In this document: positions 1-44,455 of the stretch, one piece after another
Layout: the number at the start of each line of letters is the position of its first letter
How positions within the stretch are numbered: the first letter of the stretch is position 1
Assembly (NCBI GenBank): GCA_023920165.1
Contig: CP089280.1
Span: 2,852,001-2,896,455 of the forward strand
Direction: 5' to 3'
DNA length: 44,455 nucleotides
From: Curvularia clavata
Taxonomy: Eukaryota
The notes under the pieces: generated by a model
Told to the model about the DNA's origin: nothing
Databases searched by the model: none
Seen by the model: the letters and a program-made list of their open reading frames with translations, nothing else
Position numbers and translations under genes: made by a program

Positions 1-1
1 G

Positions 2-388
2 CTTGAAAGCACTGGTGATTTTGAGGACGGTGTGTATGACTGGATGAAACCTAACAGCCATACAGGCTGGAAAGCCATGAAAACCAACTCCGTGGTTCCA
101 CAGATGCACCCCTTCAGCGTTCGCCAGAGCTTCCCTACCGCCGCTGTTATTCACAACCAACGCAACACGGCACGTCTGCCATCGGAGTACCACCGCTGGA
201 TAGAGCCCCTCCGGAACTGGGACCAAGCTCAGTTTCTATACAGCGAATCGAACCTGATCCAGAGTCAATACCACGCAATACACTCGAATTGTTCAAATGC
301 ACAGCCATTGGAACAACAGTCAGCCCCTGAGGTAGAGGACTTCATGCAGAAGTTCACCAATACAATCTGTTGCAGGAGCCGCAGATAA
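2..388 (+). CDS. 3' end of an unknown ORF running in from outside the window (possible Starship cargo)
   Basis: Frame is open from position 2 to TAA at 388. Composition is not RIP-like. It is convergent with the recombinase. No recognisable domain. Confidence 0.3.
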   Translation, partial: LESTGDFEDGVYDWMKPNSHTGWKAMKTNSVVPQMHPFSVRQSFPTAAVIHNQRNTARLPSEYHRWIEPLRNWDQAQFLYSESNLIQSQYHAIHSNCSNAQPLEQQSAPEVEDFMQKFTNTICCRSRR

Positions 389-831
389 CAAGCCTGTTGC
401 CTGAACCATAAACCTTTCTTGCATGTTTCATTGCGAATGGCGACTTCGGTGGGGGTTTTCTGCTTGCTGGGTTCTCCGCGCTAAGATATGCTACTCACCT
501 CTTTCTCTGTAGATAGCGATTAACATGTGAATGATCTTTCTGAGGCTTTTCATACTTCAACCTCTACCTCGTCTTAAGATAACTAGAGAATATGACACAA
601 GACGAGAGAACGCTTCATACTCTGTTCGTAATGCAGTCGTGCAGCTTCGTTGAGCGTGTAACACACAAACTACTTCCTCTAAGATATTTAATCTTTTCTT
701 GTTCAGAGTAAATGGGTTTCTGTACTTGGACAATATCCTTTTTTCTTTGGCACATATGGCACGAAAAAGGCCTTGAAAGTATTATTGAGATGCTTGGGGG
801 ATGGGGTTGGCTTAATAGAGGCCGCCTTGCT

Positions 832-3163
832 CTACCTGAAGTTATTTGAAACAGTGCCATGCTGCTCAAAAGCATGCCGACGCATGTGCAGCGAATTACT
901 AAGGTGCACCTTGCATAGTCTGCATTCCTCACCTTTGCTCTCGTTGAACTGCATTAGATGTCGTTTGAAGTGTTTGCTGAGGTCGCCTGGTGATGCAAAG
1001 CAGTATAAACGTTTTTCCAAGACTAGACCTTCGTTTCCCAGACATATGAAGCATATCTTTGGTCTATTTTCCTTGAAAAAAACATCTTTCGCCTCTTCGA
1101 TAGCCTTCTTCCGCGTATCATCAGTCTCTTGAGGCTTGTAGTTGGCGCAGGGGTCTTCTGCGCGCCTTCTTGGCATCTCTCCTTCTTCAAAACTGCAGTA
1201 GTCTTTAACTGCATTGATGGCTTCAACTTTTCGTGTCATCTCTGCTGCAACAGATGATTCAGGCGGCGATGTGGCGGCCAGAATCAACCTTTCGTGCCCT
1301 TGTGTTCTTTGAGATTCTTTTGGGACAGTTTCCATCTTTTCCTCAAATCCTTTACCCAAAAGTTGTTGCTGTATATCCTTCTCTGGTTGCGTTTTTTCGT
1401 AGTCTCTCCTAGATTGCCGTAATATTTGGTAGCGCATCCTCTGCTTTTTGTTACGGATATCCCGTTTACACTTTTCATACTCTTGTATATTCATGCTGTT
1501 TTGTTTCAGCCTTTTCTCCATTTTTTGGATTTCCGGGTCTTTTGCGATAGACTGTTTCTGCTCGCTAGTGAGGTATCGAGGTCGATTTGGATCGATCGAT
1601 CGGCTCATGCTGCATGCCGCCTGGATGAGATCTCTCTGAGGCTGCGTACTTCGTACAACCGCTTGTACATCTAAGCTGATGGTTCTCGAGAAGTAATGAT
1701 CTTTGAAAACCTTATCATTAGAGTGATTCATGATCCCATTTCGCATGTTGCTGCTAACGTCCACTATGGTCCCAGCCAAGTTAGCTTTCCTTTTCTTTTC
1801 TACCATCTTCAATTTTTGCTTATCACTCACGGCTTCTATCAAAGGCGTTGCCTGTTCCGTATCGGAAACTGTACGGTTTCAACACTTCTCGAAATCCAGC
1901 AATATGACCAATGTCTTTCAAATGCGTTTTGATAGTAGCATATGGTAACTGGTCGTTACTCATCTCACGTTTTGTTGCTATCTGTTCGTATCGACGGAAA
2001 ACCCAGAGATCAGCTGCTTCGTCTTTGATGGGCACAACGAGTTGGTTGCAGCCGGATCGAATCTCCAGCTTGTACAAACGCTCAGGAGTCAGACTATCAA
2101 TCGAAAAGACTTTGTCAGCAAACATGAGGCCCAGTAGGTAGACGTGAGGGCTCATGTGACGAAATCTGTCGTACTCGATTTCAGGGATTATAAAAGTGTT
2201 CCTAGTACATTAGCGGATTCCGCATGGTCGCAGAAGCTGTTCGGATGTCTGTATACGTACGATGGTTTGGATCCTAGGTATTGCTTAGTTACTCTGTATG
2301 TCAATTCTATCATGAGTTTATGTGCGCCACCGTTTGGATTTCGCATTATGATGACTTTGATATCTCTATAGCGCAATCCAAGAAGTGCTCCAGGACGATT
2401 CGCAGTGATAAAAGCCGTTAGCATGAAGAGACATGCCTGGATACGGTATCTTCCCATCTGAAAACTCATGCTGTTGGTCAAGAGAGTTGTTTCGACGATT
2501 CTTTTCACATCTTCTGCGTCTAGGGAAGACTTTTCCCTCGGTTCATAACTCAACTTGAGCTCTTTAGCCAATGCTGTTGCTTCCTTGTAGATATGTTAGC
2601 GCCTCTTATGGGGTGCAGCCGGTTAAAAAAAACTAGTACAACTAACATTTAGAGTTTCTCTTTCGACTTTTTTGCTCATTGTCTCCCCTGTCAACTTTCT
2701 ATACAATGTGATGAACATCTTCCTGTGCGTGGAGAGTGAACTGGCTGATTTCATTCCGGGAAGCTTCCTTCCTTTTGCTCCTTTAGTTTGCTGCAGCCTC
2801 CACTTGAGATAGTCTGAAAATGCCTTCCCTGAGATAGACCGCATCGCCGTCCGTGGTTCACATCGTTTCGTTGTGCAATATCTTCATAGTGTTCAGCTTT
2901 CGAAAATGGAGGGTAATAAGTGCACATGAAGGGGAGAAATGGTGATGAAAGACTTACTTTTCCCATTGCTCCTCCATACGCTTGATCTGGAGCTCCGTGG
3001 TTTCTGCATAATACCCTGACGGATAGCTAGATCCATTTTCAGACATTTCATTGCCGCTAAGAACATCCGTTTGTGATTTTGAGTCGTTTCCAGTGTTGTA
3101 TTCGAGGTGCTTGTGTGACAAGGAGGAGGGCATCGATACGGAACTCGTGCGATTGCAATCCAT
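832..3163 (-). CDS. DUF3435 tyrosine recombinase (Starship captain-type) with C-terminal C2H2-like zinc motifs, about 688 aa, 5 exons
   Basis: Exons 3163-2958, 2881-2647, 2583-2261, 2201-1831 and 1763-832 join in frame via GT..AG introns (2067 nt). Tyrosine recombinase motifs occur in order: TANRPGALL (R), RVTKQYLG (K), PYSFRYG (YxxR), IMNH (H), FKDHY (Y). DUF3435-typical SMSRSIDPNRPRYLT is present. The C-terminus has CFIC..HFKRH..CRLC..HAFEQH. The start could alternatively be the ATG at about 3046. Confidence 0.88.
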
Positions 3164-3603
3164 AGCAGCTATTCAGTACCACGTCTTTCGGCATTCAAAG
3201 GCAGTGGTTAATAAGAAAATGGGGTTAATTTAGTAATGAAAAAGTAAATGCGCAAACAATTTCTACGCGGGTTTCTGCTAGAGCCGCGTGCAACAACCCG
3301 GGTTTAAGTACACAATCGACTTGATGCACATATACAAAAGACCATGACGTGCCTGAATAAGCTCATCATATTAATGCTGGGATTATCCTTGCATGTACAC
3401 AAGTGGGAACGACATGGTAAGCTTACAGCTAGTAGCTAAAGACAAGGTTATATTCCTACGAATCCACTAATTGTCGCATCAATCTTTATTCGGTAATCCG
3501 GACAATTGCATGCGACGCTCAGCCCCCAAGTATAATAGAGAGGTTTTGTGGCAAGTCAGCATCTGAATACCGCTCCATTGTCTTCTGGAAGCGGTAGCCA
3601 ATT

Positions 3604-6600
3604 CGCCATCTTATTTTTTAAGTTAGGATATATACCTCCTAGCGTTAACTTTGCTCTATCTTTAAGGATAATCTTATAATTCTAATCCTAATGTTCTACT
3701 AAGTCTATTACCTCGTTTTCTTTAAATAGTTCCTTAAACTTATTTATTCTGTATTCTTTAGAAATATCTAATAATACGTCTTTAGGCTTTTTCTAGGGTA
3801 AGGGTCTATCCTTCTTAAGTACAACTCGTCTTAACTAAATAACTCCTACTTACTAAGGGTCCTTCACATAGATTCTCGCGATCTTATATAGTAAGATCTT
3901 GCTAAATCTCCTATCCCAGATTGTATACTAATTCGTTAGGCGTATCTCGTATCGTACTCTAGCAACTCTTTTTATAGGTTCTTAGCTAAGTATTATTCTA
4001 TTTCGCCAATTAATAGTAGGGTTATAGACATCTAGCTAGTTATAACTAATTAATAGATCTATTTCTCCTAGATCTATAATGCTAATGCTTATCTAACTTT
4101 TAGTATTAGACACCTCTAGTGTCACTAATTCTATTTTAAGTCTTATCGTGCCTTTACCGTATACTACAGGCGTCTCTTCGGCCGATATTACCTATAGCGG
4201 ACGCTTCTTGCTCTGGTATAGTATTTCGTACTTCTCTACCACTTAGGGTAAGATTATTGTTCGTACGGCTCCGCTATCTATAATTGCCTATAGTGCGTGC
4301 CCTTATATATACATAGTCGTTACTAATTCTTTTAGGCAATTATTAGTGTAATATACTTATCTTAGGGTTGTTTTAAGACTGCCTTTACTAGCGTGACCCT
4401 ATCCCTAGTAGCATTCTAGTTTTTTAACGGTCCTCTAGACCCGAGCTTCTTTCCTTTTCTCTTCTGTGGAAAGTAGCTATAGTTCTGTTTTGCATCTAGG
4501 TAAATCTTGCAACCGTCGTCTATGCAAAAGGTCTAGTGTTCGTTTAGATATAGAATTATTTCTTCCAGCGTCTCTAGTAGGTTGATTTTCTTCGTCCTAT
4601 ACATCTTATACTTAATTATTCGACATTCCTTAGCCGCGATTGTGTTGTATAGATGGTGATCTGCATATCTTGCCGCGATTCTCTGTTCTTAGTGAAATCA
4701 GCATTTCTCTATGCAGTTGATCTAGCAGAGCTATTCGTGAGCTTATTGGTGTTCTTCCTTGTAGATATGGCAATCTAGTATAGAGCAGTCGTTTGCCTAT
4801 AGATGCTTATAATTAGGATTATACTCGTCTAACTTATATTATTCCTTAGCATCTAAATAGAATATGCAGAATCTTCTCTTATATTTATTCCAGGCGAGAT
4901 CTTTATAATTATTATATTGCTTCTATAGTGCGTAGATAGTGTAATCTAATATTTTGCACGCCTTACTTCTTAAGTATGCGTAGCAATATTCTTCTGCGTC
5001 GTACTAGAACAGTCTTAATTCTTTAGTATAGAACTTATAGTAGTCTATACTATTGTATTCGATCTAATAAAGCTTTCTATGTTCGTCTTTATAGTCGTTT
5101 TCTAGTTCTAGTAGCTCGTCTTTAAAGTACGGTTGTTCCTAGGCTGCCTGGGTAAGTACTTCTCTGGCCATTGGCCCTATGACTACAATTCTTCTTCCTC
5201 GAAGTGGGTAGCTATTGCTGTGGTGTGCTGGGTCTCTGTATATCTAGTATAAATTTTGTGTAATCTATCGCTAGATATCTATATCTTTTACGATCTAGTT
5301 AGATAGCTGTAGTGGTTCTTATTTTATATATTTATCCGCTCTGACGAGCTCTAGAACAATAATATAATCCGTATTCTTAGCTAGACGTACTTCGTCATAA
5401 AGGTCTAGATCGCTAAGGTCGTCGTTAGAGAGTAGTGCGGATGGCTGTGACTTTAGCATCCTAATCTTTATTACTGTCTGCTTAACTTCGTTCTTTAGGC
5501 AGTCTCTGCGGAAATGTCCTACTTTGCTGTATTAGAGATATACTTTATTATTATAACGCTTCTAGCGTTCTTTCTTAGAAAGACCGTTCTAGCTCTTTCT
5601 TTAGGGTTTCTTATCTTTAGTCTTTTCTTATACTTTTCCTGTTATAATTATATCGCCGTCCTTATTTTGGTTGTTGCGTTGTTTCTTGGTATTAGCTATA
5701 TTGGGTTGAAATTGCTATTTCTTTTATTTGTTTCGTTCCTAGATCCTGTTGTTGATTCGCGTAGCTAGCTTAATTAGAGCTTGCAACGTTTCTAGCTTAT
5801 TATAGTATACTAGACTGTCTTTAATAATTTCCTTTAGACTATCTTTAAATACCGTTTGAAGAGCTGCGTTGTCCTAATCGATTCGCGCTTGTAGCTGTTT
5901 AAACTCAGCTATATAAGCTGAAACAGATGTAGTCTGCTTTAGGCGTGTGATTGCTTTTTCTGCTTGGTTTTTAGCGTTGACCTCCCCAAAGATACGTCCC
6001 GTCTTTTCTTTGAAGCTATTCTAGTCTGTAAATAGGGCTTTAGTCTCGTCCTTAGTCTCTTTGGTTTTGACTAACGATAGGTAGTCCTCTATATATAGTT
6101 AGATCTAGTTAGCCGCTCTTTCTTTTATATGCGTACTGGCTATAAGAATCTTTTTCTAATTACTAGATACTTTGTTGAATTCGTAGTATAGGTCGATAGT
6201 AGTAAAGAACGTTCGTAGGTTGTTACGATTTCTATTATACTTCTTAGAAGTTGCCATCTTAGATTTCTTAATAACCTTTTTATTTGGTATAGCTATTAGC
6301 TAACTTATAAGCTAATTAACTATATTCTATATTTCGATTATCTACTATGCCTGAGCCTAATGCTTGCGTCTGAGATTGGCAAGTTCCTACTTAGGGGTCC
6401 CTGGGGCATGCTCGTTGTCTACTCCCTGGGTGCTTCCGGCTATATTAATGTCCTGTGCGGGAGCCGGTCTCTAGATGTTAACATACTCGTTAGAGTTGCG
6501 TAATATAGTGATATCTTAATTAGACGTTTAGTGTTAAACCGCTTACTGAATCTATAGGTAGTTAAAGTGTTATATAGGGTTCTACTTGTTAGTAGGAATA

Positions 6601-7053
6601 TACTTATCTAGCCTAGATTCTAGATTAGGGCGAGACTAGTTTCTATAAAGTATACTGTGAGGTAGTTGTCTGGCGATTCGGTAGTAGGGAGTAATGAAGA
6701 TAGACAAAACTAATTCTATTAGAAGATAGAATAACTAAGTATTAATCTACGTACGAAACAACTTACAAAAGAATACTTAATAAGTTAACTATAATAAGTA
6801 TAATAATAAAATCTAATATATTCTTATATCTATTGCTTCCAGTCCTGCTATCCTGTCTATCCCTTCTTGGCGGGAGGACTGGGATGGCGTTACTATCTCT
6901 TCTTGCACTGCCATCCTGGATAGCTAGCCTTAGTGGGATGACACGTCACGTGACCTCTGCCCCGCGGAGGTCCTTACCCTTTGACGTGGTCGCCCGATGG
7001 TCTCTTACCATGCGGCCTTCGTCAGGAGAGATCCTTCCTTGTTACCTGTAACA
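3604..7053 (-). mobile_element. RIP-mutated Ty3/gypsy LTR retrotransposon, 5' half only (LTR, gag, protease; truncated at the start of RT)
   Basis: Minus-strand relic peptides: gag MATSKKYNRNRNNLRTFFTTIDLYYEFN (about 6260-6175), zinc knuckle GHFRRDC (about 5500-5520), protease IIDSGAVRTII (about 4255-4290) and pre-RT IILKDRAKLTLGGIYP (about 3630-3680). Very TA-rich with many TAG/TAA stops. Ends abruptly at about 3604. Confidence 0.85.
6568..7053 (-). repeat. 5' LTR of the RIPped gypsy element (about 486 bp)
   Basis: TGTTAT...TGTAACA termini directly upstream of gag. A reverse-complement partial copy lies at 22620-22866. Confidence 0.75.
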
Positions 7054-8208
7054 CCCTTGCGCTGGCTATCTAGACTTAATGTGCATATAGCCAAGCAGTA
7101 GTTCTAAAAAGCGGTCTATCTGCCGCAGATACTCGCGTATCTTTTTACTTCTCTATTAGCTATCTAATATCTGCAGCTGCATACCGCCCTTTATACTATA
7201 CGCTCTTATTAGCATATACTCTAGTCTATGAGCTAGATTATTACCTACTATTATAATAAACGACTTGCCCTAGGTTCTAAAGGTAATGTTATCTTAAATC
7301 TTTACTAGATTAATTAAAAACCGTTTAGTAGCATTATCTATCTAGTATAGCTACTAGAACTTACTCTCTAGCTTAGCTTCTATACTTTATACTATTTTAT
7401 ATATAGAAACGCTCTGCTATAATGAGCCAGCCGCTAAGATAAAACGTCTTTTTGTTATTTGACTACTACGTATTGCCAGCATTACCTTTATTTAGCGCTA
7501 TATGCTTACTATATGCTGTAATGGGCGGGCTTTATTGAGCCTAGCACGCAACTACTGGTGCCAACCAGTTAGCCAAGAAGGCTGTAACAGGACTTCAAGC
7601 TTGTCTTGAGGTCTCAGTAGTTGCGTAGATATACTCGATCGGCTTGGCAAAGCCAAGCCACATATACTTTGGGCGTAGCCCCTTACATATGCTAGTAGAT
7701 TAATTATAGCACTTATTAGACTAAGTAAACCGTCTGCTAGATACTTCTTACGTATATCTAAGAACTGCTCTAACTACTCTTCCGTCAGATTCTCATGCTC
7801 AGCTGCGGGCAAAAGCTTCTCTATAGCTAAGACTTGAACGTAGTACACTATACTAGCAAGTATATACGAGAAATTCTTTGCTATACGCAAGTAGTTTATC
7901 TAGATATCTATATCTAGTATAGCTAGATACTATACTAATCTACTTAAAAACTTCTTAGTACTATAGCTTGTGAGAATAAATAAAGCTAGCGAGTTAAGTA
8001 GCTTATCTGTCTACGCAGCTACGTCGTTATCGCCTAGCAAAAACTATAGCTATACTGCTAGCGAATGCTAATCATCCTTCTACTAGAATAGCTTATAGAC
8101 ATTCTTTATCTCGTCAGCTGGTATAGCACTGCGCGGCTATTTCTATACAATAGTTTTGTTATCGCTACTAACTATACTCTCTCTATTGCTATTATCGTAG
8201 TCGCTATT
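7054..8208 (-). pseudogene. RIP-mutated fragment of the N-terminal region of a telomere-linked helicase (TLH / telomere-associated RecQ-like) gene
   Basis: Minus-strand relic motifs: LSRLV*YLAILDID (~SGLVHYLAVLGID), DGLLSLISAIINLLAYVRG (~GSxSPMSxxxxLLAYGK), and REYLRQIDRFLELLLGYMHIKSR*PAQG (~HxxSGQPARG). It is cut at the gypsy LTR. Confidence 0.7.
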
Positions 8209-8709
8209 TGTCAGGACCTGGTCCAAACTGGGCCATGTTAGTCCCATCCCCCTCCTCTATGTGCGGGTTAGTCAGCTAGGGCTTACTTACGTCTATAAAG
8301 CCTTTGCGATCGCTAGAGATGCTCGATAGCGATTCGTCTCATGAATATACGGCTGTTAAGGCATAGTTCTCACCAATCAATCTCGTGCTGTACCATCACG
8401 CTACTAACAGGCTAACACTATTGTTATACTTACTTTCTATACTAGTATCTCTATCGCTTCTACTATCTATATCTACTTCTATATCTATAGCTCGATCCCT
8501 CTATATTAGATATTTGTTTACCTGACTCTGTTCATCTATAATAATGCGTAGATAAAAATAGATAACTTAGATTATATAGCTCGCGTATATAGCCTAACTC
8601 TCTAGATTCTATAGTGTTGTAGATCTAAGCTAGTCAGCTGATCTACATTATCTGGGTGCGTACTACTACACTCAGAATCAACTCAATCTATAGTCGATCT
8701 GTCAAGACA
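8209..8709. repeat. Probable degenerate solo LTR (about 500 bp)
   Basis: TGTCAGG...CAAGACA ends, non-coding, partly RIPped. It separates the TLH relic from the SNF2 relic. No TSD is visible. Confidence 0.35.
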
Positions 8710-10260
8710 TAACGGGGCATCATATTGCACTCGTTCCTAAGAATGTCATGTATATGTATACCGCCGCTGCGTTGAAGAAGTATATCTATATCTCTAGCCT
8801 CTCCATCAGCAATGCAGGAGCCCGCCTAGCCCATATTTAGAAACGTTTCATAATTCGGCGAGATCTCACGTCAAAGTATAAGATCAATCCTCGTAGAACA
8901 TGCCACAGTATCGGCGAGATAATACCCAAAATACATCGCTTCACCCTCCCGCTCCACAACAAAGAGAGCATACAAGCTTTGCACGATCTACTAGCTGCAA
9001 CCTACTCCTCCAAACGTATCATATTAGATCCCAAGCATCCTAGCGAGATAATCATCAATAGCCGTTTCATACGCTAGCTAGGTCTCGCGGCGATTAGTCC
9101 AGTCTTACTGCTCACAAAAAACATCGAGCGCGCTAGAGTAGAAGCCAAGCCTAGTATTCTAAGTAGTAAAGCTTACCCAATTATATACCTAGCGGCTATA
9201 CTCATCTAGACTTCTACTCGCTTACAAGCCGTAATACTCGCCATCACTAATCAAGTTAACCAACGCGATAAGAAAGTGCTCATCTTCGCCAACAGTCCAT
9301 AGAAGACGATGCTTTACACAGTCCTCTTCCACTCTTTCCAGTATAAGGCGTCAGCAATTCTAGCTACCATAAAGACGCCAGACAAAGAAAAAATTGTATA
9401 GCACTTCCAGGCACGTCTTTCTCACTAGACCAAACTCAACACAAAGTTTCAAGACTCGGACAACATTAAGATTCTCGTACTTCGCTACTACATAAACAGT
9501 AGCCTAAATTTACATCAGCATTACCACAATATACACGCGCCGTCGCCTCCACCATCCCTAGCCATCTAGAGTCAGGCTTGCGGTCGCCTAATTCAGTTTA
9601 GTCAGGCATTTAAAGTCGTTATTGTCTAATACTTTATATTCCAGACTTACAATACAACGCAGACCGCTATCATAGCCAAGAACGCACTCATCTCCATTAC
9701 TACCTTCACCTCCCATAACAATAACGATAAAGAACGCACTATTAGTATCTATACCAAGCATGAGAACCTAAAGCACTTACATAGCTACAACAGTACACTT
9801 ATTAATAACCACCGCGAAATCTTCAAATCCATAGCCAAGACAGGCAAAGTAGACTATTCGCTTTCCAATCACAACAAATGACTTAGACTAGTTATACAAC
9901 ATCTTTCTAGATAAAAACGTATCCTAGAACTTAGACAAAAGCACCATAGCCCTAGTTTAAGATATCTACCAGCATATCCATAAGGACGACGCCATCCAGA
10001 AGACACCAACCAGCAAACAAAAGACCAATAGCAAAAAACACCATATATCTCGCGATAGCATTAAGCGACAGTCTACAGATCCATCATCAGGTAATATAGA
10101 GAAAGATCTTAACTCTAACGATATAAGCACTCTACTTAGCAAGTCTACTATCACAAGCCAGAATATAGAGCTGCGGAGCCAGCTATTAAATACCATTCCT
10201 CCGATTAGCAAAGACCGAAAACGCAATCTGAAGCGATGCTAATTATAAAGACTCAGACGC
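8710..10260 (+). pseudogene. RIP-mutated divergent SNF2/SF2 helicase C-terminal-domain relic
   Basis: Plus-strand relic peptides: RFIIRRD, RDKKVLIFANSP (about 9265-9300), SSLNLHQHYHN (~GLNLxxxCH, about 9500) and QACGRLIQFSQ (~QAxGRxxRxGQ, motif VI, about 9575-9605). Multiple TAG stops. The right end is approximate. Confidence 0.65.
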
Positions 10261-10410
10261 AACTCCTTCATACTCTTCAGCTCCAGATAATACGCCGCCC
10301 GAGCAAGCGTCTCACATTATTCAGTTTTCCTCCTCAAAAATTCGCGAGTTTCTCTTAAATCTAAACAAGGGTGACGCTCTCAAGACGGCGACTTTTAATT
10401 TTTTCCCATA

Positions 10411-12265
10411 ACGTGTTTTACAAGCGAGCGGGCCATACAAGCGAGCGGGCCATCTCACCAACTTTGCGCACCTCTTACACTTCAATCATTTATGGCTCTA
10501 TTAAATTAAGCCTAAAACGTTTCTCGTGAAGCTGATATATAGCTGGCAATCTTAGCTATTAGCTAAAACTAAATTTAGTCTTATAGAGATGCCGCGCTAA
10601 TATATAAAGTCCCCCAAACTATATTTAAGCGCCGGCGCGCTAGTATACCTACCTGACGCGATTGCCAACCTAACTTAAAGAAGCTTACTAAGCTAGAAGA
10701 GGAGGTAATAGTTAATTATATACTTGATCTAGATCTACGTGGATTTTCGCCTACCTATATTGCTATGCACGATATAGCTAATAGACTACTAGCTACGCGC
10801 GGCGCTAGCATAGTTAGTGTCTATTAGTCGCGTAACTTTGTTAAGCGTATAGACAGTCTTACGACGCGTTTCAATTAAGCGTATAATAGGTAGAGAGCTC
10901 TATATAAAGATCTAGTCTTAATTAAGAGCTAGTTTAAGCTTATAGAGTAGATAAAAGCTAAGTACGGTATCTATAATAAGGACGTCTATAACTTTAATAA
11001 AGCTAGCTTTATAATAAGTAAGATTACTACTTAGCTTATTATTATAGCGTTAGAAAGAAGAGCTTAACTAAAGGCTATCTAGCCAGATAGTCACGAGTAG
11101 GTGACATTTATCGCTAGAATTAACGTAGCTAGCTAGTCTATTCTACCATTTCTAATCTTTACTAGTAAGCATTACCTATCTATCTAGTACAAGGAGGCAG
11201 AGATCCTATGCGACTAGGCGATTGCAGTTAGCAATAACGGCTAGACAACTAATAAGCTAAGAGTTAAGTAGCTAAAGCACTTTAACGCTTATACAAAGAC
11301 TCGCGTTATAGGCGCGCGTCGTCTACTTATTCTTAATAGCTATAAGAGCTATAACTCTTTTGCGTTTCAAGAGCTCTATAAGAAGAAGAATATCTATACG
11401 CTCTATATACTACCTCACTCGTCTTATCTACTTTAGCCTCTTAATATTAGCTACTTCTCGCCATTAAAGCGCGCGTATAGCCGTAAGGTAGAGAGTCTAA
11501 TATACAACTATATTAACTATATTACTAAGCTTAAGTTTCTACTAGTGTTTAAAGTAGCGTTCGATCGATCCTTCACACCAGCTAATATCTACTTAGCTTT
11601 CTAAGGCGTAGGCTTTATTCCTCTCTAGCCAGAAGCTATTCTATTAAAGCTTAACGTACAGCTGCGTACGCCTACTTCTCTAGCTGCTCTCGTAAAAGCT
11701 CTCTAGCAGGCCTATACGCCAAGCAACGTACGCGAGCTTAAAGCTCAATCAACGCTAATAAGTAATCGCGTCCGACAGCATAAAAGCTCGTCACTAGCGT
11801 CAATTATCGCGGCAATTAGCCAGCTTAAGAAGGGAGCTGAGATTATGATGCTCTCAGCTGAGCTAATGCGCGAGCGGATTACTAGTCTTGAAAGAGCTAA
11901 CGAGGCAGCGTCAAAGCGTAGAGAGCGTAAAAGAAAGCGGATACAGAAGCAAGGAGTACTTACAAAGGGAGCTGGCGAGGATATAGTCGCTCAACGCGAG
12001 GCTGATGAGCAGATTGCCCATGAGGAGCGTCAGAGAGGAGAGCGATCAGGTGTTAGCCGCCAGGCTTTAGCGCGCTGTAGTAGATGTAGAGAGACTGGCC
12101 ATAATTCGCGTACATGTAAGAAAGGTACTCTAGATACTACTTAATTTACTCTGTTAGTTTCTATATATAATAGTGTTGCGTTGTTGAGATACACGTCTAT
12201 AGAGGTGGGCAAAGTTGGTAGGGCGCGCCGCTCGCTTGTACGCGCCGCTCGCTTGTAAAACACGT
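10411..12265 (+). mobile_element. Full-length RIP-mutated pogo/Fot1(Pot2)-type Tc1-mariner DNA transposon, 1855 bp
   Basis: TIRs ACGTGTTTTACAAGCGAGCGG... / ...CCGCTCGCTTGTAAAACACGT with TA on both flanks (10409-10 and 12266-67). Transposase relic 10492-12144 has a CENPB-HTH/DDE layout and C-terminal RCSRCRETGHNSRTC. Many RIP stops. Confidence 0.92.
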
Positions 12266-12789
12266 TAAGCTTCAATTATGTTGTGTTTGAAAAAGGTTTA
12301 GGCAGTTTTAGTTATCGTCCGAGGGATGTGACATATAAGCGAGTGATAGGTCGTTGTTTGAAGGGTTTGGGGGAGACGGACTTTAGCCTCGGCTGACTCC
12401 GCGTGGACGCACATGTGATCTCTAGGCTACTTCGCTCATAAGCATCTTTGACGAAGCAATACTCACATGTTTGAGAGGATAATATACAGCAGTCAGACTA
12501 ATAAAAAGCCATCGATCCATCTTTGCCACAACATCCACCTTCAATTAATCAGAACCTGCGCCACGGTCCTGAGGAGCCTCAATCTTAATATAGCGAAGTA
12601 GTGCGTGGGGCCCTACGAATCGAGCATAGCATCCCGATAGAATTCCTGAACGGTCGACCCAAACTAATCTCTCCAATTCCCAGGTTTGACTGGCTAGTGG
12701 ATAGCAGTTTTGCATGTACATGATTGCACAGCCTGTAGGATAGCACGGGAATGCTAATAAGATGCAGACATAAGGCTAGTCTAATATCC

Positions 12790-13433
12790 CGTTAACCGCA
12801 ATAGAGTCAGTCTGACTCCACGCTAGTCTTGCTTAGTGTCGTGTTGCGTACGTACGCTATTAACTCTACTACTAGCGCAAGAGAGCACCTGTGACCCGAA
12901 AACGCCGCGCAACGCGTCAAATGAAAGCGTGGGCGACGCGTGTTAGAAATCGTATGCAAATCCAACAATGGTCTGCTACACCTTCTCTCAACTGGTAGGT
13001 GCAGTAGCTCAGTAAACAAGCCTAGTAAATAGTCTTCACAATGGGCTTAGGGTGAAAACAACTCGTCGCATTGAGGCTACGACTGAAGAAGTGATCGCCT
13101 GAAACAGAACTTTCAAGCAGCGCTACGTACAGGAAGAGGTGACATAGATATCTGGCTAGGTAGCTGATTAGGTCGATAGGGCAGAGGGTGGTTACCGGAA
13201 GGACGGCGTAACGCCTGCGAAGAAAGTGCGCAGTGAATGGTGCTACAGGCGTCACAACCAAGCTGGACATTACTCTCACATCTGCTAAGTATAATTAGAG
13301 AATAAAAAGATAGTAATTTATCGGAAAAATGATATTTTATTCTAATTGATTAGAAGACTATGGTGGTGAAGCGCAATTTTGCTGCGAAGATAGGGCGGCG
13401 CGGGGAAGTGGCCGAAGCACTCGTTAACCACGT
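12790..13433 (+). mobile_element. Degenerate 3' fragment of another pogo/Fot1-type transposon
   Basis: Relic PKTPRNA and GHYSHIC zinc-knuckle remnant. Ends ...GTTAACCACGT followed by TA at 13434-35. The left boundary is approximate. Confidence 0.55.
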
Positions 13434-13532
13434 TATTCAGTATTACTCTTCTATTAGGAAATTGTCTCCGTCAATTCCAGTTTCTGTTTGTTGTTCTTAT
13501 ATTACTTACTAGAGTGAGATACACAATCAATA

Positions 13533-15167
13533 TTAAGAATCTGCGCCGCCTTTTATCATGACTAGATTGCTCTTACTAGCAGCATTATGTTTGCAAACAT
13601 CCTTGCCTCTGAAGGCCAATTCGAAGAACGAATAGAGTTCTATGAAGCTGTACGCAAAAATAGTTGGCAACATCAACATCCAATGTAGCAAGCCCCTTAT
13701 TATCCCACGAGGACCCTTGTTATAGTGATTGTTACTATCGCCGGGCACATATAGGTTCCAACGAACGAGAATAGTGGCAATTAGTAGAAACAAGTACTGT
13801 GTTCCTAAGAAAATCAAGCAGATTTTCGAAAAGTGAGAGTCGCTGACGACCAGTCGATCATGTTGGACAGCAACTGTGTTGACGAGCTGAACAATGATGG
13901 GGGAAACCACAGAGAAAATGGCACTGGCGCAGAGAATGAGGCCATAGTAGATGAAGAAGCGAGTAGCCCAGCTAATGGACAGATAAAGCCCAGGAATTCG
14001 GTACGTCTTGACAATGAAGTAGTGGAAGACTTCACCAGCGCCAATGGTCCATCGGCGAATTTGAAGGGCCCATTCGCGGATTTCATCTGCGTAGTTGGCG
14101 CCTGAAGTCGGACCGTTGATGGAAATGAGGTTCAATGGCCGGATGCGAATCTCTCGTTGTGTCATGATGGTGTAGCGGATTAAGGCAATAATGTCTTCCA
14201 TTTGATAAGATGGGTGAGTAAAGGCTCCCTCTTCTAGTAACTTAACGCTGAGAGAGTAATGGGACATGGGATTGATGTTCCAAGGAATCAAAACACCCAT
14301 GAAGAAAAAGGTCCGCAAAACACCAGTAATGTCGACGAAAAAGGGCATGGAGTCGCGTTTATAAATGATGATAGATTGCCAAATGGAGGAGTGGCGGTCG
14401 GCGGGATCCAGCTTGTAGTACTGGGTTTCTAACTCCAGCATGTATTCAGGATCGAAAACGGAGTCGCAGTCGCAGTTGGTAAAGATGTGTTCGTATTTCT
14501 CATAGTTGTATTCGACATCTTGACGGAGAATATGCAAACCTTGGCGACAGGCGTAGTTCATGTTGGAGCACTTGCCGCTAATCTCGCCAGGAATACCTGA
14601 GGGGTGGAAGGTGACGATGAGACGGAGGAATTTACCCTCGTACTTTGTGCAGATTTCGTTGTATTTGGCTTCCTTATCAGGTGTGCGACATTCCATGCCG
14701 ATAATGACAGAGAGCTGGGATTTGGCATCTTTTTGCAGCACAAGAGAGTCCAAGGTAGTTTGAAGTACGCTCATGGGCTCCTTATACAAGGTCATAGCGA
14801 CTATGTGACGAATTTTTGAGGTATTGTTGGTCATATTATCAGCTGATTCGACATCGTGAGCTTTTCTGTTCTTGAGCTTGTTTCGATTGTTGATAGCTAG
14901 TGTTCGTCGAATGGCGCAGATAGTGGCTATCAGCCACATGATTTGGAAAAGACCGATTATGATTACGATGACGAGATTGGTTGCTTGGTTGACGTAGGGA
15001 ACAAATGGCATCCATAAGGGGAAAAGAAGAAAGATGAAGATCGTTAAGAGAAACAATAAATTCCAACGGATATAGCGGTTGGCTGCCTCTAGTTTTGCAG
15101 CGTTGATGCCATTATCTAGGTCCTCGTGAGAGGAAGACGAGGAGGAGGATGGTAACGACGAAGGCAT
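13533..15167 (-). CDS. Intronless membrane-bound processive glycosyltransferase family 2 (D,D,D,QxxRW type), about 544 aa
   Basis: Single ORF from the ATG at 15167. Two N-terminal TM helices, then HPSGIPGEISGKCSN, TNCDCDS (DxD), QMEDI, QIRRW, and 3-4 C-terminal TM helices. Confidence 0.85.
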   Translation of the reverse strand: MPSSLPSSSSSSSHEDLDNGINAAKLEAANRYIRWNLLFLLTIFIFLLFPLWMPFVPYVNQATNLVIVIIIGLFQIMWLIATICAIRRTLAINNRNKLKNRKAHDVESADNMTNNTSKIRHIVAMTLYKEPMSVLQTTLDSLVLQKDAKSQLSVIIGMECRTPDKEAKYNEICTKYEGKFLRLIVTFHPSGIPGEISGKCSNMNYACRQGLHILRQDVEYNYEKYEHIFTNCDCDSVFDPEYMLELETQYYKLDPADRHSSIWQSIIIYKRDSMPFFVDITGVLRTFFFMGVLIPWNINPMSHYSLSVKLLEEGAFTHPSYQMEDIIALIRYTIMTQREIRIRPLNLISINGPTSGANYADEIREWALQIRRWTIGAGEVFHYFIVKTYRIPGLYLSISWATRFFIYYGLILCASAIFSVVSPIIVQLVNTVAVQHDRLVVSDSHFSKICLIFLGTQYLFLLIATILVRWNLYVPGDSNNHYNKGPRGIIRGLLHWMLMLPTIFAYSFIELYSFFELAFRGKDVCKHNAASKSNLVMIKGGADS

Positions 15168-17274
15168 ATTTAGGCAACTTTGCTCGTGAATCAACGAAGT
15201 AAATTTTCACAATAGCAGAACGAACACGGACAGCTCTTCTCTTTTGTATATGCTAAGTGTGCAATTACTCGTTGTTCCATAATTTAGGGACCATTTATTT
15301 CGGTACACTTCTGAGGCGTCATTGGCATAGCTGATTAAGCCTGGGAGTGGCGCCACGTGCATTGATCTTGGAATGACCTCTGTGGGTCCGCTGTTGACGA
15401 GACCAACATGTGTCAATCTGCTGTCAAAGTCAAGACTGCTCAGTATGCACATCAACTCTTGATTATGAATTTGGACTTGTTACGAAAGCAATTGTAACAT
15501 AGATAACATATTCGCAGCAACAAAAGGTTTCCATAGGAATAGTATCGTGTGATGCGGCGTTGATGTGGCTGGCGTCGGCTAGGGGTCTAGAACCCGGAAC
15601 GGAAAAGCCACAGCCACAGTATTGTCATGAACCGCCTACGGAGGCGCACGAGAAGTGGGCAATTGTTGTATTGTTAACTTAACGCTACGCCTTATAGAGA
15701 TCAAAGCAGTGGTCGAAGACAATACCCCTTTGCAATCCCGTTCCGACAAAAGCCACCATGGCTAGCCTCATCCTGAGCCCGTGCGGCGACAGCATCGCGC
15801 GTGTGCATAAGTCCTCACGGTACGCTAGCTTGCTTCTTCTAAGAACAAATGTGGTTCTTGAGGAAATCATATTTTCCATCGCTACCGTGCAGGTAAAATC
15901 ACTGCTGGGTAGTTATTAGCCTGAAGTAGATTAACTAGTGGGCAAGGTCAGGTTGTCCGTCTTACTTACTGGTCCGTAAATGACATCGGTTTGGTCAGCG
16001 TTTTTGATAATCGTAGCAGATTAGTTAGCTTCTATTTGAATAAGATCAGATAGACATTAGATTCGGAAACATAGCCACCACATTTCAATTCCCTTACTTA
16101 TTCGTTGATTTTCGCTGTCAACTTTAATTTTTCCTCCCTATCTATACTTTCTTCTACCGTTAACCAAAGCCAAGATTAGATTTAATCCCTTGCTCTAACC
16201 GCACTATACTATAGTGCCTTGACGTATTGTTCATATGTCACAAGCTCAGAGCTCTAAAGAGAGGGCAACTATCATTACTGGAAAACTTGGGCCAGATAAT
16301 AGTGTCTTTGTTTTCTGTAAGATAGGAATCGAAATTCTAGATAAAAATACAATTATAAATTCGGCCAAAAACCTCTATAGAGTAATACACTGGGTATAGA
16401 TTTGATTGGAAGCCCACCTCCGATTCTACTCCAGTTCTGAACCCCACTACGAGACTATCGTCCTAGGATTTCCTAATTCCTACTTCGACCCCTCAATCTA
16501 GGGGGAAAACTTAGCAAAACCCTTTGAAGATCAACTCTGAAGATTAATATTGGTAGTAATTATTAGTTATACAGATCCTATCTAGGCCGATGTCGTACTC
16601 TGGGCTGATATGATGTACCCGCAAGGAGTTTATTGCGATTGAACTGTACTATGTAATTATTAAATTTTTACTTCGATAGTTTAGAGCGATATCATGATAT
16701 GAAATTTGTTCGGCCTGGCGTGCTTAGTGAATGACTTCCCCGCAGTCTCAAGCTATAGTCTGGCCACCATGATATCCCAAAGGTACTTAGGCAGGTACCT
16801 AGGTATTTGTGAAATTCATATCGATACGCCTTAGAAACTAGCGCATGCTGCACGCGAAAAGGTCTCGGGGGATTTTGCCGGCATTAGCCAGCAGCTTAAC
16901 TTGAGGCTGTGAGATGAAACCTATCAGGGACAAACCTATAGCAGGATCGCTGAACCGACATGCGTAACCCCAGTGAAATCGAAGCATCTTTTACCCCAGT
17001 AAGTGCCATATCGTGGCATTCACATGCTGCTCATACTAATAGGCCGATCTGGACAGCAGATGGGATTAGCTAGCGATGCAGCTGTCGCCATACAGTATCA
17101 TGTTGACGAATCCGATGGCCGTATGATACAGGTCAGGACATGCACAACTCTGTATACGCAGGAGTTCAAGATATATATTTAGGGCGCGCGTGTATTAGAG
17201 GCAAGAAACTAAAATACAAGCCCGTTCTCAAATTGATTTATACCGACATCATAGTTGTGCAAGATGACTCTATC

Positions 17275-19311
17275 ATGCCTCCTCTATCACAAGCTGTTGG
17301 CTATGTGGTCGTTGTTGGCATTGGGTTGGCCATTGCTCTTGGTATGATATTTGTGACGCGCCTGTTGAAGAAGACTGTCGGCGAAGACAATAAGAAGACG
17401 GAAATGTACGCCACACCTTACTCTTCACGTTTGTGTCGGTAATTGACGAAAAGGTTCATGGCTGCGAACCGTAACGTCAGGACAGGCCTTGCCACATCCG
17501 CTGTCATCTCGTCATGGCTGTGGAGCACAGCTATGCTTGGCTCCTCTCTTGTCGGCTATACCTATGGCGTTGCTGGTCCTTTCTGGTTTGCGGCAGGATG
17601 TTCGCCAATGATCGTATTCTTTGCACTATTGCGCATCTCTTACAAGAGAAAGATTCCCAAGGCTCACAACTTGCTCGAAATCATCCGTATCCGTTACAGT
17701 ACCGCGGCTCACTTTGTCTGGATGTTCTTGTGTCTCGTGAACAATATCATCGCCTGTGGAAACATGTTATTAGGCGCATCGGCTGCTATCGCGGCACTGA
17801 CTGGCATGCAAATCATCGCCGTAACATTTCTACTTCCTCTTCGAGTCGCGCTTTGTACCTTCATGGGTGGAATCAAAGCCACTTTCCTCACGGATTATGT
17901 CCATACCTTTACGATCTTGATCATCCTATGCTAGTTCTCGGTTAAGGTCTGGACGTTGCCTGAGGTGGGATCTGTTGGCAATCTTTACGAGCTCGTCAAG
18001 ACTGCGACGGACAGACACCCCATTGCTGGCAACCACGACGGGACCTATATGACAATGGCATCGAAGGGAGGTATCTACTTTGAATCCTCCATCTACTTGC
18101 CAACTTCGGCCCTGTCATTATGGAAACATCCTTCTTCATCAAAGCATTCGCCACAGCGCCAAGGTCTGTGGTCCCAGTCTATGTTGTCGGTGGTATCGCA
18201 TACTTCGCGATCCTTTGGGCAGTTGTAACGTTGGCAAGTTCTGTAGTGCTTGGCCTAGAGGACAATCCTATTTTCCCGAATTATCCGCGAAGATTGTCCT
18301 AGACAGAAATCAGCAGCGGACTTGTGTTGCCATATTTTGCCGTTACGATTGCAGGCAAAGGAAGCGCCACTGGCATGCTGCTGATCACCTTCATGGCAGC
18401 GACTTTGACGCTATCCGCCCGAGTTATTGCCGTATCCTCAATTCTTTCATTTGATGTCTACCAGACTTACATCAATCGCAATGCAACCAACAGAGACGTG
18501 ATCTGATGGTCGCACTTCGGCGTAGTCTTCTTCGTAGTTTTCGCTGCCGCGTTCTCCACTGCGCTGCATTACGGAGGTGTCGATCTTGGATAGACACTCT
18601 ACATGCTAGGCGTGTTAACATGTCCGGGTATCTTTCCCACAGTATTTGCTATACTTTGGCGCCGCCAAAGCAAACTGGCTACAATTGTATCACCTTTGCT
18701 TGGACCAATCACTGGTATTGCCGTGTAGCTGGGCAGTGCGCGATGCCTGTACGGCACTGTCACTATCGCTACAACAGGTCAGACCCTCCCGTGCGTCTAC
18801 GGCATGACAGCCTCGGCCTTCTCGCCCTCTATGTACAGTTTTTTGCTGTCATTCTACAAGCCTCAGAACTATGATTGGGGGGATTTCCAGAAGGAAAAGC
18901 TTGCCTTTGACGTTGTGACAACTTCTAGCGATGGACGCAGTGTCAGCATTGTCACAGCTGAGCAAATCGAGGCCGAAGTCCATTCAGTTCCAACAGCAAA
19001 AGGAACTCAAGCGATGGGGCCTCATCGCTACGTTCTGGTCACTGACTACATTCCTCGGACATTGGGCTCTGTGGCCGTTGCCAATGTATGCGACGCATTA
19101 TGTTTTCAGCAAAGATTTCTATGCTGCATGGCTTATTATCGCCATCATTTGGCTATGGGGTACCTTGTTCGTTGCTGGATTTGCGCCACTTCGGTCGGGT
19201 AGGGACCAGATCCTATCCGTTTTCAGATCTTTGACAGGCCGCAGGAGCAAAGTGGTTTCTGAAGATTCAAGCGCTGTTGTAAACTCCTTTTCTTCGCCGG
19301 AGAGATTGTAG
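17275..19311 (+). pseudogene. DUR3-like urea/polyamine sodium:solute symporter pseudogene
   Basis: MPPLSQAVGY..., FMAANRNVRTGL..SAVISSWLWST, GGIKATFLTDYVHT. Intron about 17406-17453. In-frame stops at 17932, 18300, 18504, 18591 and 18726, and frameshifts near 18085 and 18990. Confidence 0.88.
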
Positions 19312-19624
19312 AAGTCGGCATTTTCTAGAGCCCAACTAGATTTACTAGAACTCACTTTTGTTTCTCCTTTCTCCTTTTTCCTGTCTTGGTTCTCAACTCG
19401 TTGTTCATTTACGCCTCATCCACTCTCTCCTTATCTCCGCTGTTTCCGCTATACGGCATAGACCATATATTCAGAGTGTATTTTGATGACCTCAACGACC
19501 AAATAACTTTCCTTATCCCCACGGAGACCTATTAGGCGCATGAGACGCGTTGGGGAGAAATACTACTTTCAACTCCCAACGCCAGTTTGGGTGGCCTTGC
19601 CTACGAAATTGGATTATTAATATA

Positions 19625-21183
19625 TTACAAAGCTTTTGCTCCGAGCGCCTCGCCTTTGGCAAAGGTCTGTTTATCTTCCAATGTTGGCACCCGTTCGATT
19701 GAGACCTCGTCTGCCACACTGTCCGCAGCCTCAACTGGCACATGGTCCCTCACCACCAGCCAAGTTGGGTACACTGCAAGGCCGAGAAGAATAGTGTTTA
19801 CGGCAAGTGGAACTCTCCCGCCTTTCCACTTCTTTGTATTCAAGCCGAAAGCAACAGCCTGTCCGAAACTCTCCTGACCTCTCAAGATTCCTGAGAAACG
19901 ACTCAATTCGGAGATGTTGTCCGTCTTCGTGGCCAGAAGGTAGTAGAGCCAATTTTGCAGAGCCTGCCGGGCGAACTCCCAGAGTATAATGACAAAGAAG
20001 CCTTCAGTAAATCCAGAATCCTCCCAATCTAACACCGGTGGGTGTCTAGTGTACTTCTCCTGGATGACCCAACCGTAGGTCCAGGCAATTACGTGCAGCA
20101 CGATAACGTAGTAGAAGCCGAATGTGATGCGTTGCTTGACTTGAAGTCTCTTGTAGTCCAGGAACATGCTGATCAATTGAGACGATAATAGAGTTCCAAA
20201 ATTGCCAACGAAGCCCATAAGGGCTCTGGCACGAACTCCAAAATAGTACGTCTAGATGCGATCAGCGGGGTCTACTTAATGGGTGATTTAACAACAAGCA
20301 CATACCTTGTAGTTTCCATTGTACTGATTGAAGTACGCGGCATAAAATATTGGCAGTAGAAGGAGAACATCCTTACGAGTGCAAGTGCGCCAAAGTGCCT
20401 TGATTTCGGCCTTGAACGAGTTTTCAGCCTTGATGATGACCTTGGAGCCATCACTACGTTGCACCTTTTCAGGCGGACTGAGTGCAAGAGCGAGTGGGCA
20501 GGCAACGCACTGTAGAGCAATGAAGACTAGGTAAGCCTGATAGCCAACTTTGCCCTTTTTCTTCGCGGATGCGTCGTTGTTGAGGGCGAGCACGATGGCG
20601 CCGCCGACCAGAGGTCCTCCAGTGCGGAACCATAGCCAGATGTTCATATATTTGCCTCGTTTTCCAGGTTCAGGATAGCCGAGCGCAACAGTTCCTTCAG
20701 ACACCCAGAACAAACCAGCGCTGATACCGCATGCGACTGCACCAACAAGGACAAACCAAACGTTGCCAAAGCGATTGTTTGTATATAGACCCGCTACATC
20801 GTATTAAGATTCGGAAGCGCATTCAAATCATCAAACGCACCTGAGTAAATTGGATAACCCACAGCACCCAAGAAGAGGGTCCATGCCAGCCCGATCCTAT
20901 TCGCAATTGGTCCACCGAATAGGCACAGGAAACCCATGATGCCAAAGATGAGGGCATTGGCAGCATTAACGAGGTATGGATCCAGCGCGCCGGCCGCTCC
21001 AAGATCATTCATAGCGTTCCACAAACCAGGCGCCATGAAGCCTACACCACCGATGACGAAAGCATTGAAGAGAGTAGAGCGATACCATTTGCGCTTGAAT
21101 TCGCTAGTCGAGGGTGCCTGCGATGTTGGAAGTGACACATCCTCATGAGAAGGGCGCTTCACGGCGGCTTCGGTCGCAGCCAT
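19625..21183 (-). CDS. UNC93-like (DUF895) MFS transporter, about 485 aa, 3 exons
   Basis: Exons 21183-20841, 20793-20306 and 20251-19625 join in frame (1458 nt). Motifs WYRSTLFNAFVIGGVGFMAPGLWNAM, GYPEPGKRGKY and LSPPEKVQRSDG. Multiple TM segments. Confidence 0.88.
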
Positions 21184-22248
21184 TTCAAATCTTGATTGCA
21201 GGAAAGCGTGCTGTGCTTCATGTCATTGTCGCCAATGGTCACATTTATAATTGTTTTGAAGGATTGTATGGCCCACCATCGTGAATTTGAAGGGGCGATT
21301 GCGACATGGCAGAGGGCCCACAATATGCTGATGCGCAGCCAATAGCAGCTTCACCTATGACTGGAGGTCGTCGAAAAAGGCAGGTCGTCATGACTAGCGA
21401 AGTCCCATTAGAATCATTCGATGCACAATTTTTGAAGACAACCTGGCTGGACATCTTGATCCCCAACAATGGTGTGCCTACTTGTATACTCGTTTACAGC
21501 TCGCTTAGTCAACCAGCTGAGCATTCTTAGCTTGCTACAACTTGCAGGCAACCTTTTAAAGCACCCGTTGAATCCAGCTACTTCATCTAAATACTGCAGA
21601 TAATCGGCTTCGATACGATTGGTTTCCAGCACGCGACATCGATATTTGAGCATGCTTCCGAGCGACTGTACGAAGTCAGCACAATAACCAAAATCTTGTA
21701 CTCGACTTTGTAGTGGGAATCCTATGACTTAATGTTTTCTTCTTCGTCTAGGTCGAAGCAGTGGAGATAGTTACTGCTGAGGCCGTGGAGTCATAGACTG
21801 CAGCAGTACTTTCTACACTTGCGTTGCCGGTATTATACATATTCAGAAAAACATATGAGAGTACTACCTCCCTCTATTGGTGTTATTGTACGGACGAACA
21901 CTGTTACAGGCAAACAAGCACTGTCCCGGTCGCGTGTCGCCAATGTTTATCTAGTCAACGCGCTCTGAGTGTGCAATGGATTGCAATCAGTATCCTGCGA
22001 CCAATTACCATGTCATGGCTCTCCTGTGTTTCCAAAGTTTTCCATCGTTGCCGCAATTTGACCACGTCCGTTTCTATGCATGAACACCTCTAGCCCGCTA
22101 GCAGCCGTATAAAACCCTGAGATTCCGAATGCTTAGTAGCGCAAAACTTTACACATTTCATGCAGTCGTACTGAAGTAACATTTTGAAAGATGATAGTAG
22201 TAGACTATTCCTAGTTTAACTCCCTAGGTCAGGAAGATCCCTTGTAGG

Positions 22249-22390
22249 TGTATCGGCGTAGGCAAGACTACTCGGATCAGTATCGGCAGGTAGCGTCACT
22301 CAGAGGCATATGGGAGTGCGTGGGACAATAGAAGAGCCTTAATTCAAATAGACACATATAGGCCTAACTAATATGAGGCCGCGAATCAAC
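22249..22390. repeat. Degenerate partial LTR related to the LTR of the young gypsy element at 36038/42965
   Basis: TGTATCGGCGTAGGCAAGACTA..GCGTCACTCAGAGGCATATGGGAGTGCGTGGGACAATAGAA aligns to TGTAACGGCGCGAGCAAGACTA..GTGTCACTCAAATGCATATGGAAGTGCGTGGGACAGCAGAA. Confidence 0.7.
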
Positions 22391-22402
22391 CCTTGATTCG
22401 TG

Positions 22403-22554
22403 GCGAAATAGACTCAGCGTTAGGGTTTTATACCGAATTCAGCTATTTTCTACCCCTAACCAATATAAGGCCATGGGATGGGGTGCGAACTACGCCGAAG
22501 TAGGCTTAGCGTTAGGGTTTTGTGCTGAATTTGGCTAATTTCTACCCCCTAAAC
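22403..22554. repeat. Two ~58-bp imperfect direct repeats (period about 91 bp), each bracketed by GTTAGGG...CCCTAA
   Basis: AGCGTTAGGGTTTTATACCGAATTCAGCTATTTTCTACCCCTAAC versus AGCGTTAGGGTTTTGTGCTGAATTTGGCTAATTTCTACCCCCTAAAC. Confidence 0.7.
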
Positions 22555-22619
22555 TGTAGATTTTGACCCCTCTGAACCGCGCCTAAATGTTAAGAGTAAG
22601 ACTCTTAAGTAAAAGTAAT

Positions 22620-22866
22620 TGTTACAAGTAATAAGGAAGGATCTCTCCTTGACGAGGCCGCATAGTAAGAGACTATTAGACGACACGTTAGAAGGTAATG
22701 ATCTCCGTGGGGTAGCGATTACCTAATTAGTATCTTGCTAAGATAGGGTAGTTATCTTTAGATACTAGGTCTTTACTAGATACCAGAGGCTTAGCTAGAG
22801 GATAGGACTAGAAGTGATAGATATAAGAATATATGTATTAAATCTTATTATTATACTTAGTTATAG
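22620..22866 (+). repeat. Partial RIPped LTR of the same family as LTR 6568-7053 (inverted orientation)
   Basis: TGTTACAAGTAATAAGGAAGGATCTCTCC..GGCCGCATAGTAAGAGAC matches the reverse complement of about 7053-6995. GATATAAGAATATA..TTATTATTATACTT also matches. Confidence 0.75.
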
Positions 22867-23824
22867 AGAATATGTGTATTTTTTAGATTTTGAAAACAAA
22901 AATTTAATAGAGAAATACGTGGTTGAAATATTCAGGTTCAACTTGGGTGGGGGCGGGATTTTAGCTAGCACGGCGAAACTTTTATTTTAGTACTATATTA
23001 GAGCAGTATGAGATATATCATTCGACTACTATAGTCCAATAATAAGATCTAGTAGTATTCCCTAGAGGTATTGAGGTACTAATATCACATACTCTATAAA
23101 TAGGAGCGAGAAAATATTTTCTACAATATACGAAAGGCTTTTACATAACATGTGTACCTGAGATGATGATAGTAACCTAGCCTCCCGTTACAACGTCCTG
23201 TTGTATTGCCCATGCTCAATATAGGGAAAAAGACTAATGTAGTGTAAGTTATGCTCCCATGATCCTGAACCAACCAATTAAGTCAGATTTAGGTGCGATA
23301 ACCTTCCTACGGCAAAGATTCCGTAGATGATCGTGCACCCTTCGCCCGCGACCATGAGCCGAACGCCGACAGTACGGACCTGGAACGACGCGGCCTCTAA
23401 CGTCGATCAAGAAAAAGCGAAAGAGTCTAGAACCTTATGATACCACTACCAACAAGGATGAAATGCACCTACTTAGTCAGTATTTGCTAGAAATCTCGAC
23501 CGTATATCGCCTAACTTATATTCGAGCTGGTTCGCCAAACATGGCAGATATGCTGCAGTGGGAGATTTCCGCGGGGCTAAGGCCCACAAAAATAAAGTGT
23601 TGGTTCAATTCTGCTGCAAACCATTGTGGCAAGTAAACTAGCCGATTTATTCCTGGGGATCTTTTCTAAACATCTGATTATCATTACCTCTTAAACACTA
23701 TTACACCTTTTGAATCGGGCCAGACACCAATGCAAAGGCTACAATGCGTGCTTCCCCTTCCTAGCTGACACGGAAGAAACGAGGCAGGTAAGAGTAGGGC
23801 AACAGGTGGGACCTTAATGCGACC

Positions 23825-24217
23825 AGGACTTCTCATATACGACGACCAGAAGATTTATGATGCCATTTCCTGCATCCCAAATTGCTGTCCCCGTGCTTCT
23901 GTCCGCATAGAACAAACCTCCAGCAAGTAACCTCAGTAGCCCCATGGATAATAGATAGTGTTGACGCGCTCTTTTATTCTATAACGCGATAACAATGAAT
24001 GATATACCCAGCGACGTAGCGATTGTTCTAATCCTATCAGCCAAGTACCCAGAAATCGTAGTGTAGATATAATTCGTACCCCGTGACGTGGAGAACCACG
24101 GACGAGATTTCAGACCAAGGGGCTCCAGCCTTCAAAGGTGCGAATATTATGAGAGCGCCGAAGAGGTTGAGAGGGATAGACTGTAGGAGGAGAAGGATTG
24201 AAGATACGGCTGGCATG
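23825..24217 (-). pseudogene. Disrupted small membrane-protein gene
   Basis: Hydrophobic fragments LQSIPLNLFGALIIFAP, ATSLGISFIVIAL* and GLLRLLAGGLFY..GIINLLVVVYEK, with a frameshift and a stop. Confidence 0.3.
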
Positions 24218-24929
24218 TTGCCTTGCTGCTTTTATGCTGATGAATGAGTATGGATCGAAAGGGAAGGGAAGCTCTCAATCCAGGCGCAATGCCTGCGTTG
24301 AAATACTACAGGCTCCTTACAACCATCAATGTTGGAAAATCGCGTGTGTGCATGCGCGATATTGGAACTAGACAAAAATGGGGAACGCTCTGACTTGTCA
24401 TCATACTCTCACGCTACCGTACGTATCACCCAAAGGTCCGGTTCACCATCTTTGGAAGCTAATCCGGATGATCGGAGGTACTTTGCCAATTGAGGAGCAT
24501 CAGTGACCCGTTCTATAATAGGAATGACGGATGCATCGTCCCTCTCCTGGCTGTTGCGTGTGACACTTGGTTCCCAAGCGCGATCAATGTCGAAGTGGCT
24601 AAGTGCTTCCATTTTAAAATTGCTTCAGTATGCATTATAGCTAATTAAATCGCGGTAGTCAGTCCGAAAGTGATATAATGATACTACAGGGTGTCCAATT
24701 TAGAACACACTACCCGAGTCATCCTTTAGCACGTGCGCCAAGATCTTTCGCAACCGTTGAGGTGTTCGAGATACTGCAAATCCTACAGTCCAAGTGACTT
24801 CCTTGGCTCTTGTACGAGTGGCTTCGAGCTCCTTCGGGAAGACTAGACTTTGATGTGCATGTACATGGCGCGTGGAAGGGCCTCGCTGGCGCCAGATGCC
24901 ATCGGGTCTGCACCTCGCATCAAGGATAG

Positions 24930-25070
24930 AATCAAAGAGTCGAAAGATTACAATACCACCATCTTAATGGACAGGCTCGGGTGTTACTTGTTGACTCGGT
25001 AGTCAAAACTGGAAAATCCGTGTTAGAATGTGTCGGAGCTACTCGCTTGTTCGATGCTGTCTTATAGGAC
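24930..25070 (+). pseudogene. Phosphoribosyltransferase (uracil PRTase-like) fragment
   Basis: HLNGQARVLLVDSVVKTGKSVLEC resembles the PRPP-binding loop VLLVDSVVNTGKS. No intact surrounding ORF. Confidence 0.4.
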
Positions 25071-25794
25071 GAACAAACTATGCTCGTATCAGGAATAATC
25101 TATCTCGATCTCGGTTTTAGAAAAGGCAATCGTATCATAGATTCGATCCTGATGTGTGGAGTACGTCTCCTATTCTAGCTGAAAATCACAGTCTAACTTA
25201 AGCCCCGTGCTGACGACGGCATTCCTTACTAACGTTTTCTAATATCAGTAAGCTGAACGCCCTCATCCTCAAGTTTAGCATCAGCCTCATCAACTTCCAA
25301 TTCCTCAATCAAGGCATCAACGATAACTGCACCAATCTTTTCGCGTTTGAAAGCTATTTTATAGAGTCTCTAGGACCGATTAACGAATATCCCGGTCACC
25401 CAGACTACATACCGCCGCAATTATCGGTTCCAGAGATCCCTTACAGCAATCTTCCAAAGGCAACCTTCACTGCGCCCGAAATTACGGGTCTGCCTACGGC
25501 CGCACCGCTCGCCAGGGGAACAAGAAGAGATTGTTATCTTTTCACTCACGGCGCAGATCTCGCCGTGAGTGAAGATATTCTGCTTAGTTTCAAGTCTGCA
25601 TGCGACGCTCTTATCCAAGGATGGTCGATAACACCGGAGCAATTTGCCGACTAGTAAGTACCATTTCATCCTTCGATCTCTGATCGAAGTTGTTCCCATC
25701 GTGAATAGAACTAGTATTGACTATCGTATCCAGGAATCCTTCTCTTGATGTCAACTCTACAAGTTGCGCGCCATCAAAAGACTTTCGCTATTGC

Positions 25795-26591
25795 ATGGCA
25801 GCTTATAACGCTGCATCGGTCACTAAGCCTTCTTTACCTGAAGAAACTGGATTGAGCTATCCAATAAGGGTATGTTGTCTTTATGCGACTTGGACTTGCT
25901 CGTTTCAACAAAAGACTAACGAATATGCAGGAGGGCGCAATCGAGGGATGCGTCGAGTACAACGCCGCTATCGCGCCGATGACTTGCAAATCATTCCTGG
26001 CTTTGAACAGAATAACCATAGCACAGCTGTTCAAATGGTACGCAAACCGCCCTTTACACACTCACGCGAAGCTTGTGCTGACGTTATGCGATCTCCAGAA
26101 ACCCTGCTGTCGGTGCTGACTGTAGTAACTTATGGCTTGGTTATCAGTACTACGTTAGTACAGATGCTGTGCCTACCGATATCGCGTCTAGCACTGATAC
26201 GCCGACTACAACACCAACACCAACGCCAACTAAAACTACATCAGCAACCCCAAGTCCAACGGCCCCAAGCGCTCCAGGCCCAACGCACCCCGGTACTGTC
26301 GAGAATTGTGATGGATAGCATGTTGTTGGAGGTCAGTACCACTCTTTCACCTGCTTACCTTGAGATGCACTGCTAACAATTGACCAGACAGTGATACGTG
26401 TTGGTCTATCACGCAGGAGCATGGTATCACGCTCGACCAATTCTACAAGTGGTAAGTGTTCTCTTCTTTAAACAATCTGAGTTTGGGCGGAGTTGAAGAC
26501 GCTAACTTATTGAAGGAACCCGGCGATTCAAAATGATTGTGGTACCAATTTCTGGCTAACGTATGCGCACTTCGTAAGGGTTTCGGCCTAA
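25795..26591 (+). pseudogene. LysM-domain (chitin-binding effector-type) gene remnant with two LysM domains and a T/P-rich linker
   Basis: Spliced reading: TCKSFLALNRITIAQLFKW|NPAVGADCSNLWLGYQYYV ... PTPTPTKTTSATPSPTAPSAPGPTHPGTVENCDG*HVV|DSDTCWSITQEHGITLDQFYKW|NPAIQNDCGTNFWLTYAHFV..*. Stop at 26316 (TGG>TAG). No clear 5' signal-peptide exon, so the start is approximate. Confidence 0.8.
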
Positions 26592-26831
26592 GGCAAGGCT
26601 CATTCTGAGGAAAATATTTATCGATGATTTGTTATTCTTGTACATTCTTAAGGTGAGAGTTTTGCAGACAATGATTGTAGCGTATATAATTCGGTGGAGC
26701 ACGATCGGCGAATACATCAACATTCGTGTACACAAACGGAGCACGTACTAGAAGAATTTGATGCGATATATAACTACAGCTGAGTAGATCCCTTCGGTTC
26801 ACAGAGCGAACAAGTGCAAACATAGTAGTCA

Positions 26832-27656
26832 TCACCATGACTTCCAGCCTCGCTCCCGCACTTCGTGCCACCAGTGACCAGTCTCGTTTTTCACTCTTGC
26901 ATGTGCAACGTCAAACATAGCCATGCCCACAAATGTCTCTCCTAGATAAGTAGTGTCGCCCTCCTGGAACGGCATAGGAGAAACATGTACCGGAGGAAGA
27001 CGATGAAATTCATCGTTTCCCTCTGTTGCGCGAGCATATTCCTCCTCGGAAATTCGATCAAAACAAATGCGGCGTGCTGGACGCTTGTCCGTAGACCAAT
27101 CCGCGCCTGGATAACGGAAGATGATTCCATGATAATAGTCAGAAAATGGACTATCGATGTAGCTAGGCACTAGACCAGGTAGTTGTCTGGTTTGGCCGTT
27201 GCCATGAACGCTCGCTCCGCCTTGCTGCTGCTCTTCATCATCATCCGTGGCTGAGTTCTCGAGATCTTGAATGTGACGTATATAATCTCCCCGTGCGGCC
27301 TTCTCTTTGCGATAATGAGCGATACAGTCGTCATCACTGCTATCCACGTCGGGCGCAGAAAGAAAGTAGAGTTCCAGACGGATCGGACACGGGTCCCACG
27401 GCGTTTTGCGCATGATAGCTTCGAGAACCTCGGCCGGCTTAACAGTCTCCAGGGTCACTTCGGGATGTGTGAAGTAGATGGCGAAACTGTAAAGCGGTGG
27501 GAGCGGGCAGGACACCACGCCACGGAACACCATAAGCGCTTCTTGCCCAGAGTGATCTGTGAATGGGATTACATATATTTTGGCGCGTTCAATACGTCCT
27601 CCGGCCGCCGTACCCCCTCTGGGGAATCGCATGCTAGGGCCGCCACGCGATGCCAT
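26832..27656 (-). CDS. Hypothetical protein, about 274 aa
   Basis: Single ORF from the ATG at 27656 (MASRGGPS...). TATA-like TATATATA about 95 bp upstream. Plausible globular composition, no recognised domain. Confidence 0.65.
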   Translation of the reverse strand: MASRGGPSMRFPRGGTAAGGRIERAKIYVIPFTDHSGQEALMVFRGVVSCPLPPLYSFAIYFTHPEVTLETVKPAEVLEAIMRKTPWDPCPIRLELYFLSAPDVDSSDDDCIAHYRKEKAARGDYIRHIQDLENSATDDDEEQQQGGASVHGNGQTRQLPGLVPSYIDSPFSDYYHGIIFRYPGADWSTDKRPARRICFDRISEEEYARATEGNDEFHRLPPVHVSPMPFQEGDTTYLGETFVGMAMFDVAHARVKNETGHWWHEVRERGWKSW

Positions 27657-28328
27657 GTTCAAATGGAGCAGTGTGAGTCGATGGATGTTGTTGAGGAAAG
27701 TGTAACGCAGGAGAGGTGGAGCGGCGCAGGCACAAAACACGGGAAACGCTATATATATTAGAAACTGAGATACTGTACTATTAGTGCGTGGAAAGTGGTC
27801 TGTGCGCAAGGTTAATACAACACTGTTATCCTCTTATATTGTCTTAAACTATACTATTATCTTCTAATTTTAGTATAAATATAAAAGAAAATATACTATT
27901 ATCGTATCCTATCCTATCCTCAATCCCTGACGGAACAATAGCTGGTTCTAGCTATCATTCTATTAGGGTTGCTGAATTTTCTAGCTATTATTCTACAGAA
28001 TTATGGGGGCATAGAATAATAGCTTGAATTATATTTAAAATAGACGTGACTCCTATCCAGATGTCAGATTATCAGCCTATGTGTCACAGTAGCAGCTGCT
28101 ACCTAAGGGGGTGTGGTGGAAACTTTCCTAGATACCCCCTGGTGGGTGGTGGTAGTAGACAGAATCTAGGTGCTCAAGCACACCTAAATTCTATAATTAG
28201 TTAGTAAATATAGACTACTAGATCTCTTAACTAATTTAAATTAACTAGATTAGAATAATATGTATATACTCCTATATATCTCTAAGTGACACTTTCTACT
28301 AATACTAATCTAATACTCTTGCTCGTGC

Positions 28329-28756
28329 TGTTACAGTATTCTTGTACTCGTAACTTAAGTTAAATACACTAAACTATAAGGGTTTGATATCTAGTGCTAT
28401 ATAATTAGGGAGTCCTAGTAGTTCTAGTAAGTCTTCGTAGTCCTAGTGGGTCTAGAATAGCTAGGACAAAGTAGGATTAGTAGGACTTAATTCGGTATCT
28501 AGGAGCACTTAGTGTCCTTATTAGGAGACGTGGTATAGTCTAGAGACTCACCCGTGTCTAGGGACATAGTGTAGTCTAGGGACTCACCCTTATCTAGAGA
28601 TATAGTATCGTCTAGAGACTCGCTTATATCTAGGGACTATATATAGTCTAGGGACTAGCTCTTATCTAGGGACAACGGTTAGTCTGGAGACGGGATCGTG
28701 TCGGGAGACTAGCTTATGTCTGGAGACTATAGGGTGTCTCCGGACAGGTCGTAACA
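28329..28756. repeat. RIPped solo LTR with an internal ~18-bp tandem array
   Basis: TGTTAC...GTAACA inverted termini. Repeated GTCT(A/G)G(A/G)GAC units at 28537-28745. No TSD detected. Confidence 0.6.
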
Positions 28757-30780
28757 GTTACAACTAGAGGATAGTAGTGTGGTATTCTAGTTTTCAATGT
28801 ATATATGATTCGTAAGGCTAGCAAGACTAAAGCAATATTGTCACTAATATTCTAAAACTGAATTACCCTGCTAGGCTTCATTTTTTTGTTTATTAACCTA
28901 GCCCCTTGTCACCTGCAATTTCTTGGTTCCTAATTACTAGTGCAGAACCCCTGATGTCACTTCCGTCTGAGCGTAAGTGACACTACTGCATTAACTCAAT
29001 CTGAAATGCTCTGATAAGAAGTAGCGCAGGCTAGGACCATGTTGCATTAACAGAAAGTTGGGTTGTGCCATGCTAGTGAAAAGAATATAGTACCAGATTC
29101 TTACGAAGCCTTGGTGGCGCATTGCGCGCATGGGCACACTACTTTGCTTTATGGACCTCCGTGCAAGTCGCCATTGTTATTTTATGTACACCCACAATCC
29201 AGCGCAAGACAAGTCTTGAACAAATACTCGATATTCGATGCACGGTTTGAGGTTTGAGGGCGTACCCGTTACGAATGATCTATAATGTGAAATATATGCG
29301 GCTGAGCAGCTCGCAGAGAGTAACAATCGTTAGCTTCGAGGATGCCTGCCTTTCTAACCTCAGCCGCATGTAGGCCAAGGTACACCTGCTACCAAGCAGA
29401 TGACCTGAACCCAAACACATGACTACGTTAGTATCGTTTTAAGGGCACCGGCACCACAAGAATTTCAGCCCCCAAGGATAAGCTCGTGGTCCTCGTTCTC
29501 ATGCTCACACTCATCCCTTGCTTTCGTGCCTCCTCCCTTTCTCCTATGACATTGAGTCATGCTCGCGTCCAAAGCAGCAATGACTAAACGCCTATCATAT
29601 TACTCGCGAATATCTTCATTTTCGCCTCTATCTATATATATAGAAGATTGAAGCTTCAGGGACAGGTTGCTACTATCAATGCTTGAGGCTGGTACCCTTA
29701 CACAAACACCTCCAGTGACAAATTTAGATTCTCCTTAAAGTATGTTATACGAGAGCAGCAACGTGCGAAACTATACAGGCGATCTTACTATTAGAAATAA
29801 TAAGAAAGATATTTTACGAGAGGCACTAGGTTAAAGACCTCGGCGCGTCTCCCTGTAGCTATCTCCTTAGGTTACAGAGTTTCGTATCCGCCGATGCCCC
29901 GTAAGAGGCGGTTGCTATTGACGCCTCGGATCGCAAGCTACTAAGAATTCTTCCACGACTATTGAAGGCGTTCTCAGAAGCTCTTAATACAAGACTGTAA
30001 TATTGGATTTAATAAAGTTGTTTCTACAGATTGCTAATAGGTGTTTTACTTAGTTATTACATATTATCATTTATCCTCTGCTATAATAATATTATTATTA
30101 TGTATTATTATTATCATTGCAGTTAACACTAGATTAGGCTGCGATGCTGGAGATATCGCTACCCTAAAAATCAGCGACGAAGCTACTATCTCGCGATGGA
30201 ATATAGCATCTTATATTATGATCAACATACTTAGTACATATAATATTACTTGCTGGTTCGAATTATACTATGTAAGTGCTAAGTTCACCGCTATGATCGG
30301 AGCAGGGACTGAGGACTAACGGTAAAGCGCCACTAGTAAATAGAGACTGTCTCGTACAATGATAATCGTGTTTCATTGATGACCGTCTCACATTTTCCTG
30401 CGTGGTTCTTGGAAAGGCCAAGGGCGTCGACAATATCTTAAAGGCGAGCCATGACTACGAAAAACAACGCACTAACTTGTTCTAGAATTTCCTCTTCGCC
30501 TTAGTTGTGTGCTACATGAGCAAATCGACTGCTGGCATGATAGTTGCTCAGTGCTGAGAACTCCCATTGGGCCATTATGCACATAAGGAATATTGAGGGA
30601 CCTACGATGATGTTGATTCCAAAGTTAAGCCTTCCTGCCCCTGCTACCGGGCCTTGGTAACGCCTGTCCCCACGACTCATACCACCGCAAATTATATCAT
30701 AACTACAAATCCATGTCGCCATTTCAGGAGAAGCTTTACAGGTTGAATCGCTATTACAAACAAGAGAATGTCATGGCACA

Positions 30781-31888
30781 TTATGATCGATCTTTCGTGA
30801 CTTGATTCCGCCGCACCTTTTCTGGTTTTCGCAGCAGAAAACGGGGCTTCGAGACTTTTGTACTGCCATTCTCATTCCCGCTTCCGCTTCCATTTGCCTC
30901 GTCTGCATCCATCAGACTCGACCCCGTCAATCGGTGCACACTAGAGGGCAAAACCTCGGGATCGCTTTGGGTTGTGTACATTTCCATCCTGACCGATCTA
31001 TGACCGGACAACTTAGATTCTGATGAAGGAGGTGTACGCCTGGTGGAGTATGTTCTGAGATGCGCGAGGGAACCTCGCAAAGTTGATGCGAGGCGGTTTA
31101 GGATGGAGAATTCGACACGTAATTTCACACCGTAGACGCAGGGTTTGAAGGCTGCTTGGACGTAGAAGAAGGGCGAGTAGGACATGGCGAGGAGACTGCA
31201 GTCGAGGAAAACAACCAAGAGGTTGGTGTAGACGAGGTGGCGCATCACTTTTCTAACCGTTTTATCGTCCTGACCTAGGATAGATCTGTTTAGCAATACA
31301 CGACGTGTTTCGACGATGTACAAGACAGAGATGACCATCTCTTGCAAGAAGAAGATGGTGACTTGAACACGGTCCCAGATTAGGTTCGCGGATATCAGGT
31401 GTGGAATGCGTGATGCCTGTGCAGCGACACCAAGCCCCATTGTCGGTATTGAGATGAATATGGTAGTGAATATGATCATGTTTCGTACGTAAGTATTGTG
31501 CTTAGGATTGGAGATGATGAGATGAAGTCGAGAGTAGAGCACAACGGATTGTGGAACCACCAACATCCACCAGCTCATATAGATTAACGTGAAGGCGAGA
31601 TATGGGTTTTGTATCTGCCCAAAATCGGCGAGAATCTGGTACGTACTATGATCAGCTATTCGACTGTTTTTCACTAGAACGTAGGAGTGTCCATACAATG
31701 AGGAGTGGTTGTGTCAGAACTCCTTGTGTGCCGATGAAGCAAGCCCAGAAATACAGGCCCCTCTTCCGCAAATAAGAAAACCATAGCCGCACATTGAGCT
31801 CGACACAGATGTACCATGCCGCACCTACAAAGGCGGCCATAGTCATGGCGACCGGTAAGTCATTCTTGAGATCCTCGGCTACGCCCAT
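30781..31888 (-). CDS. Fungal integral membrane protein (multi-TM, Ser-rich cytoplasmic tail), about 348 aa, 2 exons
   Basis: Exons 31888-31697 and 31635-30781, with a GTATGG..CAG intron. Motifs RKRGLYFWA, QSVVLYSRLHLI and YGVKLRVEFSILNRL are typical of a widespread fungal multi-TM family. Confidence 0.85.
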
Positions 31889-32623
31889 GCTCGGGAGCGG
31901 TGGATACCTGCCTGGACACAGTTGAGCAAACCCAAGATGAGCGGAAAGCCCTCAAACAACGAGAATGAAGTGGAGAAGGTCCGAGAGCTAGAGGTAGAGC
32001 TAGCGTTACGCTTCTCATATAAGCGTATTTCACCCAGGAGCGGGACAAGAAGCCATTTTGGCACAGCTAGCCGGTGGCACAGCGGAACTCTTTTCTCTCG
32101 GGCAGACTCTTAATAGGGGACCGCACGGGGCAGCACCTGAAGCGCTGTGGGATGGAGACAGCTTGCGGGCTTGTATCTCAGAAGGGACGTCTATTGTCTG
32201 AATGGCTGAAATAGCTTGGGTGGGCTGACTTTTCGGTTGCAGTTTCATAAATTAGAGGCAGATGCATGAGCACGGATATGGCTGCGTATCCCGTCCCGTG
32301 GCCCCGCAGGCCACACCCGCAGGGCTATGTGACATATGGAAGGCCAATCATACTCGATTCGACCAACCGAAGGCACATCACCGACCTACTTTGGCTAGTT
32401 CCTTACCCTTTCTGTACCAAGCCCATCACGCTGTCAAATTACCTGCAAGGCCCCCTGCCTCTGTACTCACCGCCAGCCAGCCGTCCCATAAGGTGCCGGC
32501 CGCATAGGTGGGGCGTAATATTTCAACTGGTGTGGCTCGCGTCTCAACTCAGACTGCCGCCTTGTACATTTCAAACGAACCGTTGTGTTGGAAACAAAAA
32601 TTCGTATACCTGCATCTGCAATC

Positions 32624-33350
32624 ATGGTCCACATGCATGCACTTGTAACCTGCGCTGCCGTCATATTGGCGGCAGTACCTACCATGGCCGCGTCCTCACC
32701 TGACTACCAGCCGAACCACGACAAGGCTATAACCGACTATAGCGCCCAGGACATTGTTAAGGAATTGGGGCTCACCCCCAACGTCGAGAAGGGCTATTAT
32801 ATTCAAACCTTTAGGGATGAGATCGTAGTCCTTGGGAACCGCTCCGCCAGCACGGCTATTTACTACCTTCTCGAGGGCAAGGATGGCCCATCGCGCTGGC
32901 ATCGCGTAGCCGATGTCGAAATCTGGCACTACTACGCTGGCGCACCACTCACGCTCTCTCTCTCATACAACAATGGCTCGAAGCTCGAAGTCAAAACCCT
33001 AGGACCAAACATCTTCCGAGGACAAGCTCCGCAGATCGCCATTGCCAAACAGCAATGGCAGAGCGCCAGGAGTCTGGGTCGCTGGACGCTAGTCGGTACG
33101 ACTGGTAAGATGAATTTGCTTTTATTTTTCAAGATATTCTTTACTGGATTGATCAGAATTTCCTCTTGCGCTACCCATACAATCATTATGCCTTGTGTAT
33201 CTCTAGTGTATTCGTCATGCGATAAGGAAATCGCTATAGTCCCCTTCATCCTTTCATATTCTTGACACTGACACGACTACAGTGGCTCCTGGATTTGATG
33301 AAAGTGGATTTGAACTAGCACCAGATGGCTGGACGCCTCGGAGCTCATAG
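32624..33350 (+). CDS. DUF985 / Cupin_5 cupin-fold protein with predicted signal peptide, about 182 aa, 2 exons
   Basis: LGLTPNVEKGYYIQTF, ASTAIYYLL, SRWHRV..EIWHYYAGAPL and WTLVGTT|VAPGF. Intron 33105-33282. Hydrophobic N-terminus. Confidence 0.88.
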
Positions 33351-34561
33351 AGGACCATATTCTACAGTTGGGCTCTTACGGCAAAGGGAGTTATGAAGAG
33401 ATGAAGAACAATGGATTTGCTGATGCTCCCTTATGCGCAAAAAAATATGTTCATGTTCAATTACCTTAGGGCAATGGCGTAAGCGCTGTATATGCTGGAG
33501 TGTGGTGTAGCTAGATTTGTCTGTTCATGCGCCTTGCAAAAGCTGAGCCCCTCAAAACACATTCCACAATGCAAGTCTCTCTTCTGCCACACCTTATACG
33601 CCACTCTCTCCCTAGTCGTGAGCGCCATCGCCTCTTCCTTTACACAGGAACAGTAGAGATTCCCAGCCCCCTAGATGGGAATATTCTACGCAACGATGTC
33701 CAGAAATTGACACTGCGTGCCATCTCGGCATGTAATATATCAACGATTGATGACTGATATTACATTGATAGCATGCAATCATTGTAGATCGTCAATATAC
33801 CTTGGCCTAGACAGCGGTAAATTTCCAGCATATGTACAATCATATCGCAACTAGAAAGGGAGTGAGGTAATTTAGATAACTGTTAGATTAGCGAAACCGT
33901 AGTTGGTCATAGCTACGTTAAGCCATGTTGTTAATCATATCTCTTTGCTTTAAACTCGCTGGGTGATGATCTATAGCGACATGCAGCTCAGCCCAACATG
34001 ATCAGTACGCAAATTGCATTCACAGTATTGCTGTCCACAGCTAAAGTGTAGATTATTCCTTGTTGCACTTTGTGGGAAGAATTTTGGTGAGTGGCTGTCA
34101 GAAAGAAATGAACTACTGGAAGGGTAACTTACTAGGGTTAGAGTACAGGGGCAAAAAAAACGTACAGCAGCAGGTTGTTACGACCCTGGAAAACCATGAC
34201 ACGCACGAGCCAGTAAGCAGTTTGGAGGATTCCCACGTACGGGCACTGCGCCGTAATCCTGCAGCCGTGCCGCATGCGGATCACGTGACGTGCTCTATGA
34301 TCTATAACGCTTAGCGGAATAGAGTAATAGAGCAACGTACATTTAATCTATTAATCTATAATACTTAGTACTATAGAGTAATAGAGCACTCTACATAACG
34401 CCTTAGTATATAGGAATAGGTATTAAGCCCTTATAGCTCGATATATTTAACTTAAGTTATAAGTATAAGTATAATATATAAATTACTTAAGAAACTTCTA
34501 TTTATATATTATTGCCCGTCCGCGAAAACTAACTTCTAGAGTTTTGTAAGAAAGTTGTAGG

Positions 34562-34952
34562 TAGACTGGTAAACGGGTATTGACCCACTTTTCTTCTTTC
34601 ATCAATATCTCATCAAAGACTAGTCCAAATCGAGTAATTCTGACGTCATTTTAATGCCCTAAGCTAGCGCATTCTATCATGTAATATAAAGCTAAGCCGT
34701 ATCTAGCTTAGTTCAAAAGTTATTTAATAGCCCGTTTGTGAGCCCTAGGGCTGGGTTATGAGTCGGGTATACCCCTATTTTTACTCCTTTTTTAGCTCTA
34801 GCACTAGTACTATCAGTGTTAAGCTAAAATAATATATTAGTAATATTTAGACTAGAGTGCTAGCTCTCTAATGACGTCAGAATTACTTGATTTGGACTAG
34901 TATTGGCCAAGATAATCGATAGCCCTAGCTAAATACCCGATTTACCAGTCTA
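34562..34952. mobile_element. Non-autonomous hAT-type MITE (391 bp)
   Basis: 8-bp TSD GTTGTAGG at 34554-61 and 34953-60. TIRs TAGACTGGTAAA(C)GGGTATT / AATACCCGATTTACCAGTCTA. Inner 32-bp inverted repeat at 34619-34650 and 34870-34901. Confidence 0.85.
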
Positions 34953-36037
34953 GTTGTAGGTAGGTAAATAGAATAACTTTCTTAATTAACTAAAATAGCT
35001 TATTAAGAGGTGAGAAATAGATACAAAATATCTAGTAAGTGGTCAAAATGTAGGTAATAAGTAGATATATTGGAGCTAGGTTATCAAATAACTATAGACA
35101 GTCAGCGTCTTTTATAGACAACTAACGGAGATAGGCGCTGCGTCTATTTCCTATCTTGATTTCAAATCAACTACTAGACTAAAGTATAATTAGATTAGTT
35201 TTTTATCTTTTTTATGATTTATAAGATTTTATTATAGACTAAGATCTTTATAATCTAGCTTGCTAAGCAAGCTAGAGCTAAAATATAGAATAATGACGTC
35301 TTATATCTAGATAAGAAAACGGAGAAATACTTAAAATTCTCGGCAGTTAATAGCTACATTAAATGTAGAGCTACAAGAACAAAAACAACTAATTTGAATA
35401 GCTAATCTTTTATAGAATAATACTAAAATATAATATAATAATTATATTATAATTTACACACTCCCTTAATGATTATATTATTATAATCTTATCATTTAGC
35501 TTAATATACTAATGGTAAGTAATATAATTATATATCTAATAAGCTTAATATTCTTAATTAGATATTTTAATTAGACTAAATTTACTTTTAGATAATAGCT
35601 TAATATACTAAATATCTAATTTTCAAAATAACGTGGTTCACAAGCGAGCGGCTCACCCAACCGAGCGGCTCACGCCCCACCAGCGCGCCGACGTCGACAC
35701 TACAACGCGTTATGTCTCAGCAACGCGATAATCAATCAACTTATCCTGAATCAGATCTTTAACTTGCTTTTTTTGATGTCCAATCGCAACGTGTTTAAAG
35801 CTAAAGACGTGCTGCCTCTATCTATAACGTGCCTTAAAGAACTTTATCTTACCGACGCGCTGGAAGACGCTCTCGACGCGACTGCGAACCGAATTCAAAG
35901 CGCCTAAATAAGCTAGAAGAGGAGGCTATAGTTAAGCGTATTCTTGAAGAGTCTGCGCGAGGATTTGCGCCTACAAAGGCTGACGTTCAAGTAATAGCTA
36001 ATAAACTATTGTATGAGCGGGAGAGCAACCTTACTGG

Positions 36038-36308
36038 TGTAACGGCGCGAGCAAGACTAGTCGAATCGGTTCCGGTGGGAAGTGTCACTCAAATGCATAT
36101 GGAAGTGCGTGGGACAGCAGAAACACCTTGGATTCGGTAGACACTCATAGGCCTGGTACGAAAGGATATCAAAAATCTACCGAACATCTATGGAAGGTAC
36201 CTGGTACTTATACCTGGGTGCGGGTCTTCATCGGGTCTGACCCGGCTCTCAATCGGATCTTGATAAGCTGCCCTGGCTGGGGTATGTTTTGGTCTATGCA
36301 TGGTTACA
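36038..36308 (-). repeat. 3' LTR (271 bp)
   Basis: Identical by eye to 42965-43235. Confidence 0.97.
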
Positions 36309-36322
36309 TTACCCCCCCTCCC
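36309..36322 (-). other. Polypurine tract
   Basis: Minus strand reads GGGAGGGGGGGTAA immediately before the 3' LTR. Confidence 0.85.
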
Positions 36323-36793
36323 GGTAGACAGCTGGTCCCACAGCTGTCTGTTCCGGTTGTCATTCTTCTTCCCTGCACCATGGGGTCCCTCGTTCCTGAT
36401 TTCCCCCAGATTTTCCCCACACTGCGCCACTTCGGGCAATAGGATGCTCCGGTTCCGGTGTGGCTCCCGTGGCCGTGCATGTCCTTCACTTGAGCCTCTG
36501 TGCCTGAGCCTCAGTGACCATTCCGGTACTCACGTGGCGCTGCTGCCTTGCTGCCTGGCCGCTAGGCCGTTTGCCTTCACCTGCCAGACAGGCCTGGACG
36601 CTTCGATCGGAGCTCCGAGTCGCCGGCGATTCGTTTGTAGTCAGGGTCCAACGGCTATCCAGGTCACGTGTGCCAAGACTGTTTGCTCCCCCAGTGTGTA
36701 TATCAACAACAACACAGTGTCGCCGCCGAGTTTTCTCCTCCACGCTTCTCAATCAAAACAAGTCAATTACAACTCAACGCACTCGTTTTCGCT

Positions 36794-37461
36794 ATGCCTC
36801 TTCGTTGTCCGCCCGGTGCGCTGCCGGATGCGTATCGCTTCATCTGTCTGCGAGCTGTCCGCGCCTTGGCGCGCCGTCAGTTCGACATTGCTTACGCCTA
36901 CCCGTCCGATTCCTCCAAGAAGTGTCTTTATTGCACCCAGCAGAAGGAGAAGTGCGATCCTGTAAGTTTGCTTCTCTTTTCCTTCACTGTTTGCAGCTTG
37001 GCTAACCCGGATAGGTTCCCGAGTACGTCTTCGAGGAGTTTCACGATTTGATCGATGCCATCGAGTTGTGTGCCATCGCTCGGTATGGCCCTGCAGTTGA
37101 TGCCGATACGGAGGTATTGCTTGATCGAATCGCTGCCGCCGCTTTGGACATCGCCCGCAAGGTCCAAGTTGTCAGGTCCCAGGAGAAGGAGCTTTCAGTC
37201 AATCAGCTCCTCGTCGCCCAGAACCAGGTCCTGAGGGACATCCGAGACAGCATCTCGGAGTTGGTCGATACAGTCAATGGCATGGAAAGGCGCCTTTCGC
37301 GTCTTGAGGCCAGGTCGGCTCGGGGTGGCGCCCGGGTCGGCCCTCGGGTCGAGGAGTCGGAGGAATGGTCTGGTTTGTCCTCCTCCTCAGAGGAGGACAA
37401 GGGTGCGGTTGACCAGGAGATGGCCGACGCTGAGCAGGAGCGCTCTGATGTTGAACTTTGA
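36794..37461 (+). CDS. Extra antisense spliced gene inside the retrotransposon, about 204 aa (Cys-cluster N-terminus, predicted coiled coil, acidic tail)
   Basis: Exon 1 is 36794-36961 (56 codons). A 53-nt intron (GTAAGT..GCTAAC..TAG) spans 36962-37014. Exon 2, 37015-37461, is in frame. Protein: MPLRCPPGALPDAYRFICLRAVRALARRQFDIAYAYPSDSSKKCLYCTQQKEKCDP|VPEYVFEEF...EQERSDVEL. Confidence 0.72.
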
Positions 37462-37559
37462 GTGAGGTGACATTTTGGGGGTTTGTTGGTGGTTGTGGGG
37501 TTCGGGTCCGAGTTTCCTTTGTTACTGATACCCAATGAAGTTTCTGTTTTTCCTTTTCT

Positions 37560-40500
37560 TTAAATTTTGTCATCCTGCAGTGAAGTCATATCCTCTGTGC
37601 CTTGTTCCCATGCCGTGATCCACTTGCCAAGGGAACGTGGGGGTCCCGGTTTGGTGGGATGTTGTTCATGGAAGAGTTTGAGCTTGTGTGGGGCTCCCAT
37701 GAAGTTTGAGGCTGGGTACCAGGTAGGATCCGGGTCATGTCCGACCCACCGTACTTGGTATTTTAGGTTTGAGCGGTACAACTTGCTTGCTAGGATTTCT
37801 TCTACCTCCCATTCTTCCACGCCTTGGATGGGAGTTGCTGGGGGCTTTGGAGGTTCTTGTCCTGGGAGGGGGTCTTGAGGATCTTTGCATAATAGATCCG
37901 GGGCGAAGACATCATGGATCCGGGACCTTTTCGGAAGGTCCAAGCGGTATGAATGTCCTACCTTCTCAAGTACCCTGAAGGGTCCCTCCCATTTGGAGGA
38001 TAGCTTCCTACTCGGACGGTCTGACGCGAGGTTCCGGGTACTTAGGAAGACCATGTCTCCCACATCCCAGTCAACAGAACGACGATGGCGGTTGACTGTG
38101 GTTCGCATCCTGTCCTGGGCTTTCTCCATTTGTTCCTTAGCTACCTTCCATGCGTCGTGCATGCGGGTAGCCATTTCCAATGCATCCTTATGGTTGAGTT
38201 TGTCAGTGGGGGTGAGAAGGCTGGTGGAATGTTTCCAGTCCCAACTCTGCCGGGGTTCGGAACCATATAGGATGTGGTACGGGGACATGCCAATGGAAGA
38301 ATGTGGTAGGGAAATTTGAGCACGATCGATCAAAGGTAGAAGTCCACTCCAGTTGTCTTGGTAGTAGGATACGAATGGGCGCAACCTCTGATCGATGTAC
38401 TTATTCATAATCTCTGTCTGACCATCCGTTTCTTTGTGGTAGGCGGTTGACAGCTTGACCTTAACGCCTAGGATTCGGCAGAATTCCGACCAGAAGCTTG
38501 AAATGAACTGTGGTCCTCGGTCAGAGACTATGGTTTCAGGTGTGTGGCCAAATCGGTACACCCATTGAACGAATAGGTCGGCCATTCCCCTTGCATCAAT
38601 AGTCTTGTGGCAGGGGATGGAGATGGCCTGCTTAGATAACCGGTCGATCACGACCATGATCATGTCGTAACCGGATCGGTCTCGGGGAAATTCCTTAAAG
38701 TCGATGCACAGGTGCTGCATCGGCCGGTCAGGAGAATTGGCAAAGGATGAATCATCCCTGGAATTCGGGTCTGTCTAGGATGGGCCTTCCTACAGGCTAT
38801 GCAATTCCGCACATACCTTTTACAGGTGGATTCCATACCCTTCCAGTGGTACTTCTGGGACAGTAGTTGGTAGGTCTTCTTTGCACTGGGGTGCGCTGAG
38901 GATACCTGGTCGTGTACTTCCCGAATGAGGCGAGTCACAAGGGTAGAGGTGGAAGGAATGCATAGGCGGTTGGAATAGAGCAGGAGTCCGTTTTCGATCC
39001 GGTATCTGTCCGGAAGGGACCTTCGCTCTGCCCCAAACGAGGCTCGGTTCTCTTGTAGGATAGACTCGATCAGCTCCAGCGAATCGAGGGACATCGGCTC
39101 CGATATGGGCTCAACTACAAGTAAGGAGAAAGATTCCGCTTGGAGTTGGGCTACATAGGTCTTAGCAAGTTCGGAGTTGATTCGGTTGTCAAGTCGGTGC
39201 GGTCCCAGGAGGACCCGCGAACGGTTGTCAATTTGGGCTGTCTTCAGATTCCCCACATCTTGCTCCCGTCGGGAGAGGATGTCAGCACGAGCATTATCCT
39301 TTCCGGGGGTGTATCGGATGTGGAAATTGAAGGATGCCAACTCTTCCGCCCATCGCACCTGGCGGGCATTCAGAACTTTGGTAGTCATGAAGTATTCAAG
39401 GGAACGGTGGTCTGAGTACACGTCGACACGAGAGCGTACCGACAGCAGTTCAGGTCGCCACTTGCTAAACGCCGTTACGATGGCGAATAGTTCTTTGTCG
39501 TGTATTTCCCAGTTCAGCTCAGACCCGGATAGGACCTTGCTGAAGAATGCTACAGGACACCAATTTCCATTTGGCTGCTTTTGGGAAAGAACGCCTGCCA
39601 CAACGCCATCGGACGCGTCGGTCTCCACCTTGGTATCATACTCTGGATGGTAGTGGTACAAGGTGGGAATTGCCAGCAGTGCAGATTTTAACCTTTCAAA
39701 GGCTTGGTCGCACTCCGAATCCCATACGAATGGTCTTGAGGGGCTCTGGAGGGCGAGGAGAGGTTTCGCAATTCGCGAGTATTCAGGAACGAACTGCCTG
39801 TAGAACCCAGTGAACCCTAGGAACGACTTCACACCAGTAACGGTGGTAGGTCGGACCCAATCTTGAAGGGCTTCCACCTTGTCAGGGTCCACCTCTAGAC
39901 CTTGGTTGGTCAAAATGTACCCTAGGTATTTGGTCCGAGTGACATGGAATTCGCTTTTCTTGATGTCAACTTGGAGACCGGCTTGCCTAAGCCTTTCCAA
40001 GACCTGTTGTACGTGGCGGGGGTGGTCCGGTTCCGATTCGGAGTAGATCAAAATGTCGTCTAGGTAGACTATGCAGAAGCTGTCTAGATAATCAATCAAC
40101 ACATCATTCATGTAGCGTTGATATGTTGCAGGGCCGTTGCATAATCCAAAAGGCAACACTTTGGACTTGTAGGTTCCGTATCTAGTGCGGAACGTGGTGT
40201 ACTCCTCCGAGTCGGGGTGCATTCGGATCTTGTTGAATGCCGCACGTATGTCGAGCTTGGTGAAGATTTTCGCCTTGTGGGTGCGGGCTAGAAGCTCGTC
40301 AATGCGTGGTATCGGATACGCATCCTTTCTGGTGATTGCGTTGAGTCGGCGGTAATCTACACAGATGCGAATGTCTCCGTTTGGCTTCCGAACACAAAGG
40401 ACTGGGGAGGCGAAGGGGCAGTGGCTTGGGTCAATGTGTCCTTTCCTAAGGTTTTCCATTACGAACGTCTTGGTGGCTTCGAGTTCTTCAGTGCTCTGCT

Positions 40501-41497
40501 TGTACAGAGGACTGAATTGATTCGGAAGAGGTTCGGTCAGCACAATCTTATGATCGTATGGGCGATGTTCGGGCAGTAGCTCTGCCGCTGTCTTGCTGAA
40601 GACATCGCGGTACGAATGGTAAGCGGATGGAAGTCGGTCCCGAACAAGTTTGGCGTTTTCGGGATCGTCTGGCTTCATGCGCTCTTCTAAGATGCGATCG
40701 ATCTCATAGATACTTGTCGTGAAGAACTCGTTTTCCTTACGCTTCATAGAATAATGGAAAGCATTTGCCGAAATGATGGCGATACGGGGTGAAGATGTTG
40801 GTCGGATAGGGTCCGGAGTAGGGTCGGGAACAGGTAGTGGTAGACGAACCTTGGGAAGTTTGAGGCATCCTCTAATTCTTCGCATGAGAGCTTTGCGAGG
40901 ACTGTTTTGCCTACGGTAGTTGTCCTTTTCCCATAGTGCGTCTCGCCTCTGTATGTCCCGTTCCACATCAGCATCGATGGAAGGTTGTTTCAACTGTACA
41001 AGGATAGGTGGCGCGGGATCATATGTTGGAGGGTACTTGGCCGGCCATACGATCCGGTTCCGGCTCGTATCAAGCCTAAGCTGGAAACGTCTTAACCACT
41101 TGATTCCAATTATGCAGTCCTGTGTCCCTAGATCCATGATCACGAAGGGACAGTTGTAAATCTTTCTTCCATCGATTCGGATATGTAACCGAATATATTT
41201 GTCTACCCTAGTTTGGACTTGGTCCTGAAATCCTTTGACTGTGATCTTGAAGGGAAGTCTTCGGATGGGGACCTGAAGGGAGCCGGAGAGGGTACGAGCA
41301 ATAGCAGAATTTAAGAATAAAAAGCCTTGGGCTCCAGTGTCAACTAAGGAGTGCAAGCTGACACCAAACCCTTTCGAACAAAGAACGGTGGGTACTAGGA
41401 AGTGTTTTCCTCCGAACAAGTGGGATAAATCAATTTTAGCTAGATCGTACTTGTTCATGCCTAGGGCGGAGAGTTTTCCTAGGCCTGGTGGTTTCCC
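37560..41497 (-). CDS. pol: Pol polyprotein (protease, RT, RNase H, integrase, chromodomain) with an internal frameshift at about 38733
   Basis: LVDTGA, YLDDILIYS, ETDASD..IHDKEL, HDQVSSAH..CIAC, IVSDRGPQF..TDGQTE, GPF and chromodomain EWEVEEIL..YQVRWVG. Split across ORFs 38660-41584 and 37560-38720. Confidence 0.92.
41459..41497 (-). promoter_or_regulatory. -1 ribosomal frameshift signal (GGGAAAC slippery site plus downstream hairpin)
   Basis: G GGA AAC at 41497-41491 lies in the gag/pol overlap. It is followed by the stem GCCTAGG-N12-CCTAGGC. Confidence 0.75.
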
Positions 41498-42669
41498 GCC
41501 CGGTCCTCCTCCGATAAGTATTCGTGTGCTTCTTCGAATTCTTCCTTCTCTGCTTCGATTTCTCGAACCCGAGGAATGGGGCACTCATTCGCATAATGTC
41601 CAGGTTTTCCGCAGTTATAGCAATTGCTAGTAGTCGGTTTGCTATCCAGTGCGGGGGTCTTTGAAGGGAACCTGGGGGTATTAGAATGAGCGCGAGATTG
41701 GGTCGGAGCTGGTTCGGATCGGACTCCATAAGTGTTTGGGCGGTAGTCCCGGTATTGACTGACGCGGGGCTTCGTTGGTGGAGTACGAGAATTATTGGAA
41801 GTGGGTTCCGAACCGTGTCCGAAAGGAGTGTTCCTTCTTTCGGTATCGAAGGCAGTAAGGTGTTGTATCATCTTGTCAAAGGAGTTGTTCCACTGGTGTT
41901 TAAATCCCAAGTTTGGAACACGCAAGGCGGGGGTAATTTTTTCCCATAAGTAGAAAAACCACTCCGACTTCGATACGGATCCTTTGACGGCAGCACTTAT
42001 AAATTTTGCCTTAAATTCAGCGAAGGTTTCCTTTTTGTCCATGAGCAAGCGGTGGAAAGCAGCGCGGCTTTCCGCTTGCTCGTTGCCGGATACGAAGTAT
42101 GATTTTAGAGTAGCTATCATATCTTCGGCGTTTTGGAACCGGTCCTCCACCGAATCGGCTAGGTACTGTGGTTCCAGGTATCCCTTGGCGATACCTGTAG
42201 TATGTCCCCAGACTAGAGCCATGCGTGCGCGTTCACTCCGATAATGGTCCGCGTTGATTGTTAAGCGGTCCTCTATTGACGCTTGCCATTGGCGGAACGT
42301 AGGTTCTGTTCCATCACTAAGGTTATCAATGGAAGGGGTACGTTCTGTGAGTTTGACACGTAGCAGGTCCGGGGTTGCTGACTGGTACCTTCCGAATTGA
42401 GTTTCGGTTGGTTCAGCGATAGTCGGTGGTGATTCGGTGGAGGGGAGAGGTTGATCTGGGGCTGCGGTGTTTTGGCGGGACAGCCGTGCGATTTGTTCGT
42501 TTAGCCTGTCGATCTCTGCCCGAAGGAGGCTAGTCTCATCCTCTTCCGAATCCTCTTCCTCTTCGACGGCTGGCGGTTTGCCAGGCGTCTTCTCTCTTGA
42601 CTTCGAATCTTGGAAGCGCGGCGACTTCCTGGAAAGCTCTCCTGAGCCGGATGGGGTTCGGTCAGCCAT
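41479..42669 (-). CDS. gag: Gag protein, 396 aa
   Basis: Retrotransposon gag region with C-terminal zinc knuckle CYNCGKPGHYANEC. Confidence 0.93.
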   Translation of the reverse strand: MADRTPSGSGELSRKSPRFQDSKSREKTPGKPPAVEEEEDSEEDETSLLRAEIDRLNEQIARLSRQNTAAPDQPLPSTESPPTIAEPTETQFGRYQSATPDLLRVKLTERTPSIDNLSDGTEPTFRQWQASIEDRLTINADHYRSERARMALVWGHTTGIAKGYLEPQYLADSVEDRFQNAEDMIATLKSYFVSGNEQAESRAAFHRLLMDKKETFAEFKAKFISAAVKGSVSKSEWFFYLWEKITPALRVPNLGFKHQWNNSFDKMIQHLTAFDTERRNTPFGHGSEPTSNNSRTPPTKPRVSQYRDYRPNTYGVRSEPAPTQSRAHSNTPRFPSKTPALDSKPTTSNCYNCGKPGHYANECPIPRVREIEAEKEEFEEAHEYLSEEDRAGNHQA

Positions 42670-42949
42670 CGACGGTTGTCTTCGTGGCTGATGGGTTTTT
42701 GGTAGTCTCCGAGTCTCTACCTTGGCGCAATCTACGCGACTTCTCCGAAGTTAACCTGACTGCAATCAGTACAGGAGGTCCAAACCCAAAGGCTTCGGTC
42801 GGCGGGAGATCGAAGGGATCCCGCCTGTGTGTGAATGTGGGACGTAACGGTGTGAAGTATCCGGAGCGGTTCCGGAGGGACTTGGGCTTGGGCGCGGTCT
42901 CAACAAACAAGCTGCGATATTGTTTTGAAGGCCGTCACCGGCTGGGACG

Positions 42950-42962
42950 AGATTTTTGATAT
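42950..42962 (-). other. Self-priming (Tf1-type) primer binding site
   Basis: Minus-strand ATATCAAAAATCT lies 2 nt inside the 5' LTR boundary and is perfectly complementary to LTR sequence 43093-43105. Confidence 0.75.
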
Positions 42963-42964
42963 AA

Positions 42965-43235
42965 TGTAACGGCGCGAGCAAGACTAGTCGAATCGGTTCC
43001 GGTGGGAAGTGTCACTCAAATGCATATGGAAGTGCGTGGGACAGCAGAAACACCTTGGATTCGGTAGACACTCATAGGCCTGGTACGAAAGGATATCAAA
43101 AATCTACCGAACATCTATGGAAGGTACCTGGTACTTATACCTGGGTGCGGGTCTTCATCGGGTCTGACCCGGCTCTCAATCGGATCTTGATAAGCTGCCC
43201 TGGCTGGGGTATGTTTTGGTCTATGCATGGTTACA
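42965..43235 (-). repeat. 5' LTR (271 bp)
   Basis: Identical by eye to 36038-36308. Confidence 0.97.
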
Positions 43236-44337
43236 ACTGGCAAGAACTGGGTTGATAACTTTATTAAGCAAACTCCTAAGATCTATACGCGCTAGAGCCG
43301 TCCCTATAATCACCAGCAAGCCGCCTATAAGGATCTAGTAGCTATCTAACGCTGGTTTAACTTAGTCTAGGCGATGAAGTAGAAGTGGGGTATTGTAGAC
43401 AACGATATATATAATTTTGACGAGACTAGCTTTATAATAGGTAAAATTTTATTATAGTTAGTTATTACAGGCTCAGAAGAATATAGCAAAAAGAAGCGGG
43501 TATAGCCAAACAACTGTGAGTAGGTTACTACAATCTAAGGCGTAGACGCGTTGGGTTGCTAGATACTACCCTTTATTATTTTTGCGGGCAAGGTACTTAT
43601 TAACGTCTAGTTTAAAAATTTGCCTACTGACTGGGTTCTTAAAGTTAGTTCTAATAGCTGGACGAATAATTAGCTTGGTATTGCCTAGCTAGAGTACTTT
43701 GATATCTATACAAAGAGGCATACTATAGATAGGTATCGACTACTGATTATTGATGGCCATAAGAGCTACTGCTCCGTCAAATTTTAAGATCTTTGTAAGG
43801 AGAAGAATATCGTTCTTCTCTGCATATCTGCGCACTCGTCTCACCTGTTGCAGCCTCTTGACGTCGCCTACTTCTCGCCGTTGAAGCGCAAGTATGGCGA
43901 CGCTGTTTCAGGCTTGGCACGCAACCACACCAACTATATTAGTAAGGAGACCTTCCTGCTAGCCTTTAAGGCGGCTTTTAAGCAGTCTATTACAAAAGAG
44001 AATATCTAAGCTAGCTTTAGAGGCGCTGGTCTAGTCCTACACAACCCACAGGCTATACTATTAAAGCTTGATGTGGTGGTGCAGACACCACATCAATCAC
44101 CGCGATAGGCAGCCGCCTGGGAGGCGTAGACACTACGCAACGCGCGCGAGGTTGAGGCTTAAATTGATCTTATTCAACAGAGCGTGAGAAATCGCCGTGG
44201 GTCTTCTGCTAATTCACTTACCGAGCAGATCGCGCAGTTGAGTAAAGGGGCTCAGCAAATGGCACATAAGATGGTGCTTCTGACAGAGAAAATTACTACT
44301 CTTCAAGCGGCTCTTGACGAGTCAAATAAGCGTAAGA

Positions 44338-44455
44338 TAGGGTTAGGGTTAGGGTTAGGGTTAGGGTTAGGGTTAGGGTTAGGGTTAGGGTTAGGGTTAG
44401 GGTTAGGGTTAGGGTTAGGGTTAGGGTTAGGGTTAGGGTTAGGGTTAGGGTTAGG
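44338..44455 (+). repeat. Telomere (TTAGGG)n
   Basis: Perfect TTAGGG array (18 full units plus partial ends) running to the end of the sequence, with the G-rich strand 5'->3' toward the end. Confidence 0.97.

Follow-up and report, generated by a model that had tools for sequence, protein, structure and literature searches.

A conserved antisense gene with one intron in a Ty3/gypsy chromovirus of Curvularia clavata, and the small putative regulator that it may encode

The window analyzed here (44,455 nt of the Curvularia clavata contig CP089280.1, meaning the whole stretch of DNA under study) contains a complete Ty3/gypsy chromovirus on its minus strand, at positions 36038–43235. Its two LTRs, each of 271 nt, are 100% identical and occupy 36038–36308 (3′ LTR, TGTAAC...GTTACA) and 42965–43235 (5′ LTR) on the minus strand. 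The element is flanked on both sides by the target-site duplication ACTGG, at 36033–36037 and 43236–43240. A polypurine tract, GGGAGGGGGGG, lies at 36312–36322 (minus strand), 3 nt from the 3′ LTR. According to Pfam, gag (41479–42669, minus strand) carries a CCHC zinc knuckle, and the proximal part of pol (38660–41458, minus strand) encodes protease, reverse transcriptase (RT), RNase H and the integrase zinc finger. The distal part of pol, in a different reading frame (37560–38720, minus strand), encodes the integrase core (Pfam rve, 7.7e-15), SH3_Tf2-1 (2e-13) and a chromodomain, for which the Pfam match (Chromo, E = 2.2e-5) reached 24.7 bits, just below the cut-off of 25.1. The element thus combines a CCHC gag, the protease, RT, RNase H and integrase in gypsy order, and a C-terminal chromodomain of this marginal score, as expected of a chromovirus. 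It is young and complete.

In the interval from the polypurine tract to the pol stop codon (37560–37562, minus strand), the plus strand contains a two-exon gene for a 204-aa protein. Exon 1 (36794–36961, plus strand; 56 codons from the ATG) codes for a conserved Cys domain, and exon 2 (37015–37461, plus strand; 148 codons and a TGA stop) for a helical region and an acidic tail. The phase-0 intron between them (36962–37014, plus strand; 53 nt) reads GTAAGT...GCTAAC...TAG. An initial annotation, made from the sequence alone, had described such an intron-containing antisense gene as belonging to the retrotransposon. We verified the exons, the intron and the 204-aa product, and the gene is bracketed by the LTRs, the ACTGG duplication and the polypurine tract. 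The 5′ flank (36323–36793, plus strand) is the presumed promoter and 5′ UTR. In this flank, the TATA-like stretch proposed in the initial annotation was located as GTATATCAA at 36698–36706 (plus strand), 96 nt before the ATG. The flank also contains CGGTTCCGG at 36450 (plus strand), which was not found in the six metagenome loci described below (L001–L006). The gap converging on pol, likewise noted before, measures 98 nt from the stop of the antisense gene to that of pol (37462–37559). The placement of the gene inside the element, from the pol stop to the polypurine tract and 3′ LTR, and its strand (plus, against minus for gag and pol) are those of the genes known as aORF-3Rs in plant retrotransposons. 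The intron would survive retrotransposition because it is antisense to the genomic RNA.

We searched public reads for a transcript of the gene. The SRA search gave 17 matching runs in 12 studies, of which four (X1, X2, X4 and X5) were examined. No spliced exon joint was seen in these four runs, in three of which (X2, X4 and X5) uncovered stretches were uninformative. The intron was retained in all four public contigs that bridged it, including one from X5, the only run recorded as RNA. These contigs give no strand and could be DNA or the sense RNA of the element. In run X1, the copy of the gene differed by one synonymous change, against four in the 98-nt gap that follows it.

The predicted spliced product is identical, letter for letter, to an annotated C. 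clavata protein (P0005). This exact sequence occurs under at least four accessions on three contigs, and there are at least seven annotated copies in C. clavata when three further proteins (P0003, P0004 and P0006) are counted. An exhaustive HMMER search recovered relatives in 55 clusters at E ≤ 1e-3 and in 16 at E ≤ 1e-10, all of 48–304 aa. The antisense ORF is therefore more than a chance reading frame, being identical to an annotated protein and having 55 clusters of relatives. Those relatives that could be named, from 20 of the 55 clusters looked up and three named lists, came from nine Pleosporales and four Helotiales species, and matches in the ESM Atlas were confined to Ascomycota clusters. 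No Pfam model was found for any of the relative families. Outside C. clavata, the gene was multi-copy in Exserohilum turcicum (four accessions), Plenodomus lindquistii (four) and Diplocarpon rosae (five), so that at least four genomes contain it in several copies.

A metagenome scan with an alignment of six close sequences uncovered six loci (L001–L006). Four of these (L001–L004) represent one organism, leaving four independent DNA contexts with the window included. The initial annotation had suggested looking for homologues lying antisense downstream of gypsy integrases, and the scan found them: in L005 and L006, the gene is antisense and lies 61 nt and 98 nt, respectively, beyond an integrase-chromodomain ORF with 74% and 82% identity to that of the window. 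The gene is therefore element-borne in three of the four independent contexts. Its repeated annotation in C. clavata and its identical place in L005 and L006 correspond to the conservation expected of an aORF-3R. The phase-0 intron site, after a C-x-P codon, was kept in all four loci compared. The intron measures 53 nt in the window, 47 nt in L006, 54 nt in L005 (with an in-frame TGA) and 51 nt in L002 (with an in-frame TAG). All four have GT...CTRAC-like...AG signals, and the remaining intron sequence is dissimilar. Five gene-caller proteins translate through the insert at this site. The gene and its intron site are thus conserved among family members, as the initial annotation had anticipated.

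The relative in L001–L004 is free-standing: neither gag nor pol nor an LTR was present in the 8 kb to each side of it, and in L002 it neighbours ordinary genes, namely an amidase and a DUF2293 gene. The protein can therefore exist outside an element. This relative would fit a captured host gene, or one merely situated beside elements, with a cellular role unrelated to the element. We consider such an origin very unlikely, because the window gene lies inside an element bounded by target-site duplications, the same antisense place recurs in three elements with 74–82% identical pol, and the gene is multi-copy in several genomes. In addition, a tree (midpoint root only) placed the free-standing copy in one clade with the element-borne L006 (support 98/94), and L005 and the window copy, both element-borne, in neighbouring clades. 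A variant of the host-gene explanation is that an old capture may have occurred at the base of the lineage. The gene is probably part of a Pleosporales/Helotiales chromovirus lineage and inherited along with its elements.

The spliced ORFs were intact in all four loci despite nucleotide identities of 48–65%. The NG86 estimates of dN/dS were 0.14–0.38 in the five pairs, of six, for which they could be computed, that is, below 1 as the initial annotation had expected, but dS was saturated (ML dS 7–22) and the ratio is unreliable. The antisense protein evolves 3–5 times faster than the integrase (dN 0.34–0.71 versus 0.12–0.19). The N-terminal domain showed a mean identity of 52%, compared with 18–28% in the rest of the protein. 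Among 33 sequences, C18, C47 and C54 were present in all and C44 in 32. These patterns bear on the idea that the transcript and not the protein matters, the ORF being secondary: antisense RNA would pair with genomic RNA and give double-stranded RNA and small RNAs, which would limit copy number. By geometry, the 3′ part of the genomic RNA and any plus-strand transcript of 36700–37560 are complementary throughout, and the fast evolution of the protein also agrees with a role of the RNA. Such a possibility has been raised for antisense aORFs in a review (PMC7264820). We regard it as quite improbable here, since it leaves unexplained the intact ORFs in four diverged loci, the near-invariant cysteines, the higher conservation of the N-terminal domain and its confident fold model (see below). 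Roles of the RNA and of the protein could coexist.

The 204-aa protein contains the cysteine motif of the initial annotation, C-x25-C-x2-C-x6-C, as C18-x25-C44-x2-C47-x6-C54. The structure prediction called for in that annotation gave a confident four-Cys N-terminal fold (pLDDT 85.7 for a model of this domain), followed by long helices and an acidic tail. The full-length AF2 model had a mean pLDDT of 79.9, with helices at residues 59–80, 88–115 and 118–159 and a disordered tail. A homodimer prediction with two copies of residues 1–165 scored 0.03, which points neither way. Full-model matches in VIA-align were generic helical hairpins only (Z ≤ 7.7).

Zinc clusters of the Zn(II)2Cys6 type have six cysteines spaced C-x2-C-x6-C-x5-12-C-x2-C-x6-8-C, of which the window protein has four. 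The suggestion of a half or degenerate cluster of this type finds weak backing in the structure comparison. When the N-terminal model was compared with 48,161 chains by VIA-align, only three matches reached Z ≥ 2, and all were Gal4-type zinc clusters, although weak ones: Gal4 (1aw6; Z 2.8, rmsd 4.3, 40 aligned residues), Leu3 (2er8; Z 2.1, rmsd 2.1, 37 aligned) and Pho7 (6o19; Z 2.0, rmsd 5.4, 40 aligned). The relatives from Helotiales, moreover, have six cysteines, arranged as C-x2-C...H-x-C...C-x2-C-x6-C with a first spacer longer than in Zn(II)2Cys6; one extra cysteine was present in all 10 sequences and the other in 8 of 10. Across the 33 sequences, 11 have a Cys at position 21 and five at position 34. 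On the other side, the exon-1 product had no match to Zn_clus (PF00172) at E ≤ 0.1, and Zn_clus was not among the 25 listed of the 28 Pfam families matched by 29 members at E ≤ 1. Foldseek found no PDB match at E ≤ 0.001 for the full-length or the N-terminal model, and two family profiles found no zinc-cluster chain among PDB sequences at E ≤ 10. The Pfam matches of the family were weak noise of coiled-coil type, as were the PDB sequence-profile matches, one of which was Dad2 (2.6e-5, with the Helotiales profile). The four-Cys N-terminal domain of 55 residues is probably a single putative zinc site that arose from a Gal4-like cluster with six Cys.

Direct repeats of CGG-N8-CGG are frequent in the elements that carry the gene. 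The observed numbers, compared with those expected, were 32 versus 4.5 in the window element, 18 versus 2.9 in L006 and 13 versus 1.5 in L005. In the U3 of the window element, four CGG/CCG triplets in exact 11-nt phase (36221–36256, minus strand) form a candidate enhancer or binding array that ends 8 nt upstream of TATAAG (36212–36207, sense strand). Within the pol of L006, the enrichment was not significant against a synonymous-codon null (3 versus 1.1; 51 of 500 shuffles attained this number). CCGG-N7-CCGG was ruled out as the origin of the CGG signal, with only three occurrences in the window. The zinc-cluster factor AmyR is described as having CGGN8CGG as its site (PMC4943734). The repeats need not be the target of the antisense protein and might serve a host factor. 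A further but unlikely scenario is that the chromovirus lineage encodes its own miniature Gal4-like factor. Its domain of four Cys, ancestrally six, would recognize YCGGR half-sites separated by one helical turn (CGG-N8-CGG). Such sites would have accumulated through the body of the element and in the four-unit array upstream of the U3 TATA box, and factor and sites together would constitute a private LTR switch, or a tag by which the DNA of the element is either marked for host silencing or protected against it.

A different function for the protein would be that of a structural or trafficking cofactor of retrotransposition that would help, for instance, to assemble particles, to chaperone nucleic acids or to enter the nucleus. 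Nucleic-acid chaperones can contain small zinc-binding domains, for example gag zinc knuckles, and the long helices of the protein would also suit this function. Nuclear localisation or import is among the options given for aORF proteins in the review (PMC7264820). We find a cofactor rather improbable, because the Cys domain matched no folds other than DNA-binding zinc clusters, weak as these matches are, and a transcription factor would account better for the acidic tail and for the CGG repeats that lie in phase upstream of the LTR TATA.

Taken together, these observations describe what is likely a third gene of a young and complete Ty3/gypsy chromovirus, located opposite gag-pol, with one short intron, inherited within a lineage and coding for a three-part protein for which a regulator is the foremost candidate. 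Situated in the interval from the pol stop to the polypurine tract, the gene would be transcribed under a promoter of its own, and splicing would give a product with a 55-residue Cys domain, a helical hairpin, a helix of 40 residues and an acidic Ser/Glu tail that is disordered. We tentatively propose, as the leading reading of this architecture, that the product is small and nuclear, binds nucleic acid or chromatin, and regulates the transcription or silencing of its own element. Such a regulator would be built as a miniature Gal4-type factor, and its role may be comparable to that played in complex retroviruses by antisense accessory proteins.

That LTR retrotransposons can carry extra genes in antisense has been known from plants for more than two decades and from Botrytis since 2011, and to our knowledge none of these genes has an assigned function. 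The window copy is well suited to experiments: the element around it is complete and its LTRs are identical, and the fungus can be cultured and has a finished genome. The gene itself is intact and multi-copy, with a small product for which there is a confident fold model and with a candidate motif, CGG-N8-CGG, at the LTR promoter. Should the protein prove to regulate by binding DNA, self-encoded control of transcription would be a feature of fungal retrotransposons as well as of complex retroviruses, and many "hypothetical proteins" of Pleosporales and Helotiales would be explained.

Among cellular proteins, the Gal4-type factors (Gal4, Leu3, Pho7 and AmyR) resemble the window protein in the order of an N-terminal Cys domain, a helical region and an acidic tail, and its C-x2-C-x6-C corresponds to the second half of their cluster. 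The window protein differs from them in having four cysteines instead of six, in being far smaller and encoded by a mobile element, and in giving no match to the Pfam Zn_clus model. We found no report of a zinc-cluster antisense gene in fungal retrotransposons among the papers listed in our literature searches. An animal retrovirus, HTLV-1, encodes HBZ, an antisense, spliced, coiled-coil/helical nuclear protein that regulates transcription from the LTR. The likeness is an analogy of layout, both genes being on the strand opposite to the genome and near the 3′ LTR of a retroelement, and the two proteins have no kinship in sequence or fold. The 3′ LTR of HTLV is described as containing an antisense promoter (PMC7264820).

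The initial annotation regarded the arrangement as an undescribed system, but this layout was already known from Botrytis, where the fungal chromovirus Boty has the antisense gene brtn located after pol and before the 3′ LTR (Zhao et al. 2011, Virology 417:248, as cited in PMC8365987, PMC7264820, PMC4227169 and PMC5987419). As described in those papers, brtn shares with the window gene a chromodomain-bearing gypsy element, the opposite strand, the position from pol to the 3′ LTR and many copies. The hosts differ, brtn occurring in Sclerotiniaceae and the window element in Pleosporales. Neither BRTN nor Botrytis appeared among the named matches (20 of the 55 clusters looked up by name and the named lists), and no Botrytis protein was among the four matches of a profile search with Helotiales members; the likeness to brtn is one of layout. 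In plants, gene23 of maize Grande, rice RIRE2, Silene Retand and Phaseolus PvRetro13 are listed as aORF-3R cases (PMC7264820). As characterized in that review, these resemble the window gene in where they lie and on which strand, in being kept by most copies of a family and in lacking similarity to known proteins, and they are proposed to have their own promoter and suspected of a nuclear or regulatory role. They belong mostly to non-chromovirus lineages and their proteins are unrelated. Unlike them, the window gene has a conserved spliceosomal intron and a product with a confident model of a small Cys-domain fold.

The minus-strand element at 36038-43235 is a Ty3/gypsy chromovirus (7198 bp) that is complete and was inserted recently, because its two 271-nt LTRs (3' LTR, 36038-36308; 5' LTR, 42965-43235; minus strand) are direct repeats with 100% identity, the same five bases, ACTGG, flank it on both sides (36033-36037 and 43236-43240), an 11-nt purine run (36322-36312, minus strand) precedes the 3' LTR by 3 nt, and the domain set of gag-pol is present. 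Each LTR has the termini TGTAAC (5') and GTTACA (3'). The minus-strand ORFs code for gag, which contains a CCHC knuckle, and then for protease, RT, RNase H, integrase zinc finger, integrase core, SH3_Tf2-1 and a chromodomain that scored 24.7 bits against a cut-off of 25.1. The G+C content is about 52% in the element and the adjoining DNA is AT-richer. A TTAGGG telomere repeat occupies 44338-44455, up to the end of the window, about 1.1 kb from the end of the 5' LTR; the insertion is therefore subtelomeric. The pol region lies in two frames that overlap within integrase (38660-41458 and 37560-38720; overlap region 38660-38740). At 38732, a contig of the public sequencing run X1 is shorter by 2 nt, and the related metagenome locus L006 has a single open pol frame; the window thus carries either a pol frame break, despite its identical LTRs, or an assembly error. 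Elsewhere in the window, a 117-nt segment at 22249-22365 shares 76% identity with the LTR (its first 117 nt, read on the plus strand) and may be the relic of an older related LTR. An ORF at 835-1878 (minus strand) contains a DUF3435 domain (E 3.4e-41), which corresponds to the tyrosine-recombinase-like domain found in Crypton and Starship-type elements.

The element contains a two-exon gene on the plus strand, opposite to gag-pol, located between its polypurine tract and the stop of pol. Exon 1 (36794-36961) has 56 codons from the ATG at 36794, the intron (36962-37014) is 53 nt long with the signals GTAAGT, GCTAAC and TAG, and exon 2 (37015-37461) has 148 codons and a TGA at 37459-37461. Scripted joining of the exons gave a product of 204 aa, and every detail observed in the initial annotation was correct. 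The sequence GTATATCAA is located at 36698-36706, 96 nt upstream of the ATG, and 98 nt separate the stop of the antisense gene from the end of the minus-strand ORF 37560-38720.

In all four loci compared (the window and the metagenome loci L006, L005 and L002), the intron site is identical, in phase 0 directly after the proline codon of a conserved C-x-P motif. All four introns need to be removed to keep the frame, because their lengths are not multiples of three (53 nt in the window and 47 nt in L006) or they contain in-frame stops (TGA in the 54-nt intron of L005 and TAG in the 51-nt intron of L002). Each has a GT(A/C)AGT donor, a branch motif of the CTAAC, CTGAC or CTTAC type and a YAG acceptor, and the intron sequences are unalike outside these signals. 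An insert exactly at the shared site is also seen in five family proteins (P0011, P0061, P0031, P0042 and P0048) that were predicted by pipelines blind to introns. No splice joint was reported over 36000-39000 in four public runs, whose contigs drop rare forms. The intron was retained in all four run contigs that bridge it, which may represent DNA or the sense RNA of the element; one of the four comes from the only run recorded as RNA. The comparison of the loci and family proteins is good evidence for plus-strand splicing of the gene, and its transcription would therefore be antisense to the element.

A scan of metagenome contigs with a six-sequence alignment revealed six loci encoding a relative, out of 107 pattern matches. 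In L005, an integrase-chromodomain ORF that is 74% identical to that of the window lies on the opposite strand, 61 nt beyond the gene (330-1031, plus strand). In L006, 98 nt separate the gene (1671-2287) from an opposite-strand pol ORF that is 76-82% identical to that of the window. Homologues are thus placed antisense behind a gypsy integrase elsewhere (L005 and L006), and the gene is element-borne in three of four independent DNA contexts, the window included. The remaining context is a single relative with 42% identity found in four sibling records (L001-L004; 8001-8531 in L002), which keeps the shared intron site. No gag, pol or LTR was detected within 8 kb on either side of it, even at E ≤ 50, and the genes next to it are ordinary ones that encode an amidase and a DUF2293 protein. 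A maximum-likelihood tree, built from the 29 proteins of the family alignment with 140 aa or more (shorter rows dropped), separated Helotiales from Pleosporales members, grouped the window protein with those of Bipolaris and Exserohilum, and placed the free-standing copy and the element-borne L006 in one clade (support 98/94). On the midpoint root, the only rooting used, the free-standing copy reads as derived, possibly domesticated or stranded. In L006, the LTR region also directly adjoins the gag of a second element copy (3-587), which could represent a tandem pair with a shared LTR or an assembly effect, and a 24-nt unit is repeated three times (1435-1506), about 170-235 nt upstream of the antisense-gene ATG.

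A word-index search with the exon-2 product retrieved two Curvularia clavata proteins and no others. The spliced product is identical to P0005, which has at least four accessions on three contigs, and with P0003 (one change), P0006 (a longer N-terminus) and P0004 (178 aa, several changes), the annotated C. clavata copies number at least seven. The differences of P0003 and P0004 from the window copy, as codon changes deduced at the protein level from the window's codons, mostly fit C-to-T or G-to-A transitions (e.g. R79W and C18Y), and the predicted splice of P0004 differs; some copies seem to be decaying. Exhaustive searching of 1.84 billion representatives with HMMER yielded 55 clusters at E ≤ 1e-3 (16 at E ≤ 1e-10), with all members 48-304 aa long and therefore no large fused forms among them. 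No Pfam domain was found in any family member searched. Hosts named from 20 of the 55 clusters and three further lists fall in two orders, Pleosporales (Bipolaris victoriae, B. maydis, Exserohilum turcicum, Clathrospora elynae, Polyplosphaeria fusca, Plenodomus lindquistii, Didymella keratinophila and Setomelanomma holmii) and Helotiales (Stipitochalara longipes, Cadophora sp., Diplocarpon rosae and D. coronariae). Near-identical copies occur within species (four accessions in E. turcicum, four in P. lindquistii and five members in D. rosae) and many members sit on contigs of 1-4 kb, a pattern expected of a gene travelling with a repeat.

The spliced ORFs are intact in all four loci despite nucleotide identities of 48-65%. 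NG86 dN/dS ratios were 0.14-0.38 for the five of six pairs that could be computed, with dS saturated, and the protein changes three to five times faster than the integrase of the same elements. In the X1 copy, the gene differs by one synonymous substitution (GTC to GTT at 37275), but the 98-nt gap that follows has four changes. Mean identity is 52% in residues 1-58 and 18-28% elsewhere; three of the four cysteines (C18, C47 and C54) occur in all 33 sequences and the fourth, C44, in 32. The Helotiales branch has six cysteines, with C21 in 10/10 members, C33 in 8/10 and additionally H31 in 10/10, and four are kept in the Pleosporales branch.

AlphaFold2 applied to the 29-sequence alignment gave a full-length model (mean pLDDT 79.9) with a compact N-terminal domain containing short helices (19-26 and 45-50), a hairpin of helices 59-80 and 88-115, a long helix (118-159) and a disordered acidic tail. 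The whole model matched only generic helical hairpins. When the N-terminal 56 residues were modelled alone (pLDDT 85.7), just three of 48,161 representative chains reached Z ≥ 2, all of them Zn2Cys6 DNA-binding domains: Gal4 (Z 2.8), Leu3 (Z 2.1; rmsd 2.1 Å over 37 residues) and Pho7 (Z 2.0). The resemblance to a half or degenerate Zn2Cys6 cluster noted in the initial annotation has weak structural support from these sole fold matches: the scores are low, Foldseek found nothing with the N-terminal model and sequence profiles gave no link between the family and Zn_clus. We read the region as a predicted zinc-binding domain that shares ancestry with, or has converged on, the Gal4 cluster and was reduced to a single putative metal site in the window's branch; it is not an established member of the Zn2Cys6 family.

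The element is also rich in repeated motifs. The 9-mer CGGTTCCGG has five exact copies in the window (0.12 expected), all within the element and in one orientation (36067, 36450, 41055, 42867 and 42994), at sites in both LTRs, the 5' leader, pol and upstream of the antisense gene; no copy was found in L001-L006. Direct CGG-N8-CGG (or CCG-N8-CCG) pairs number 32 in the element (4.5 expected), 18 in L006 (2.9) and 13 in L005 (1.5), against 12 (5.6) in the remaining 36 kb of the window. This strong excess extends through all three related elements and is not seen in DNA outside them. Other spacings were mostly near expectation; N7 and N9, in the two opposed orientations, were also raised in the window and L006. 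CGG autocorrelation peaked at 11 and 22 nt, and L002 showed no 11-nt peak. Under synonymous-codon shuffling, the pairs remained in excess in the window's proximal pol (12 against 1.5, reached in 0/500) and gag (4 against 0.8, reached in 4/500), and the L006 pol was not significant (3 against 1.1, reached in 51/500). The half-site is YCGGR, and four triplets in exact 11-nt phase in the LTR (U3) end 8 nt upstream of a sense-strand TATAAG. The canonical site for AmyR, an activator of the zinc-cluster type, is CGGN8CGG (PMC4943734). As a hypothesis, the repeats might be read by the element's own protein, by a host factor, or by neither.

Comparative data support an element-borne, intron-containing antisense accessory gene. 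The suggestion of an undescribed system is not supported, because PMC7264820, a review of additional antisense ORFs that lie between pol and the 3' LTR in plant elements, gives Boty of Botrytis cinerea and Sclerotinia sclerotiorum as an example from fungi. Zhao et al. (2011), the primary paper on the Boty antisense gene (brtn), is cited in PMC8365987 and PMC4227169, and PMC5987419 reports a BRTN match for Monilinia transcripts. No report of a zinc-cluster-like antisense gene of fungal retrotransposons was found in the limited literature collection searched. The case in the window is an unusually well-preserved example of an already known kind of antisense gene, and it comes with a testable hypothesis on its function.
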